This document shows positions 1 to 64,000 of a DNA stretch of 64,000 nt, in pieces (the stretch's first letter is position 1; the number at the start of each line of letters is the position of its first letter). The position numbers and the translations under genes are program-made. A model generated the notes under the pieces. It worked only from the letters and a program-made list of their open reading frames with translations. It ran no database searches and was not told where the DNA came from. Source of the DNA: an uncultured delta proteobacterium (GTDB lineage Bacteria; Desulfobacterota; Desulfobacteria; Desulfobacterales; B30-G6); assembly GCA_963823335.1 (NCBI GenBank), contig CAWGLD010000001.1, positions 1,312,001-1,376,000 of the forward strand, read 5' to 3'.

Positions 1-123
1 CGCGATGACAATGTCGCCCATGGGAATACACATGTTTTCCTCGGACTCCCCGGCAATGACCAGACCGAAACTGAATATCGCAAGTATTGCAACGCCTATT
101 ACCAACAGATAACATTTATGCAT
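1..123 (-). CDS. 5' part of an exported protein, probably a cytochrome c3-family (class III) protein; runs off the window
   Basis: Manual translation MHKCYLLVIGVAILAIFSFGLVIAGESEENMCIPMGDIVIA; signal-peptide-like N-terminus, AGGGGG RBS. The MC(I/V)PMG motif resembles acidic cytochrome c3 N-termini, but no heme motifs lie inside the window. Confidence 0.5.
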   Translation of the reverse strand, partial: MHKCYLLVIGVAILAIFSFGLVIAGESEENMCIPMGDIVIA

Positions 124-315
124 CCATATCCCCCTTGAGCTTCCGGAAAAATCTTGTCTGCTATAATACGTCTTTACAGAACTTTCAATAAAAAACTCAC
201 TTTGTTCGACATATTGTCGCTTTCAACAAAGTAATAAAGCCGCCTTTCTATTGACATCGGCATCAGATTGACATAAAAATCCAGATCTTTGATAGAGAAA
301 CCTTGGATGGGTGAA

Positions 316-885
316 ATGGCGTTAAAAGCCAACAATAAGATTCGTCCTGCAAGAATCTGCTTGTTCAGTATCCTGTGCCTGTTCTTGTGGACAGGCTGTG
401 AGGATTCCGCCGGCCAAAAAAATGTAGCACATGAAAATCAGATGCCTTTTGAAAAATCGCCGGACAGAATCACTGCGCATCTCTATTTTTCAGACAGTGA
501 GAATGCTTTCTTGATTTCAGAGGAAAGAGCTCTTTCAGCCCGGGACCGCCCTGAAGCATTGGGCTTTCAGATTGTGACTGCCTTGCTGGAAGGACCCAAG
601 CAGACCCTGGAACGAACGATTCCAGAGGGGACGCTCCTGAGAGGATTCTACATTCTGGAGAACCGTACCGCTTATGTGGACCTGTCCCGTGAGATTCAGG
701 AGGGCCATTCAGGGGGTGCCAAATCAGAACTGATGACAATCTATTCCCTAGTGAATTCGTTGATATTAAATGTTCCGGAAATTGAAACCGTAAAAATACT
801 GGTGGAAGGAAAAGAGGCGGCAACACTCGCAGGACATGTGGATCTACGCTTTCCCTTTCGAGCCAACATGCTGTTTGTAAGATGA
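316..885 (+). CDS. GerMN domain lipoprotein
   Basis: Lipobox-like LWTGC; HLYF...LLEGP...IPEGT...AYVDLS...IYSLVNSL...VKILVEG...LAGHVDL pattern of GerMN. Start placed at ATG 316 (ORF track 289). Confidence 0.8.
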
Positions 886-2927
886 AGAAAATAAACAAAA
901 TAGACAAGATACGAAATATTGGTATTGTTGCCCATATCGATGCCGGCAAGACTACGGTCACCGAAAGGGTTTTGTACTACACCGGCAGCTCGCATAAAAT
1001 GGGTGAGGTTCACGATGGTGAAGCCACCATGGACTGGATGCCTGACGAGCAGGAAAGAGGCATTACTATTACCTCAGCCGTGACAACCTGCCAGTGGAAA
1101 GGTTTTGAGATCGGTATCATCGACACGCCCGGGCATGTCGATTTCACCATTGAAGTTGAACGTTCCTTGCGGGTGCTGGACGGTGCGGTGGGTGTCTTCT
1201 GTGCCGTGGGTGGCGTCGAGCCACAATCCGAAACTGTATGGCGCCAGGCGGACAAGTATTTCGTTCCCAAGATAGCCTTTGTCAATAAGCTCGACAGGAT
1301 CGGCGCCGATTACTTTGGTACCATTGGGATGATGAGAGAAAGACTCCGGGCAAACCCACTGATTTTACAGATTCCCATGGGTAGTGAAGACAGGTTCAGA
1401 GGTGTCATCGACCTGATCCGGATGGAACAGATCGTGTGGGATGACGAAACCCTGGGAGAGGCTTTCATTTCTGAACCCATTTCCTCCGAGTGGATGGAAG
1501 CCGCCCAAAAACATCGCGAAAAGATGATGGAGACACTCGCGGAAGTCGACGATGATATCATGGAGGCCTATCTTTCAGAAGAGGTCATCGATGAATCCAT
1601 GTTAAAGGGTGCCATTCGAAGTGCGACAATCGATTTGAAGATTGTGCCGGTATTATGCGGTGCGGCGCTCAAGAACAAAGGCATTCAGCCGCTTATTGAT
1701 GCGATCGTCGATTTCCTGCCCAGCCCGGCGGACATTCCACCCATGAAGGGTACGGATCCGGAAACCGGTGAGTACAGGGAATGTCTTGCCCTGGACTCCA
1801 GGCCACTGGCGGCAATCATCTTCAAAGTTTCCATGATGGAGGGTCGTAAGCTTTCGTTTGTCCGGATCTACAGTGGAAAGTTAACTGCCGGGGGGGAAGT
1901 CTACAACCCCAGCCGAAAGATAACTGAAAAGCTGAGCAGGATTCTGCGGATGCATGCCAATAAGCGGGAGCGGATCGATAGTGCCGGAGCCGGCAGCATC
2001 GTTGGTGTCGTCGGTTTGAAAGATTCTTCAACGGGGGAAACCCTTTGTACGAAGGAAAATCCTGTTCTTCTGGAGAATATCGAGTTTTATGAGCCGGTTA
2101 TTTCGGTGGCGGTGGAGCCCAAGACCCATGCGGATCAGGAAAAGCTGGATGAGGTCCTAAAAAAATTCATCGCAGAGGATCCAACCCTAAATGTCAAAGA
2201 GGATCAGGATACCGGTCAGACAATTCTATCGGGCATGGGTGAGCTGCACCTGGAAGTCATTGTCAGCCGGATGCTGCGGGAATTCAAAACCAGCGTGAAT
2301 GTCGGAAAACCCCAGGTTGTCTACAGGGAAACCATCGAAAAAACAGCAGAAGGTCTGGCTGTTTTTGACAAGGAAGTAGCAGGGCAGAGACACTTCGGTG
2401 AGGTCAAGCTGAAGATCAACCCCCTGCCCCGCGGGACCGGAAACAGTTTTGTAGCCAAACTCCGGAATGAGGAAATTCCGGACATCTTCATCCCGGCCAT
2501 TGAGGCAGGCGTCATGGAGTCTCTGGAAAGCGGTGTCCTCATGGGCTATCCTGTTGTCGACGCACAAGTGATTCTCATCGGCGGTTCATTTAAAGAGTCT
2601 GTTGGATCGGAGCTGGCATTCAGGGTGAGCGCATCCATGGCCTGTAAATCGGCGCTGTCCGATGGTGGCTCATTTCTTCTCGATCCGATCATGGGGGTGG
2701 AACTGTTTGTTCCGGAAGCTTTTATGGGGGATGTCATTGGTGATTTGAACGCGCGCGGGGGAAAGATCGAATCGATTGCTTCCAAAACTGGTTTCCAGGT
2801 GATTAGAGCCGTTGTTCCACTGGCCCAGATGTTCGGCTATTCGACATCATTAAGATCTGCTACGCAGGGCAGGGGAACCTTTTCCATGCTGTTTTCTCAT
2901 TTTGATCGTAGTGAATCCAGGCAATAG
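882..2927 (+). CDS. fusA: Elongation factor G (stand-alone paralog)
   Basis: [57 protein letters not shown]; 681 aa; ATGA overlap with the upstream gene. Confidence 0.95.
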
Positions 2928-2970
2928 TCCGGGCTCCATCAGATCCAGGCCGTTTTTATCCGCATATCCA

Positions 2971-4398
2971 TTACCTTTCTTTTTCCAATGATTCACGCTG
3001 GGCTGTTTTTTTGCTTTGTTTGAGCATGGTTTCGATCTCTTCTTTTTGTTTCGGATCGGTAATGAGGGGCTGCGCTTTTTCCAGATGGATGATTGCCGTC
3101 TTCCAGGACCCTTTCAACTGGTAGTATTTACCGAGATTATAATGGGCTTGCCCCATATTCCCCTGCATACCGTATATGTTGCCAAGGAAAAGGTATGCCT
3201 CTGTTTCGGTGGTATTTTTTTTCAGAATTGTGTTGAAACCTTCGGCAGCCTTGTCCAGACTGCCGAGTTCCATGCGGGTTCGGGAAAGGTAGAAAAGGCT
3301 TTCGCTGTCTTCGGGTGCCAGCCCCACCGATCCTTCAAGTGTCTGAAGCGCTTTCGGGTATTGACCTTCTAAAAAATAGATGCGTCCCAGTTCCTTCAGC
3401 ATGACCGGATTGAAGGCGTCTTTTTCCAACGCTTTCTTCAAATAAACGACGGCATTTGGATAATCACCGATCTTTGCCAATGCCAATCCCCTGCCATAGA
3501 GTGCGATGGTATCCCCGGGTTGGGTTTTCAACTGAGAATCAAACGCTGCCAGTGCGGTTTCCCCATTACCGTATTTGCCTGACAGTGTTGCCTGTACAAA
3601 ACGAAATGTATCTTTATCGACAGGTCTTTTTTTTGTCTCCGTTAGCTTGGTACCTTCTATATGGCTGTCGATATATCCCATACGTTCTTCAGAGGCCGGG
3701 TGGGTCATGAGATACGATGGAATCTGATCTGTGCCAAACCACTGTTTACTGCGCATCTTTTGCAGCGACGTAAGGAGACCCATACTACCATAACCGGCGC
3801 GGTCGAGATAATCAAAGGCCAGTTGATCCGCCTGCACTTCATTTTCACGGCTGTAGGCGAGGGAGGCTGACTGCCCGGCTGCCATGGATCCGACGATAAC
3901 AGCGTTTCCAATATCGGGAGAACCGCTACCACCGAGAAGTATTCCCGCAGCGACACCCGCCAGTGTTGCCAGATTGATTTTGGGAGAGCGGTCTACATTC
4001 TGGGAGATGTGCCGGCTGACCACATGGGCGATTTCATGGGCCAGGATTCCTGCGAGTTCCTCTTCGCTCTCAAGCCCTTCCAGGAGGCCGCTGTTGATAA
4101 AAATATGGCCTGCCGGAGTTGCAAAGGCATTGTAAACATGTTGTTTTACGATGTAAAAACGATATGTAAATGGCTGGGGCGGAATGTTTGAAAGGAGGAT
4201 CCCACCGATCTTGTTAACGTACCCGACCAGATAGGGATCCTGAATGAGCTCTAACTGTTTTTTGACAATACGCAGAAACTCTTCGGAGAGTTCCTCTTCC
4301 TCCTGTATGGTAATTGAATAGACCACCGGTGACACGGCCAGAGAAACGAGAATGAGGACCATGGTCAATCCCGTTATTAGTTGGCAACTTTTTTTCAT
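2971..4398 (-). CDS. M48 family metalloprotease with TPR repeats (BepA/YfgC-like)
   Basis: NAFATPAG, HEIAH zinc motif, YSRENEVQAD, YLMTHP, C-terminal TPRs; start at MKKSC. Confidence 0.88.
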   Translation of the reverse strand: MKKSCQLITGLTMVLILVSLAVSPVVYSITIQEEEELSEEFLRIVKKQLELIQDPYLVGYVNKIGGILLSNIPPQPFTYRFYIVKQHVYNAFATPAGHIFINSGLLEGLESEEELAGILAHEIAHVVSRHISQNVDRSPKINLATLAGVAAGILLGGSGSPDIGNAVIVGSMAAGQSASLAYSRENEVQADQLAFDYLDRAGYGSMGLLTSLQKMRSKQWFGTDQIPSYLMTHPASEERMGYIDSHIEGTKLTETKKRPVDKDTFRFVQATLSGKYGNGETALAAFDSQLKTQPGDTIALYGRGLALAKIGDYPNAVVYLKKALEKDAFNPVMLKELGRIYFLEGQYPKALQTLEGSVGLAPEDSESLFYLSRTRMELGSLDKAAEGFNTILKKNTTETEAYLFLGNIYGMQGNMGQAHYNLGKYYQLKGSWKTAIIHLEKAQPLITDPKQKEEIETMLKQSKKTAQRESLEKER

Positions 4399-4462
4399 AG
4401 GTGAAATTCTATCAAATATTGAAACAGCTAGCAAGCGTTCACTTTATCCGGACGATTTTCGC

Positions 4463-4531
4463 ACCTCGCAGCATGCGAAGCACTGCCGAAAGGCATAACA
4501 TAGGAGGAATGCGCTCGCTTTTTCGGTTCAA
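4463..4531 (+). mobile_element. Palindromic IS200/IS605-like non-autonomous element, copy 1 (insert variant, left end truncated)
   Basis: ACCTCGCAGCA...GGAATGCGCTCGCTTTTTCGGTTCAA matches the reverse complement of 6937-7055 and aligns with 55352-55429. Confidence 0.6.
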
Positions 4532-4579
4532 ACGCCTCTTCTCTTTTCAAAGTCGTATTTTTGTGGTAGACGCACTCTC

Positions 4580-5398
4580 ATGACTCAAACCTTATGCATT
4601 GTAAACCAGAAAGGTGGGGTTGGCAAGACGACCACGGCTGTTAACTTGGCAGCATCGCTGGCTGTGGCCAAGAAAAAGACGCTCCTGGTGGACTGCGATC
4701 CCCAGGCAAACGCCACCACCGGACTGGGTATCGATAAAAGCAGCCTGGAACAAACATTATACCATGGTCTGATCGGGCAGGCTCCAGCTAACAGCATTGT
4801 GATCGACAGCGAAATAGCGCTGCTCAAAATAATCCCCTCTCGTGTCGAATTGATCGGATTTGATATCGAGATGCTGAACGCAAAAGAGCGGGAAATGGCT
4901 TTGAAGAAGTTGCTGTCTCAGCTGGATGACAGTTTCGATTACATCATCATTGACTGTCCACCCTCCCTGAGTCTGTTGACGGTGAACGCCATGGCAGCTG
5001 CGGACGCGTTGCTGATCCCTCTGCAATGTGAGTTTTATGCCCTGGAAGGATTGAGCCAGCTCCTGCAGACCATCAAGCACATTAAGCACAGTTTGAATCC
5101 TAGGCTGAACATCGCAGGTATCTTACTGACCATGTTTGACCAGAGGACCAATTTGTCCCATCAGGTGGCAGAGAATGCCAAGAAATATTTCAAGCATCTA
5201 GTGTTCAAGACGATTGTACCCAGAAATGTACGGCTCGGTGAAGCCCCCAGTTTTGGCAAACCGATTCTTCTTTACGATGGGACCTCCAGTGGAGCCAAAA
5301 GCTATTATCAACTGGCCGAGGAAGTTATGGAAATTCAGCCTGTCACGAAACAAACGAATACATCTAACACTGAGGAGCGATACCGTCGCGATCAATAA
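4580..5398 (+). CDS. parA: Chromosome partitioning ATPase ParA/Soj
   Basis: NQKGGVGKTTT, DCDPQANAT, IDCPPSL, PRNVRLGEAPSFGKP. Confidence 0.95.
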   Translation: MTQTLCIVNQKGGVGKTTTAVNLAASLAVAKKKTLLVDCDPQANATTGLGIDKSSLEQTLYHGLIGQAPANSIVIDSEIALLKIIPSRVELIGFDIEMLNAKEREMALKKLLSQLDDSFDYIIIDCPPSLSLLTVNAMAAADALLIPLQCEFYALEGLSQLLQTIKHIKHSLNPRLNIAGILLTMFDQRTNLSHQVAENAKKYFKHLVFKTIVPRNVRLGEAPSFGKPILLYDGTSSGAKSYYQLAEEVMEIQPVTKQTNTSNTEERYRRDQ

Positions 5399-5433
5399 AA
5401 TTGTTCCTACAATTTTGTTAAAGAACAGGAAAT

Positions 5434-6312
5434 ATGCCTAAAGAACAGCCAAAAAAGAGAAAAAAGTTAGCTCTCGGTAAAGGATTGGGTGCGCTTATCC
5501 CGGATATCAGTGCGGCAGGTGATATGGAAAGGGATTACTTTTACTGTCAGGTCAGCCGCATTCGTCCCAATCGATATCAACCGAGAAAAAAGTTTAATGA
5601 GCAAGAACTGGCTGCACTCAGTGCTTCCATCAAAGAACAGGGAATTATCCAGCCACTGCTTATACGGAAACTCGAAGATGGCTACGAACTCGTCGCCGGA
5701 GAAAGACGGCTCCGGGCCGCAAAACTGGCAGGATATAGAGACGTTCCCTGCGTGATAAAAGATCTTACTGAAAAACAAGTGCTTGAAATGTCTCTTGTGG
5801 AGAATATCCAACGGGAAAATCTTAACCCCATGGAAGAGGCCGACGCCTACCATCGTCTGATCACAGAGTTCGAATTGACCCAGGAGGAGGCGGCCATACA
5901 TGTCGGGAAAAGCAGATCGGCGGTGGCCAATTTCCTGCGATTGAGACAATTGCCAGAGTCGATTAAGGAGAGCATTATCGATGGCGTTTTAAGCATGGGA
6001 CATGCACGGGCATTGCTCGGTATACCCAACAAAGCACAACAGTCGGCTGTATGGCGCGAGGTGGTCTCAAAAGGTCTGTCCGTGCGGGAGACAGAATCTC
6101 TTGTCAACCGTCTCAAAAAAGAAACCGGCCCTGGAAAAAAACGCCAAGAGGGGTCTGACGAGATTTATTTTGCAAATATTTCCGAAGAACTTTCCCGAAG
6201 CTTTGGTACCAAAGTACAGATTCGACGACGGGGTCAAAAGGGAAAAGTTGAAATAGAATTTTACAGCAACGAGGATCTTGACAGGTTGTTGCATCTGTTG
6301 AACCGGCAATAA
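5434..6312 (+). CDS. parB: Chromosome partitioning protein ParB/Spo0J
   Basis: [54 protein letters not shown]. Confidence 0.95.
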
Positions 6313-6378
6313 TGGGCGCAGTTCACCTAGCTTTCTGCGGGGTACGCTTCAATCAGATAGGGACTAATCTGCACAGGC

Positions 6379-6903
6379 ATGTCACTTCATATCATCGTAG
6401 ATGGCTACAATGTCATTCGTCAGTCAAAACAGTTGCGTATTCTGGATCTGCGGGATATGCAGGAGGGAAGAGAAGCCCTTCAAGATATCCTGGTGGAATA
6501 CCGAAAAAATAAAGGTCACCGCATCACCATTGTTTTTGACGGAACCAACACCATCTCTCAAGACGCACGGCGCCAGCGTTTTCGTGGAATCGAAATTCTA
6601 TTTTCGCGCAATGGTGAGACGGCTGACACGGTTATCAAAAGCATGGCCGCCAGGGAAAAGGAAAGGGCTCTGGTTGTCAGCTCCGACAGAGATATCGTTT
6701 TGTTTGTGAGGTCTGTGGGTTCGGCAAGCATTGGATCCAGGGAATTTGAAGATAAAATGTTCCAGGCGATTTATTGTGATGAAAGCAGTTGGTTGGAAGA
6801 TTCCCCTGAGACAGGATGGGTGCCGACGACACGCAAGAAGGGTCCCAGTCGGCGGCTGCCGAAGAAAAGGCGTCGAAATCAGAGCAAGACGATTAAACTA
6901 TAA
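6379..6903 (+). CDS. NYN domain ribonuclease (YacP/Rae1-like)
   Basis: IIVDGYNVI, IVFDG, ETADTVI, VVSSDR. Confidence 0.85.
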   Translation: MSLHIIVDGYNVIRQSKQLRILDLRDMQEGREALQDILVEYRKNKGHRITIVFDGTNTISQDARRQRFRGIEILFSRNGETADTVIKSMAAREKERALVVSSDRDIVLFVRSVGSASIGSREFEDKMFQAIYCDESSWLEDSPETGWVPTTRKKGPSRRLPKKRRRNQSKTIKL

Positions 6904-6936
6904 ACGATAACTCAACTGGATTCAGCGAACACGAAA

Positions 6937-7055
6937 TGAACCGAAAAAGCGAGCGCATTCCCCGTAGCTTGCTGCGGGGTTAGCGAGCGAGTCTATATTA
7001 GACAGAATTCCTTACGGTCGAAGATTCCTCGTAGCTTGCTGCGAGGTTCTTCAAT
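6937..7055 (-). mobile_element. Palindromic IS200/IS605-like non-autonomous element, copy 2 (most complete, two hairpins)
   Basis: Two near-identical hairpins CCCCGTAGCTTGCTGCGGGG and CCTCGTAGCTTGCTGCGAGG; on the minus strand it starts ATTGAAGAACC and ends CGGTTCA; homologous pieces recur elsewhere in the window. Confidence 0.7.
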
Positions 7056-7056
7056 A

Positions 7057-7224
7057 ATCCGCTGGCGCTGTGCGAACTCGCCGCAAGGGTTCCTAACATC
7101 AGCGCTGGCCAAAAGGTTAAATAGGCATAACAGTCAAATGACGAGTTTCCATATTGGAGTTTCATTGTCATGCGCTGATGTAAGGAGCCCTAATTGGCTC
7201 AGACAGCGCAAATCGCCATCGGAT
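7057..7224. repeat. Nested inverted-repeat structure (REP-like element or structured leader RNA)
   Basis: ATCCGCTGGCG (7057-67) / CGCCATCGGAT (7214-24); AGGGTTCCTAACATCAGCGC (7086-7105) / GCGCTGATGTAAGGAGCCCT (7172-91); inner hairpin near 7138-7171. Confidence 0.6.
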
Positions 7225-7265
7225 CACCCATTTCGTTCCATCTATGGTGAAGTAGAGGTCACAGT

Positions 7266-7691
7266 ATGAAGACCATTGTCGTCATCGATGGGCAGGGCGG
7301 GGGTATCGGCAGCAGCATCATCAAGAAACTCAGGGAGAGCTACGCGGAGCGTATGGAGATAATTGCACTTGGGACCAATGCCATTGCCACAGCCAATATG
7401 TTGAAGGCAGGGGCGAATCGGGGAGCCTCCGGTCAGAATGCCATTGTTCGAACCTCGCGCCATGCAGATATAATTATCGGACCGATCAGTATTGTGATGG
7501 CCAATGCCATGTTGGGTGAATTGACGCCTGGGATGGCCGAAGCAGTCGCTTCGAGCAAGGCCAGAAAAATTTTGATACCGCTATCCCAGGAGAATGTGGT
7601 TGTGGTTGGCGCCGCTCCCGACCGACTTCCCAAGCTGATCGAAACCATGCTGGAGGAAGATCTGTTGAATTTGACAACCGGCAAGGAATAA
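7266..7691 (+). CDS. DUF3842 family protein
   Basis: IVVIDGQGGGIG, ALGTNAIATANMLKAGANRGASGQNA, ANAMLGELTP. Confidence 0.85.
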   Translation: MKTIVVIDGQGGGIGSSIIKKLRESYAERMEIIALGTNAIATANMLKAGANRGASGQNAIVRTSRHADIIIGPISIVMANAMLGELTPGMAEAVASSKARKILIPLSQENVVVVGAAPDRLPKLIETMLEEDLLNLTTGKE

Positions 7692-7729
7692 GAAACAAAT
7701 ACCACCGTCTTAGAAAAAGGAATTCTATC

Positions 7730-7915
7730 ATGTGTGAAGCAAATGTCTATCTTATCGAAGACAAAGAAACCAAGTTGATCATGGAAGCCGTGGATACGGT
7801 GGAACCGGAAGGTGATGGGATAAAGCTTGTCAGCATTTTCGGGGACCAGAAAATAATCAAGGCCCGGATCCATTCACTGTCGCTTGTGGACAACAAGATC
7901 TATCTTCAAGGATAA
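7730..7915 (+). CDS. cooT: CooT family nickel-binding protein
   Basis: 61 aa, MCEANVY start, IMEAVD, SIFGDQK; AAGGA RBS. Confidence 0.8.
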   Translation: MCEANVYLIEDKETKLIMEAVDTVEPEGDGIKLVSIFGDQKIIKARIHSLSLVDNKIYLQG

Positions 7916-7938
7916 AACAACACCATTCAACGAATTTC

Positions 7939-9672
7939 GTGAAAGTAATCATTGCCAAAACTGCTGGATTTTGCATGGGTGTTCGCAGGGCTGTGGAGAT
8001 TGTCCTCGATACGGCCCACCAGCAAGGTGCCCCCGTCCGAACCTTCGGTCCGCTGATTCACAATCCACAGGTACTCACTCTTTTTGAAGAAAAGGGGATA
8101 AAGACCGAACAATCCGTTCCGGAAAGTGGAACAGGATCCATTCTCATAAGAGCCCATGGTGTGCCGCCCGGTATCAAGTCATCGCTGGCGTCTGCCGGTT
8201 TCAACGTAATAGATGCCACGTGTCCACGGGTCATCAAAGTTCAAACCATTATTCGAAAGCATGCCCAGAAAGGCTACGCATCCATTATTATCGGGGACAA
8301 GGATCACCCGGAGGTTGTGGGGCTGTTAGGCTATGCGGGAGACCGGGGATATATAGCGGACAATCTCCAGGCCTTGAACGAACTTCCCAAATTTGAAAAA
8401 GCCATCATTGTGGCCCAGACCACCCAGAATGTACGTCTTTTTGATGATGTCAGGACATGGGCCTCCGAGCGATATCCCCACTATAAAGTTTTTGATACCA
8501 TTTGTGATTCGACAGAAAGGCGGCAGGCGGAAGTCCTGCGCCTTGCCGACCTGGTGGATGCAATTATTGTTGTCGGTGGACACAACAGTGGTAATACACA
8601 GCGATTGTCCGAAATCGCCAGGCAGACGGGAAAACAGGTATACCACATCGAAACCGAATCCGAACTTGATCTGGAGGCACTTTCCTCGGTCGCGTGTGTC
8701 GGCATTACTGCCGGTGCCAGCACGCCGAACTGGATCATTAAACGAGTTTACCGCAAACTTGAAACACTGCCGGTCAAGGGCACATTTTCCTGGCAGAAAT
8801 CGGTCTATCTTCTCAAGCGATCCCTGATATTGACCAATATTATGGTTGCTGTCGGAGCAGGGTCTCTCTGTTTTGCCTGTGCAAGATTACAGGGAATCGA
8901 ATTCTTTTATCCGCAGATACTCATTGCTGCACTATATGTTCAGTCCATGCACATCCTGAACCACCTGATGGGAAGACAATCGGATCGCTTCAATGATCCG
9001 GAACGGTCTGAGTTTTACATCCGTTACCGTTCGCTGCTGTCGATTCTGGCCATGGCAGCCGGTGGCGCCGGGTTATTGACAGCCTACAGTATGGGATGGA
9101 TACCATTTCTGATTCTTCTGGCCATGAGCCTTCTAGGTTTTTCCTATAATTTGAAACTGGTACCCCCTTGGTTCCCTATGCAGTTGAAATACAAGCGGAT
9201 AAGGGAAATTCCGGGATCGAAAACCATTCTAATTGCGGTGGCATGGGGTATTGTCAGCGCCATATTTCCATCATTTGAAAAGAGGGGCGGTTTTGATCTA
9301 TCCATCCTGCTGACGTTTTTCTGGGCAACGCTTTTTGTGTTCGTGAGAACGGCGTTTTTCGATGTTCTGGACATGCAGGGGGATAGAATTGCTGGCAAGG
9401 AAACCCTGCCCCTCCTCATGGGCGAAAAACGAACCTTGCGGGTTTTGAAGCTGCTGCTTCTGATTTTGGCGGCGATTCTCATTCTGGCGAGCGCTTCCGG
9501 AATCTTCAACCATCTTGGTTTTGGCCTGGCTATCTGCCCTGTCCTGATGTTATGCGTTATTCTGGCCAATGAAAAAGAATTGATGCTGCCCGGTGTTCAT
9601 CTGGAATTCTTGATTGAATCTCATTTTGTTTTGGCAGGCATTATCGCTCTTTTCTGGTCGATGCTGGCCTAA
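7939..9672 (+). CDS. ispH: 4-hydroxy-3-methylbut-2-enyl diphosphate reductase fused to a C-terminal UbiA-like membrane domain
   Basis: AGFCMGVRRA, LIHNPQV, RAHG, DATCPRV, HPEV, QTT, TICDST, GGHNSGNT, TAGASTP; C-terminal ~290 aa multi-TM with DVLDMQGDRIAGKETLP. Confidence 0.9.
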   Translation: MKVIIAKTAGFCMGVRRAVEIVLDTAHQQGAPVRTFGPLIHNPQVLTLFEEKGIKTEQSVPESGTGSILIRAHGVPPGIKSSLASAGFNVIDATCPRVIKVQTIIRKHAQKGYASIIIGDKDHPEVVGLLGYAGDRGYIADNLQALNELPKFEKAIIVAQTTQNVRLFDDVRTWASERYPHYKVFDTICDSTERRQAEVLRLADLVDAIIVVGGHNSGNTQRLSEIARQTGKQVYHIETESELDLEALSSVACVGITAGASTPNWIIKRVYRKLETLPVKGTFSWQKSVYLLKRSLILTNIMVAVGAGSLCFACARLQGIEFFYPQILIAALYVQSMHILNHLMGRQSDRFNDPERSEFYIRYRSLLSILAMAAGGAGLLTAYSMGWIPFLILLAMSLLGFSYNLKLVPPWFPMQLKYKRIREIPGSKTILIAVAWGIVSAIFPSFEKRGGFDLSILLTFFWATLFVFVRTAFFDVLDMQGDRIAGKETLPLLMGEKRTLRVLKLLLLILAAILILASASGIFNHLGFGLAICPVLMLCVILANEKELMLPGVHLEFLIESHFVLAGIIALFWSMLA

Positions 9673-9704
9673 CTGAAAGCCATAAGCCATGGACTATCAG
9701 CAGC

Positions 9705-10331
9705 TTATCGCTTATTCTTCCAGATGGTGGGCTCGGCGCCATGTACCAGTCGTACGATGTTTTGCTTGTGTCGATAGATAATCAGTATGGTGACCATGGA
9801 AGCGCAAACGGTAAACACCGCTGAATGGGTTGTGTGCCAAATTGAAATTGGCAGAACCGCAGCACCCGACAAGGATGCCATGGAAGCCTTGTTTGAGATG
9901 CAGGCCGCCATGACAAAGACCAGCAGTGTGACCAGGGCGGAAAAAGGAGATACAATCAGAAAGCACCCCCATGCCGTGGCCACGCCTTTTCCGCCACCTT
10001 GCCAGCCAAGATAGAGGGGATAAAGATGTCCTGTAAATGCGGATATCGCAATCAGGGATATATAAACCTGGTTCCATGAATTTTCAGGGCTTTCCATCAG
10101 GTGAAGGGCAATAAATACTGGTAGAGCGCCCTTGAACACATCCAGAAAAAGTGTCAGCAGGCCCAGTCTGGCACCGGCAATACGCAGGACATTGGTTGCT
10201 CCGATATTCCCACTTCCCTTGTGACGGATGTCCTGATTGCAGAAAAGAATCGATAGAACGAGTCCAAATGGGATAGAACCGAGCAGATAGGCCAGGAAAA
10301 AGAGTCCGCCATATTTAAGAGCTTCGATCAT
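9705..10331 (-). CDS. plsY: Glycerol-3-phosphate 1-O-acyltransferase PlsY
   Basis: YLLGSIPFG, DIRHKGSGNIGATNVLR, GHLYP, GGKGVAT, HKQNIVRL; start MIEAL overlaps the upstream stop (ATGA). Confidence 0.93.
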   Translation of the reverse strand: MIEALKYGGLFFLAYLLGSIPFGLVLSILFCNQDIRHKGSGNIGATNVLRIAGARLGLLTLFLDVFKGALPVFIALHLMESPENSWNQVYISLIAISAFTGHLYPLYLGWQGGGKGVATAWGCFLIVSPFSALVTLLVFVMAACISNKASMASLSGAAVLPISIWHTTHSAVFTVCASMVTILIIYRHKQNIVRLVHGAEPTIWKNKR

Positions 10332-10753
10332 TGCACGAGAAAGAGGATGCTTTCCATGGCATGACCATCCGCTCTCAGCACTTCCACCATCCAGTCCCCG
10401 AGTTCGTTGGGGGTGATTTGTTTTGAACTCCAGGTACGCCACGATGCTGAGTTGACCGGGAGTGTCACCGAGGATTTCAACTTGCCGTTCAAATACCAGT
10501 GATGAATGATTGCCGTATCTGCTTTAGCGCCCACAACCTTTGTAAAGCAGTAGAGTCGTTCAATACCTGCAGGGAAAACAGAACTCCTGCCAATCGGCAC
10601 TCTATTCACGATATTTCGACAAATAGCAGCCTCTTCCAACTGGATTTCCATGCCTGATGTTTCTTGTGCCGGCAGTTCCGCCGCGAATAGGAACGGGAGC
10701 AGGGTCATGCCCATACATATCAGGGTGAAAAAAAAACAGTTTATTTGTCGCAT
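10328..10753 (-). CDS. DUF2914 domain exported protein
   Basis: Signal peptide; ICRNIVNRVP, LYCFTKV, HHWY, WRTWSSK, GDWMVEV; GGAGG RBS. Confidence 0.8.
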   Translation of the reverse strand: MRQINCFFFTLICMGMTLLPFLFAAELPAQETSGMEIQLEEAAICRNIVNRVPIGRSSVFPAGIERLYCFTKVVGAKADTAIIHHWYLNGKLKSSVTLPVNSASWRTWSSKQITPNELGDWMVEVLRADGHAMESILFLVQ

Positions 10754-10802
10754 AGTTGCCTCCAACGGTTTTATATACTCCGGGTCTCCATGGATCAGGT
10801 TG

Positions 10803-11261
10803 TTAGTTCAGCGTTTTTAGTACAGCTGCCGCGGTCTTTTTATCCATCCTTACCAGGACATAATAATAATGGGGCGGGCCATAATCTCCGCACGGGTCAT
10901 ACCAGCGTTCGATAATTTCCGTGTAGTTGAGTTCCGTGTCGGATAATACATCGATAAGCTGGCTTGAATACTGACCCCGGGTTGTGTTGATCATCATGTC
11001 CTGGCTCGATACATGCGAGAAGATGGTACGCCCGAGTTCGGCCCGTCCCCGGTTTCCTGCCTGAATCCATGCGTCATTGACATTCCTGGTTTGTCCTGAA
11101 ATACCAACAGCGTAAAAATAGGTATCATCATGTGGTGTGGAGATTAACCAGACAGGAACCTCCCTGGAGTCACACGTTTGTGTCGATGCACAGCCAAATG
11201 TAAGCAGAAACACGAACATGCAGCATCCGATTTGAAGTATCCAGCTGTTCTGGCAGATCAT
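10803..11261 (-). CDS. Putative lipoprotein (LPP20-like)
   Basis: Lipobox LTFGC; PVW...YFYAVGIS...A..RGRAEL...YYVLVRM pattern; GAGGA RBS. Confidence 0.6.
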   Translation of the reverse strand: MICQNSWILQIGCCMFVFLLTFGCASTQTCDSREVPVWLISTPHDDTYFYAVGISGQTRNVNDAWIQAGNRGRAELGRTIFSHVSSQDMMINTTRGQYSSQLIDVLSDTELNYTEIIERWYDPCGDYGPPHYYYVLVRMDKKTAAAVLKTLN

Positions 11262-11531
11262 ACGTTCCTCGCAGGGTAGAAAACACAAGATTCGTTGAAA
11301 AAAACAGAGTGTTCTGTGCAGACGCGATGCTGAAAACCATAGTATAAATGACCTGGTTTATCAAGACCCCTTTATCCAAGAATCTCGCCGCAAGTTCCGA
11401 TAAATGTTCCACCGTGCGGCAGTGATTGGCAACGACAGTGGGGAAATTTGTATAAAGATCGGTTTTGACATTCACCGACATCGTTCTTAGGATAGGGTTG
11501 TACTGTTCAAACCCGGTGAGGAGGATATCAG

Positions 11532-11705
11532 ATGCCCTTCATTACCCTTCCAGATATCAACGGCAAGATCTATATACCGAAACAGAATGCCTTGTCTCTG
11601 AAAAAGCATTCATGCAGTAATTGTTTCTCCTGCCAGATGTGCAGCGATGATCGCTGTGGTCTCTGTCTTGCCGAGGAGACAGGTGAAAAGCCCGAGGCGG
11701 AATAA
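11532..11705 (+). CDS. Small Cys-rich protein (57 aa), absent from the ORF track
   Basis: GAGGAGGA RBS; MPFITLPDINGKIYIPKQNALSLKKHSCSNCFSCQMCSDDRCGLCLAEETGEKPEAE; six Cys in CxxCxxCxxCxxxxCxxC. Confidence 0.75.
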   Translation: MPFITLPDINGKIYIPKQNALSLKKHSCSNCFSCQMCSDDRCGLCLAEETGEKPEAE

Positions 11706-11731
11706 AACCGTGTAAAAAATTCTATTGAGAC

Positions 11732-11775
11732 TTGACATGTGTTCCCTTAATCGTTTATCGTCGTTTTACGATTAA
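11732..11775 (+). promoter_or_regulatory. Sigma-70 promoter overlapped by a palindromic putative ArsR operator
   Basis: TTGACA (11732-37), 18 nt, TATCGT; inverted repeats TTAATCGT/ACGATTAA and ATCGT-N6-ACGAT over the -10 box. Confidence 0.65.
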
Positions 11776-11898
11776 TCATGGGTACTGGTAACTCCCAAGA
11801 TTTGGCTGCACCGGCATCCCAAAGCCCGAGAATTTTTTTGAACTGCGACAGCGGGCGCTAACTCATTGCCTGCCGCGGGGTTCGTGAGCGAATCTGAG

Positions 11899-12165
11899 AT
11901 GGAAGCAGAACAATTTTCAAAAATATGCAAGGCCCTGGGCCATCCGGCCCGGGTTCGAATCATTGATTATCTGAAGGAAGCTGATACATGCATTTGTGGC
12001 GAGATAGTTAACCTTTTGCCCCTGGCCCAGTCAACGGTGAGCCAGCATCTGAAAATTTTGAAGGAATCCGGACTGGTAAAAGGTGAAATAGAAGGTCCCC
12101 GAACCTGCTACTGCCTGGACCGGACCCTGATGGATTTATTCAAATACAAGGTAAATGATTTATAA
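11899..12165 (+). CDS. ArsR/SmtB family transcriptional repressor
   Basis: KALGHPARVRII, CICGEIV, LAQSTVSQHLKILKESGLV, GPRTCYC; start could also be 11884 or 11866. Confidence 0.92.
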   Translation: MEAEQFSKICKALGHPARVRIIDYLKEADTCICGEIVNLLPLAQSTVSQHLKILKESGLVKGEIEGPRTCYCLDRTLMDLFKYKVNDL

Positions 12166-13367
12166 TGCCAACGGAAAATCAGAATGACAACCTGTGCTGT
12201 GACCCCGCCAAAACGCCCCGTGTTAATGAAGGGCTAACAGAAATGCTACCCATTTACAGGGAAGGACCGCCAGATGAGGCTTGCTGCGGCCCACCACCAG
12301 GTCCTGCCAGCAGTCGATTTGAAAAACCGGGCTATCGTCTATGTGATTTCGTTGAAGGATTCATGGAGACCCCGACGGGGTCGGTGCCAAGAATAAAAAC
12401 GAGCCCTGAGAGATGGGATCTTCTCGGGAACATCATGGTTCGTCTGGGGATCAACAGAGGTCAGTATAAGGTGGCGCCCGGGCTTTACAGTATCGGTGAT
12501 GTCACGCCGCTGTCACCTGTTCTGGTAACGGCAAACTATAAGCTCACCTTCGATCTGCTGCGTCAGGACCTTCAGGGAGAATCTGCCTGGGTCCTGGTAT
12601 TGGATACCAGGGGCATCAATGTCTGGTGTGCGGCCGGTAAAAAAACATTTTCCACCGCTGAAGTGATTCACAGGGTCAAACAGACCCGTCTGCAGGAAGT
12701 CGTTAGCCACCGAAGACTGATTTTACCCCAATTATCGGCAACGGGTGTTTCAGGTAAACTGGTAACCAAAGGTTGCGGTTTCAGGGTGACCTGGGGACCG
12801 ATTCGGACAAAGGATATCAAGCCCTTTTTAAGGGCAGGTTTGAAGGCCGATAAAGCCATGCGGCGGGTGACATTTGGATTTGTGGAACGACTGATACTCG
12901 TGCCTGTCGAGCTGACCTTACTGCGCAAATATCTTTTGTGGATTTTTTTGGCGGGCTTTATCCTTTCAGGTGTTGGTCCTGGTCTTTTTTCCATCGGTCC
13001 GGCCTGGAGCCGCGGACTCGTCCTGATCGCAGCATGTGCTGTCGGGGTATTTTCGGGCGCCGTGGCGGTGCCGGTGCTGCTGCCCTGGGTACCTGGCAGG
13101 GCCTTTGCAGTCAAAGGTGTCATCATTGGGGTATTAACGGGTGCCGGTATGGTACTGGTGTTGGGAAAGTCGATCACCGTTGTGGAAGCAACGGCCATGA
13201 TTCTTTTGATCGGAGCTGTCAGTTCATATTTGGCCATGAATTTTACCGGGTCGACACCCTATACCTCCCCTTCGGGTGTAGAAAAGGAGATGCGGAAAGC
13301 CATGCCCTTTCAGGTCTTGGCGATAATTCTGTCCATTGCGGGCTGGGTTGGCTCGGTGTTTATTTAG
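12165..13367 (+). CDS. hgcA: Mercury methylation corrinoid protein HgcA
   Basis: Cap-helix motif NVWCAAGK, PGLY, VLVTANYKLTFD, LILPQLSATGV, C-terminal TM helices, NFTGSTPYTSPSGVEKEM; followed by hgcB. Confidence 0.96.
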   Translation: MPTENQNDNLCCDPAKTPRVNEGLTEMLPIYREGPPDEACCGPPPGPASSRFEKPGYRLCDFVEGFMETPTGSVPRIKTSPERWDLLGNIMVRLGINRGQYKVAPGLYSIGDVTPLSPVLVTANYKLTFDLLRQDLQGESAWVLVLDTRGINVWCAAGKKTFSTAEVIHRVKQTRLQEVVSHRRLILPQLSATGVSGKLVTKGCGFRVTWGPIRTKDIKPFLRAGLKADKAMRRVTFGFVERLILVPVELTLLRKYLLWIFLAGFILSGVGPGLFSIGPAWSRGLVLIAACAVGVFSGAVAVPVLLPWVPGRAFAVKGVIIGVLTGAGMVLVLGKSITVVEATAMILLIGAVSSYLAMNFTGSTPYTSPSGVEKEMRKAMPFQVLAIILSIAGWVGSVFI

Positions 13368-13375
13368 GAGAGCTT

Positions 13376-13666
13376 ATGGAAAAATTCAGATACCTTTCTC
13401 ATGTGAGCACCCTCAATCTCGATCCTGAGGCCTGCACCGGTTGTGGAACTTGTGAACTCGTCTGCCCTCACGGTGTCTTTGAAGTAAGAGCTCACAAAGC
13501 AGGGATTGTGGACAAAGACGGGTGTATGGAATGCGGAGCCTGTGCGACCAATTGCCCGGTGGATGCCATCACTGTCAATCCAGGGGTTGGATGTGCTGCA
13601 TATATTGTTCAAACGTGGATCAAAGGCAAAACGAAAGCCTCCTGTGGAGGTGTTGATTGCTGTTAG
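13376..13666 (+). CDS. hgcB: Mercury methylation ferredoxin HgcB
   Basis: CTGCGTCELVCP and CMECGACATNCP (two 4Fe-4S), GVGCA, terminal CC; AGGAG RBS (true start inside track ORF 12938-13666). Confidence 0.95.
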   Translation: MEKFRYLSHVSTLNLDPEACTGCGTCELVCPHGVFEVRAHKAGIVDKDGCMECGACATNCPVDAITVNPGVGCAAYIVQTWIKGKTKASCGGVDCC

Positions 13667-13983
13667 ACCACACCCACCTCCGGCTAAACAGCGAGGTTAC
13701 CGCCATAGGAGGGGCGTATGCCTTTTTAAAAGAAAGTAGCCTCCGGATTCAAGAAAAGACCATCCTGTATTACATCGGCTGTGCCGTGCTGAACAGCACC
13801 TGTTGCGGCACGGGTGGTGTCTGCTTTGCGAGGGTACCCGGCGTTGTTCATGATCTGAAATACAAAACAGATGATGACGGTGCACCCATCTCCCGCGTCG
13901 AACCCATCACGGATAAAACTGTTCAAAAAGAAGTCAGCAAGATTCTTCAAGATACGGAAATGGTACACCAGGTTGAATTCTAA
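13657..13983 (+). CDS. Hypothetical protein with TCCG motif, overlapping hgcB
   Basis: 108 aa, TTG start after GGAGG inside the hgcB 3' end; YYIGCAVLNSTCCGTGGVCFARVPG. Confidence 0.7.
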   Translation: MLLDHTHLRLNSEVTAIGGAYAFLKESSLRIQEKTILYYIGCAVLNSTCCGTGGVCFARVPGVVHDLKYKTDDDGAPISRVEPITDKTVQKEVSKILQDTEMVHQVEF

Positions 13984-14086
13984 ATCCTTAGGATTTCCAG
14001 CTTGAGTCTTAAATCCCTATAGGTTAAAAAGAGCTTGATCCTATTCTCTTAGAAATATTCATGCAACGTTCAGGTATCAAGAACAT

Positions 14087-15109
14087 ATGGAAATAAAACG
14101 GCGTCTCATATACATTATTTTTGCGATATTCTGTGTCATCTGGGCGGGGAGTTTTGGGTATTACTTCATATTTAAGGCACAATACGGCTTTATGACCTGT
14201 CTTTACATGACGGTCATTTCCCTGACGACAGTGGGGTATGGTGAGGTCATTGAAGTCACTGGAAATCTCTCAGCCGAGATTTTTACCATGATCCTTATTA
14301 CCTTTGGAATGGGAATTATTTTGTACGGAATCAGTACCTTGACTGCTATTATCATCGAAGGTGAACTTTCCGGAATATTGAGGAAAAAAAGAATGGAAAA
14401 AAAAATTCAGAAGCTAAAGGATCATTATATTGTCTGCGGGGGCGGGCAAACCGGTCGTCCGGTGTTGGCTGAAATGATTATCAACGCGGAGCCCGTGGTT
14501 CTCATCGAACAAAGTGAAGAGATTATCGAGCGGTGTAAAGCTATCTGGGAAGACCTGCTGTATGTGATGGGAGATGCCTCGGATGACGTGAATTTAAAAG
14601 CTGCCGGGATTGAAAACGCCAAAGGCATTATCATCAGCCTGGCGTCGGACAAGGATAATCTGTTCACAACCATGAGTGCGCGGATGCTAAACAGCAGAAT
14701 CCGGATTATCAGTCGAACCACCGATGCCGCACTCGAAGCCAAGATGCGGCGGGCCGGCGCCAACGGCATTGTATCACCCAATTACATCGGGGCTCTGCGA
14801 ATGGCTTCCGAGATGATCCGGCCTGCTGCCGTCGATTTTCTGGACAGCATGCTGCGCAGCAGCCGGGGAAATTTACGGATTCATGAAATCAGCATTGCCG
14901 AGAAATCCCCGTTGCTGGAAAAGAATATTATGGCTGCAGGGTTAAAAGAGAAATTTGATCTTCTGGTGCTGGGAATTAAAAACAAAAACAAGGAAATCGA
15001 GTTTAATCCTGACCCGACACGGATACTGGCATCCGGCGAAACGCTCATCGTGATGGGAGAGGTGGAGAATATTACCAGGGTTCGACACAAATACTATAAA
15101 CCGGCCTAA
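14087..15109 (+). CDS. Potassium channel protein with RCK (TrkA-N/C) domains
   Basis: TTVGYG selectivity filter, two TM helices, HYIVCGGGQTG, GDASD, C-terminal RCK_C. Confidence 0.92.
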   Translation: MEIKRRLIYIIFAIFCVIWAGSFGYYFIFKAQYGFMTCLYMTVISLTTVGYGEVIEVTGNLSAEIFTMILITFGMGIILYGISTLTAIIIEGELSGILRKKRMEKKIQKLKDHYIVCGGGQTGRPVLAEMIINAEPVVLIEQSEEIIERCKAIWEDLLYVMGDASDDVNLKAAGIENAKGIIISLASDKDNLFTTMSARMLNSRIRIISRTTDAALEAKMRRAGANGIVSPNYIGALRMASEMIRPAAVDFLDSMLRSSRGNLRIHEISIAEKSPLLEKNIMAAGLKEKFDLLVLGIKNKNKEIEFNPDPTRILASGETLIVMGEVENITRVRHKYYKPA

Positions 15110-15270
15110 AATCCAAATTTTATGCAGGCTTCTAATCTTTTCAGTCTGAACGTTAAACCCTCACTCCTGCTCCTCATCAAGTGCAGGATAAACTGCGGTG
15201 GGCGTCCAGAAAAACAACGATAGGTTTCCACTATCTATACAGTATTCAGAATAGTATGGAAAATTAAGGT

Positions 15271-16830
15271 ATGCCCGCAAAAGACTTGATACTGGCCATC
15301 GACAACGGCACCCAGAGTTTGAAAGCGATTGTTTTCGATGGAGAAGGCACCCTGCTGGCCAAAGAACAGGTGAGTTTCGAGCCCTATTTTTCGAAAAAAC
15401 CCGGCTGGGCTGAGCAGGATCCCGAGGTGTTCTGGAATGCGCTCTGTCAGGCGTGCCAGGCCCTTTGGAAACAGGAGGGTCAGTTCCGGGAACGCATAGC
15501 AGGCGTTGCACTTACCACCCAGAGGGGCACGGTCATCAATGTCGACAAAAAGGGCACACCCCTGCGACCGGCCATTTTGTGGCTCGATCAGCGGAAGACA
15601 CATGGCTTGCCGTTCATGGGCGGCCCCTGGGGGCTCCTGTTCAGGCTGGCCAGGCTTAACGAGACCATTGCCTATTTCCAGGCGGAGGCCGAAGCCAACT
15701 GGATCCATGCCTACCAACCGGGCCTTTGGGGAAGCACCCACAAATACCTGCTTCTTTCCGGATTTCTCACCCACAGACTTACCGGAAAGTTCGTTGATTC
15801 CATAGGGTGTCAGGTCGGATATATTCCCTTCGATTACCGGCACATGCGCTGGGCGTCTTCCTGGGACTGGAAATGGCGGTGTCTTCCCATTAAAAGAGAA
15901 ATGCTGCCGGATCTGGTGCTACCCGGTCAGGTGCTGGGCACTATCACCAGCGCAGCATCGTTAGAAACAGGAATTCCCGGGGATCTCCCCCTGATTGCCG
16001 CCGCCGCCGATAAAGCCTGTGAGGTTATCGGGTCAGGAAGCCTCGATTCTTCCGTGGGGTGTCTCAGCTATGGCACCACTGCAACCATCAACGTCACGCA
16101 TAAAAAATATATTGAGCCCATAGCACTATTGCCGGCTTATCCATCGGCCGTTCCCGGGTATCACACCGTGGAAGTCCAGGTTTTCAGGGGCTATTGGATG
16201 GTCAACTGGTTCAAGGAGGAATTCGGCCATCCCGAGCGACGGGAAGCCAGGAAAACGGGCCTGACACCGGAGACCTTGTTTGAGAACCTGCTGGAGGATA
16301 TTCCACCCTGCTCCATGGGACTGGTTCTGCAACCCTACTGGACACCGGGGCTGAAATCTCCAGGACCGGAAGCCAAGGGGGCTATTATCGGGTTTGGAGA
16401 TATTCACACCCGGGCCCACCTCTATCGCGCCATTATCGAGGGCCTGGCCTATGCCATGCGGGAGGGCAAGGAACGGATCGAGAAACGCAGCCGCACATCC
16501 GTCAACAGCCTGCGTGTCTCCGGGGGTGGCTCCCAGAGTCACAACGCTCTGCAGCTCACAGCAGATGTCTTTGGCCTGCCGACAGGGAAACCGCATGTTT
16601 ATGAAACGTCCGGTCTTGGAGCCGCCATCGATGCGGCCGTTGGCCTCGGGTTTCATGACAGCTTTGTATCCGCCGTCAAAGCCATGACGCGTGTGGGGGA
16701 GGTGTTCGAGCCCGATCCGAAAACACACCAGATGTACGATGAGCTCTACCACGAGGTCTATAAAAAGATGTACAAGCATCTGAAGCCACTTTACGAACGC
16801 ATTCGCAAGATTACCGGTTATCCAGGATAA
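15271..16830 (+). CDS. FGGY-family carbohydrate kinase
   Basis: [40 protein letters not shown]. Confidence 0.9.
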
Positions 16831-16873
16831 AAAGGGATATCCTGTTACCCTCGGGTGCAGCGGATGCCCTTTT
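16830..16873 (+). terminator. Putative intrinsic terminator
   Basis: AAAAGGGATATCC...GGATGCCCTTTT hairpin right after the kinase stop. Confidence 0.5.
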
Positions 16874-16918
16874 CATTTTATACTTTACAAAAAGTATATC
16901 GTGACATAATTTTTTATC

Positions 16919-18628
16919 ATGCTTCAAGAACTCTCCATTCGCCAATTTGCCATCATCGACGATATCCGCATCACCTTTGAGGACGGCCTGACCATCCTGA
17001 GCGGTGAGACCGGTGCCGGCAAATCCATCATTATCAATGCGGTAAATCTCCTCCTGGGCAGCAGGGCATCCGAGAAAATGATCCGGACCGGGGCCGAAAG
17101 CGCAGAAGTCCAAGCGCTGTTCCGGATGGATCCTGAAAGCCCTGTGGCGCAGTCCATGGAAGGCCACGGGTTTTCAGTATCGGATGGTTTGCTGATACGG
17201 CGCATTGTTTCCAGGAATGACCGTCATCGGGTATATATCAACGACCGTCTTTCGACCATGCAGGTGCTGAAGACCTTGACACAGCACATGGCTAGTATTT
17301 CAGGTCAGCATGCCCATCAGGGTTTGCTCAAAGAAGATCAGCAGCTTCTGATACTGGATCAGATTGGCGGGCTTCTGCCCCTCCGAAACGAGGTTCATGA
17401 AGCATTCAACCGTTTGTTGCCATCTATCCAGGAGTATCACAAACTGATTCAATCAAAGGACCGGCAGCAAGACCAACTGGAATTGTTGCGGTTCCAGTGG
17501 CAGGAGATCCAGACGGCGCGTATTACCCCAGACGAGGATGTGGAACTGGAGCAGGAGATAGCGCGGCTGAAAAATGCCGAGGTGCTCCTGGAGGTCATTC
17601 ACAGCAGTATCGATTCACTCTACAGCGCTTCGGGTGCGGTGGTGGAACGCATCATGGAAGTGGGAAAACGGTTGGCGCATGCCTCCCGGATCGATGCGGC
17701 CCTGGAACCGCCATCCGAAGCGTTATCGGAAAGTGCCTACAAGATCGAAGACGTGGTGGCATCTCTCAGGGCCTATATGGGACGGATTCAGGTGGACCAG
17801 GGCCGTCTGGAAACGGCTGAGGAGCGCATGGACCTACTCGTCAAGCTGAAGCGCAAATACGGCAAGACCCTTGAGGACATTATCGAAAAAAAGGCCGCCA
17901 TAGAACTGGCCTTGGCCGAGGTTGAAAACCTCTCCGAAAAAATATCGGTCAGTCACAAGACCCTTGTATCTCTGCAGACGCAAACATGCGCTCTTTGTGA
18001 GCAGTTGTCAAAAAAGCGCTGGGCGGCGGCCCAGCAGCTGTCGCGTGCCGCAGAGGCGGAGCTTGCCACCTTGAAGATGAATCAGACCCGTTTTCAGGTT
18101 GCCCTGGTACCTGTCGTTTCAAATCCGGAGGCCGAGCCATTCCTGCTTTGCGGTGACAGGCTCATGACGGAAACCGGTTTTGAAACAGCCCGATTTTTGA
18201 TTGCACCCAATGTCGGAGAAGACCTGAAACCCATGTCCGATATTGCGTCCGGGGGCGAGCTTTCCAGGATCGTATTGGCTTTAAAGGCAATTCTTGCCCA
18301 GACCGATGCCGTGGAAACCATTATCTTTGACGAGGTGGATGCGGGTATTGGCGGGACTGTCGCAGAAGTGGTGGGTAACAAACTTGCCAAACTCTCCCGG
18401 TTTCACCAGGTGATCTGTATCACGCATCTGCCTCAAATCGCCCGATTTGGTGCGCATCAGTTCAAAATTGCCAAACAGATCGTGGGGCAAAGAACGGCGA
18501 CCACCATCCATAGACTGACCCATGATGAACGCATCGATGAAATCGCTAGAATGATGGCTGGTGAAAATGTGACCGCAAAAACCCTGGCCCATGCTTCTGA
18601 GATGATGGCAGGGGTTGCTAACACCTAA
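16919..18628 (+). CDS. recN: DNA repair protein RecN
   Basis: LSGETGAGKS, GQHAHQ, ASGGELSR, IFDEVDAGIGG, QVICITHLPQ. Confidence 0.96.
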   Translation: MLQELSIRQFAIIDDIRITFEDGLTILSGETGAGKSIIINAVNLLLGSRASEKMIRTGAESAEVQALFRMDPESPVAQSMEGHGFSVSDGLLIRRIVSRNDRHRVYINDRLSTMQVLKTLTQHMASISGQHAHQGLLKEDQQLLILDQIGGLLPLRNEVHEAFNRLLPSIQEYHKLIQSKDRQQDQLELLRFQWQEIQTARITPDEDVELEQEIARLKNAEVLLEVIHSSIDSLYSASGAVVERIMEVGKRLAHASRIDAALEPPSEALSESAYKIEDVVASLRAYMGRIQVDQGRLETAEERMDLLVKLKRKYGKTLEDIIEKKAAIELALAEVENLSEKISVSHKTLVSLQTQTCALCEQLSKKRWAAAQQLSRAAEAELATLKMNQTRFQVALVPVVSNPEAEPFLLCGDRLMTETGFETARFLIAPNVGEDLKPMSDIASGGELSRIVLALKAILAQTDAVETIIFDEVDAGIGGTVAEVVGNKLAKLSRFHQVICITHLPQIARFGAHQFKIAKQIVGQRTATTIHRLTHDERIDEIARMMAGENVTAKTLAHASEMMAGVANT

Positions 18629-18662
18629 TTTTTATCCGCAATAAACCAGGTGTTTGTCCGGA

Positions 18663-18690
18663 TTGACCCTTTCCTAAATTCACTTATAAT
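18663..18690 (+). promoter_or_regulatory. Sigma-70 promoter
   Basis: TTGACC-16 nt-TATAAT upstream of the sensor kinase. Confidence 0.55.
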
Positions 18691-18758
18691 CTTTTTTAGC
18701 ATCAAAATCGACACTGTCGTGTTTGATGAAATTGCAAAACGATTTTATAGGTGAAGTC

Positions 18759-20936
18759 ATGAACCTCTACGGCATACCCCCCCTGTTGACCCTTGTCTGT
18801 TTTGCCTTTCTGGCCATCGTTGTTCTGGTTCGCAAGAAAATGACCAACGTCAACACCCTTTTTTTTCTGTTGTGCGTAACCGGCGTCTTTCTGCATGCTG
18901 ACATCCTGATTCTGTTTAGCGTTGAAAGTCGTGAGGTTGCCCTTTGGTCCAGCCGTATCGATCATATCTTTGCTGTATATGCCATCCCGCTCTATATTCA
19001 TTTTTTTCATGCATACCTGAATATCCATCGTCGGAAGTGGTTGATCTATACGACCTATGCCGGGGCATTTGTGCTCATGTGGTTTGCATTGACCCCCCTG
19101 TGTATCGAAAAGATGAATCTATATGAATTCGGATATTTCGGAAGTGGCGGCAAACTATACCCTGTCATCGGTGTAGGTGCGGCCGTTGCTTCGCTTTACA
19201 GCCTTGCAATCATCTGCCTGGCCATACACAGGGAGCAGAACAGTGTTCAGAAGAACAAGCTGAAGTATATCCTGACCGGGTTTGGCGCCATGGGGTTTCT
19301 GAATGGGTTGAATGTGCTGCCGTTGCTGGGATATCCTTTCTATCCTCCGGGTACCTTCAGCTTTATTCCTTTGATCATTTTTGCTGTAGGTTTGTTCAGA
19401 TACGATTTGCTGGATATGGGTATCATCATTCAAAAAAGCCTCTTGTATTCCATTCTGACCCTTTTTCTGACCTGTCTCTATGCGACGGTGGTAACTTTTT
19501 CAAATCAATTATTTCAGAAAAATGTTTTTGCGGACACGCTTTATTTCCAGGTGATCTTTTTCCTGGTGGTGGTAATTGTTTTTGGTCCGCTTCAGGCGCG
19601 GGTACAGAAGATTATCGTGCCCTATTTTCAACGGGAAACGGCAGCGCTTAAAGATGCCATGCGTCATGTCAGCCCAAAGTTGTCCGCTGCTTTGGATGAG
19701 AGTACCATTGTCCAGATTCTGTTGGCGGCATTGATGGATAGTCTCAAGGTATGTCACTGCACGATCTATCTGGAGGATATATCTCAGGAAGGTTTCAGGC
19801 GGTTTGCGTCAAAAAGCCTTGTTCGTCAGACATTTCCCCAGGCATATGTGCCAAGCACTGATTCTCTGATGAGTGTGTTGAAGCATCAGGTTGGACCTGT
19901 GAACCGAAATCAGGTGATGCAGAGGACCAACGAGCAGGATCATGGACAATGTCTCTATGATATGGACAAGTTATGGGCGGAAATTGTTTTTCCCATGAAA
20001 AGCAAAGATCACCTTATGGGCTTTATCGTGCTGGGTGAAAAAGAATCGAGAAATCTTTTTGGTGGAGAAGAAAGCGGTTTGGTGATGATGCTGGCCATGC
20101 AGGCTTCCCTGGCCATTGAAAACGCCCGGGCATACAAGCATGTGGACAGGTTGAACAAAAATCTCGAGGCAAAGGTTCATGAAAGAACCATCGCGCTGGA
20201 AAATGCGCTGTCAGAGGTAAAAAAATCCCAGGAGCTTCTGATCCGCTCTGAAAGTCTGGCTGCCATTGGTCAGCTGGTGGCTGGCGTTGCCCATGAACTC
20301 AACAATCCCATTTCAGCGGCCATGAGCCTGATACAATCGACCCAGGCCGATTTTGAAGTCTACAACATTCCTGACAAGGACACCGTCAGGAAGGATATCG
20401 CCTTCAGCCTGAAAGCGCTCGGCCGGGCAAAGGAAATCGTCTCGAGTCTTTTATGTTTATCCCGCCAGACCGATTCTTATTCCGAATTCGTCGATGTCAA
20501 CGAGGTCGCCCAGGACGCATTGCGTGTTTTGGATGGCCAGATCAGACGAAGCCATATTCAAATCGAGAAAAATTTTCAATGTCCTATTCCTTCCATTAAG
20601 GGTAATTTTGCCCATTTAGGACAGGTTGCCATCAATATCATTCAGAATGCCTACCAATCCATGCGGGGCCGGCAAGGCAGTGTCGTGTTGACCACACGGC
20701 ATCAAACAGATAAGAATCAGATTGTTTTTTCCTGTCGGGATCATGGCCCCGGTATCAATCCTTCCATTCAAAAAGACATTTTCAAACCTTTCTTTACCAC
20801 CAAGCCGGTGGGGCAGGGAACTGGCCTGGGGCTCTATCTCAGCCATGAAATCGTTCGAAAGCATCAAGGCAGAATTGTGCAGGAAAATCCCACCCAGGGC
20901 GGCGCCCTGTTCGAGGTATATCTCCCGGTAAGCTAA
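18759..20936 (+). CDS. Membrane sensor histidine kinase (multi-TM N-terminus, GAF-like domain, HisKA, HATPase)
   Basis: Many TM helices; AGVAHELNNP H-box, NIIQNA, DHGPGI, FFTTKPVGQGTGLGL. Confidence 0.9.
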   Translation: MNLYGIPPLLTLVCFAFLAIVVLVRKKMTNVNTLFFLLCVTGVFLHADILILFSVESREVALWSSRIDHIFAVYAIPLYIHFFHAYLNIHRRKWLIYTTYAGAFVLMWFALTPLCIEKMNLYEFGYFGSGGKLYPVIGVGAAVASLYSLAIICLAIHREQNSVQKNKLKYILTGFGAMGFLNGLNVLPLLGYPFYPPGTFSFIPLIIFAVGLFRYDLLDMGIIIQKSLLYSILTLFLTCLYATVVTFSNQLFQKNVFADTLYFQVIFFLVVVIVFGPLQARVQKIIVPYFQRETAALKDAMRHVSPKLSAALDESTIVQILLAALMDSLKVCHCTIYLEDISQEGFRRFASKSLVRQTFPQAYVPSTDSLMSVLKHQVGPVNRNQVMQRTNEQDHGQCLYDMDKLWAEIVFPMKSKDHLMGFIVLGEKESRNLFGGEESGLVMMLAMQASLAIENARAYKHVDRLNKNLEAKVHERTIALENALSEVKKSQELLIRSESLAAIGQLVAGVAHELNNPISAAMSLIQSTQADFEVYNIPDKDTVRKDIAFSLKALGRAKEIVSSLLCLSRQTDSYSEFVDVNEVAQDALRVLDGQIRRSHIQIEKNFQCPIPSIKGNFAHLGQVAINIIQNAYQSMRGRQGSVVLTTRHQTDKNQIVFSCRDHGPGINPSIQKDIFKPFFTTKPVGQGTGLGLYLSHEIVRKHQGRIVQENPTQGGALFEVYLPVS

Positions 20937-21126
20937 CCCAACCTTAGGGCTAAGTTGACTCATCCCTTGACAAACTTTGTTCGATAGTATTAAAAATACT
21001 ATTTGTGCTATGGTGATACCTGTGATGACTGACCGCCGGGCGACGCATGTTATCCGGCAGCGAAGATTTCCAGTAGTCGGTTTTCAGAGATGAGAGTTTG
21101 AATCCATTTAGGTTATGGGGTTTACG

Positions 21127-21372
21127 ATGCCAATATACGAATTTAAATGCCTGAAGTGTGAAGCGTTCTTCGAAATTCTTGTCATGAATAAACGTGAGTC
21201 AGTTGAGATGGTCTGTCCGGAATGCAATGCTGAAGATGTCGAGCGGGTTATCAGCAGCACCCATCATACCATCAACGCGGCATCCGGAACCAAGCAGGGT
21301 GCCGCGAGCCAGACACGAAACTGTTCCAGCGGGTCATGTACGACCTACACGATTCCAGGTCCAAACGGCTGA
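21127..21372 (+). CDS. FmdB family zinc-ribbon protein
   Basis: MPIYEFKCLKC...CPEC...VERVIS. Confidence 0.85.
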   Translation: MPIYEFKCLKCEAFFEILVMNKRESVEMVCPECNAEDVERVISSTHHTINAASGTKQGAASQTRNCSSGSCTTYTIPGPNG

Positions 21373-21407
21373 TACTTACACGCAAATTCCATCGTCAAGG
21401 TCATGTA

Positions 21408-22103
21408 ATGCATTCTATCCATCTTCAGGAAAAAGAACAGTTCAAGAAACTCTTTGAGCAGGAAGGTATCGACTACCTGGAAGACCGTATGAAGGTTCTG
21501 GAAGCTTTTTTTCAGACAGAACAGCACCTTTCAGAAGCTGAACTGTCCGAAATTATAAAAGATAAAAACCTGAGCCTGACACCTGCCTTTATTTCGGATA
21601 CCCTGGATCTCTTGTGCCGGTATGGATTTGCTCACCGGCACCGGTTTAATAACGGTGTCATTCAATATGAGCACCGGCATATCGGCCAGCATCATGACCA
21701 TATGATCTGCACCAAGTGTAACCAGATCATCGAGTTTAAAAATAATCAGCTTGAAGATCTTCAATTGCAGGTTGCGGCAACGCATGGGTTTCATATGCTG
21801 CAGCATAAAATGGAAATTTACGGCATCTGTACGCATTGTCTCAAGCGACGATTGTCTTTGATGCCGTTGATGGCGGCAAAACAGGGTGAGGTATTGATTG
21901 TCAGGCGTTTTAAAGGGGGCACCAGATCCCAGATGCGTCTGATGAGCATGGGCTTGCGGGTGGGGGACCGAATCGATGTGATTTCAAACCTGAACCAGGG
22001 GCAGCTAGTTATCGCTCTGGACTATAAACGGCTGGTTCTAGGACGCGGACTGGCGGAAAAAATAATGGTTCAGCCATTGGACCCGGAAGCGGGTGCGGCA
22101 TGA
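21408..22103 (+). CDS. Fur family transcriptional repressor fused to a FeoA domain
   Basis: HHDHMICTKC, EIYGICTHC; C-terminal RLMSMGLRVGDRI...LGRGLAEKIMV (FeoA). Confidence 0.88.
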   Translation: MHSIHLQEKEQFKKLFEQEGIDYLEDRMKVLEAFFQTEQHLSEAELSEIIKDKNLSLTPAFISDTLDLLCRYGFAHRHRFNNGVIQYEHRHIGQHHDHMICTKCNQIIEFKNNQLEDLQLQVAATHGFHMLQHKMEIYGICTHCLKRRLSLMPLMAAKQGEVLIVRRFKGGTRSQMRLMSMGLRVGDRIDVISNLNQGQLVIALDYKRLVLGRGLAEKIMVQPLDPEAGAA

Positions 22104-22531
22104 AATTCGTTTCAGTGTTGACCTTTGTGGTAATTATGTCGACCAGCAGTATTGCCATGGCGGAACGACTCTCGGTGTCATCAAAAATCGCCAATATTCG
22201 ATCCGGTCCTGGAACCGGCTATGAAATCCTTTGGAAGGTCGAAAACTACCATCCGATAGTGGTGATCAAAAAGTCGGGTTTGTGGGTCAACTTTCGCGAT
22301 TTTGAAGGTGATGAGGGCTGGATACACACTTCCCTGACCGATAAAAAACCCACTGTGATCACTATCAAAGACACGTGCAATGTCCGAACCGGACCCGGTA
22401 CGAACCACGATGTTATTTTTACGGTGGAAAAAGGAATTCCATTCCTGATTATGGATCGGCAGAAAGACTGGATTCAAATCAAACATTCGGACGGAGACAG
22501 GGGCTGGATACACAAGTCCCTGATCTGGTAA
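22100..22531 (+). CDS. Exported protein with two SH3b domains
   Basis: Signal peptide; NIRSGPGT...GWIH repeated as NVRTGPGT...GWIH. Confidence 0.88.
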   Translation: MKFVSVLTFVVIMSTSSIAMAERLSVSSKIANIRSGPGTGYEILWKVENYHPIVVIKKSGLWVNFRDFEGDEGWIHTSLTDKKPTVITIKDTCNVRTGPGTNHDVIFTVEKGIPFLIMDRQKDWIQIKHSDGDRGWIHKSLIW

Positions 22532-22535
22532 CACC

Positions 22536-23537
22536 ATGCCGGCACCTGTACGTTTAAATAAAGCAAGGGATGTCATTGTCGGTATCGGCAACGCCCTTGT
22601 GGATATCCTTTCCCATGCAGACGATGTCTTTGTCGAGAAGACAGGTTTCGGGAAAGGCGGGATGAACTATGTTGACACAGACTTTATCGACAAGATGATT
22701 GCCATGGTGCCGGGCACGCCCGTTGTCGTTCCAGGTGGTTCGGCGTGCAACACCATCATCGGTGTGGGAAAACTCGGCGGTAAAGCCCGCTTCATAGGAA
22801 AATGTGGTCAAGACACCCTGGGAGATCTATTTAGCAAAGAGCTTCAAAACAGTCATGTGGATCCTTTTCTGATGACGAGTGCATTGTCCACCGGGAGGGT
22901 TTTTTCGATTGTGACACCCGATGCACAGCGTTCCATGTTTACATATCTTGGCGCGGCGTCTGAGTTGAGACCGGGCGAAATCGCCGGGTGTAGTTTTCTG
23001 GATGCAGCAGTGGTTCATATTGAAGGATACCTTCTCTTCAACAATGACTTGATTATGAAGGCTTTGAGTCGGGCAAAAGAGGATGGCGCCCTGATTTCCC
23101 TGGACCTGGCTAGCTATACGGTTGTTGAATCGTCTAAGATGCTATTGGAAACAATTGTTACCGAGTATGTTGACATTCTCATCGCCAATGAAGATGAGGC
23201 TGCTGTTTTCACTGGGCATTTTGATGAACGAAAGGCGATTGAAGCTCTCTCTGAAAGAGCCAGGATAGCGGTGTTGAAAGTCGGAGAGCGTGGGAGCTAT
23301 GTCGCGCAGGATGGCGAAATCGTAAAAATAGATCCCTTGGGAAAAGGTCCTGTCATCGATACCACCGGCGCAGGTGATTTATGGGCGTCCGGGTTTTTAT
23401 TTGGACTCACCCGGGGTTATTCTGTCGAAACGTGTGGCAGAATTGCCTCCGCTTGTGGCAGCGAGGTGTGTCAGGTTGTCGGTGCGACCATTCCCGATGA
23501 GGGCTGGGCACGCATAAAAAGGATATGGGAGGATTAA
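22536..23537 (+). CDS. PfkB family kinase (adenosine kinase-like)
   Basis: GIGNALVD, PGGSACNT, ANEDEA, DTTGAGD. Confidence 0.9.
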   Translation: MPAPVRLNKARDVIVGIGNALVDILSHADDVFVEKTGFGKGGMNYVDTDFIDKMIAMVPGTPVVVPGGSACNTIIGVGKLGGKARFIGKCGQDTLGDLFSKELQNSHVDPFLMTSALSTGRVFSIVTPDAQRSMFTYLGAASELRPGEIAGCSFLDAAVVHIEGYLLFNNDLIMKALSRAKEDGALISLDLASYTVVESSKMLLETIVTEYVDILIANEDEAAVFTGHFDERKAIEALSERARIAVLKVGERGSYVAQDGEIVKIDPLGKGPVIDTTGAGDLWASGFLFGLTRGYSVETCGRIASACGSEVCQVVGATIPDEGWARIKRIWED

Positions 23538-24226
23538 TGGCAAAACAGAAACGGGTTACACGAAAACAGCTGCTCAAGGAGCCGGATGAATTTATCACCA
23601 CTACCGGCAGGGTAATTGGATGGGGGAGGAAATATACAAGGCAATTGGCATATGCCGCAGGCGCCTTTTTGCTCCTCTTGGTGATCATTGCCGGGTATCG
23701 GTTTTTTTCAAGCAGTGCTGAAAACAAGGCTTTTTTGTTGCTTGATCAGGCCGTAGGCAAATATGAAGCCCAAAAAACGGACATGGATGCCCTTGTCGCC
23801 TATGAAGGTGCCAGGGAAGATTTTGAATATATCATCAATAAATATGACAATACAGAAGCGGGGAAGCTGGCGACAGTGGTGTTCGCCGGGATGAGCTATG
23901 ATGTGGGTGAGGCAGAAAAGGCGATTCAACTATACCAAGCCGCGTTGCCTTATTTTAAAGGCGATACGACCTATCAAAATTTTTTATGGAGTGGTCTTGG
24001 GTATTGTTATGAAAAAAAGAAGGATGTCCGTATGGCGATATCCTGGTTTGAGAAAATTGCCGATGGACAAGATCCGGTTGCCAAGGACGTGGCGCTGTTC
24101 AATATGGGCCGGCTCTATCACGAACTGGGAGATACGGCTAAAAGCAAACAGGCCTATGAAAGACTGGTGGCAGAACACACGGATTCCATCTACTATCAGT
24201 TGGCCATGGAAAAGATCGCCGGATGA
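23537..24226 (+). CDS. Membrane-anchored TPR protein (YfgM-like)
   Basis: RKQLLKEPDEF, single TM helix, TPR repeats; GGAGG RBS. Confidence 0.8.
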   Translation: MAKQKRVTRKQLLKEPDEFITTTGRVIGWGRKYTRQLAYAAGAFLLLLVIIAGYRFFSSSAENKAFLLLDQAVGKYEAQKTDMDALVAYEGAREDFEYIINKYDNTEAGKLATVVFAGMSYDVGEAEKAIQLYQAALPYFKGDTTYQNFLWSGLGYCYEKKKDVRMAISWFEKIADGQDPVAKDVALFNMGRLYHELGDTAKSKQAYERLVAEHTDSIYYQLAMEKIAG

Positions 24227-24303
24227 AATAGAAATGGCTAATCCTTTTATTCGGATTAGCCATTAAGGAGGAGAATAGATGAAAAATTTATTGGCAAACT
24301 GCC
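24226..24303 (-). ncRNA. Candidate sigma-54-dependent small RNA (~78 nt)
   Basis: Predicted +1 at 24303; 5' hairpin GGCA-GUU-UGCC, unpaired UUUUUCAUCUAUUCUCCUCCUU, then a 12-bp hairpin and U-rich tail. Confidence 0.55.
24233..24264. terminator. Intrinsic terminator hairpin (U-rich tail on the minus strand)
   Basis: AATGGCTAATCC-N8-GGATTAGCCATT perfect 12-bp stem. Confidence 0.7.
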
Positions 24304-24313
24304 AATTTGATAA

Positions 24314-24330
24314 TGCAATTTTGCTGCCAA
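24314..24330 (-). promoter_or_regulatory. Sigma-54 (-24/-12) promoter
   Basis: Minus strand TTGGCAGCAAAATTGCA versus consensus TGGCACG-N4-TTGCW, with exact GG/GC spacing. Confidence 0.7.
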
Positions 24331-24444
24331 GATGAAGTTTTTTTTCATAAAGGACGCAATTAATTATTTCTCTTAATTTTCAATATATTATCGAGCCAGT
24401 CTCCTCCATCATATATTGTCGTCTATCACCATAACCCCTGTCTA

Positions 24445-24481
24445 TTTCCAAATGGAAACTCGCTCGTTTCCATTTGGAAAC
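24445..24481. promoter_or_regulatory. Tandem palindromes: putative enhancer (UAS) for an NtrC-type activator; may also fold as a terminator of the regulator gene
   Basis: TTTCCA-AA-TGGAAA and TTTCCA-TT-TGGAAA about two helical turns apart, 140-180 nt upstream of the sigma-54 start. Confidence 0.6.
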
Positions 24482-24494
24482 AATGCTGCTTCTA

Positions 24495-25868
24495 TTAATC
24501 ACTGACGATTCCATACTTCTTCAGTTTTTTGTTGAATCCGCTTCTCCCGATACCTAGCAGTTGAGCGGCTTCGGATTGGACATGGTTGCAGCTTGTCAAT
24601 GCCCGTAAAAGCATTTTCTTTTCAATATCTGCAAGTGTTTCGAACAATCTTGCATCCATGGGAATGTTCTCCAGCTGAAGCTCTCTTGTGAGGTCGCTTT
24701 TGAAATATCTGGGTAAGTCGGAAACCCGGATAATGTCATCCGGGCATAAAACCATGGCGCGCTCAATTGTATTTTCAAGTTCTCTGATGTTGCCGGGCCA
24801 GTCATGCCGATAGAAAATCTGTTCCACTTCCCTTTCGATACCCTTGACAGGAACACCCATTCTTCTTTCGGCCGCATACTTGTCGATGAAATGGTCCACC
24901 AGGAGTCTCAGGTCTTCCACGCGCTGGCGCAATGGGGGTAGATCGATGTATACAACATTCAATCGATAAAAGAGATCTTCTCTGAAGCGCCCTTTCTTAA
25001 CCTCTTCCCTCAAGCGCTTGTTTGTGGCCGTAATCAACCGGAAATTAACTGCAACTTGTCGCAGTCCCCCGACTCTTTCAAAGATTTTGTCCTGCAGAAC
25101 CCGCAGCAGTTTTACCTGAAGAGATGGCGACAATTCACCTATTTCGTCTAGGAAGAGCGTTCCGCCTTCGGCCAACTCGAAGCGCCCCTTTTTTGTTGCG
25201 ACAGCACCGGTGAAGGCACCTTTTTCATGCCCGAAAAGCTCACTTTCGAGAAGGCTCTCCGCAAGAGCCGAGCAGTTGACCGCTATAAAAGGATGATTGT
25301 GGCGGGGGCTGTTGTAGTGAATCGACTTGGCAACCAGGTCTTTTCCAGTGCCACTTTCCCCTTCGATCAGGATAGAAGCAGTGACCGGGGCAATTTTTTT
25401 GATGAGGTCAAAAATATTCTGCATTTTTGGGCTCTTACCGATAATATTCCCAAAGCTGTACTGGGATTCGACGGTTTCACGCAAACGGCGGTTTTCTTTA
25501 ATGACCCGATACATCTGAATGGCTTTGTTGACATATATGACCAGACGTTCGTTATCAAACGGTTTCAAAATATAATTGTAGGCACCTTTTTGCATCGCTT
25601 CTACAGCTTTTTCAACCGTTCCATGTGCTGTCATCATGATGACCGGGATACCCGGGTCTTTTTCCTTGATCCGTTCCAGGAGCTCGATACCATCCATGGA
25701 CGGCATTTTCATATCGGTTAGTACCAGGTCAACATCTGAATTTTTCAAGACAGATAACGCCTCTTCGCCGCTATAGGCCGTCAGCGTTTCAAACCCTTCC
25801 TCTTCAAGAACCGCACTGAGTATTGGCGGATAGTTTTTTTCATCATCAACGATGAGTATCGTTTCCAT
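24495..25868 (-). CDS. Sigma-54-dependent response regulator (NtrC family)
   Basis: REC domain (VDDE, TDMKMP), [37 protein letters not shown], Fis-type HTH. Confidence 0.95.
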
Positions 25869-25908
25869 ATATTTATCCCCTAATTTGAAACGCTCAACTT
25901 AGGTATTC

Positions 25909-27318
25909 TTATCTTGCCGGCAGTTCCACTGTTACAGCGACACCCTTGTCGGAACGGTTTTCTATATGAACAACACCATTGTGGGCCTCAATGATATTCT
26001 TAACAATCCCCAGACCAAGACCGGTGCCTTTTTCCTTGGTGGTAAAAAACGGGTCCCATATTTTTGCGTTGATTTCTTCAGGGATGCCTCGCCCTTCATC
26101 AAGAAATTGAATTTTTACCAGGTCTGCCTCTGCAATGATGCTGATCTGGATGTTGCCTCCATCCGGCATTGCCTGCATGGCATTTATCAATATGTTCAAA
26201 AAAGCCTGGTAGAGCATATCTTTATCGGCCATGATCTCGGGAAGATCAGGCGCATACAGTGTATCGAATGTATATCCCTTATTTTTGGCTTCGGTTGCAA
26301 TAAATTTGAGGTTTTTTTCCAGAACCGCTTCTATCCGGCAGACGATGAAATCTGGTTGCCGGGGCCGGGCAAAATTCAGAAAGTCTGTTATGATATTGTT
26401 CAGGCGCCCACCTTCCTCGATAATGATATCGGGAATCGTGCTGGATGCATCGTATGATGCCATTTTCTTTTTCAGGAGTTCCGCCGAGCTTCTGATAATA
26501 CCCAGCGGGTTACGTATTTCATGTGAAACGCTCGCAACCATTTCGCCGATGGAGGACAAATGTTCGGCACGGTTGAGTTGCTCTTTGAGCCTGAGCTGCT
26601 CTTTTGCCCGCTGCTCGATGATGGATTCTCCTCTTTTTACAACAAAGAGGAGAATCAGAAAAAGCAGGATCATGACGGCCATGATGGTGATGACAACCAG
26701 AATCTGGAAATTGAAAATGGTCCGGTAACTATCGGTGATATCCTGTGTAATTTCAATTACACCAATGATCGGCCCGGTAATGGAGGCCAGGGATTTTTCC
26801 GCACGAAGGGGGGCAAATGTGGTCACCTTGATTGTTTTTGGGATTCCAAGCGTAATTTCCCAGAAGCCGCCGTTCTGTTCGATTTCCGATGTCGAAACAC
26901 CCATGAGAGCCGTCTGATAGGAATGACCGCCGATATCCTTGATCCCCATGAGTTCCTGGTCAAAACTATAGGCAATGATGTCGTTCAGGTCATACAGGTT
27001 GACCATTTCGATGCTATAGCCGTGAAGGGTTCCCCTTATGAGGGTGTCCATGCGTTCGTACTGGCTTTTATTCCTGAGTTGAATTTTACCGTATCGCAGG
27101 GACATGGGGATGATGAACTGCCTGAAAATCTGGTGATTCAGATTGGACACCAATAGTTGCGCGTACTCATCATTCTTTTTTAGCTGCAATTTACGTGCCC
27201 AATGGGTGTTCAGGTAGGAGAGCACGATGGCGCCGATAAATATGAAGATAAAACTGGTAATGGAAAAGTATTTGTAGAGTTTGAAGGATTTTGTTTTGTT
27301 TTGTGGTTTGGCTGTCAT
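25909..27318 (-). CDS. Sensor histidine kinase
   Basis: Two TM helices around a periplasmic domain; [34 protein letters not shown]. Confidence 0.93.
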
Positions 27319-27381
27319 ACGCTCGTCTTGAAATATTAAATCCCTGCTGCGATTACCGTGAAAAAGCTTGAGTCGAATTTA

Positions 27382-28974
27382 TTACGGCAGGGGCACGCTG
27401 GAAAGTATCGTTTTGATATCATTATCCGAAAAATTCAGACCCGCACCGAAAAAGAACGATTCATTGTCGTCCTCGCTGATAAAATCGTCTAATCCTGCAG
27501 TAAGATAGAGGTGTGAGAAGGGGAAAAAGTCCACCCGTGTCTTCAGATGCGGATTATCTTCCAGGTCAAAATCAAACGATTCGAGGGATAAAACCACGCG
27601 GTCATCGAGCAGATAATAGTCCAGAGCGATACCGCCGGTCGATTCGAAAAGCCCACCCCTCAGTCCGATGTCATAATACCTTTTGGCAACCTGGGCTGAA
27701 AATTTCAATGAGTCATAATCCGTTTTTTCTTTATGCTTCTTGGTGGTTGTTCCATCAACGGTTTTCTTGGTTTCGGTGGTGGTCTTGGTTCCGGTTGGAT
27801 CGTCCACGATCTGAAACAGGTAATATTTATCTTCTTTGGGCTGGATTCGTAGGGACAAATAAGATTTCAGGGCTTCTTCCTTGGTCAGGTATTCGCCCCG
27901 GTAGTCCAGATACGCTTGAAAGGTTTCCTGCTTTTCCATGTACGTGTTCAGATGGGTCAATGTTTCATTAAGGGTCTCCACGGTTTCTTCGTCGCGGACA
28001 AGTCTTCCGATGGTACCTTCACCCCGATTGATGGTGGCTGTGATATCGCTGAGAGACGCCAGGGTTTTGTTGAGATTCTGAATTGAATCCTCTTTAGTGA
28101 TGAGCTGACCCAGGGTGCCTTCTCCGTTTTTAATCCGATCGGTAATTTCCTTGAGGGACGCCAGGGTCTGGTTCAGGCTCTCTACGGTCTCATCATTATT
28201 GATAAGTCTGCCGATACTCCCTTGACCTTGATTGATTTTATCTGTAATTTCAGTCAGGTTTGCCACCAGGGGTTTCATGGTTCCGATAACGCTCCTGGTG
28301 CTGCTGATGATGCTGCCGATATCCTCCTTATTACCTTCGCCAATCTCTTTTAATGTTCCGGTAAAGGTGATCAGGTTGTCAACGATGACATCAATATTCT
28401 CTCTGTTTTTCTGGACTGTCTGGTTCAATGCCGTCACCACTTCTTGGACATTGTTAATAATCGCGCGAAGCGTGGCTTCTCCGGAATCCGTGCCGAGGAC
28501 CCTCGAGAGCGAACGGGTGAGGTCGTTGATGTTTGTAGCGACCTCACCCAGGGTGTTCATGAGCACATCCATGTCGGTGATGGGAGCTGTGCGGGTAATG
28601 CGTCCGCCCGGCGAGATAGGCGGTGCCGTAACCGAACCAGGTATAAGCTCGACGTATTTATCCCCCAGGATTCCCCGGGTTCGAATGATCGCAGTGTCCT
28701 CTTTACGGATGATAAGGCCCGGGTTCATCCTAAGCACAACCAGAGCTTTCCCATTTTGCAGGGCAATGGTCTGGACCTGTCCGACTTCAACACCGGCTAT
28801 CTCGACACTGACGTCTTTGACCAGTCCGGTGGCGGAATCGAACAGCACTTCGATATCATACCCTTTTTTTGTGGAAAAGGTCAGGTTTCCCACCTTCATG
28901 GACATATAGCCGAAAATGATAAGCCCGATGATGACAAAAAGACCCACTTTTGCTTCAGCACTGAAATTCGACAT
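27382..28974 (-). CDS. mlaD: MCE/MlaD family protein with long helical repeat region
   Basis: EAKVGLFV, GVEVGQV, GILGDKYVELIPG, three G(Q/E)G(S/T)(I/L)G(R/Q)L repeats. Confidence 0.85.
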   Translation of the reverse strand: MSNFSAEAKVGLFVIIGLIIFGYMSMKVGNLTFSTKKGYDIEVLFDSATGLVKDVSVEIAGVEVGQVQTIALQNGKALVVLRMNPGLIIRKEDTAIIRTRGILGDKYVELIPGSVTAPPISPGGRITRTAPITDMDVLMNTLGEVATNINDLTRSLSRVLGTDSGEATLRAIINNVQEVVTALNQTVQKNRENIDVIVDNLITFTGTLKEIGEGNKEDIGSIISSTRSVIGTMKPLVANLTEITDKINQGQGSIGRLINNDETVESLNQTLASLKEITDRIKNGEGTLGQLITKEDSIQNLNKTLASLSDITATINRGEGTIGRLVRDEETVETLNETLTHLNTYMEKQETFQAYLDYRGEYLTKEEALKSYLSLRIQPKEDKYYLFQIVDDPTGTKTTTETKKTVDGTTTKKHKEKTDYDSLKFSAQVAKRYYDIGLRGGLFESTGGIALDYYLLDDRVVLSLESFDFDLEDNPHLKTRVDFFPFSHLYLTAGLDDFISEDDNESFFFGAGLNFSDNDIKTILSSVPLP

Positions 28975-28980
28975 GATTTC

Positions 28981-29724
28981 CTAACCCCTGTCAGGGATAA
29001 ATTTACATTCGACAAACTGTCTTAGTACCGGATTGCTCGAGGACCTTATATCTTCCGGAGATCCATAGGCAATGATCTTGCCATTATACAACATTGCGAC
29101 CCTGTGGGCAATTTTAAAGGTCGATTCGATGTCATGGCTGATAACCACACAGGTTGCGCCAGTATTTTGCTGGGTCTCGACGATGAGCTGATCGATGGCA
29201 TCACACATGATGGGGTCAAGACCGGTAGTGGGTTCGTCGAATAGGATAATTTTGGGGTCGAGAGCAAGGGCTCTGGCGAGTCCGACCCGCTTGCGCATTC
29301 CTCCGGACAATTCCGAAGGTAATTTTTCCGTTACACCTTTTAGCCCAACCTGCAGCAGTTTTTCCGTGACAAGCCGTTGTACTTCTTTTTTCGAAAGTCG
29401 CCGATGTTCATTGAGAGGGAAAGCCACGTTTTCGCCAACGGTCATGGAATCGAAGAGGGCCGCATCCTGAAAAAGCATACCGAAATTTTTACGCATTTCG
29501 TTCAACCCTGCCTCATTCAATCCGGAGATATCGATGTCGTCTACAAGGATTCGACCCGAATCCGGTTTGACGAGACCGATAATATGTTTCAAAAGGACAC
29601 TCTTGCCTCCTCCGCTCTGACCGATGATAACGGTAATTTTTTTTGATTCAATGGTCAGATCGAGTTCATCCAGAACCTGTTGTTTACCAAAGGATTTTGA
29701 AATATTTTCGAGTGTAATTTTCAA
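28981..29724 (-). CDS. mlaF: ABC transporter ATP-binding protein MlaF/Mkl
   Basis: GQSGGGKS, FQDAALFDSM, LSGGMRKRVGLARA, DEPTTGLDP. Confidence 0.9.
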   Translation of the reverse strand: MKITLENISKSFGKQQVLDELDLTIESKKITVIIGQSGGGKSVLLKHIIGLVKPDSGRILVDDIDISGLNEAGLNEMRKNFGMLFQDAALFDSMTVGENVAFPLNEHRRLSKKEVQRLVTEKLLQVGLKGVTEKLPSELSGGMRKRVGLARALALDPKIILFDEPTTGLDPIMCDAIDQLIVETQQNTGATCVVISHDIESTFKIAHRVAMLYNGKIIAYGSPEDIRSSSNPVLRQFVECKFIPDRG

Positions 29725-30491
29725 AACATAACCGTGGTCAGAAAGTAATCGCTGATCAATATGGACACGGATGCGTAGACAACGGCCTGGGTGGTCGCTC
29801 TCCCCACGCCGGCAGCGCCGCCGGTGGTGTTAAAGCCCTTGTAACAGCCGATCAAGGTCAAGATCAAACCAAAAACAGCAGATTTTATCAACCCGTTGAA
29901 AATGTCATGGATAGTGACGAATTCGATGATTCTGGCAACAAAGATACCGGAGTTGATATTCAGCAGGTGAACACCCACAAAATAGCCACCCAGGATACCG
30001 ATGAAGTCCGAGGTGACCGTCAATATGGGCAGCATGACGATTCCGGCCAAGATACGGGGCATGATGAGATATTGAACCGGATTTACAGACATGGTGTAGA
30101 GTGCGTCGATCTGTTCTGTAACACGCATGGTTCCGATTTCGGCGGCCATGGAAGAACCCGTCCGTCCGGTAACCATCAAGGCGGTGATTGCGGGGCCCAA
30201 TTCTCTGGTCATAGACAACGCCACGGTTGCGCCCACAAGACTTTCCCCCCCAAACATTCTAAAGCCATAGTAAGTCTGTATGGCGAGAACCATTCCGGTG
30301 AAAGCGCCGGTTATCAGAACCACGGGCAAGGAACCGACCCCTACAAATGCCATTTGTTTGAAGATAACGTGAAATCGGAAAGGTGGCCGGAAGAGCCACG
30401 AAACCGTTGATAGAAACAGGAGTAAAACTTTGCCGAATTCTTCTGTTAAAAGAATGAAGGGTCTACCGCTGAGCTCGAGAATTTTTATCAT
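29721..30491 (-). CDS. mlaE: ABC transporter permease MlaE
   Basis: GVGSLPVV, RELGP, AEIGTMRVTEQIDAL, GVGRATT. Confidence 0.92.
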   Translation of the reverse strand: MIKILELSGRPFILLTEEFGKVLLLFLSTVSWLFRPPFRFHVIFKQMAFVGVGSLPVVLITGAFTGMVLAIQTYYGFRMFGGESLVGATVALSMTRELGPAITALMVTGRTGSSMAAEIGTMRVTEQIDALYTMSVNPVQYLIMPRILAGIVMLPILTVTSDFIGILGGYFVGVHLLNINSGIFVARIIEFVTIHDIFNGLIKSAVFGLILTLIGCYKGFNTTGGAAGVGRATTQAVVYASVSILISDYFLTTVMF

Positions 30492-30665
30492 AAAGACCTG
30501 TTGTGAACATTCTAACCCGTCCGATAAAATGTGTCGATCACATGGCCGATGGTTCAATATCAGAACATATAGGGAAGGAAGCGAATAAAGTCAAGAGCAT
30601 GCGGCGTCTAAAGAAGTTTCCCGCCATATTTGTACGCAACGGGATAAAATTGTCGCTTTGAAGCA

Positions 30666-30711
30666 ACACCATATATAGTAATTTTGTCTAACAAGATACA
30701 ATATATGGCAA
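30666..30711. promoter_or_regulatory. Two NrdR-box-like sites
   Basis: ACACCATATATAGTAA (30666) and ATACAATATATGGCAA (30696) resemble acaCwAtATaTwGtgt; 30 nt apart. Confidence 0.4.
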
Positions 30712-30720
30712 TTGAGTAAC

Positions 30721-30755
30721 AATTATATATAATTTATATATAATTTTACTTGACA
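30721..30755 (+). promoter_or_regulatory. AT-rich perfect inverted repeat adjacent to a TTGACA box (putative operator)
   Basis: AATTATATATAA-T-TTATATATAATT followed by TTGACA at 30750-55. Confidence 0.45.
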
Positions 30756-30865
30756 TTGTTCAATTTCTAAGCAATTATAGAGACCAAATTCAATACATAG
30801 ACAGGTTTTTGTTCTTGAAGGGGTGACATTCATATCAAAACTTAGCAAACCAATGCATACTAGTT

Positions 30866-31063
30866 ATGACAAAAAACTCATTGAAAAAAATCCGAGAATC
30901 GCTTTTAATGAGCAAATCTGAGCTTGCTCGTGAGGCTAATGTTTCCCCGATTACGATTACGCGTATCGAGCAAGGCATGCCGTGCCGGATGGAAACCAAG
31001 CGAAAGATACTGCTGGCGCTTGGCTTTAAGCTTTCTGACAAAAATAAAATATTCGGTGATTAA
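30866..31063 (+). CDS. Small XRE-family helix-turn-helix protein
   Basis: LKKIRESLLMSKSELAREANVSPITITRIEQG; 9 nt upstream of pilM. Confidence 0.85.
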   Translation: MTKNSLKKIRESLLMSKSELAREANVSPITITRIEQGMPCRMETKRKILLALGFKLSDKNKIFGD

Positions 31064-31072
31064 GAGCTTATT

Positions 31073-32128
31073 ATGGTTTTCAGAAGAAAAGACCATCTCG
31101 TTGGTTTGGATATTGGATCTAGAACCATCAAAGCATGCGAGATAATCGAAACAAAAAAGGGCCGGACCCTCGAAAAGTTCGGAATGATCGACATCGAATC
31201 GGGTCTCATTGAAGACGGTTCCATAAAGAATCCCGATGTCGTTGCAGGCGCCATTCGGCAGCTCTTCCAGACCCATCACATCCGGGAGCACAATGTTGCC
31301 ATATCCATTGGCGGCTATTCCGTCATTGTGAAGAAGATCAATGTCCAGACGATGTCTGAAGACCAGCTGCAGGAAAGTATTCAATTCGAGGCAGAGCAGT
31401 ATATTCCTTTCGATATCAACGATGTGAATCTTGATTTTCAGATGCTGGGTGAAAATGAGCAAAATCCCAATCAGATGAGCGTGTTGTTGGTTGCAGCCAA
31501 GAAAGACATGGTAAGCGATTATGTAAACCTCGCCCAGATGGCCGGTTTGAATCCCTGCATTATCGACATCGATGCCTTTGCTCTTCAAAATATATTTGAG
31601 GTCAGCTACGATTCAAAAGATGAAAACATCGCTTTGATCGATATCGGCGCCAGCAAGACATCTTTGAACATTCTTAAAGACGACGCCTCCGTATTCATGC
31701 GGGATGTTTCTCTTGGGTGCGGACAGATCAATCAGAGAATTGCCTCTATCACCGATTCGACCATGGAGGAGGCAGAAAAACTCAAATTTGGTGATCAGAG
31801 CGACAAGCTTTCCAATGAAGACCTGGCCGATATCGTATCTGCCGTCGTAACGGACTGGTGTACAGAAATTCGCCGTGCTCTCGATTTTTTCTATTCAACC
31901 TATCCGGACGAACAGATCAAGAAGATCGTACTAAGCGGTGGCGGTGGCGGTATCAAGGAATTCCGGCAGTTGTTGGCAGTGGAAACATCAGCAGAAGTTC
32001 AGACCATCAATCCTTTTGAAAACATTGTCGCCGACGAAAGCCGTTTTGATCCATCTTATATCGAAAGCATCGCTCCCCAGGCTGCTATTTGTATGGGGCT
32101 TGCGATCAGAAGAGTGGATGACAAATGA
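31073..32128 (+). CDS. pilM: Type IV pilus assembly protein PilM
   Basis: VGLDIGS, EAEQYIPF, LDFQ, LIDIGASKT, LSGGGG, GLAIR. Confidence 0.95.
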   Translation: MVFRRKDHLVGLDIGSRTIKACEIIETKKGRTLEKFGMIDIESGLIEDGSIKNPDVVAGAIRQLFQTHHIREHNVAISIGGYSVIVKKINVQTMSEDQLQESIQFEAEQYIPFDINDVNLDFQMLGENEQNPNQMSVLLVAAKKDMVSDYVNLAQMAGLNPCIIDIDAFALQNIFEVSYDSKDENIALIDIGASKTSLNILKDDASVFMRDVSLGCGQINQRIASITDSTMEEAEKLKFGDQSDKLSNEDLADIVSAVVTDWCTEIRRALDFFYSTYPDEQIKKIVLSGGGGGIKEFRQLLAVETSAEVQTINPFENIVADESRFDPSYIESIAPQAAICMGLAIRRVDDK

Positions 32129-32727
32129 TACGAATCAACCTATTGCCTTTCAGGGCTGCCCGTAAAAAGGAGAATGTCAGGAGACAGATATCCTTCTTTC
32201 TGCTTTCTTTTGCACTCATTATTATTGCAGTGGTCTACTGGAATATATGGCTGGGCAACAAAATTACTAAATTGAAGGCTCGCAACCAGGATACCGTCAC
32301 TCAAATTGCTAAATATGAAAAAATCAATGCCGAGATTGCTCAGATCAAAAAGACCCTCAGCAATTTAGAACAAAAAATCAAAGTGATAGAGACGCTCGAA
32401 GGTGGTCGTAAGGATGCGGTGAATCTTTTGGAATCCATGACCGAATTGATTGTCAAAGAGCGCATGTGGTTCACCAGTTTAAATGTTCAGGGGGGCAACA
32501 TTACGATTCATGGGGTTGCACTGGATGAGAGGACCATTGCCGATTTCATGAGAAATCTGGAAGGGAACGGAACCGGGCCTTACACCAATGTTACATTGAA
32601 GTCGATTCAACAACAGCAAATCAAAGGTAAGGATCTGAACTTAAAAAGTTTTAATGTTACACTGACCAAGGCTGCCCCGAAAAAGGCCACAGAACCAGAG
32701 ACCGCAGGAAAAACGAAAAAATCATGA
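32125..32727 (+). CDS. pilN: Type IV pilus assembly protein PilN
   Basis: MIRINLLP motif, TM helix, coiled coil; synteny. Confidence 0.93.
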   Translation: MIRINLLPFRAARKKENVRRQISFFLLSFALIIIAVVYWNIWLGNKITKLKARNQDTVTQIAKYEKINAEIAQIKKTLSNLEQKIKVIETLEGGRKDAVNLLESMTELIVKERMWFTSLNVQGGNITIHGVALDERTIADFMRNLEGNGTGPYTNVTLKSIQQQQIKGKDLNLKSFNVTLTKAAPKKATEPETAGKTKKS

Positions 32728-33350
32728 AAAAATCAAATCTTTCCATGCAAATATTTGCACCTGCTATCGAATGGGTAGAAGCCAGAACCAAATTGCAGCG
32801 TATACTGATTTATGCTTCGGCCATTGTTCTTCTTGTGGGGGCCTTTGCATATTTTGCTTATCTGCCGAAACACAAGGAGATCGGCACCCTGGAAACAGAG
32901 TACAAGAAACTTGCAGAACAACTTGACAAGGCAAGAAAGACTGCCAAACAACTCAATTACTATCGCACAAAAATGAAGGCTGCAGAAGCCCAGTTCAATA
33001 TCGTCATGAAAGCACTGCCGGAGAAAGAAGAAATCCCAACCTTGCTGAACGGCATCTCACAGGCGGCCAGAGATGCAGGCCTTGATATCACAAAGTTTCA
33101 GCCCAACCCGGAAATTGCAAAAGAGTTCTATGCGGAAGTACCCATTGCAATCAATGTTTCGGGAGGTTATCATAACGTGGCGATGTTTTTTGACAAGATA
33201 TCGAATTTACCCAGAATTGTAACAATCGACGCCGTCAGACTGTTACCGGACAAGGAGGGGCTTACACTTTCGACATCTTGTACGGCTGTTACATATAAGT
33301 TCATTGAACCTGTCGAAAAGAAGCCATCGGGCAAGAAAAAGAAAAAATAA
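32724..33350 (+). CDS. pilO: Type IV pilus assembly protein PilO
   Basis: LPEKEEIPTLL, FYAEVPI, GGYHNVAMFF, LPRIV. Confidence 0.93.
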   Translation: MKKSNLSMQIFAPAIEWVEARTKLQRILIYASAIVLLVGAFAYFAYLPKHKEIGTLETEYKKLAEQLDKARKTAKQLNYYRTKMKAAEAQFNIVMKALPEKEEIPTLLNGISQAARDAGLDITKFQPNPEIAKEFYAEVPIAINVSGGYHNVAMFFDKISNLPRIVTIDAVRLLPDKEGLTLSTSCTAVTYKFIEPVEKKPSGKKKKK

Positions 33351-33359
33351 TTGCAGGGA

Positions 33360-34037
33360 ATGATAGCTAACATTATGTCTAAGCATACCTTTTCCATACG
33401 TATTGCCATCTGTTTGCTGGGTCTTCTGGTTCTGATCACCGGGTGTCAGGATAAGGCCGGTGAGGTCGAAAAGACATCAACGGTTGTCAGTCAGAAAATA
33501 TCAACCGAAATGCAGAAGGTCACGCCACAACCACCTGAAATAAAAGAAGCTTTGTCGGAATCCCAGGAGGGTACGGTGGAGACAAAAACGATGACCAAGT
33601 CTGCGGCTGAAAAGTTCGATACCCAGTCACTGATTCCTGACCTGGCGCTCGGATATGATTCCAAGGACAGAATAGACCCGTTTGTGCCCCTGGTGAAAGA
33701 AGAGCCGGTCGTTGTTGAAAAGAAGGAATTAGTCGAGGCAAGAAAAGGTGGGGTTATTGAAAAGCGCACCAAGACCCCCCTGGAAAAAATCGAACTCGAT
33801 CAACTGGAACTGAAAGCGATTATCATAGCCCCAAGTGGCAACAAAGCACTCGTGGAAGAATCTACTGGAAAGGGCTATATCATAAGGAAAGGTACTTATA
33901 TCGGAAGAAACGATGGCAAGGTCTTAAAAATATTGAAAGATAAGGTTGTTGTTGAGGAAATGACAGAAAATTCCGAAGGCAAAATGACAGTAAAGGAAAA
34001 AGAAATCAAACTTCCGAAACCTCCCGGAGAAGAATAA
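33360..34037 (+). CDS. pilP: Type IV pilus lipoprotein PilP
   Basis: Lipobox LITGC, RIDPFVP, PLEKIELDQL, GTYIGRNDG. Confidence 0.9.
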   Translation: MIANIMSKHTFSIRIAICLLGLLVLITGCQDKAGEVEKTSTVVSQKISTEMQKVTPQPPEIKEALSESQEGTVETKTMTKSAAEKFDTQSLIPDLALGYDSKDRIDPFVPLVKEEPVVVEKKELVEARKGGVIEKRTKTPLEKIELDQLELKAIIIAPSGNKALVEESTGKGYIIRKGTYIGRNDGKVLKILKDKVVVEEMTENSEGKMTVKEKEIKLPKPPGEE

Positions 34038-34038
34038 C

Positions 34039-36435
34039 ATGGCAGACTCAAGGAAAAATTTGTTTACCCAAACAGCAATCATCTTGGCTCTGATTGCATG
34101 GATGATGGTACTAGGGGCTTGTTCAGCGAAACAGCCGTCGGTTTCACCGGAGGTTGTTAAGCCACTTGAACTCAAGGCAATCCAATCGATTTCTACGGTG
34201 CAGGAAAACGATCAATTCAAAATAGAAGTTGGCAGCGATCGACTGTTGACCTACACCTCTGTCAAAAAACCATCTCCCCTGAGTGTTGTGCTTTATTTTC
34301 CTGAAACCGTGATAGACGGTGCTGTAACAGATATCGTCATCGATAGTGACGTGGTAAATTTTGTAACGGCATCGGCGATTTCGAGCGAGGGACAGGCCGC
34401 CAGAATTGAGATCGGACTCAAGCAGGATGCCCCTTATGAAGTGATCCGTGGAGAAAGCGGCCTGAGTGTCGTGTTCAATACGGCTGTCGGCGAAAAAACA
34501 CGTGAAACCGTAATGAGCACAGGTACCAAGACAACGTCACCTGTATCGGCAGTTAGCCAGCCGGCCATCGTTGTTGCCAGCGAAACCACAACCGAGGAGA
34601 CCACCGATGTCGCTCAGAACGCCATGGCGAGTGCGGCAGAAAGCTCTTCAACGGTGAAAGAATCCCCAGGGCCAGGGTTGGCCTGGATCAACAGAATCGA
34701 TTTCGCCAGTGAAGAGGCTGGAAAATCGACGGTTATTATTGGAACGACACATCCTGTAACTTACAGTATCAAGAAAAAAACCGACACATGGATTCAACTG
34801 CAATTAAACAACACCAACCTTCCCGATTACCGAAAACACCCCTTGGTAACCACGCGGTTTGAAAGTGCAGTCAACCGAATTCTGCCGGTTCAAAAACTTG
34901 AAATGAAAACGGAGACGCTCTTTTCCTTTGAGCTGCGTGAGTCCGTGCCCTTCTTTGTGGAGCAGAACGGAAATTTTATCATGGTTCATTTTGAGGCCTC
35001 ATCTATTCCGCCAAAACCGCTGGCGGAAGCGGATCTGCCTCCATGGAAAACGATTATGGCCGAGTTGGCCATACAGGGCCAGGCCGAAACAACGGACGCC
35101 AACGTCCAAGGGCTGACACAGGCGACCGGAGAGAAACCGGTTGAAGCTGCAGTAGAAACGAACGATGCCTCCATGACCATGGCGCCCTCTCAAATGCCAA
35201 GAAGATATAGCGGCGAAAAGATCGCTCTTGACTTCTTTGAAACAGATATCAAGAATGTATTTCGCATCCTGAGAGAAATCAGCGGCAAAAATTTTGCCAT
35301 CGACAAAGATGTTTCAGGCCAGGTAACTTTGACCCTCGACAAACCGGTTCCCTGGGACCAGGTCCTGGATCTGGTTTTACGGATGAACCAGCTGGGAAAA
35401 GTCCATGAGGACACTATAATTCGCATTGCAACGTTGAACACGCTTAAAAGCGAAGAAGAACTCAAGGCCGCTAAAATTGCAGCTGCCCAGGAGGTTTTGC
35501 AGCAGGAGAAGGCTCTGGAACCGTTGGTCACAGAGTATATTGCCGTCAATTACAGCAATGCCACAACCGAGATCCTGCCCCACATCAAAAATATTCTGAC
35601 ACCGGAGAGAGGGACGGTCAGTGTCGATACCCGCAACAACCAGATTATCCTGACCGATACCGCTGATAAAGTCTGGCAGGCAAAAGAAATCGTCAATCGG
35701 ATCGACAAGGTGACTCCCCAGGTTATCATCGAGGCACGTATTGCAGAAGTGAATACCGACGTTTCAAGCGAGTTCGGTTTTGACTGGGATCTGAACGTCG
35801 GGCCTTCCAACAATGATTTCCTCAATGGGAATCTGGCCGGCGATATGGCCATGAATTTTCCGGCGGCGGCCGCTAACTCAAGCATCGGTTTTAATTTCGC
35901 TAAACTCACGGGAACGCCCGTTGTCTTGAACGCGCGTCTCAATGCGCTGGAAACAAATGGTGATGGCAAGATTATTTCATCACCCAAGATCGTGACTCTG
36001 GACAACAAGAAAGCCAAAATAAAGCAGGGTATTGAATATCCGTATCTCGAAAGGGACGATACCGGCGGCTCTTCCGTTTCGTTTAAAGACATCGACCTGC
36101 TCCTGGAAGTCACACCGCATGTTACCCCGGACAATCGTGTTTCCATGGAAATCGTCATAACAAAAAACGACATCGACAGCATCACCAATGGCGTGCCATC
36201 CCTGTCGACCAATGAAGCAGAGACGGAACTGCTGGTAAACGATGGTGACACCATCGTTATCGGCGGTATCATGAAAACCCGCAAAATCAATGCCAGCCGC
36301 GGGTTTCCCTGGCTATCCAAAATTCCGGTGCTGGGCTGGTTTTTTAAAACAGAATCCGACTCAAAAGAGAGTTCAGAGCTACTGATTTTCATTACACCCA
36401 AGATTGTAAAACTGGAACAGCGCCAGATACTTTAG
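34039..36435 (+). CDS. pilQ: Type IV pilus secretin PilQ
   Basis: AMIN-like N-terminal domains, YSGEKIALDF, VPWDQVLD, QVIIEARI, GFPWLSKIPVLGWFFK, ELLIFITPKI. Confidence 0.95.
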   Translation: MADSRKNLFTQTAIILALIAWMMVLGACSAKQPSVSPEVVKPLELKAIQSISTVQENDQFKIEVGSDRLLTYTSVKKPSPLSVVLYFPETVIDGAVTDIVIDSDVVNFVTASAISSEGQAARIEIGLKQDAPYEVIRGESGLSVVFNTAVGEKTRETVMSTGTKTTSPVSAVSQPAIVVASETTTEETTDVAQNAMASAAESSSTVKESPGPGLAWINRIDFASEEAGKSTVIIGTTHPVTYSIKKKTDTWIQLQLNNTNLPDYRKHPLVTTRFESAVNRILPVQKLEMKTETLFSFELRESVPFFVEQNGNFIMVHFEASSIPPKPLAEADLPPWKTIMAELAIQGQAETTDANVQGLTQATGEKPVEAAVETNDASMTMAPSQMPRRYSGEKIALDFFETDIKNVFRILREISGKNFAIDKDVSGQVTLTLDKPVPWDQVLDLVLRMNQLGKVHEDTIIRIATLNTLKSEEELKAAKIAAAQEVLQQEKALEPLVTEYIAVNYSNATTEILPHIKNILTPERGTVSVDTRNNQIILTDTADKVWQAKEIVNRIDKVTPQVIIEARIAEVNTDVSSEFGFDWDLNVGPSNNDFLNGNLAGDMAMNFPAAAANSSIGFNFAKLTGTPVVLNARLNALETNGDGKIISSPKIVTLDNKKAKIKQGIEYPYLERDDTGGSSVSFKDIDLLLEVTPHVTPDNRVSMEIVITKNDIDSITNGVPSLSTNEAETELLVNDGDTIVIGGIMKTRKINASRGFPWLSKIPVLGWFFKTESDSKESSELLIFITPKIVKLEQRQIL

Positions 36436-36464
36436 CCGGCGCGTTCTTTCTGCCCCCTCCCCAG

Positions 36465-36507
36465 AAAAAAGCCCGCCATCGCAATGGTGCGATGAGCGGG
36501 CTTTTTT
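36465..36507. terminator. Bidirectional intrinsic terminator
   Basis: AAAAAAGCCCGCCATCGC...GCGATGAGCGGGCTTTTTT between convergent genes. Confidence 0.85.
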
Positions 36508-37273
36508 ATTGACGGCTTTTTATTTTTAAAATCTCTATTTGCGCAGTTTCTGCAAGGGGTGTGTTGGGTGACAGGGATAAGACCTTCTGGTAGGCAAGCA
36601 AGGCCATCTGGGTATTACCTGACATATGGTGAGCGTTACCCAGCTCCAGGTAAAGCTCTGCTGACTGGGGTGCGCTTTTGACCGCTTTTTCAAGTATCGC
36701 CGCCGCCTGGTAGGTTTTGTTAGTGGCGACATAGGTTCTAGCCAGACCCCGGAGGGCTAGAACAAAGTTAGGCTCCAGATCGAGTGCCTCCAGATAGTAT
36801 TTTTCCGCATTGGTATAATCCTGCTTGTTGAAGTAGGCAATGCCCATATTCGTTAGGGGAAAATGGGGCGTGGCGTAGAGCATATCACCGGCGACGGTCT
36901 TGAATTGCTCAATGGCGGCATCCCAGTCCTGTTTTGCCATGTATACGGTACCCAGATTATTTTTTGCGGGTGCGTATTCGGGACGGATACGGATGGCCTT
37001 TTGGAAGTGAAATTCAGCCTTGTCGAAATGCTGCTTTGCCATGTAAGCCAGACCCAGGTCGTTGTGCAGCAAATGATCGTTGGAATAGAGTTTTTCGGCC
37101 TTTAAAAGCTCTTTGAGCGATTCCGTATAGTTTCCCTGCTGCATGTAGGCCTCTCCCAGAACCCGTGTCGTACGGGCCTGTTGTTTGCGTTGTTCCAGCC
37201 CTCCGGCACAGGCGATCATCGTGACCAGCCATGGAATTGCAAGCACATATAGTAGATTTGTTTTTCGTGTCAT
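36506..37273 (-). CDS. TPR lipoprotein, PilW/PilF/Tgl pilotin-like
   Basis: Lipobox MIAC, TPRs (NDLGLAY, AKNNLGTVY), LYATP motif; next to pilQ. Confidence 0.8.
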   Translation of the reverse strand: MTRKTNLLYVLAIPWLVTMIACAGGLEQRKQQARTTRVLGEAYMQQGNYTESLKELLKAEKLYSNDHLLHNDLGLAYMAKQHFDKAEFHFQKAIRIRPEYAPAKNNLGTVYMAKQDWDAAIEQFKTVAGDMLYATPHFPLTNMGIAYFNKQDYTNAEKYYLEALDLEPNFVLALRGLARTYVATNKTYQAAAILEKAVKSAPQSAELYLELGNAHHMSGNTQMALLAYQKVLSLSPNTPLAETAQIEILKIKSRQ

Positions 37274-37333
37274 ATAAGCTCCCAACGCTATCAGCGAATT
37301 TCGGTTATGAACATGCCGGGCTGTTTGATCGTT

Positions 37334-39118
37334 TTACTCGAACAAACCGGCCAAAACCACCTTGACATCATCTTCATTAAAAAACTGCAAGACACGATTA
37401 TGCAGAGGGATTGCAGAGATCAGAACCCTTGAACCCTTTGTTTTTGTAATCAGGAATCCCTTAATTCTAATTTTCGTATTGAAATCAGCCGGTCTTTTTG
37501 CGGCATAAAATACGGGATCCCTGAGATAGGCATCGCCAATGGCATCGAGGATATGGGTGATAAGCGTGTTGATACTGTCGTCTTGCTTTATCTGAATGAC
37601 TTTGAGGCCTGTTTTCTGTATTTCTGCGATGGCATCGCCATAAAGATCACCAAAATCTATTAAAAATTCATTGCCGCTGTCTGTGGAAACCAGATTTGAA
37701 ACTGCCTGCACCTGAGTTCCGGCATAGGGAAAGGTAATCGTAATGTCCTTGGAGTATTGATTTCCCAGGGCTTCGATCAGTTCTTTGACAAAGGTTTTCC
37801 GGTGGATAGGCGTCAGGGTGACCACGTCAGGCAGGACAAAAGGCGTCGATGAGGCGGTACTGGTTTCAGGTTCATGGACCCCGACCTCGCTTTCCAGGAT
37901 ATCTTTTATGACGATATGATGCTGATCCAGGTACCGCACCATGGCATCAGAGGTTTTTTGAGCGGTATTTTCTATCAATGAAATGCAGGTATGGCGGGTG
38001 ATACCATCTTCGTCGGCCGGGCTGAGTTTTATCCATTTGGCTGTCACCACGACACGCATGCCATTATCTGAAAAGGATATATCGGTCTGGGTGATCTCTT
38101 TTGTGGTGTCCTGAAAGACAGCAGCTAAAATGGTGTCAACGGGGGTATCTTTTTCGATTTCGATGATATTGACATCCTCCCACAGGGACCGAAGCAGGCT
38201 CAGATCGGCTGTTGAGGCGTCGGTTTTGTTTACAAAAACGATTCGCGAGCCCTCCTTCAGTTCGATAACCGGAAATCGGGACAAGTCCAACGCAAAGTCT
38301 TCTTTTCCTTTTGCCGGGAAAAAATAGGTTCCCTTGTTCAACAGTTTGCCGTTCAGTATCGCAGCGGTTTCGGATATGGGATCACCGGTAGCTTTCTCTA
38401 TACTGCTTGTGGTCTCAGGCCTCAAGACAGGGGTTTTCAGGGATGTTCCCATCAGCTCGTCTTTAATCTGCCCGGCTTTGTCAAACAATGACTGATACCA
38501 GGCCTGATTTCGAAGGGTGACATCGGGTAGTTTTATTTCCTGACCAATATAAATGAAGTTGATATTGTCCACCTGAGGGTTGATGGTTTTGAATAGTTGA
38601 AGCCCCTCTTGGTAGGACTTGGTGCCATAGGTTCCAAATCTGTCTGCTATCAGTTCTGAAATCGTATTCCCTTTTTTGACTTCATAGGGATTGGCATAGG
38701 AACCGAGAAGCTCGGACAACTTGGATATGGTGACAAACGGAATTGATACCACCCCCGAGGATTGATTTGGGAAAGTGCCGGGCTCAATTTTTTTTAGAGG
38801 AATGATAATATTCTGATTGGGTCTTATGCGGTCGATATTACGAATGTGCGGGTTGAGTCGTTTGAAAATATGGACAAATTCAATAAAATCCTTGGCGGAA
38901 AGTTCTCCTTTTTGTCGAAAGATCTTATAAACCCAGTCGTTATTCTGGACCACGTAGGGCTCACAAAGAATATCCCAGCCACGATCGTACTTGATTAGAT
39001 AACTTTTGTACAACACGGCGCCACTGGATGGTGTCACGGTGATGCAAAGCAGCCATAGCAACAGGGTACCCAGAAAGGAGACGACACTTTTTAAAAAAGA
39101 ATCTTTAAGGTGTTTCAT
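37334..39118 (-). CDS. LysM domain-containing exported protein
   Basis: Two LysM-like segments (YVVQNNDWVYKI...LNPHIRNIDRIRPNQNIIIP; YEVKKGNTISEL...INPQVDNINFIYIGQEIKLP). Confidence 0.75.
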   Translation of the reverse strand: MKHLKDSFLKSVVSFLGTLLLWLLCITVTPSSGAVLYKSYLIKYDRGWDILCEPYVVQNNDWVYKIFRQKGELSAKDFIEFVHIFKRLNPHIRNIDRIRPNQNIIIPLKKIEPGTFPNQSSGVVSIPFVTISKLSELLGSYANPYEVKKGNTISELIADRFGTYGTKSYQEGLQLFKTINPQVDNINFIYIGQEIKLPDVTLRNQAWYQSLFDKAGQIKDELMGTSLKTPVLRPETTSSIEKATGDPISETAAILNGKLLNKGTYFFPAKGKEDFALDLSRFPVIELKEGSRIVFVNKTDASTADLSLLRSLWEDVNIIEIEKDTPVDTILAAVFQDTTKEITQTDISFSDNGMRVVVTAKWIKLSPADEDGITRHTCISLIENTAQKTSDAMVRYLDQHHIVIKDILESEVGVHEPETSTASSTPFVLPDVVTLTPIHRKTFVKELIEALGNQYSKDITITFPYAGTQVQAVSNLVSTDSGNEFLIDFGDLYGDAIAEIQKTGLKVIQIKQDDSINTLITHILDAIGDAYLRDPVFYAAKRPADFNTKIRIKGFLITKTKGSRVLISAIPLHNRVLQFFNEDDVKVVLAGLFE

Positions 39119-40619
39119 CGATTTTCCTGAGTGATAGTAGCGATGCAATTTCATCCGAGATACGTTTGACATAGAGTTTCAGCGCCTTTTGACTCAACGG
39201 CTGACCCGGACCCGGAACATCCTTAAGGTCCTGGGGGTGTAGGTAAATCGGCGCATTGACAAGCTCCGGGACGGGTTTTATCCCGAATTCTGCAGGAAAA
39301 CTGTCGTTAAAATACATTTCCTGAAAACCGGAGAATTTCAATGCATGGGCTGTAGAGTCGACGATTGCCACATCATCCGGGCTGACGAACTGTTTTTTGA
39401 TGGCCCTGACAAGACCGGCAAGGGATTCACCGCCATGGGTGCAGGCAATGTGACCATTTCTGTTGGCCAGGAGTTCCCAGTCCATGATTGACTGTTCGTC
39501 CACTTCGACAAAAAATACGTTTTGTCGACCGCTCAGCGTATTGTATCGATTCACCAAATGGATCACGCGCGGCATGGAGACAGGATTGCCGATCATGGCC
39601 GCCTGGGCCACGCTCGGGGTGACATGGACGGGTTTGAAGTTACGTTTGTGTTCATCCGGTTCCAGATAGTAACGGAAAACAGGGTTGGCGTGCTCGGACT
39701 GAACCCCCACAATTTTAGGGAGATCCGTGATGACACCTGTCTGGTAAAATTTGATAAACCCGCTTAAGACAGCCGTGATGTTGCCTGCGTTGCCTATGGG
39801 CAGCACGATGACTTTTTTTCGCAGATCATAATCAAACTCCTGCGAAATTTCATAGGAATACGATTCCTGGCCCAAGATCCTCCAGGCATTTTTTGAATTT
39901 AGCAGGGCCACATGGTATTGTTCCGACAAGGCCTCGACCACCTTCATGCAGTCATCAAATACACCGGGGATTTCAAAAACAGTCGCACCACTACCCAACG
40001 GCTGCGACAGTTGCTGGGGTGTCACTTTTTTGTGCGGTAAAAGAACTGCCGACTTAATCTGTGGCTGGAGATATGCGGCATAAAGTGCGGCAGCTGCGGA
40101 CGTGTCACCGGTTGATGCACAAATAGCCAGCACGTCAGAAACGAATCCCTGCTGAACCAGGAAATGGATATAGCTCAAAGCGCTTGCCATGCCACGGTCT
40201 TTAAAAGAGGCACTGGGGTTTTGTCCATCGTTCTTGAAATAGAACTTGATTCCCACTTTTTGTGATAAGGCAGAATTGGCTTCCACCAGGGGGGTATGCC
40301 CTTCACCGAGATAGACAACGGAATCCAGGGGGATGGCAGATCCCAGAAATTCATGGTACCGGTAGATGCCTTTCAGTGCAGGGATATTCAGCATTCGACG
40401 ATAATCAAAGATTTTATGCCACATCTTACCGGGGATGGATTTCAATCGTTCGAAGGCTTTGTCAAAAAGAAGGAGAACGTGCCCGCATTGGGGACAGGTA
40501 TAGAGCAGTTTCTCGATCGGGTGTTCATTACCGCATCCCAGACATCGATATCGAAGGTCTCCCGCCAATTTCGGGATCAGGAACGGTTGAATATCATTGG
40601 GGAAATCATTAATTATCAT
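39105..40619 (-). CDS. thrC: Threonine synthase
   Basis: [19 protein letters not shown] (PLP Lys), [17 protein letters not shown]. Confidence 0.92.
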
Positions 40620-41890
40620 GGTTCAATTATTTTCAGGTTGCCCATATACGGTTGAAGTGCTTTTGGAATGAGAATCGTCCCATCGGCCTGCTGACAGTTT
40701 TCCAAGATGGCTGCGACGGTTCGACCGACGGCCAATCCCGAACCATTGAGGGTGTGAACCAGCTCGGTACCTTTTTTCCCTTTTCTGCGAAAACGGATAT
40801 TGGCCCGTCTGGACTGAAAGTCTTCAAAATTGCTGCAGGATGAAATTTCCCGATATGTATTCTGAGAGGGCAGCCAGACTTCGATATCATATGTTTTTGC
40901 AGATGAAAAACCGAGATCACCCGTACAGAGGGTTATAACTTGATAGGGTAGCTCGAGGGTACGCAGGATTTTTTCTGCATCATGCAACAGGCTTTCAAGC
41001 TCGGTATAGGAATTTTCAGGCGCCGTAAATTTGACCAGCTCGACTTTGTTGAACTGGTGCTGACGAATGAGTCCTCGTGTGTCTTTGCCATAGGAGCCTG
41101 CTTCTGAACGGAAACAGGGTGTATGCGCTGCGTACAGGATCGGCAGGGCCGATTCGTCCAGGATTTCCCCTTGGTGGATATTTGTTAGCGGGACTTCGGC
41201 GGTGGGCACAAGGTAAAATGGCCACCCTTCAATTTTAAACAGGTCTTCCTTGAATTTGGGTAACTGGCCGGTATTGGTCATACTGGTTGCGTTGACGATG
41301 AAAGGCGGCAGGACTTCTTTGTATCCGTGTTCATGGGTATGGATGTCGAGCATAAAATTGATCAGTGCCCTTTCAAGTCTTGCTCCGGCACCATAGCAGA
41401 GGGGAAAACGGGTTCCGGTTATCTTGGTTGCCCGATCCAGGTCGAGGATACCCAGCTGTTCACCGAGTGTCCAGTGGGGTTTGGGTTCGAATTGAAAATC
41501 CGGAGGTTTGCCCACCGTCTTGATGATCGGGTTATCGGAGCTGTCGTTTCCCAGGGGTACAGATACATGCGGCAGGTTGGGGATCTGCATCAAGATTTCC
41601 CGCATTTGTTCCTCATTTTCTGACAAAGGTATTTCCAGCTCTTTTATTCTTTTTGCAACATCCCTCATGTCAGCTACCAGTGCATCTGCATTTTGGCCTG
41701 TTTTTTTCATTTCGGCAATCTGGTCTGACACAACATTGCGCCGATGCCTTAAGTCCTCAATTTCAAAAAGAATTTCCCTTCTTCTGTCGTCAGCTGCCCT
41801 GAATTGTGATAGATCTGCCATACTGCAACGATTTGACAACATCTTCTGGATATCATCCAGGTGATCTCTTATGAATTTAATTTCCAGCAT
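40616..41890 (-). CDS. serS: Serine--tRNA ligase
   Basis: [49 protein letters not shown]. Confidence 0.97.
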
Positions 41891-42053
41891 AGCAATCTCA
41901 TCTTGGGTCGTGTTGAGCCATATCGGATTTTATTATCTTGATGGGTATCGTGATTTGAAACGAATCAGAAAGATATTTTCTGGGTTGTTTTTGGCTTTCA
42001 AATTACCCGTCCGTCTAACATGCCCATCCAATTTAGTCAATGATTATTGAAAG

Positions 42054-42083
42054 TTGACTTTTCTCCAATTATTTATTATATTA
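42054..42083 (+). promoter_or_regulatory. Sigma-70 promoter
   Basis: TTGACT-18 nt-TATATT. Confidence 0.45.
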
Positions 42084-42138
42084 CTTTGCTCATATAAATA
42101 CTGTGTACAAATTTTAATTTCGGTTCCCGGAGAATACC

Positions 42139-42726
42139 ATGGAAGAAGTCCAAGAATCAAAAAGTGATATCCGCAATCGCGTTGTAGCGGCCATTCAGGC
42201 CCTTTCTGAGGAGGAATTGACGGCAAAGACGTCTCGAATTGAAAAACGACTCTTTGGATTTGCAAATTTTATGGAGGCAAATATATCCCTGCTTTACATG
42301 CCGCAAAAATTCGCGGTTGATACGAAAAGAATTATCCAGCGTTGCTTTGACTATCGTAAAATCGTTGCTCTGCCGGCATTTAATACGGAAAAACACGCTA
42401 TGCGACCTTTCAAAGTGGATGCGTTTGAGACAGACATGATCCTTGGGCCGCGAAATATCATGGAGCCTGACCCGGAACGGTGTAAAATCATACCCCTAGA
42501 GAGAATCGACATCGCGATTATCCCTGGGGTAGCACTGGATGAAAAAGGGGGCAGGATCGGTTCCGGCGAAGGCTATTACGACAGACTCATCGGGAAATTG
42601 CCTATAACGACCCGAAAAGTTGCCCTGTCCCTGGAATGCCAGGTTGTCCAGCAGGTTCCCATGGAATCACATGACAAATACATGGATATCATCATCACGG
42701 AAGATCGCGTTATCTATAAAATATAG
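42139..42726 (+). CDS. 5-formyltetrahydrofolate cyclo-ligase
   Basis: IDIAIIPGVALDEKGGRIGSGEGYYDR, HDKYMDIIITE. Confidence 0.92.
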   Translation: MEEVQESKSDIRNRVVAAIQALSEEELTAKTSRIEKRLFGFANFMEANISLLYMPQKFAVDTKRIIQRCFDYRKIVALPAFNTEKHAMRPFKVDAFETDMILGPRNIMEPDPERCKIIPLERIDIAIIPGVALDEKGGRIGSGEGYYDRLIGKLPITTRKVALSLECQVVQQVPMESHDKYMDIIITEDRVIYKI

Positions 42727-42744
42727 CCCGCAAAACCGGAGTCT

Positions 42745-42784
42745 CCTAACAGCAACGGAGAATGCGCTCACTGTTGCAGTTTAA
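42745..42784 (+). mobile_element. Degenerate right-end remnant of the palindromic element (copy 3)
   Basis: CAGCAACGGAGAATGCGCTCACTGTTGCAGTTTAA aligns with GGAATGCGCTCGCTTTTTCGGTTCAA. Confidence 0.45.
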
Positions 42785-43782
42785 CAAGGATTCAGTACCT
42801 TTTCAAGATTCTGCAGATTTTCGCTTTCCCCCACTGCAATGACAGTGTCACCGGATGAAATCCTGGCTTCAAACGAAGGATTGAAGATCATACTGCCATT
42901 CGGTTTCTTGATGGCAATAATGATCAGGTTGAAATTCTGGCGTATTCCCGAGTCCTTTAGCATGACATCATGCAAGGAAGAGCAGGGATTGATGGGTATT
43001 TCTTCCATTTGAATATCGGTGCGTTTAGAACCGAACGCAAGATCCAGAAATGTCGTAACAGTGGGGCGCGTGATGCGCTGGGCCATTCGTGTGGCACCCA
43101 TTTCGTAAGGGGATTCAACGATGTCGGCTCCGGCGGCACGAAGTTTTTTTGATACATCCATATCGGAGGCCCGGGCGGTAATCAAAAGCTTCGGGGCGAG
43201 CTGTCTGGCTGTCAATACCAGGAAAACGTTTTCAGCATCCGTGCCCAATGCGGCCACCAGACCCTTGGCACGCTGGATACCGGCTTGAAGTAACAGAGAC
43301 TCATCAGACGCATCCCCGCAAAGATAGAGTATCTGGTCTGTATTCATTTCGGGAACAAGTTTTTCGTTGCTCTCTATTACCACCAGATCGATGGGGGAGC
43401 TTTTCAATGTTTCACAGAGAACCCTGCCGATTCGTCCGTATCCGCATATAATGTAGTGGTCTTTTAAATGAGTGATTTTTCTATCCAATTTTCTCCTCCC
43501 CAGCACGGCTCTAATATTTCCCTCAACCATGAACTGTATGACGCTACCTGCCACATACATAAAAAAGCCAACCCCCAGAAAGATTAAAAAAATAGTGTAC
43601 AAGCGTCCGGCTTCACTAACGGTGTGAACTTCCCCATAACCAACGGTAGAATAGGTAATAACGGTCATGTAAAAAGCATCCAAAGCGCTCCACCCTTCGA
43701 TCAGCATGTATCCGATGGTGCCGACGGCTAAAATGACGAGGGAAAAAAAGATCGCCATAACGATATGTTTCGTGCTATCCAT
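42781..43782 (-). CDS. Potassium channel protein with RCK domains (paralog of 14087-15109)
   Basis: STVGYG filter, HYIICGYGRIG, GDASD. Confidence 0.92.
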   Translation of the reverse strand: MDSTKHIVMAIFFSLVILAVGTIGYMLIEGWSALDAFYMTVITYSTVGYGEVHTVSEAGRLYTIFLIFLGVGFFMYVAGSVIQFMVEGNIRAVLGRRKLDRKITHLKDHYIICGYGRIGRVLCETLKSSPIDLVVIESNEKLVPEMNTDQILYLCGDASDESLLLQAGIQRAKGLVAALGTDAENVFLVLTARQLAPKLLITARASDMDVSKKLRAAGADIVESPYEMGATRMAQRITRPTVTTFLDLAFGSKRTDIQMEEIPINPCSSLHDVMLKDSGIRQNFNLIIIAIKKPNGSMIFNPSFEARISSGDTVIAVGESENLQNLEKVLNPC

Positions 43783-43995
43783 ACATCCTCTCGATTCAAT
43801 GGTTGAGATGGGTTATTGTGGACAAGTTTTATATAAAATTCAAGTGGTTTTTCTATGTGGAATGTTTTTTTGAAGACCACGGGGAATGCGCCCTTTGTTG
43901 CGGTTCATTCGGAAAACGAAGTTAAATTGACAGGACCCGGCAATTCAGCGGCTGGCATATTGACGGAAAATTTTTGTTCTGATAGAAATCTGCCC

Positions 43996-44652
43996 ATGAA
44001 AAATGAATCGAGAAAATATAAGCGTTTACGGCAGGACATGGTGGACAAGCAGGTTGAAGCACGCGGTATTCACGATCCGAATGTACTGCTCGCCATGGCC
44101 AGAGTCCCTAGGCACCTCTTTGTCAGTGAAGCGTTAATGGACCAGGCCTATGGTGATTTCCCGTTGCCTATAGGAGCCCAGCAGACCATCTCACAACCTT
44201 TTATGGTAGCTGAAATGACCCAGGCACTTCAACTGACGCACGAGGACAGGGTGTTGGAAATTGGCACCGGTTCCGGCTATCAGGCGGCAGTTTTAGCCGA
44301 AATTGTGTTTCGGGTCTATACCATCGAAAGACTCCATTCACTATTTATCAACACCCGTCGTCTTTTTGATTCATTGCACTACTATAATATTGTCACACGA
44401 TATTCCGATGGAACAACCGGGTGGAAAGATGAAAGTCCTTTTGATGCGATCATCGTGACAGCCGGGGCCCCAAACGTACCGAGCACACTTATAGAGCAGC
44501 TTGCATTCGGGGGCCGGATGGTCGTTCCAGTGGGAGACCGTCAATCACAGGAGTTAATCAAGATAACCAAAGACGAGAAGGGTGTGCACCAGACAAACCT
44601 CGGTGGATGCAGATTTGTCAGACTTGTCGGCGAGTACGGATGGAAAGTATAG
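43996..44652 (+). CDS. pcm: Protein-L-isoaspartate O-methyltransferase
   Basis: VPRHLFV, QTISQP, VLEIGTGSGYQAA, PFDAIIVTAG; start at MKNES. Confidence 0.95.
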   Translation: MKNESRKYKRLRQDMVDKQVEARGIHDPNVLLAMARVPRHLFVSEALMDQAYGDFPLPIGAQQTISQPFMVAEMTQALQLTHEDRVLEIGTGSGYQAAVLAEIVFRVYTIERLHSLFINTRRLFDSLHYYNIVTRYSDGTTGWKDESPFDAIIVTAGAPNVPSTLIEQLAFGGRMVVPVGDRQSQELIKITKDEKGVHQTNLGGCRFVRLVGEYGWKV

Positions 44653-44666
44653 CGGGATAGATCAGC

Positions 44667-45248
44667 ATGCTTAAAAAACTCTACGAATGGGTGCTGAAAT
44701 GGGCGGATACACCTTATGGCAGCTGGGCTCTGTTCATACTTGCTTTCAGTGAGTCATCGTTTTTCCCCATACCTCCGGATGTGCTTCTGATTGCTCTGGC
44801 GGTGGGTAAACCGAGAAAAGCATTGACGTTTGCCCTGATCTGCTCAATCGGGTCGGTTCTGGGTGGCATCGTGGGCTATTTGATCGGTTGGCAGTTCATG
44901 GCCGTGGTGGGCCATAAGATCATCGCCTTTTATGGGCTCACGGAAAAAGTTGCCACCATGGCGTCTCTTTACAATCAATATAATGCCTGGGCAGTCGGGA
45001 TTGCCGGATTCACACCGATTCCCTATAAGGTCTTCACCATATCGGCCGGTGCATTCAAGATCAATTTCCTCATATTTCTGTTTGCATCAGCTGTTTCGCG
45101 AGCAGCAAGATTTTTTCTGGTGGGAGGGCTTATCTTTGGATTCGGACCCCGAATCCAGGTATTTATTGACAAATATTTTAATATCCTGGTGATTGTCTTT
45201 ACCGTGTTGCTCATTGCCAGTTTCTTCCTGATCAAGGTTTTTTTCTGA
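44667..45248 (+). CDS. YqaA/DedA family membrane protein
   Basis: ESSFFPIPPDVLL, GFTPIPYKVFTI, SRAARFF. Confidence 0.9.
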   Translation: MLKKLYEWVLKWADTPYGSWALFILAFSESSFFPIPPDVLLIALAVGKPRKALTFALICSIGSVLGGIVGYLIGWQFMAVVGHKIIAFYGLTEKVATMASLYNQYNAWAVGIAGFTPIPYKVFTISAGAFKINFLIFLFASAVSRAARFFLVGGLIFGFGPRIQVFIDKYFNILVIVFTVLLIASFFLIKVFF

Positions 45249-45352
45249 TCAGATTTTCTTAGCTTAAATAGTTATTCGTTTTTCCTTGATAGTTGGAAAA
45301 AGAGCAAACATTTACAACTTCATTTTGTTGCTTTGCTTTTGTAGCGAAAGGC

Positions 45353-47530
45353 CTAACTGCATTTGGAGAAACCACACGCATGACAGTTCAGGCATCCTTC
45401 CTCGTGCGACAGCACGCTGCCACACTCCGGGCATCCGCCCATGAGCACGGAGCTTTCGGTCACTTCGGAGTTGGTCAAATTTTTCAAGACCCTTGCCATG
45501 GCGTCCGGGCAGGATAAAACCATCTTGCCATTCTGCCAGGCCGGGGACGGGCAGCGGATACCGGTGAGCTGTCGAATGATGGCATCCACGTTTACACCGG
45601 AGCGCAGCGCCAGCGATGCAAGCCGACCGGATGCCTCTATCTGAGATGACGCACATCCACCGGTTTTTCCCATCTGAGCAAATACTTCACACATCCCTTT
45701 GGAATCTGAATTGATGGTGACATAGAGTTTTCCGCACCCGGTCTGGATCCGCTCGGTCATGCCGTGCGTTCGCAAGGGTCTCGACCGCGGTGCGATAGTG
45801 GGTTTCTCCCTGGTGTCTTTCGAACCGGTCCCAATCGTCAGAACCTGTTTGTCCCGGCTGCCGTCCCGATAGATGGTGACCCCTTTGCATCCGAGTCTGT
45901 ATGCTGAAAGATAAATTTCTTGCACGTCTTTTTCGGTTGCGTGGGTGGGAAGATTGACCGTTTTCGAAACGGCGTTGTCCGTGTGTTTCTGAAAAGCAGC
46001 CTGAATTCTGACATGCCATTCCGGTGAAATATCATGAGATGTTTTAAACAATTTTTTAATATGTTTCGGGACCTCGTCGATTTCTGCCATGCTGCCTAAA
46101 GCGGCCATTGTGTCGATCAGGCTCTTGTTGAAAAACTTTTCGGCTTTGGCCACCTTTACAAACAACGGATGCACATCATACAGGGTTTCGCCATCCAGAA
46201 CACGGCGCGTTTGTATGATTGAAAAAACCGGCTCTATGCCGCTCGAGACACCGGCAATGATGCTGATGGTGCCGGTGGGTGCGATGGTGGTCGTGGCGGC
46301 ATTCCGCATATAGGGTGTGTCGGCGGTGTCGTAGATACTGCCGGGATAGTTTTTAAAATTTCCCCGCTTTTCAGCCAACAAGGCAGAGGCATTTTTAGAT
46401 TCCCGGGAGATAAATGCCATAAGGGATTCACCTTGTACGACAGCTTCTTCAGAGTCATAGGGAATTCCCAGCTTTAATAATAAATCGGCAAAACCCATGA
46501 CACCCAGCCCGATTTTTCGGTTGGCTTTGCTCATGGATTCGATTTGGGGCAGGGGATACCTGTTCATCTCGATGACGTTGTCCAGAAAGTGTACGGCATC
46601 ATGGACCGCTTTTTTCAGCCGCTTCATGTTGAGGCTGTTTTTTGTCACCATCCGTGAAAGATTGATAGATCCCAGGGTGCAGGATTCGTATGGCAGTAAT
46701 GGCTGCTCACCGCAGGGATTTGTCGCCTCGATGTCCCCTATATGTTTTGTCGGGTTGTGATCATTGATTTTATCGATAAAAATAATACCCGGTTCCCCGG
46801 TTTTCCAGGCGGAACGAACGATCATATCGAAAATTTTGCTTGCGGAAACACGCTGGACCGTCTTGTTGGTACGTGGGTTGATCAAGTCGAAATCGGACTT
46901 GGTTTCCAAAGCGTCCATGAATTGTTTTGTCAGGCCGACCGATATATTGAAATTGTTCAGGCGGGTCAAGTCATTCTTGGCTTCAATAAAGGCTTCAATA
47001 TCTGGATGATCGACGCGTAGAACGCCCATGTTGGCACCCCGTCGCGTACCACCCTGTTTGACGGTTTCTGTGGCGATATCGAATACGGTCATGAAAGAGA
47101 GCGGGCCACTCGAAATACCTGCCGTTGAAAGAACCACATCCTTGGCAGGTCTGATTTTCGAAAACGAAAAGCCTGTCCCACCACCACTTTTATGAATCAT
47201 GGCGGTGTGTTTGACGGTTTCAAAAATAGATTCCATGGAGTCTTCTATGGGAAGTACAAAACAGGCTGCCAGCTGTCCCAGGCGCCTGCCTGCGTTCATC
47301 ATGGTGGGGGAATTGGGCAAAAACCATAAGTTCGCAAGCAATTTTTGAAATTTTATTTCCGTATTTTGGACATCAGCATCCGGATCAAACAATCGGTCTG
47401 CTTCCGCCACACTCCTGGCGACCCGTTGGAACATGTTTTCAGGTGATTCAATGGCTTTACCACTAGTGTCCTTCTTGAGATAGCGCTTTTCCAAAACCAC
47501 CCGTGCATTTTTTGATAAGGCTATTTTCAT
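45353..47530 (-). CDS. nrdJ: Class II (adenosylcobalamin-dependent) ribonucleotide reductase with TSCPD domain
   Basis: PNSPTMMNAG, ACFVL, GGGTG, RRGANM, TNPCGEQ, TIAPTGTIS, KGVTIYRDGSR, SCPD, terminal CxxC zinc ribbon; no small-subunit gene adjacent. Confidence 0.92.
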   Translation of the reverse strand: MKIALSKNARVVLEKRYLKKDTSGKAIESPENMFQRVARSVAEADRLFDPDADVQNTEIKFQKLLANLWFLPNSPTMMNAGRRLGQLAACFVLPIEDSMESIFETVKHTAMIHKSGGGTGFSFSKIRPAKDVVLSTAGISSGPLSFMTVFDIATETVKQGGTRRGANMGVLRVDHPDIEAFIEAKNDLTRLNNFNISVGLTKQFMDALETKSDFDLINPRTNKTVQRVSASKIFDMIVRSAWKTGEPGIIFIDKINDHNPTKHIGDIEATNPCGEQPLLPYESCTLGSINLSRMVTKNSLNMKRLKKAVHDAVHFLDNVIEMNRYPLPQIESMSKANRKIGLGVMGFADLLLKLGIPYDSEEAVVQGESLMAFISRESKNASALLAEKRGNFKNYPGSIYDTADTPYMRNAATTTIAPTGTISIIAGVSSGIEPVFSIIQTRRVLDGETLYDVHPLFVKVAKAEKFFNKSLIDTMAALGSMAEIDEVPKHIKKLFKTSHDISPEWHVRIQAAFQKHTDNAVSKTVNLPTHATEKDVQEIYLSAYRLGCKGVTIYRDGSRDKQVLTIGTGSKDTREKPTIAPRSRPLRTHGMTERIQTGCGKLYVTINSDSKGMCEVFAQMGKTGGCASSQIEASGRLASLALRSGVNVDAIIRQLTGIRCPSPAWQNGKMVLSCPDAMARVLKNLTNSEVTESSVLMGGCPECGSVLSHEEGCLNCHACGFSKCS

Positions 47531-47540
47531 ATTATTTCCT

Positions 47541-48032
47541 TTAGGCAGTTTTTTCAGCATATTTAATTTTCAGTTTTTTGTTGACGATGGGTGGAACCAT
47601 GTCGTTGATGTCACCGCCGAACTGAGCGGCCTCCTTGATAATCGACGAACTCGTGAAAATCCAGCGCAGACCGGTCATCAGGAATACGGTTTGAATATCG
47701 CGTCTCAACCGCCGGTTCATCAAGGCCATCTGAAACTCGTATTCAAAATCGGAAACAGCCCGCATGCCCCGCAAGATGGCGTGGGCTTTTCGCTTATGAG
47801 CATAGTCCACTAGGAGTCCATCGAACACATCGAATTCGACGTTGGCAAATTTTTTCATGCTGATCTGCAACATTTCCATACGTTCTTCTACGGAAAAAAA
47901 GGATGTTTTTGATGGATTCAATAAAATAGCCACGATGATTTTATCGAAGATGGAAAGCCCTCTTTCAACGATATCGAGATGGCCGTTGGTAATTGGATCA
48001 AAAGAGCCCGGGTAGATTGCGATTTTTCTCAT
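47541..48032 (-). CDS. coaD: Phosphopantetheine adenylyltransferase
   Basis: YPGSFDPITNGHLD, RGMRAVSDFEYE, SSSIIKE. Confidence 0.96.
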   Translation of the reverse strand: MRKIAIYPGSFDPITNGHLDIVERGLSIFDKIIVAILLNPSKTSFFSVEERMEMLQISMKKFANVEFDVFDGLLVDYAHKRKAHAILRGMRAVSDFEYEFQMALMNRRLRRDIQTVFLMTGLRWIFTSSSIIKEAAQFGGDINDMVPPIVNKKLKIKYAEKTA

Positions 48033-48113
48033 TCGTTTTCAGCTCCCATTAAAAATAGCCATAATAACAAGTTGTTAAGCAATGCGTTGCCCTCGCCGGC
48101 ACGCGAAAAAAAT

Positions 48114-48668
48114 TTATAGCATATAACCCAAAAAAGAGACAAGGGTTTTTCCATACCTTCTCTGATCTAGGAGTCCAAAATCGGCTATCGGCAAGGGAAG
48201 CTCGTCGGCATCGCCATGTTCCAGAACAAGACATGCGCCCGGTGCCATGGCCCGGCTCTTTTTCAGATGTGTCATAGCCGGCAAAAACAAGCCTCTGTGA
48301 TAGGGCGGGTCCAGGAAGATAAGAGTATACTGGAGTTCATGAGACTGCAGACAATTAAGATCTCGCTCGATATTCCATGAAACAATCCGGGAACGCTCTT
48401 GGAGACAGCACGAGCGCAGGTTTTTTTCCAGTAGTGAAACAGCAGCGGGTGCCATGTCGATAAAGGTTGCCCTGTCGGCACCTCTGCTCAGCGCTTCTAT
48501 ACCCAGCGCACCGCTACCGGCAAACAGATCCAGAACAACTGCTCCTGAGACGCGATGAGACAGAATGTTGAATATGGCCTCTCTTGTTCGATCGGAGGTG
48601 GGGCGAATGCCTTTGCCTTCAAAGGGGTGGAGCTTTTTCCCTCTTAGGGCTCCGCTGATGATTCTCAC
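48114..48668 (-). CDS. rsmD: 16S rRNA m2G966 methyltransferase
   Basis: RIISG, RPTSDRTREAIFN, LDLFAGSGALGIEALSRGA, DPPY. Confidence 0.94.
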   Translation of the reverse strand: MRIISGALRGKKLHPFEGKGIRPTSDRTREAIFNILSHRVSGAVVLDLFAGSGALGIEALSRGADRATFIDMAPAAVSLLEKNLRSCCLQERSRIVSWNIERDLNCLQSHELQYTLIFLDPPYHRGLFLPAMTHLKKSRAMAPGACLVLEHGDADELPLPIADFGLLDQRRYGKTLVSFLGYML

Positions 48669-48703
48669 GGTTTTTCCTGTGGTGTTTGCGTGCTAATGAG
48701 ATG

Positions 48704-49273
48704 TCAGTAAATAAAGTCGATGGTGTACCAGTCGGTGTCAAAGTCCCACAACGAAACAAAGAAAAGAACATAGTGCAGATGGAATGGAAGCCTCAGTTTA
48801 CTCAACTGTGCTTTGGTTCGAACTTGATATTGGCTGCCTTTTTCAAGACGATTGAGTTCTACAATCTTTAAACTATCGATTTCGGACATCAATTTCTTGG
48901 CTTCATCAAACGATTTCACCACTCTTTGATGGCTGCCATCCCATGAACGTTCAACACTATATTCTGTTTTCAGGTTATCATATTTAATCGTGTGCAAGAT
49001 TTTCAATTCGGAGATGTTTTTATCAAACCAGAAAGTGCGTGTTTGATAGAGGTTCACAAAGATAGAGAAGGTAGCGGGGGCACCGCTTGAAATCGCGACT
49101 TCCATGCTTTCGCGAAAGGCGCCTGCAACTGTCAGGTAGATCAGCAGGTCGTCTCTGGTGTTCGTGACGATAATATTTTTCAGTGCTGCATCCTGGGCGT
49201 ACACCATCACCGGCTGAATCATGATAAAAAGACACAGCAGGATGCCCACGTTATTTTTAATGAGTGATTTCAT
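48704..49273 (-). CDS. DUF4390 domain exported protein
   Basis: Signal peptide; HTIKYDNLK, LPFHLHYVLFFVSLWDFDTDW C-terminus; start uncertain. Confidence 0.7.
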   Translation of the reverse strand: MKSLIKNNVGILLCLFIMIQPVMVYAQDAALKNIIVTNTRDDLLIYLTVAGAFRESMEVAISSGAPATFSIFVNLYQTRTFWFDKNISELKILHTIKYDNLKTEYSVERSWDGSHQRVVKSFDEAKKLMSEIDSLKIVELNRLEKGSQYQVRTKAQLSKLRLPFHLHYVLFFVSLWDFDTDWYTIDFIY

Positions 49274-49502
49274 GCTGCCGAGTTTCATGCAGTGGTTGAC
49301 AGGTGCTGGATGCCTCGTCAATGTGACATCTTGGCCGGAATACACGCCGATGCCGAATCAGGTTACCGATGTTTGTATTGTTCTTTGACGTCTGTAAATA
49401 TTCTTACAGATGGTATCAAACAGGGTGACGATCGTTTATGAGATTATATAGCAACATATTATATTTTCAAGTTATTTTATGATTTTTCGCCACTTGTTAG
49501 AG

Positions 49503-49555
49503 CGAACCAAAAAAAATGCTCGCTAACCCCCTAGCTTGCCGCGAGGTTCTTCAAT
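49503..49555 (-). mobile_element. Collapsed/rearranged copy of the palindromic element (copy 4)
   Basis: TAGCTTGCCGCGAGGTTCTTCAAT matches 7032-7055 with one mismatch; preceded by GCTCGCTAACCCC in inverted orientation. Confidence 0.6.
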
Positions 49556-49653
49556 CGGAAATTCCATATAGTTATATTGCAGGACTTGAAATCGCAACCC
49601 ACCGGGCAAGGGACAAATAAATTTTTCGCAAAGGAGCGCTGCCGTGGTATTTC

Positions 49654-49677
49654 ATAAAATCGTTCATACGATTTTAT
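49654..49677. repeat. Palindrome ATAAAATCGT-N4-ACGATTTTAT
   Basis: Perfect 10-bp arms; recurs at 52917 and partly at 55336. Confidence 0.65.
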
Positions 49678-49773
49678 TGATATGTTAACCCATATAAGAT
49701 ACAATGTCACTCAGTTGAGCGATTGTTGCGGTTGGCCTAGCGAATCAAGATCAGATGTCCGGAAGGGGGTCGG

Positions 49774-51309
49774 GTGCTTGCCAAGGTTTTAAGTAGTGCC
49801 GTCATCGGAATTGATGCGTATCTGGTGGAAGTCGAGGTTGACATTACCAGAGGATTACCGACCTATACCACCGTTGGATTGCCGGAAGCCGCGGTAAAAG
49901 AAAGCAAAGAACGCGTCAAATCCGCTATCAGCAACTCGGGTTATACCTTCCCTGACGATAGAATTACCGTCAATTTAGCTCCTGCAAACATCAAGAAAGA
50001 AGGTACCGGTTTTGATTTGCCCATCGCTCTGGGGATTTTGGCCGCTGAAAAGCTGATTCCCCAGGAATGTGTCGGTGACTATGCCATCATGGGCGAGCTT
50101 TCCCTGGATGGGCGTATCAAACCGGTGAATGGGGGTCTTCCCATGGCAATTGCCGCTAAAAAGGCGGGATGCCGGGGGATTGTTGTTCCTTACGAAAACA
50201 GGCGTGAAGCTTCGGTCGTCGATGGGATTGAAGTATATCCGGCCAAAACACTTTCACAGGTGGTGGGATTTCTGCGCGGTATAGAGCGGATTGAGGCTGT
50301 AAAGGCAAATCTGAAGGAATTATTTGGCACCCAAAGCCGCTATGACAAGGATTTTGCCGATGTTATGGGGCAGGAACATGTGAAAAGAGCCATGGAAATC
50401 GCCGCGGCCGGCGGGCATAATCTCATCATGATCGGTGCTCCTGGATCGGGGAAGACCATGATAGCCAAACGTTTATCGACGATTTTGCCGCCCTTGACAT
50501 TTGAGGAAGCCATCGAGACAACCAAGATTTTCAGCGTCATTGGGGGGCTTGAAACGGGCCAGGCTTTGATCACCAAAAGACCTTTTCGATCCCCTCACCA
50601 CACGATTTCGGATGCCGGTCTGATAGGCGGTGGTCACATCCCCAGACCCGGCGAAGTAAGCCTGGCGCATAACGGTGTTCTTTTTCTGGATGAACTGTCT
50701 GAATATAAAAAACATGTTCTGGAAGTACTCAGGCAGCCTCTAGAGGATTTAAAGGTTACCATTTCTCGTGCGGCTTCGACCATCACTTATCCATCCAGCT
50801 TCATGCTGGTGGCTGCCATGAACCCTTGTCCCTGCGGCTATTTTTCAGACCCAAAGCATGAATGCCGCTGTACAGTATACCAGATTCATCGATACCGCTC
50901 AAAAATTTCAGGACCTCTGCTGGACAGGATCGATATTCATGTTGAGGTGCCGGCTGTGCCTTACAATGCCCTGAAAGGGACTGGAAAATCAGAATCTTCA
51001 GCGCGTATCAGGGCTCGTGTAAGCGCCGCCCGGCAGATTCAATCCCGGCGATTCAGCCGCACGAGAATCCATTGCAATGCGCAGATGAACAGCCGACAGA
51101 TCAAACGCTACTGCAGCATTGATGAGGCCAGCCATGAGTTGCTTGAAACGGCTGTCGACAAACTCGGACTTTCAGCCCGGGCCCATAACCGGATTTTAAA
51201 AATTGCCCGAACCATAGCAGATATTGAAACCGCACCGGAACTGTCGGAACGTCATATTGCCGAAGCGGTGCAATACAGGAATCTGGATCGGGGCAACTAT
51301 GGTCATTGA
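49774..51309 (+). CDS. comM: YifB/ComM Mg-chelatase-like AAA+ ATPase
   Basis: [57 protein letters not shown]. Confidence 0.93.
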
Positions 51310-51342
51310 CCTATTTTACCAATAGCAAAAGGAACTTGTCGA

Positions 51343-52728
51343 ATGAGTTTTACGCCCGTCACCCGCGCCCATATCGAGGATCTTTCCCTGATCGTTTCCT
51401 CCGACCGCATTTCCACCGGCGCATCCGTTCTGGACCTGCATGCCAAAGATCAGTCCCAGCACGCCCCTGTCCGTCCTGAGGTCGTCATCTGGCCAGAGAG
51501 TCAGGAGGAGGTGGCAGCTGTCGTGACATATGCCAACAACCAGCGTATTCCGATCGTTGGATGGGGGTCCGGTTCAAGCCTCGAGGGGAACCCGATCCCG
51601 GCTCAGAAAGGCATTGTACTCGATTTTTCTCATATGAATAAGATTCTGGCCGTAAAAACTGAAGATTTTCAGGTTGATGTGGAGCCGGGTCTTATCTATC
51701 AGGATCTGAATGAGCATCTAAGGTATTCAGGGCTTTTTTTCCCGCCGGATCCCGGAGCCAGAGCCACTATCGGCGGTATGATCGCCAACAACGCCAGTGG
51801 CACGCGGACGGTTCACTATGGTTCAACCAGGGATTATGTCCTTAAACTGAGCATTGTATTGGCCAACGGTGAAATCATCGAGACAGGTTCACGGTCTGCA
51901 AAATCCTCATCGGGATACGATTTTTTGCATCTGTTCGTGGGCTCCGAGGGGACACTTGGTCTTGTGGTACAGGCGACCCTCCGTCTGGTTGGTTTGCCGG
52001 AAGAATACGCTGCCGCAATTGTTACCTTTCCCTCCATACAGGCGGCCAGTGAAGCGGTGGTGGAAATCGTGCGCTCCGGGCTCGACCCGGCATCGCTGGA
52101 GCTTCTGGATGCCGCCTGCATCAGGCTCTTCAACCAGGAAAAACATCTCGGACTGGAGGAAACCCCCACACTGTTCACCGAGTTTCACGGGCCATCCATG
52201 ACATATCTTGTGGAGATTCTGGACCTGGTGGAAGAGATCTGCAAAGAGGCGGGTCATCTTGGTTTTCAGAGAGGTTTGGGCAGAGAAGAACGCAACCGAT
52301 TTTTCGAGGCCCGGCATGAACTGGGAGAAATGGTGATCAGGGCACATCCGGACTGCGGTACCCAGGTCATCGACGTGGCGGTTCCCATGTCGGCCTATTC
52401 GGATATCATCACCAGTGCCAGCCTGGCTGCTGAAAGAGCGGGTATTCCTGGGTACGCTTTCAGTCATGCCGGCGACGGAAACCTGCATCTGAATCTGGCG
52501 GGCAGGAAAAATAATCCCGAAGATTGGAAACTGATCGAAGAAATCAGCCGGGAATTGGTTTTCAAAGCGCTTTCCTATGGTGGCACCGCAACCGGTGAGC
52601 ATGGTGTAGGCATGGGCAAGAAGGGCTATATGGCAGCAGAGCACGGGAAGAGTCTCCATTGGATGAAACAGGTCAAGGCGCTGTTTGACCCCAGGGGTAT
52701 TCTCAATCCAGGCAAAATATTCCCCTGA
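51343..52728 (+). CDS. FAD-linked oxidase (GlcD/D-lactate dehydrogenase-like)
   Basis: FPPDPG, ATIGGMIANNASG, GSEGTLG, HAGDGNLH, GEHGVG, DPRGILNPGK. Confidence 0.9.
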   Translation: MSFTPVTRAHIEDLSLIVSSDRISTGASVLDLHAKDQSQHAPVRPEVVIWPESQEEVAAVVTYANNQRIPIVGWGSGSSLEGNPIPAQKGIVLDFSHMNKILAVKTEDFQVDVEPGLIYQDLNEHLRYSGLFFPPDPGARATIGGMIANNASGTRTVHYGSTRDYVLKLSIVLANGEIIETGSRSAKSSSGYDFLHLFVGSEGTLGLVVQATLRLVGLPEEYAAAIVTFPSIQAASEAVVEIVRSGLDPASLELLDAACIRLFNQEKHLGLEETPTLFTEFHGPSMTYLVEILDLVEEICKEAGHLGFQRGLGREERNRFFEARHELGEMVIRAHPDCGTQVIDVAVPMSAYSDIITSASLAAERAGIPGYAFSHAGDGNLHLNLAGRKNNPEDWKLIEEISRELVFKALSYGGTATGEHGVGMGKKGYMAAEHGKSLHWMKQVKALFDPRGILNPGKIFP

Positions 52729-52774
52729 ATTTTTGGGGGTCGATGATGCCAGATCTCTTGACACCCAGTCTGAG

Positions 52775-52802
52775 TTGACATTCTTTCAAAGACACTTACA
52801 TT
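52775..52802 (+). promoter_or_regulatory. Sigma-70 promoter
   Basis: TTGACA-16 nt-TACATT. Confidence 0.45.
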
Positions 52803-52916
52803 GTCATGAGTTTATAGCCCGATGAAGGTTTGATACGAGTATATCCTGAAACAGATCAATCCGTTCCCCTGAAGCTGGAAGGCGGTTTGCAAAAAAAAGC
52901 GACAAGGTCGCGTTTG

Positions 52917-52939
52917 ATAAAATCGTGTAACGATTTTAT
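52917..52939. repeat. Palindrome ATAAAATCGT-N3-ACGATTTTAT
   Basis: Perfect arms, directly upstream of the GGAG RBS of the next gene. Confidence 0.65.
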
Positions 52940-52951
52940 TTGGAGATGAAG

Positions 52952-53629
52952 ATGAAAATTGAAACCAGAGAGCAGGTGCTGGAAAAAATAATGGCCCAGG
53001 ACAAGCCGGTCTGCCCCAAGTGCGGCGAAACCATGAATCTGTGGGAGGTGCCGTCCATCAATTTCAGCGATGGTCTCGGGTGGGGGACGCCGTATCTATA
53101 TATTTGTTTCAATGACGACTGTCCCATCTATTGTCAGGGCTGGGACAATCTGAAAGAGAACTACAATCAATACGCATCCTACCGGCAGATAAACTATCCA
53201 GGGACTGAGCAGTTTGAGTTCATGCCGGTTTTCAGCCCCATGGGAGCCACGGGGCAGATCATTGACGACCAGGTATTGCTCCAGGAAGAAATGCTCAAAG
53301 AGGCTATCAAAAAAGGGTTTTCAATCCTGGCACAGTGTTATGTGGACAAAGATACACCTTCGGTGTTGCGCATACTTCTGGACCCCACAGAACCAGCGCG
53401 GGTGCGGATGAAAGCAGCTGAAATGATAGGGGATATTGGAGACCTGGAGGCCGTTGAGCCTTTACGGAACCTGAAGGTGGGCAATGATCTGTTGGAAAAA
53501 CAATTAACGGAATCGGTGAAACGGATCCACGAGCGGTTTTTCACACGGGAGTGTCCTTTCTGTGCCGAAATCATCAAAAAGCGGGCGAAGGTGTGTAAGT
53601 ACTGTGGGAAGGAAGTGGCGGGGCAATAA
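52952..53629 (+). CDS. Zinc-ribbon / HEAT-like repeat hypothetical protein
   Basis: CPKCG, CFNDDC, RMKAAEMIGDIG, CPFCAE...CKYCG. Confidence 0.8.
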   Translation: MKIETREQVLEKIMAQDKPVCPKCGETMNLWEVPSINFSDGLGWGTPYLYICFNDDCPIYCQGWDNLKENYNQYASYRQINYPGTEQFEFMPVFSPMGATGQIIDDQVLLQEEMLKEAIKKGFSILAQCYVDKDTPSVLRILLDPTEPARVRMKAAEMIGDIGDLEAVEPLRNLKVGNDLLEKQLTESVKRIHERFFTRECPFCAEIIKKRAKVCKYCGKEVAGQ

Positions 53630-53774
53630 AGGCACCAGGGTACGAGGGGGATACAAGGGTTGGAGGGTGGCTAATAGCTATCAGCGAAAGGCACCTAACA
53701 GTCTACAGTCTAAACTGCTAAAAGGCTAATAAGGGTTCGAGAATCCAAGGGTGCATGGGTTTGGCATCCGTTGA

Positions 53775-55337
53775 TCAGTCATCAATCAATAAAGAAGTAC
53801 CCGTCATTTCAACCGGCTGAGCCAGTTCCATGATTTCCAGGATGGTGGGGGCGATGTCACACAAGGCACCATCCTTTAACGCCATACGAGTGCGTGCATC
53901 GTCTATCAGAACACATCTCACCCGGCCCACCGTGTGAGCGGTGTAAGGGTTGCCTTCTTCATCTGTCATCTTCTCCGCATTTCCGTGATCTGCCGTAATA
54001 ATGGTCGTCCATTGTTTTTCAAGAAGTTTAAACATGATTTTTTGGACACAAAGATCTATTGTTTCACAAGCCTTTACAGCGGCCGACATGATGCCGGAGT
54101 GACCCACCATGTCCATATTGGCAAAGTTGAGTACAATCAAATCATAGGCGTCGGAGGCAATTCTATCCATGACCTCCTGGGTCACTTCAAGAGCACTCAT
54201 TTCGGGCTTTTGATCATAGGTCGAAACATCTCGAGGTGAGGGTATGAGACAGCGATCTTCCCCCTCAAACGGCTCTTCCCGGCCACCATTGAAAAAGTAA
54301 GTGACGTGGGCGTATTTTTCTGTTTCTGCAATTCTGAGCTGTCGCAGACCATTCTTGCTGATAATCTCACCCAGGATGTTTGTCATATGAACCGGTTCAA
54401 ACGCAATGGGCAGTGAAAATTCTTCGTCAAAGCGGGTCATGCAAGTGTAACCGCAAAGCTCTGGTCGGGGATTCCGCTCAAATTCATTGAAATCCTTCTT
54501 TGTAAAGGCGCCGGTGATTTCTCTGGCGCGATCTGCGCGAAAATTGAAAAAGAGGATACCATCGCCATCTTCTATTGTTCCACGGGGCGTACCGTCTTCT
54601 TTGAGCATCACGATGGGAGTGACAAACTCATCGGTCTCATTTTTTTGGTAGGCCTTGTTTATGGCAACGATGGGGTCGATTTCCCGCACGCCTTGCCCTA
54701 ATGTATATAGGCGGAACGCCTTTTCAATGCGGTCCCATCGCTTGTCCCTGTCCATGGCATAAAACCGTCCGCAGATGGACGCGATGGCACCGACCCCGGA
54801 GGCGTTGATATATGACTGTAGCGTGGAAAGGTATTTGACACCATTGGTGGGCGGGGTATCTCTTCCGTCAAGGATGGCGTGGACGGCCACCTGTTTTACT
54901 TGCCTGCGTCCGGCCATGTCCAGAAGAGCCAGAAGATGGCTCAATTGGCTGTGGACACCCCCGTCGGAAACAAGCCCCATGAGATGAAGTTTCGAACGAT
55001 TTTTCTTGACCTTTTCCATCAGCTGGCCGATGGCCTTGTTCTCAAAAAAGCTGCCGTCTTCGATGGCCTTGTCGATTCGCAGAAGATCCTGATGAACGAC
55101 CCGGCCGGCACCGATATTCAAATGACCGACTTCGGAATTTCCCATGATTTTGTCGGGCAGCCCCACGGCGTTTCCAAAAGTTACCAGTTGCGAACAGGGG
55201 TATTGCGTCTGGATCTTGTTCAAAAAGGGCATATTTGCTTGTGCGACGGCATTCCCCTGTCTGTCTTCGCGCACACCCCATCCATCCAGAATAATCAGCA
55301 TGCAGCGCTTGTGATGTTTCACCTTGTTGCCTTTCAT
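53775..55337 (-). CDS. gpmI: 2,3-bisphosphoglycerate-independent phosphoglycerate mutase
   Basis: LIILDGWG, MGNSEVGH, SDGGVHS, DGRDT, AMDRD, AETEKYAHVT, DMVGH, TADHGN; start 55337 or GTG 55322. Confidence 0.96.
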   Translation of the reverse strand: MKGNKVKHHKRCMLIILDGWGVREDRQGNAVAQANMPFLNKIQTQYPCSQLVTFGNAVGLPDKIMGNSEVGHLNIGAGRVVHQDLLRIDKAIEDGSFFENKAIGQLMEKVKKNRSKLHLMGLVSDGGVHSQLSHLLALLDMAGRRQVKQVAVHAILDGRDTPPTNGVKYLSTLQSYINASGVGAIASICGRFYAMDRDKRWDRIEKAFRLYTLGQGVREIDPIVAINKAYQKNETDEFVTPIVMLKEDGTPRGTIEDGDGILFFNFRADRAREITGAFTKKDFNEFERNPRPELCGYTCMTRFDEEFSLPIAFEPVHMTNILGEIISKNGLRQLRIAETEKYAHVTYFFNGGREEPFEGEDRCLIPSPRDVSTYDQKPEMSALEVTQEVMDRIASDAYDLIVLNFANMDMVGHSGIMSAAVKACETIDLCVQKIMFKLLEKQWTTIITADHGNAEKMTDEEGNPYTAHTVGRVRCVLIDDARTRMALKDGALCDIAPTILEIMELAQPVEMTGTSLLIDD

Positions 55338-55351
55338 GAAATCGTTACACG

Positions 55352-55429
55352 ATTGAAGAACTTCGCAGCATGCGAAGCACCGCCGAACGGCAGAACCCAC
55401 GGGCAATGCGCTTGTTGCCGCGGTTCAAT
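55352..55429 (+). mobile_element. Palindromic element copy 5 (insert variant, both ends present)
   Basis: ATTGAAGAACTTCGCAGCA-TGCGAAGCACCGCCGAACGGCAGAACCCACG-GGCAATGCGCTTG...CGGTTCAAT. Confidence 0.6.
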
Positions 55430-55805
55430 TTTCTGTTTCCGGTAACTGCTCTGTCGAGAGTCGTCTGGCATCGATCCAAAGGCCTTCCAGGTCATAAAAG
55501 TTTCGTAAGGACTCGTAAAAGATATGGATAATGACGTCACCGTAATCCATTAAGACCCAGTGCCCCTCTTTTTTCCCTTCGACATTTATGGGCTTTTTAC
55601 CCTTTTTTTTCAAATCCCGCTGAACAAAGTCGGCGATGGCGGTCACCTGGCGGTTCGATCTTCCCGAACAGATAATAAAGACATCGGCAACGGACGTCAA
55701 TTTATGCACATCCAAAATGACGACCTGGTGTGCTTTTCTGCTTAACACAGCTTTGACAAAGGGTTTGATTGCCGGATTCAACGACATGTTATCGGTGTCT
55801 GTCAT
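55425..55805 (-). CDS. rsfS: Ribosome silencing factor
   Basis: KA..V.ILDV, DVFIICSG, WVLMDYGDVIIHIF, FYDLEGLW; follows nadD. Confidence 0.94.
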   Translation of the reverse strand: MTDTDNMSLNPAIKPFVKAVLSRKAHQVVILDVHKLTSVADVFIICSGRSNRQVTAIADFVQRDLKKKGKKPINVEGKKEGHWVLMDYGDVIIHIFYESLRNFYDLEGLWIDARRLSTEQLPETEN

Positions 55806-56467
55806 GCATAGACTCCTTGGTCGTGGATATATGTTTCGACGCTTTCGGGTACCAGAAACCGGATCGATTTTCCCTGCAGAACCCGTTTGCGAATATATGT
55901 GCCGGAAATATCCAGCATGCTGATGCTAAATAGATACACAGGCTGATGTCCATCGTTGCGATAACAGCCATCCTTGGCCGAGAATTGGTAAGCGCTTGAA
56001 ACATTTCTTTGAATAAAGGCGGTCATGTAATCAGATCCGAGGCTGTGTGACCGGTCCTCCGGAAGTGGCCGCGTCAGGATGATCATTGAAAGCATCCGGA
56101 ACAGTTGTTTAAATGATTTCCAGGTATCAATTTCCAGAAACGCATCGACCCCCATAACGAGAAAAAGATCCACATTGGTGTTTAGGCTCTTTTTGAAATG
56201 TTTGACGGTATCGATGGTATAAGAAAAACCGGGACGTTTCAACTCCACATCGGATAGAATGAATTCCGGGTTACCCGCTATGGCAAGCCGTGTCATTTCA
56301 AGGCGGTCTGCAGCCGAGACCACCTCCTTGATATCTTTGTGGGGCGGAAGCGCGGAGGGTATGAAGTACAGTTTTTCCAACTCGAATCCTTCGCACACCT
56401 CCTTTGCAGCACGAAGGTGACCATTGTGTATGGGGTTAAATGTTCCGCCAAACAACCCGATCCGCAT
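55802..56467 (-). CDS. nadD: Nicotinate-nucleotide adenylyltransferase
   Basis: GGTFNPIHNGH, PPHK, SYTIDT, MGVD, DISGTYIR. Confidence 0.95.
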   Translation of the reverse strand: MRIGLFGGTFNPIHNGHLRAAKEVCEGFELEKLYFIPSALPPHKDIKEVVSAADRLEMTRLAIAGNPEFILSDVELKRPGFSYTIDTVKHFKKSLNTNVDLFLVMGVDAFLEIDTWKSFKQLFRMLSMIILTRPLPEDRSHSLGSDYMTAFIQRNVSSAYQFSAKDGCYRNDGHQPVYLFSISMLDISGTYIRKRVLQGKSIRFLVPESVETYIHDQGVYA

Positions 56468-56470
56468 GGG

Positions 56471-57466
56471 TCAGCTCCTTTCCAGCAGGTTCAGAATGCG
56501 TGATAGCAAATTATCGATGTTCGTGCTCGCCAGTGCGGATATTGACAATACATCGATGTCCCCAATCGCTTCCTTGAAAGACCTGGCTTTTTCTTCGGAT
56601 CCATCCGTGTCCATTTTGTTGAGGACCACCAATTGTTTCCTGGTGGATAGTTCCCTGTTGTGCCTTTCGAGTTCGTGATTGACCGTGGTGTAGGATGACA
56701 GGATATTTTCAGGCTCAAGTGTCGACACATCGATCAGGTGTACCAGTATTCGTGTTCGTTCGATATGGCGTAAAAATTGGGTCCCCAGACCGGCTCCTTC
56801 GTGGGCCCCTTCTATGAGACCGGGAATGTCCGCCACCACAAATGGATCACCCCAATCGGTATACACCACGCCGAGGCTTGGTACCAGGGTTGTAAATGGG
56901 TAGGCGCCAATTTTTGGTTTTGCGGCGGATATCTTGCTGATGAGTGTGGATTTGCCGGCATTGGGAAGACCGATAAGACCGACATCGGCTATGAGTTTGA
57001 GTTCCAGTTTTAATTGAATTGTCTGCCCGGGTTCGCCGGGTTGAGCAAAACGAGGTGTCCGACGGGTGGATGTTTTAAAGTGATGGTTTCCCTGTCCCCC
57101 TCGTCCGCCGGTTGCGGCAACATAGGTTTCGCCGGGGGCAATAAAATCCTTAAGGGTTTCCCCTGTTTCACTGTCGATGATGATGGTTCCGGCGGGGACC
57201 TCTATGAGAATATTGTCCCCTTTTTTTCCGGCTTTCTTTTTTCCCTGACCGCCGGCGCCATTTTTCGCTTTCAGGTGACGTTTGTATCGGAAATCGTAAA
57301 GGGTTCGCTTTCTATGCGATGATTGCAGGATGACATCACCGCCTTTACCCCCATCTCCACCGTCGGGCCCTCCGCGGGGGATGAATTTTTCGCGCCTGAA
57401 ACTAACGCATCCGCTGCCGCCGTCTCCGGACTGTATGGTTATCGTGGCTTCATCGATGAATTTCAC
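56471..57466 (-). CDS. obgE: GTPase ObgE
   Basis: [46 protein letters not shown]. Confidence 0.97.
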
Positions 57467-57717
57467 ACGGCATAAACGCTAACTTTTTTTCGTGATCGGC
57501 CCAATCGTTCATAGGAAACGATACCGTCAATTTTGGCGAACAGTGTGTAGTCTTTACCCAGACCGACATTTTCTCCTGGGTGTATTTTGGTGCCCAGCTG
57601 GCGAACGAGAATGTTCCCTGCGCTGACGATCTGTCCGCCATAGCGCTTAACCCCTCGTCGCTGGCCATTACTGTCGCGACCGTTTTTTGAGCTTCCGCCC
57701 GCTTTTTTATGTGCCAT
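57463..57717 (-). CDS. rpmA: 50S ribosomal protein L27
   Basis: [16 protein letters not shown]. Confidence 0.98.
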
Positions 57718-57787
57718 CTTTAAAGCTCCCTTTTCAACAGCCCAAAAGCTGCTGTTTCTGTTCTATATCAAAAGCATTCGGCCGGTA

Positions 57788-58099
57788 CTAGACCGATATG
57801 TCATCGATTTTGACAGCCGTAAACTGTTGGCGGTGTCCCTGTTTTCTGCGATAACGTTTGCGTCGCTTATACTTGAACACCAGAATTTTCTTGTGTTTTC
57901 CCTGCTCCACGATATGACCGCGAACGACCGCATTTTCCACCAGCGGCTGGCCGATTTCTACACGATCGCCATCGGAAACCATCAGGATATGGTCGAAATC
58001 GATCTGGGATCCAATGTCCCCGGATATTTTTTCGATCTTCAGTGTTTCCCCTTTTTGTACTCTATACTGCTTCCCGCCCGTTGTTACGACAGCGTACAT
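57788..58099 (-). CDS. rplU: 50S ribosomal protein L21
   Basis: MYAVVTTGGKQYRV, GHRQQFT. Confidence 0.98.
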   Translation of the reverse strand: MYAVVTTGGKQYRVQKGETLKIEKISGDIGSQIDFDHILMVSDGDRVEIGQPLVENAVVRGHIVEQGKHKKILVFKYKRRKRYRRKQGHRQQFTAVKIDDISV

Positions 58100-58112
58100 G
58101 CTTGATGCCTCC

Positions 58113-58144
58113 TATACGAGGCCTGACTACCTGTGCCTCGTGTA
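58113..58144 (-). promoter_or_regulatory. Leader hairpin abutting the rplU ribosome-binding site
   Basis: Minus strand TACACGAGGC-N12-GCCTCGTATA then GGAGG. Confidence 0.4.
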
Positions 58145-58593
58145 AATTGTATCAATTCGAAAAATAGATAATATGATAATTTATTTAAAAAATGTCAAGA
58201 AAAATATTGTGTCGGGACAAGAGAAAATGATTTGAGTTGTCAGAAAACAGCAGGCAATAAAACGTCGTGGTCATCCTTCCGGTCAATCATTTCATTCATA
58301 TCCGTGTTTGATTATATCATTATGCAGACCAATACACTATTTTTCATACGACCGCAAGCATCATGAGACCGTAAGCAGCATTGCCGGGTCGCCCAATCCG
58401 GAGCTTTCAGGGTCAGGGTTCAGCTTTATAGTAATCATAGATCATTAACCTTACAAACAGTATAGATCTGAAAAATTGATATTACGTTTAAAAAATGATA
58501 CGGGATATCATCCAGCAATGGCATGTCTGGATGATATGGACTTTTCCAGTTTAACCCGGAAGTAGACAACACGTGTCAGGAGGGGAATATCTT

Positions 58594-59514
58594 ATGAAAT
58601 CGAGAAGGTCGAATCTGTCTGTGCCGGGCCATATGGAAAAAATGCACTCAAAAGCCAGGGACAGTGCGGTGGATATCGTAATGTTTGATCTTGAAGACAG
58701 TGTGCCCGTGGATCAAAAGAAGACCGCCAGAGCTCAGGTGATTCAATCCCTTCTTGCCTTGGATTGGCGGGATAAGACCGTAACTGTCCGTTGCAATGCG
58801 CTTGACACCCCGTTTGCTTACAGGGACCTCATTGATGTCGTGGAGAACGCCGGTCAGGTGCTGGATGCTGTGGTTGTTCCAAAGGTGAACCATCCGGGCG
58901 ATATTCATTTTGTGCACCGGCTGCTCGAAGGTATCGAGATGAACAAACAGCGCTTGAACCGGGTCGGGATCGAGGCCTCCATCGAAAGTGCTGCCGGTCT
59001 GGAAAATGTATCTCGCACAGCAAAGGCGAGTAATCGCCTGATATCATTGGTATTCGGGATTGCTGACTATTCAGCTTCCATTGGCGCGAGACTGGTATCT
59101 GTTTCAGGGCATGGTGAAGCAGAGACAGATCTTTATCCCGGTCATCGCTGGCACTACCCATTGAGCCGGATCGTTATGGCGGCCAAGGCCAATGCCTTGC
59201 AGGTAATGGATGCGCCTTATGGCAATTTTAAAGATCTGGATGGGTTACGTCGATCCGCTGCCATGGCAAACGCTCTGGGGTGTGATGGTAAATGGGTGAT
59301 TCATCCAGGCCAGATAGAAATTGTCAACGCGGTATTCTCGCCGTCTGCGGAAGAGATCGAACGTGCGCGGATGGTTATCGAGGCATACGATGCGGCTGTA
59401 AAATCGGGGCGTGGTGCTGTATCTTTGGGTGGCAGCGTGGTGGACAGCGCGACGATCCGTATGGCCAGACAGCTCTGGGAACAGGCCAAGTGCCTTGGCT
59501 TATTGAAAAAATAA
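58594..59514 (+). CDS. CitE/HpcH family CoA ester lyase (citryl/malyl-CoA lyase-like)
   Basis: RRSNLSVPG, FDLEDSV, VVPKV, IESAAG, FGIADY, GKWVIHPGQI. Confidence 0.9.
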   Translation: MKSRRSNLSVPGHMEKMHSKARDSAVDIVMFDLEDSVPVDQKKTARAQVIQSLLALDWRDKTVTVRCNALDTPFAYRDLIDVVENAGQVLDAVVVPKVNHPGDIHFVHRLLEGIEMNKQRLNRVGIEASIESAAGLENVSRTAKASNRLISLVFGIADYSASIGARLVSVSGHGEAETDLYPGHRWHYPLSRIVMAAKANALQVMDAPYGNFKDLDGLRRSAAMANALGCDGKWVIHPGQIEIVNAVFSPSAEEIERARMVIEAYDAAVKSGRGAVSLGGSVVDSATIRMARQLWEQAKCLGLLKK

Positions 59515-59525
59515 AACAAGCAATA

Positions 59526-59570
59526 TCAGGCTGTAGGCTGTTAGCTGCTAACAGCCTGAAAGCCTACAGT
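59526..59570. terminator. Hairpin between convergent genes, built from degenerate 7-mers
   Basis: AGGCTGTTAG-CTG-CTAACAGCCT stem. Confidence 0.45.
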
Positions 59571-59575
59571 CTATG

Positions 59576-61222
59576 TTATCCGCTGAATTGCTTGCGAAGC
59601 ACTTTCTTGTCCAATTTTCCCACACTGGTTTTGGCGATGCTTTCGACAAATTCGTATCGATCTGGAACGCCATATTTGGGTAATTTACCCTGTTTTGCAA
59701 ATTCCAGCATATAGGTCTTGAAATCACCCGCCGATACTCTACCCCTGTATTCAGGTTTCAGGGTGACGATCATCATGGGGCGTTCACCCCATTTTTTGTC
59801 AGGGATGCCGATAGCTGCAGATTCCAGAACGGCCTCGTGTTGACTCATGATATTCTCCAGGTCAAGGGAGGAGACCCATTCTCCGCCGCTTTTGATGACA
59901 TCTTTTATCCTGTCCGTTATCTGAAGGTATCCATTTTCATCCATATACCCGACATCGCCGCTATGGAGCCAGCCTTTTTGCCATAGTTCTTTTGTTTTGT
60001 CCGGAGCCTTATAGTAGCTCTGAGTGAGCCAGGGTGACCGCATGACCACCTCACCCGTTGTCACACCGTCGTGCGGGAGTCTCCGGCCGTCTGCATCCAC
60101 GACCTCGACTTCAGCCAGGGGCAGGGGCTTTCCGGTTTTGGTTATGATATTCAAGTGTCTGTCACCTTCCCAGTTGAGCATGGATTCGTTGGGTGTTGCC
60201 GTGGTCATGACGGGTCCGGTCTCCGACATCCCGTAGCCGGCATGAATTTCGATACCGAGTTCCATGGCTTGTCTGGCCAGACCTTTGGGGAGTTGCGACC
60301 CTCCCATGACCACTTTCCAGTTTGACAGATCGACCTTTTTTGCCATGGGGCTCGTGATGATCATCTGCAGAACCGTGGGGACGCAATGAGAAAAGGTGAC
60401 CTTTTCAGTTTCGATCAGTCTGAGTAATTTTCCCGGTTCATAGGGACCCGGATAGACCTGTTTGGCGCCCATCAGCGTTGCCACAAAGGGAAATCCCCAG
60501 GCATGGACATGGAACATGGGTGTCAGGGGCATGTAAACATCGTTTGAACGGAAGCGGGCAATGGTGTGGTAGGCGCTGGAGATGATGCAGACGGACAGCG
60601 CGTGAAGAACCAGTTGCCGATGCGAATAATAAACACCCTTGGGATCGCCTGTGGTACCGGTGGTATAAAATGTCGTGGCTTTCGTATTTTCGTCCAGGTC
60701 GGGAAATTCATAGGATGGTGAAGCCGAAGCAAGCATTTCCTGGTAGTCGGCGTCTATCAAAAGATCCGTGTTTAAAGACGCAGTCTCTTCTTTTATGACG
60801 ACAAGGGTTTTTACATGCGCCAGCTGGTCTCGAACAGTCTCGATGACAGGCAGAAAATCGGCATGGGTTATTATGGTTTTGGCTTCGGCATGGTTGATGG
60901 TATAAACGATCTGTTCGGAGGAGAGCCGCCAGTTTACGGTCTGTAGAACCGCGCCCATCATGGGAATGGCAAAGAAGCACTCCAGGTACCGCGGGCTGTC
61001 ATAATCGAGTACGGCAACCACGTCGCCGTGTTGAACGCCCAGTCCGTGGAGACCACCGGCAAGACATTGAATTCGATCGTTCAGGTCCTTGTAGGTATAG
61101 CGTGTTCCGTCACTGTATACGATCTCTTTTTCAGGTGCATAGATGAGAGGGGTCTTGAGCAGTTTCTTGAGGATCAGAGGATATGCGTAGCTTTCACCTG
61201 GTTGGTAGATTTTTTTATTCAT
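59576..61222 (-). CDS. Fatty acid--CoA ligase (AMP-binding family)
   Basis: YTTGTTGDPKG, PMFHVHAWG, GYGMSET, GWLHSGD, DRIKDVIKSGGEW, KTSVGKLDKK. Confidence 0.92.
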   Translation of the reverse strand: MNKKIYQPGESYAYPLILKKLLKTPLIYAPEKEIVYSDGTRYTYKDLNDRIQCLAGGLHGLGVQHGDVVAVLDYDSPRYLECFFAIPMMGAVLQTVNWRLSSEQIVYTINHAEAKTIITHADFLPVIETVRDQLAHVKTLVVIKEETASLNTDLLIDADYQEMLASASPSYEFPDLDENTKATTFYTTGTTGDPKGVYYSHRQLVLHALSVCIISSAYHTIARFRSNDVYMPLTPMFHVHAWGFPFVATLMGAKQVYPGPYEPGKLLRLIETEKVTFSHCVPTVLQMIITSPMAKKVDLSNWKVVMGGSQLPKGLARQAMELGIEIHAGYGMSETGPVMTTATPNESMLNWEGDRHLNIITKTGKPLPLAEVEVVDADGRRLPHDGVTTGEVVMRSPWLTQSYYKAPDKTKELWQKGWLHSGDVGYMDENGYLQITDRIKDVIKSGGEWVSSLDLENIMSQHEAVLESAAIGIPDKKWGERPMMIVTLKPEYRGRVSAGDFKTYMLEFAKQGKLPKYGVPDRYEFVESIAKTSVGKLDKKVLRKQFSG

Positions 61223-61354
61223 GGGAGAATTCCTGTCTTTGACAGCGTTGTATGTGCATGGTATCCTAAAAAATATTTAAAAAATGTCTTTTGGCCCAAT
61301 CTCTGTGTTGGAAGTATATCATATTCAAAATAAATTTCCAGAGGCAGATACACC

Positions 61355-62269
61355 ATGCGAGACCCATTTCAGGATATCGTGATGCAGATCAGCGCCATCG
61401 TTCTCGGTAAAGAGGATCAGATTCGCCTGGCGCTGACATGCCTTTTTGCCAGGGGTCATCTGCTGATAGAAGACATTCCGGGTATTGGGAAAACAACCCT
61501 GGCAAAAGCGCTTTCAAAATGTCTTGGGCTCCAGTTTCGTCGGGTCCAGTTTACGAGCGACATGTTGCCGGGCGATATCCTGGGAACCTCTATCTTCGAT
61601 CGAAAACAGAGCGCGTTTCTTTTTCATCCCGGTCCTATTTTTACGCAGGTGCTTCTGGCGGATGAAATAAACCGCGCCACTCCGAAAACCCAGAGCGCTC
61701 TACTGGAGGCAATGGAGGAACAGCAGGTTACCATCGAAGGGGAAACGCGTGGGCTCGGGAGTCCATTTTTTGTGATTGCCACCCAGAACCCTCTGGAACA
61801 GTATGGCACGTTTCCCCTGCCTGAATCCCAGCTGGATCGTTTTCTGATGCGTATCGATCTGGGATATCCGGACAGAGCGGCCGAGAAAAAATTGCTCAGA
61901 AGCGAGAATGTCAGGGATCGCCTGACAAACATGCCAGCCTGCATTCTGTCAGAAGATGTTCTGGAAATTCAGCAACGAATCGGTGGTGTACACATTTCCG
62001 ATGCACTACTTAATTATGTTCAGGACATATTGGCGTTTACCCGGACGTCAACCCATTTTCACATTGGGCTTTCGCCCAGAGCCGGAATGGCGATTACACA
62101 GGCTGCTCGGTCCTGGTCGTACATCAGTGGCCGCGACTACATTCTCCCTGAAGATGTTCAAAAAATTTTGCCATGGGTGGTGGGGCATCGATTACGGGCC
62201 AAAGAAAATCTCGAGGAGATACCCCGTCAACGGCTGGCAACCATCCTTGCAGAAGTTCCCATACCTTAA
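61355..62269 (+). CDS. MoxR family AAA+ ATPase
   Basis: GHLLIEDIPGIGKT, QFTSDMLP, ADEINRATPKTQSALLEAM, ATQNP, PLPESQLDRF. Confidence 0.94.
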   Translation: MRDPFQDIVMQISAIVLGKEDQIRLALTCLFARGHLLIEDIPGIGKTTLAKALSKCLGLQFRRVQFTSDMLPGDILGTSIFDRKQSAFLFHPGPIFTQVLLADEINRATPKTQSALLEAMEEQQVTIEGETRGLGSPFFVIATQNPLEQYGTFPLPESQLDRFLMRIDLGYPDRAAEKKLLRSENVRDRLTNMPACILSEDVLEIQQRIGGVHISDALLNYVQDILAFTRTSTHFHIGLSPRAGMAITQAARSWSYISGRDYILPEDVQKILPWVVGHRLRAKENLEEIPRQRLATILAEVPIP

Positions 62270-62338
62270 TTTAAATTCATCCCGCGCTGCAGCGCAGGCT
62301 GAATTTAAATATGAAAGAACGATTTTATTCTATTAGAA

Positions 62339-63256
62339 ATGCCAACCAATTCTACAGTCAAAACAATAGGTGATTTCAGCCGCCCCAATAAAAATGGTCG
62401 GATCCGGTGGTTCCCCACACGCTACGGCTGGCTCTTTGTGGCTGCTCTTTTAGGCATGCTGATGGGGTCCATCAATTATAACAACAACCTTGGATTTCTT
62501 TTTACCTTTCTGCTGGGAAGCATATTGCTGGTCTCTCTCGTTCACAGCTATCGAAACATTCGAGGGATAGCTGTGAAAGAGATTCTGGCCCTGCCTGTAT
62601 TCGAGGCCCAAGACGCCATCTTTGAACTGAAATTGCGTTTATTGCCAAAGCAGCGCATGGCTCTTCGTTTCAGCCTGGATGACAGTCAAGAGGTCATGGT
62701 GGGTACGATACAGGGTTCTTGTGCCCGGGTTTCGGTCGCCCTGCCGGCCAGGAAAAGAGGGCGCGTTTCGCCGAGGGAATTGACCATTGTTTCTGAATAC
62801 CCTTTCGGGCTGTTTGCTTTCCGCACAACCTGCCAAGTTGATGGCGATTGTCTGGTATATCCCAAACCGGTCCCCATGCAAAAACTATCCATGCAGGATC
62901 TTTTTCAGGCCCATTCCGCCGAGGGTGTCGCCCGGGAAAGTGCCGAGGATTTCAAGGGCTTGCGAACGTTTCAAAATGGGGATGCTATCCAGCATATCTT
63001 CTGGAAGGCATTTTCAAAGGGCCAGGGCCTGATGGTCAAGGAATTTATGGGCAGCACCTCTCCTTGTCTGTGCTTCAGTTGGGATAAAATCAAACCGGCC
63101 CATGTGGAGAAGAAACTATCAATGTTATGCGGAATGGTGCTCAAGGCCCACGGGATGAAACTGAAATACGGCATCCGTCTTCCTGGTCACCTGATTGCCC
63201 CGGACAAGGGCGCCCATCACAAACACGCATGTCTGCGCGCACTGGCCTTATTCTGA
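62339..63256 (+). CDS. DUF58 domain protein
   Basis: PTRYG, INYNNNL, YPFGLF, LVYPKP, DFKGLR, IFWKA. Confidence 0.88.
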   Translation: MPTNSTVKTIGDFSRPNKNGRIRWFPTRYGWLFVAALLGMLMGSINYNNNLGFLFTFLLGSILLVSLVHSYRNIRGIAVKEILALPVFEAQDAIFELKLRLLPKQRMALRFSLDDSQEVMVGTIQGSCARVSVALPARKRGRVSPRELTIVSEYPFGLFAFRTTCQVDGDCLVYPKPVPMQKLSMQDLFQAHSAEGVARESAEDFKGLRTFQNGDAIQHIFWKAFSKGQGLMVKEFMGSTSPCLCFSWDKIKPAHVEKKLSMLCGMVLKAHGMKLKYGIRLPGHLIAPDKGAHHKHACLRALALF

Positions 63257-64000
63257 TGAAAACGGAAAGACAGCACTCCCTATTGATTGTAACTGTTCTG
63301 GGTATTGTCATCGGTCCTCTTTTTTTGAACCTGCCGGTGTGGGTGACAGGGTGGTGCCTGTTCTTCTGGGGCTACGCGATTCTGGCGCACAAAAGGAGAT
63401 GGCCATGGCCGAATCGAACTGCCCGTTTGATTCTGGCGTGTATTGGATTCATGGCGGTGCTGATTTTTCTGGGAGGGGGCACCCGGACTCTGGGCGGCCA
63501 AATGTTTATCGGCTTGTTGAGCGTTATGGCGGGCTTGAAACCGCTGGAAGCAAAGAGCCATCGGGATAACGTCGTGACCCTGTTCATGGCCTATTTCATT
63601 ATCATCAGCAGTCTTTTTATCATAGAAAATCTTTTTATAACCCTCTACATGTTCGTGTCCGTTCTTGTAACGACAGCATGTCTTATTCACTTCAATCTTC
63701 CTGGAAGACAGCTGAAAGATAATCTGGGGTTGGCAGCCATCATCATGCTCCAGGCGATACCCCTGATGATCCTGTTCTTCGTTCTGTTTCCCAGAGCAGA
63801 GGGAACCTTTTTTACTCTTCCGGGAAGCTATCAAGGCCGGACCGGATTTTCAGAGTCGATGCAGCCAGGTTCCATATCGAGACTTGTTCGGGAAGACAGG
63901 ACCGTGTTCAGGGTCCAGTTCCAGGGGGAATTTCCAGACGCGTCAGCTCTTTACTGGCGGGGACTGGTATTGTGGCACTTCGATGGGAATTCCTGGACCC
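63256..64000 (+). CDS. DUF3488/transglutaminase (TgpA-like) membrane protein, 5' part; runs off the window
   Basis: Manual translation from ATG 63256: multi-TM, LKPLE...RD, LFFVLFPR, TGFSESMQPGSISRL, LYWRGLVLWHFDG; MoxR-DUF58 synteny. Confidence 0.88.
   Translation, partial: MKTERQHSLLIVTVLGIVIGPLFLNLPVWVTGWCLFFWGYAILAHKRRWPWPNRTARLILACIGFMAVLIFLGGGTRTLGGQMFIGLLSVMAGLKPLEAKSHRDNVVTLFMAYFIIISSLFIIENLFITLYMFVSVLVTTACLIHFNLPGRQLKDNLGLAAIIMLQAIPLMILFFVLFPRAEGTFFTLPGSYQGRTGFSESMQPGSISRLVREDRTVFRVQFQGEFPDASALYWRGLVLWHFDGNSWT

Follow-up and report, generated by a model that had tools for sequence, protein, structure and literature searches.

The window analysed here is a continuous stretch of 64,000 nucleotides, and it contains a sigma-54 promoter on the minus strand between two convergent genes. 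The question raised by this locus is what the promoter drives. The preliminary description regarded it as a promoter without a gene, and proposed a small RNA (sRNA) whose seed is the complement of a translation start. The flanking genes are indeed convergent: a TPR-repeat gene (23525..24226, plus strand), whose stop codon abuts the sRNA terminator, faces the gene of a sigma-54-dependent response regulator (24495..25868, minus strand), and within the window no same-strand gene follows the sRNA before the convergent gene. However, the genes of a histidine kinase and this regulator immediately precede the RNA on its own strand, so the promoter does have its likely activator beside it. With a probability of about 0.7, the locus represents a new family of sigma-54-driven, trans-acting sRNAs of approximately 78 nt, which silence the mRNAs of porins and outer-membrane proteins under the control of the kinase-regulator pair.

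The promoter TTGGCAGCAAAATTGCA occupies positions 24314..24330 (minus strand) with GG at -24 and GC at -12, and its core TGGCAG-CAAAA-TTGCA (24329-24314) has the canonical TGGCA(C)-N5-TTGC(A/T) spacing. The predicted +1, G24303, is located 12 nt past the C of TTGC, and the predicted RNA (24226..24303, minus strand, ~78 nt) ends with its U tail. It begins with a 5' hairpin, GGCAGUUUGCC (GGCA-GUU-UGCC, 24293..24303), which is followed by an unpaired C/U-rich seed of 28 nt, AAUAAAUUUUUCAUCUAUUCUCCUCCUU (24265..24292), consisting of an anti-SD segment, a spacer, an anti-AUG and the complements of codons 2-4. The intrinsic terminator (24223..24264) consists of a 12-bp stem (24264-24233), an 8-nt loop and the U-rich tail UCUAUUUCAU; all of these elements are on the minus strand and were found where the preliminary description had placed them. 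The predicted fold of the 82-nt RNA comprises the 5' hairpin, the unpaired seed and the 12-bp stem, with an energy of -23.3 kcal/mol (z = -5.25), and none of 200 shuffled sequences folded as well. The consensus structure of 20 homologues lacks the 5' hairpin, which is peculiar to this genome.

The sRNA is present as a single copy in this genome, which encodes rpoN (Sigma54_DBD match of 207 bits, contig C6). A search of positions 23900-24700 against Rfam 15 in E-value mode, as had been suggested at the outset, gave no family at or above the gathering threshold. The best matches, with E=0.14 for a microRNA model on the palindrome described below and E of at least 0.66 for RsaJ, rli38 and rliE, were far under the gathering scores. 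Taken alone, the promoter pattern is weak evidence for the sRNA: TGGCA-N6-TTGCW was observed twice in the 64-kb window where 0.43 occurrences are expected, and two or more were obtained in 7 of 100 shuffles. The case for the sRNA therefore rests on conservation.

A covariance model (R1) was built from the alignment of 20 homologues (A1) with the promoter left out. It matches in 106 of 151 genomes of Desulfobacterales, or 76 of 110 genera, which is an upper figure because some weak matches are porin starts read in antisense; by our count, approximately 84 genomes have a match at E<=1e-6. Besides MAGs, the carriers include isolates, such as a Desulfatitalea strain. Outside the order, matches are found in 5 of 146 genomes of the phylum. 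Although the model excludes the promoter, 28 of the 30 best loci have a sigma-54 promoter at a constant distance, with the pattern [TCA]GGCA-N5-7-[TA][TG]GC approximately 47 nt upstream of CAUC, and one further locus of these 30 has TGGCCC-N5-TTGCA. The seed is a nearly invariant block of the alignment and is unpaired in the consensus fold. In the terminator stem of the homologues, compensatory changes were found in 9 of the 12 pairs. The stem contains 10 G-U cells against 2 A-C or C-A cells, which favours the minus strand, and the T run beside it is present on the minus strand only. Judged from the aligned sequences, the sRNA locus is not a chance site. The order-wide promoter, the palindromes, the seed and the terminator covariation argue for a minus-strand sRNA dependent on sigma-54 and an enhancer.

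The regulator encoded directly upstream of the sRNA has the domains expected of such an activator: a receiver, an AAA+ sigma-54 activator domain (Sigma54_activat) and a Fis HTH (HTH_8). Upstream of it is the gene of a sensor histidine kinase (25909..27318, minus strand) with two hydrophobic segments around a loop of ~160 aa and an AtoS/ZraS-like kinase core. The genes of an MlaD/MCE protein (27382-28974), an MlaF-like ATPase (28981-29724) and an MlaE-family permease (29721-30557) are located further upstream on the same strand. In all 7 extended loci the kinase-regulator pair precedes the sRNA, and in 3 of these 7 the trio of Mla genes (27382..30557 here) is located before the pair. Conservation downstream of orthologous regulators, another check proposed earlier, was observed: at 11 of 29 loci the sRNA immediately follows a regulator orthologue with 62-76% identity, and the order regulator-sRNA-TPR gene is likewise found in 11 of 29. 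Where the sRNA is unlinked, an orthologue is encoded elsewhere in 5 of 5 such genomes, with 69-72% identity, the next paralogues having at most 48%.

Two 16-bp palindromes (A/G)TTTCCAWWTGGAAAC (TTTCCAWWTGGAAA in this genome) are located at 24444..24481. Their centres are 22 bp apart, approximately 115-165 bp upstream of the sigma-54 promoter, and they are a candidate enhancer (UAS) to which the neighbouring response regulator would bind. Each of the 28 loci whose available upstream DNA is long enough has a palindromic putative UAS (this palindrome in 5, GTTCAAA-N2-TTTGAAC in 23), while such palindromes occur in 0 of 29 and 1 of 29 downstream control windows. The same UAS palindrome is found at unlinked copies of the sRNA.

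These observations bear on two explanations in which the RNA would have no distant target. The first is that the hairpin simply serves the convergent TPR gene as terminator, or works in both directions, that the -24/-12 match is due to chance and that there is no separate RNA gene. The stem-loop does begin 7 nt past the TPR stop codon, and taken by itself the promoter pattern does not reach significance in the window. However, no T run follows the stem on the plus strand, and nearly all loci have both promoter and UAS. The module of promoter, seed and terminator is kept at 18 of 29 loci without the TPR and regulator genes, for example between MFS-like and amidohydrolase-like genes, which contradicts the expectation that it disappear together with the TPR gene. 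The probability of this explanation is practically negligible. The second is that the RNA acts in cis, as an antisense to read-through from the convergent gene or, elsewhere, as the terminated leader of a downstream gene. It does overlap the TPR transcript at its 3' flank, and several genomes have an amidohydrolase-like gene ~100-370 nt downstream on the same strand. However, in the window no same-strand gene comes after the RNA before the convergent gene is reached, the neighbours vary between loci while the seed is invariant, and complementarity to unlinked porin starts would be left unexplained; cis action is thus highly improbable. The pairing of the sRNA with the operon's own genes or with the TPR gene is unremarkable (ranks 430-3891).

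The opposite strand contains an 18-codon ORF, MKNLLANCQFDNAILLPR (24280..24336, plus strand), behind a perfect SD. The seed is the complement of an SD and AUG partly because the plus strand carries this real-looking ORF, and it is important to consider whether the ORF is the actual product, with the minus-strand promoter and terminator incidental. Its ribosome-binding site, AAGGAGGAG-N4-ATG, is excellent and its frame is open. However, among 48 homologous loci the equivalent ORF occurs in 37 distinct versions of 2-43 codons, a range of lengths indicating that it is not a gene, and the start position reads ATA at two loci by script, where one anchor is possibly off. Only the part opposite the seed, MKK(L/I)(L/I), is constant; frame, length and residues are not conserved as in a small protein or leader peptide. 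What is conserved is the promoter, seed and terminator of the minus strand, and the T run and G-U pairs agree with that strand. It is extremely improbable that the ORF is the product. The preliminary description had named, as the case against the sRNA, a promoter and seed unconserved in relatives together with a conserved plus-strand peptide, and the reverse was found. The conservation of the RNA's own promoter and covarying terminator, but not of the opposite-strand ORF, would be in keeping with a discrete, short, non-coding transcript.

We infer that this RNA is transcribed. Six metatranscriptome runs contain part of the region, and four of them were compared with the locus as unstranded Logan contigs. 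Contigs from the RNA libraries cover 24188-24568 (X10), 24272-24542 (X16) and 23846-24285 (X8), with a depth like that of the flanks and possible DNA carry-over. For the variant strain in X10 and X16, none of the differences listed falls in 24226-24301, which is a hint only.

Possible targets in trans were searched in 151 genomes with the 25-mer complement of the seed, allowing at most 3 mismatches. All 18 sites examined are gene starts, and 16 of the 18 genes code for signal-peptide-like N-termini. Six sites belong to one porin family (Porin_4-like) and three to Phenol_MetA_deg outer-membrane proteins. In four genomes (G118, G039, G043 and G091) the covariance model itself matches the antisense of porin starts. 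The start regions of porin orthologues are past the 1% tail of the background in 22 of 28 cases. G037 and G025 have variant seeds, and the porin of each of these genomes carries the corresponding variation; in G037 the duplex of sRNA and porin mRNA has 27 consecutive pairs (-36.2 kcal/mol). The mean pairing energy is -29.7 kcal/mol for cognate and -27.3 kcal/mol for non-cognate combinations (128 of 20000 permutations as good), and porin starts pair with -28.9 in genomes with the sRNA (n=17) against -24.6 in those without it (n=11; Mann-Whitney p=0.007), although the genomes compared are related and the p-values overstate their independence. By these comparisons, the conserved unpaired seed is complementary to the start regions of the porin family in many genomes and co-varies with them.

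The RNA could also be real and sigma-54-driven without being specific for porins. It would then be a general mimic of the ribosome's mRNA-recognition elements (anti-SD plus CAU), damping strong-SD, MKK-type starts or titrating a protein or RNA. The near-invariance of the seed over an order is expected with many simultaneous targets, and further trans sites in other genomes include pilin-like, lipoprotein-like, HU-like and PII-like starts. The top-ranked starts of the present genome are mixed, with MscL, DnaK, IF-2, the porin and several substrate-binding proteins, and 12 of the top 40 starts belong to signal-peptide-like proteins, against 10% overall. A search of this 93.9%-complete genome for Hfq (PF17209) gave no match while the controls did, and this would also suit such a mimic. 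However, porin complementarity is lower in genomes without the sRNA, and seed variants co-vary with the cognate porin. In addition, generic sites AAGGAGG-N7-ATGAAAAA, with the same SD, spacing and AUG-AAAAA, lack the spacer of the seed, which argues against a purely generic reading: a spacer ending in ACAG or ATAG was counted by hand in 2 of 141 such sites (among 150 of 299 matches, those listed) against 12 of 28 porin starts. General mimicry is therefore judged unlikely. A caution for the porin reading is that a seed matching an idealised start region favours every MKK... gene with strong translation, and that porins expressed at a high level may carry such starts for translation alone.

In the genome studied here, the porin homologue ranks 4th of 3931 starts (-25.3 kcal/mol), the background starts being those of a crude in-house ORF caller. 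Its duplex is interrupted (9 bp and 10 bp with an internal loop), and the starts of MscL, DnaK and IF-2 score equally or better, so the specificity in this genome is modest. The homologue surfaced via the duplex ranking and a profile search, while a single-protein search of this genome with the G037 porin gave no match. Pfam gave no significant family for it, and its probable assignment as a porin rests on a full-length alignment of 25% identity to a Porin_4-positive protein. An ungapped scan of this genome for a near-perfect trans target found none (best score 50/67). The Cys-rich ORF (start 11532), proposed earlier as a target from a match of 13 of 16 positions at 11519-11534, pairs with -18.7 kcal/mol at rank 163 of 3931 and was rejected as generic SD similarity only.

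Sequence and comparison show how the module is built, conserved and oriented, where its enhancer palindromes are located and that its seed is complementary to porin starts; the activating role of this regulator, the repressive effect of the pairing and the nature of the signal are inferred. The periplasm-sensing histidine kinase (25909-27318) would phosphorylate the response regulator (24495-25868), which would bind the two palindromes at 24444-24481 and activate the sigma-54 promoter at 24314-24330. Transcription would stop at the terminator stem-loop (24233-24264), and the unpaired 28-nt seed of the transcript would pair with the SD, spacer, AUG and first codons of mRNAs of exported envelope proteins, mainly the Porin_4-like porin family with other outer-membrane beta-barrel proteins. 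This pairing would occlude the 30S binding site and decrease the synthesis of porins and envelope proteins. Since the exposed seed mirrors the ribosome landing site of porin genes, the sRNA most likely shuts down porin production.

A wider version of this mechanism is speculative, and the odds are well against it. The sRNA might be an order-wide, Hfq-independent 'initiation-site decoy', stopping the synthesis of a large part of all secreted and outer-membrane proteins at once. Its seed would copy a 16S 3'-end-like anti-SD and an initiator-anticodon-like CAU, followed by an anti-Lys-Lys-Leu/Ile tract. One periplasm-sensing sigma-54 two-component system would then act on MKK(L/I)(L/I) starts, with porins as the best-matched targets co-evolving with the seed. 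If this were true, the MlaEFD linkage would make the sRNA the post-transcriptional arm of a response balancing outer-membrane lipid and protein, an arm without described equivalent in these bacteria.

In marine sediments the Desulfobacterales are major sulfate reducers. Full-text literature searches found no functionally interpreted small RNA in this order. The proposed porin-silencing sRNA provides a hypothesis of how these bacteria adjust outer-membrane permeability. The module is recognisable from sequence alone, as a periplasmic sensor kinase, sigma-54 regulator, enhancer palindrome, -24/-12 promoter, sRNA and predicted co-varying porin target. It also flags a class of spurious small ORF calls, in which a perfect SD-ATG is the mere mirror image of an sRNA seed.

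It is important to compare this sRNA with known systems. MicA/RybB, MicF/MicC and OmrA/B are terminator-bearing sRNAs produced on an envelope-related signal, which pair near the starts of outer-membrane protein mRNAs and lower porins; they are controlled by sigma-E or OmpR, depend on Hfq and have short seeds. Within this set of enterobacterial sRNAs, MicA/RybB belong to the envelope-stress (sigma-E) kind (PMC1804206). The sequences are unrelated, and the present sRNA differs in its sigma-54 promoter and enhancer-binding regulator, in predicted duplexes of 19-27 bp in place of short seeds, and in that Hfq was not found in the genome.

Besides Qrr, GlmY and CrcZ, the Pxr RNA of Myxococcus is a further sRNA driven by sigma-54 and an enhancer-binding protein. 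In LuxO-Qrr (PMC10162802), GlrR-GlmY (PMC4152352, PMC7073468) and CbrB-CrcZ (PMC6296734, PMC6292655), an NtrC-family regulator acts on a -24/-12 sRNA promoter, as proposed here. The sRNA gene is often beside the regulator gene and has several copies in some genomes. The sequences and outputs are different (quorum-sensing regulators, a GlmZ decoy, an Hfq/Crc sponge and development), and no full anti-SD-spacer-anti-AUG seed aimed at porins is reported for Qrr, GlmY, CrcZ or Pxr. NcS25 of Burkholderia cenocepacia (Betaproteobacteria) is likewise a conserved sRNA, with porins as its conserved predicted targets. Acting on the 5' UTR and start region, NcS25 represses a porin, and it shares a bidirectional terminator with a neighbouring gene. 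However, its expression is constitutive, and the paper found no sigma-54 motif upstream of ncS25 (PMC10117139).

The closest layout is found in the same phylum. In Desulfovibrio vulgaris Hildenborough, ncRNAs are encoded immediately downstream of the sigma-54 two-component regulators DVU0679 (Dv_sRNA2) and DVU0653, an arrangement also seen here. There the regulator has the downstream ncRNA gene as its target, its binding motif has been validated and the ncRNA has a sigma-54 promoter; the function of these ncRNAs is stated as unknown, and no target or seed is described for them, unlike the present case (PMC3333781, PMC4641369). The comparison is one of layout, not of sequence. Since this layout of a sigma-54 regulator with its own sRNA is described, the circuit type is not new, contrary to the preliminary description of an undescribed two-component/sRNA circuit. 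The sRNA family itself appears to be undescribed, although of a known kind, no paper matching it having been found in the literature searched. The present module may suggest a function for the unexplained Desulfovibrio modules in which a regulator is followed by its own ncRNA.

A predicted small RNA (sRNA) module lies on the minus strand in the 270 bp that separate the TPR gene (23525-24226, plus strand) from the response-regulator gene convergent with it (24495-25868, minus strand). Its sigma-54 promoter TTGGCAGCAAAATTGCA (24330-24314) has the -24/-12 pattern, and the predicted +1 is G24303, 12 nt counted from the C of TTGC. From there the predicted RNA reads GGCAGUUUGCC, then AAUAAAUUUUUCAUCUAUUCUCCUCCUU; a terminal 12-bp stem closed by an 8-nt loop (24264-24233) and, after it, UCUAUUUCAU form its end. 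The 82-nt stretch folds (ViennaRNA) into two hairpins with an open middle at -23.3 kcal/mol (z = -5.25), a value equalled by none of 200 shuffles. By sequence reading and this fold, the promoter, +1, 5' hairpin, seed and 12-bp stem are all located where the preliminary description had placed them. The parts of the module are unusually complete and readable from the sequence, and the seed spans the whole initiation region. Taken alone, the promoter pattern lacks significance: it occurs twice in the window where 0.43 matches would be expected, and 7 of 100 shuffles also have at least two. The second exact TGGCA-N6-TTGCW match, TGGCAGGGCCTTTGCA, is at 13094-13109 on the plus strand. Contigs from RNA libraries of estuary samples cover the locus; they are unstranded and may include DNA. 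A related strain in two of these libraries (X10, X16) has 19 differences over 381 nt (24188-24568). Among the differences listed, none is within 24226-24301, which is only suggestive of constraint on the seed and terminator.

Read on the opposite strand, the bases of the anti-SD/anti-AUG seed give a small ORF preceded by a perfect ribosome-binding site, so that the choice between the two requires other genomes. Here this ORF is AAGGAGGAGAATAG-ATG with 17 further codons (24280-24336, plus strand). A BLAST search of 61 relatives located the intergenic region in 8 of the 9 congeneric genomes and also in genomes from several other families. The homologues have in common the promoter, a nearly invariant AAUAAUUUUUUCAUCUGUUCUCCUCCUUAA, a hairpin with changing sequence but retained pairing, and then a T run. 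In the alignment of 20 homologues (A1), compensatory double changes occur at 9 of 12 pairs of the stem; the consensus structure leaves the seed unpaired and lacks the 5' hairpin seen in the window. Ten cells of the stem are G-U and two A-C/C-A, a bias in favour of the minus strand. The plus-strand ORF from the ATG opposite CAU varies from 2 to 43 codons, and its 37 distinct versions from 48 loci share only MKK(L/I)(L/I); two versions have ATA at the start chosen by the script, and one anchor may be off. This variation contradicts a plus-strand peptide gene. A conserved peptide beside an unconserved promoter and seed had been named as the contrary outcome; the opposite was found, the promoter, seed and covarying stem being conserved and the peptide not, which points to a minus-strand sigma-54 sRNA as originally proposed.

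The covariance model built from A1 (R1) begins at the predicted +1 and hence leaves the promoter out. It matches 106 of 151 genomes sampled from the order Desulfobacterales at E<=1e-3 (76 of 110 genera) and about 84 genomes at E<=1e-6 (counted by hand from the table). In 28 of the 30 best R1 loci a -24/-12 site is located about 47 nt upstream of CAUC; of the other two, one has TGGCCC-N5-TTGCA and one was not oriented by the script. The sRNA is single-copy in the genome of the window, while R1 gives 1-4 copies per genome overall, some in tandem, recalling multi-copy sRNA families. Tandem pairs were found at G062:C1:4038535-4039114 and G158:C1:3672679-3673046 (about 290-500 bp apart) and at G112:C2:347399-350185 (2.7 kb apart); genomes G088 and G103 have four R1 matches each. 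Outside the order, R1 matches 5 of 146 genomes of the phylum, one match being a gene start read antisense. Three elements outside the order (L070 in G255; L071 and L072 in genus g141) combine a sigma-54 promoter with a C/U-rich stretch and a terminator; their seeds have diverged (UAUCUCCUUUCCUUG or CAUCUCUUCUCUCCUUU), and they may be distantly related to the family. The record titles from an exact-pattern scan were Desulfobacterales, Desulfobacteraceae, Desulfosarcina, Desulfatitalea, Desulfonema and Desulfatibacillum; its Firmicutes matches are most likely ordinary gene starts.

The response regulator consists of receiver, sigma-54-interaction AAA+ and Fis-type HTH domains. Also on the minus strand and upstream of the sRNA are a histidine kinase (25909-27318), whose two hydrophobic segments around a loop of ~160 residues resemble the layout of periplasm-sensing kinases, an MlaD/MCE protein (27382-28974), an MlaF-like ATPase (28981-29724) and an MlaE-family permease (29721-30557). 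Sigma-54 is encoded in the genome. A 255-residue protein with a FUR-family domain and a C-terminal FeoA domain is found at 21336-22103 (plus strand). Conservation downstream of orthologous regulators was borne out at part of the loci: the arrangement regulator, sRNA, convergent TPR gene is kept in 11 of 29 oriented loci, window included, with regulator identity of 62-76%. In the seven loci extended further, the kinase-regulator pair is upstream in all seven and MlaEFD in three. The other 18 loci have different neighbours, several lying between an MFS-like and an amidohydrolase-like gene. Of the genomes with an unlinked sRNA, five of five compared encode a clear regulator orthologue elsewhere (69-72% identity; next paralogue <=48%).

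Two 16-bp palindromes, (A/G)TTTCCAWWTGGAAAC, are located between the regulator stop codon and the promoter (24444-24459 and 24466-24481, centres 22 bp apart). A palindrome occurs 100-300 bp upstream of the promoter in all 28 loci having enough upstream DNA, as the window-type TTTCCAWWTGGAAA pair in 5 and as GTTCAAA-N2-TTTGAAC in 23, where two or three copies spaced by about 77 bp are frequent. The same motif is found at linked and unlinked copies, and downstream control windows have it in 0/29 and 1/29 cases. Such a pattern is characteristic of a single orthologous enhancer-binding regulator, which would drive the RNA throughout the order. The readings as a peptide, a chance terminator or a cis-acting element are contradicted by the ORF variation, the changing neighbours and the conserved promoter and palindromes. 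One palindrome form, GTTTCCAWWTGGAAAC (two sites at a distance of 22 bp), is found at L041, L051, L055, L056 and L059, and the GTTCAAA form (two or three sites) at the other 23 loci; the regulator orthologues are 62-76% identical throughout. DNA-binding specificity seems to have switched within what is a single regulator-sRNA module.

The 151 genomes were searched with the 25-mer seed complement (<=3 mismatches), which matched sRNA loci and other places. The 18 others that were examined all coincide with gene starts whose ATG is in register, and 16 have signal-peptide-like N-termini. One family of 400-550 residues accounts for six sites (G092, G130, G037, G085 twice, G025), its G037 member matching Pfam Porin_4 above threshold, and Phenol_MetA_deg outer-membrane proteins for three; the remainder resemble the starts of pilin, lipoprotein, binding-protein, HU and PII genes, named from N-termini only. 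HU/IHF-like starts (MNKLEL..., named from the N-terminus) are among the better matches in two genomes (L200 in G072; G000:C1, the window's genome). Sigma-54 promoters are commonly assisted by IHF, so that feedback of the sRNA through these genes is conceivable.

A profile search found the porin family in 63 of 151 genomes, and weak R1 matches in G118, G039, G043 and G091 are the antisense of a porin start. The start regions of 28 orthologues (one more was dropped, its start being unclear) pair with the majority seed at -16 to -36 kcal/mol, and 22 of them pair more strongly than the 1% cut-off (-23.3) of the background, 3931 crudely called gene starts from the window's genome. One orthologue, L246 (G108:C165:40786-42411), has AGG in place of its relatives' ATG and one in-frame TGA, which may reflect either decay of this copy or an error of assembly. 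In G015 the sRNA (C1:620767-620846) is about 2.5 kb from its predicted target, a porin-family gene (C1:623383-624858).

No near-perfect trans site for the seed was found within the window's genome. A 424-residue signal-peptide protein, alignable over its whole length with the Porin_4-positive protein of G037 (25% identity, E=3e-7), ranks 4 of 3931 starts (-25.3 kcal/mol, two helices of 9 and 10 bp), behind MscL, DnaK and IF-2. The Cys-rich ORF at 11532, the target originally suggested, does not stand out, with a rank of only 163 of 3931. These mixed top ranks favour the main rival explanation, in which a real RNA would dampen translation from strong MKK-type start sites broadly and would not be a porin regulator. 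Against it stands, first, the spacer: (A/G)ACAG or ATAG, fitting the seed CUGU/CUAU, directly precedes the ATG in 12 of 28 porin starts, while ACAG/ATAG is found in 2 of the 141 generic AAGGAGG-N7-ATGAAAAA sites listed, one of them a porin (both hand counts). Seed and cognate porin also co-vary: in G037 the seed UUUUUCUCC is mirrored in the porin GGAGAAAAA (27 consecutive pairs, -36.2 kcal/mol), in G025 UUUUCCUCC in GGAGGAAAA, and in G019 a variant is partly mirrored. Over 11 genomes the cognate mean is -29.7 against -27.3 kcal/mol for non-cognate pairs (matched or surpassed by 128 of 20000 permutations), although kinship of the genomes makes the test overstate independence. Finally, porin starts pair at -28.9 kcal/mol where the sRNA was detected (n=17) and at -24.6 where none was (n=11; Mann-Whitney p=0.007), and 10/17 against 0/11 are at or below -31; here too the genomes are related.

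The best reading is a pathway from kinase to regulator to sRNA to a translation block on porin and other envelope mRNAs. A periplasm-sensing kinase would activate the sigma-54 regulator, which would bind the palindromes and fire the promoter. The RNA of ~78 nt would then pair over the SD, spacer, AUG and codons 2-4 of mRNAs for the porin and other outer-membrane or exported proteins, blocking translation initiation. Hfq (PF17209) was not found in the 93.9%-complete assembly, in which controls matched, and long duplexes may make it unnecessary.

Sigma-54/EBP-sRNA pairs are known in LuxO-Qrr, GlrR-GlmY and CbrB-CrcZ, with Pxr as a further case. Porin repression by sRNA pairing at the start region is textbook knowledge (MicF, MicC, MicA, RybB), and these RNAs, together with NcS25, are precedents for the proposed target site. 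Such repression is described in PMC1804206 and, for NcS25, in PMC10117139. The circuit type is thus already known; with no match to any Rfam 15 family and no description found in full-text literature searches, the order-wide sRNA is a new family within it. The arrangement in the window is similar to that of D. vulgaris, where two studies report that the sigma-54 response regulators DVU0679 and DVU0653 target an ncRNA of unknown function just downstream of their own gene (Rajeev et al. 2011, Kazakov et al. 2015; PMC3333781, PMC4641369).
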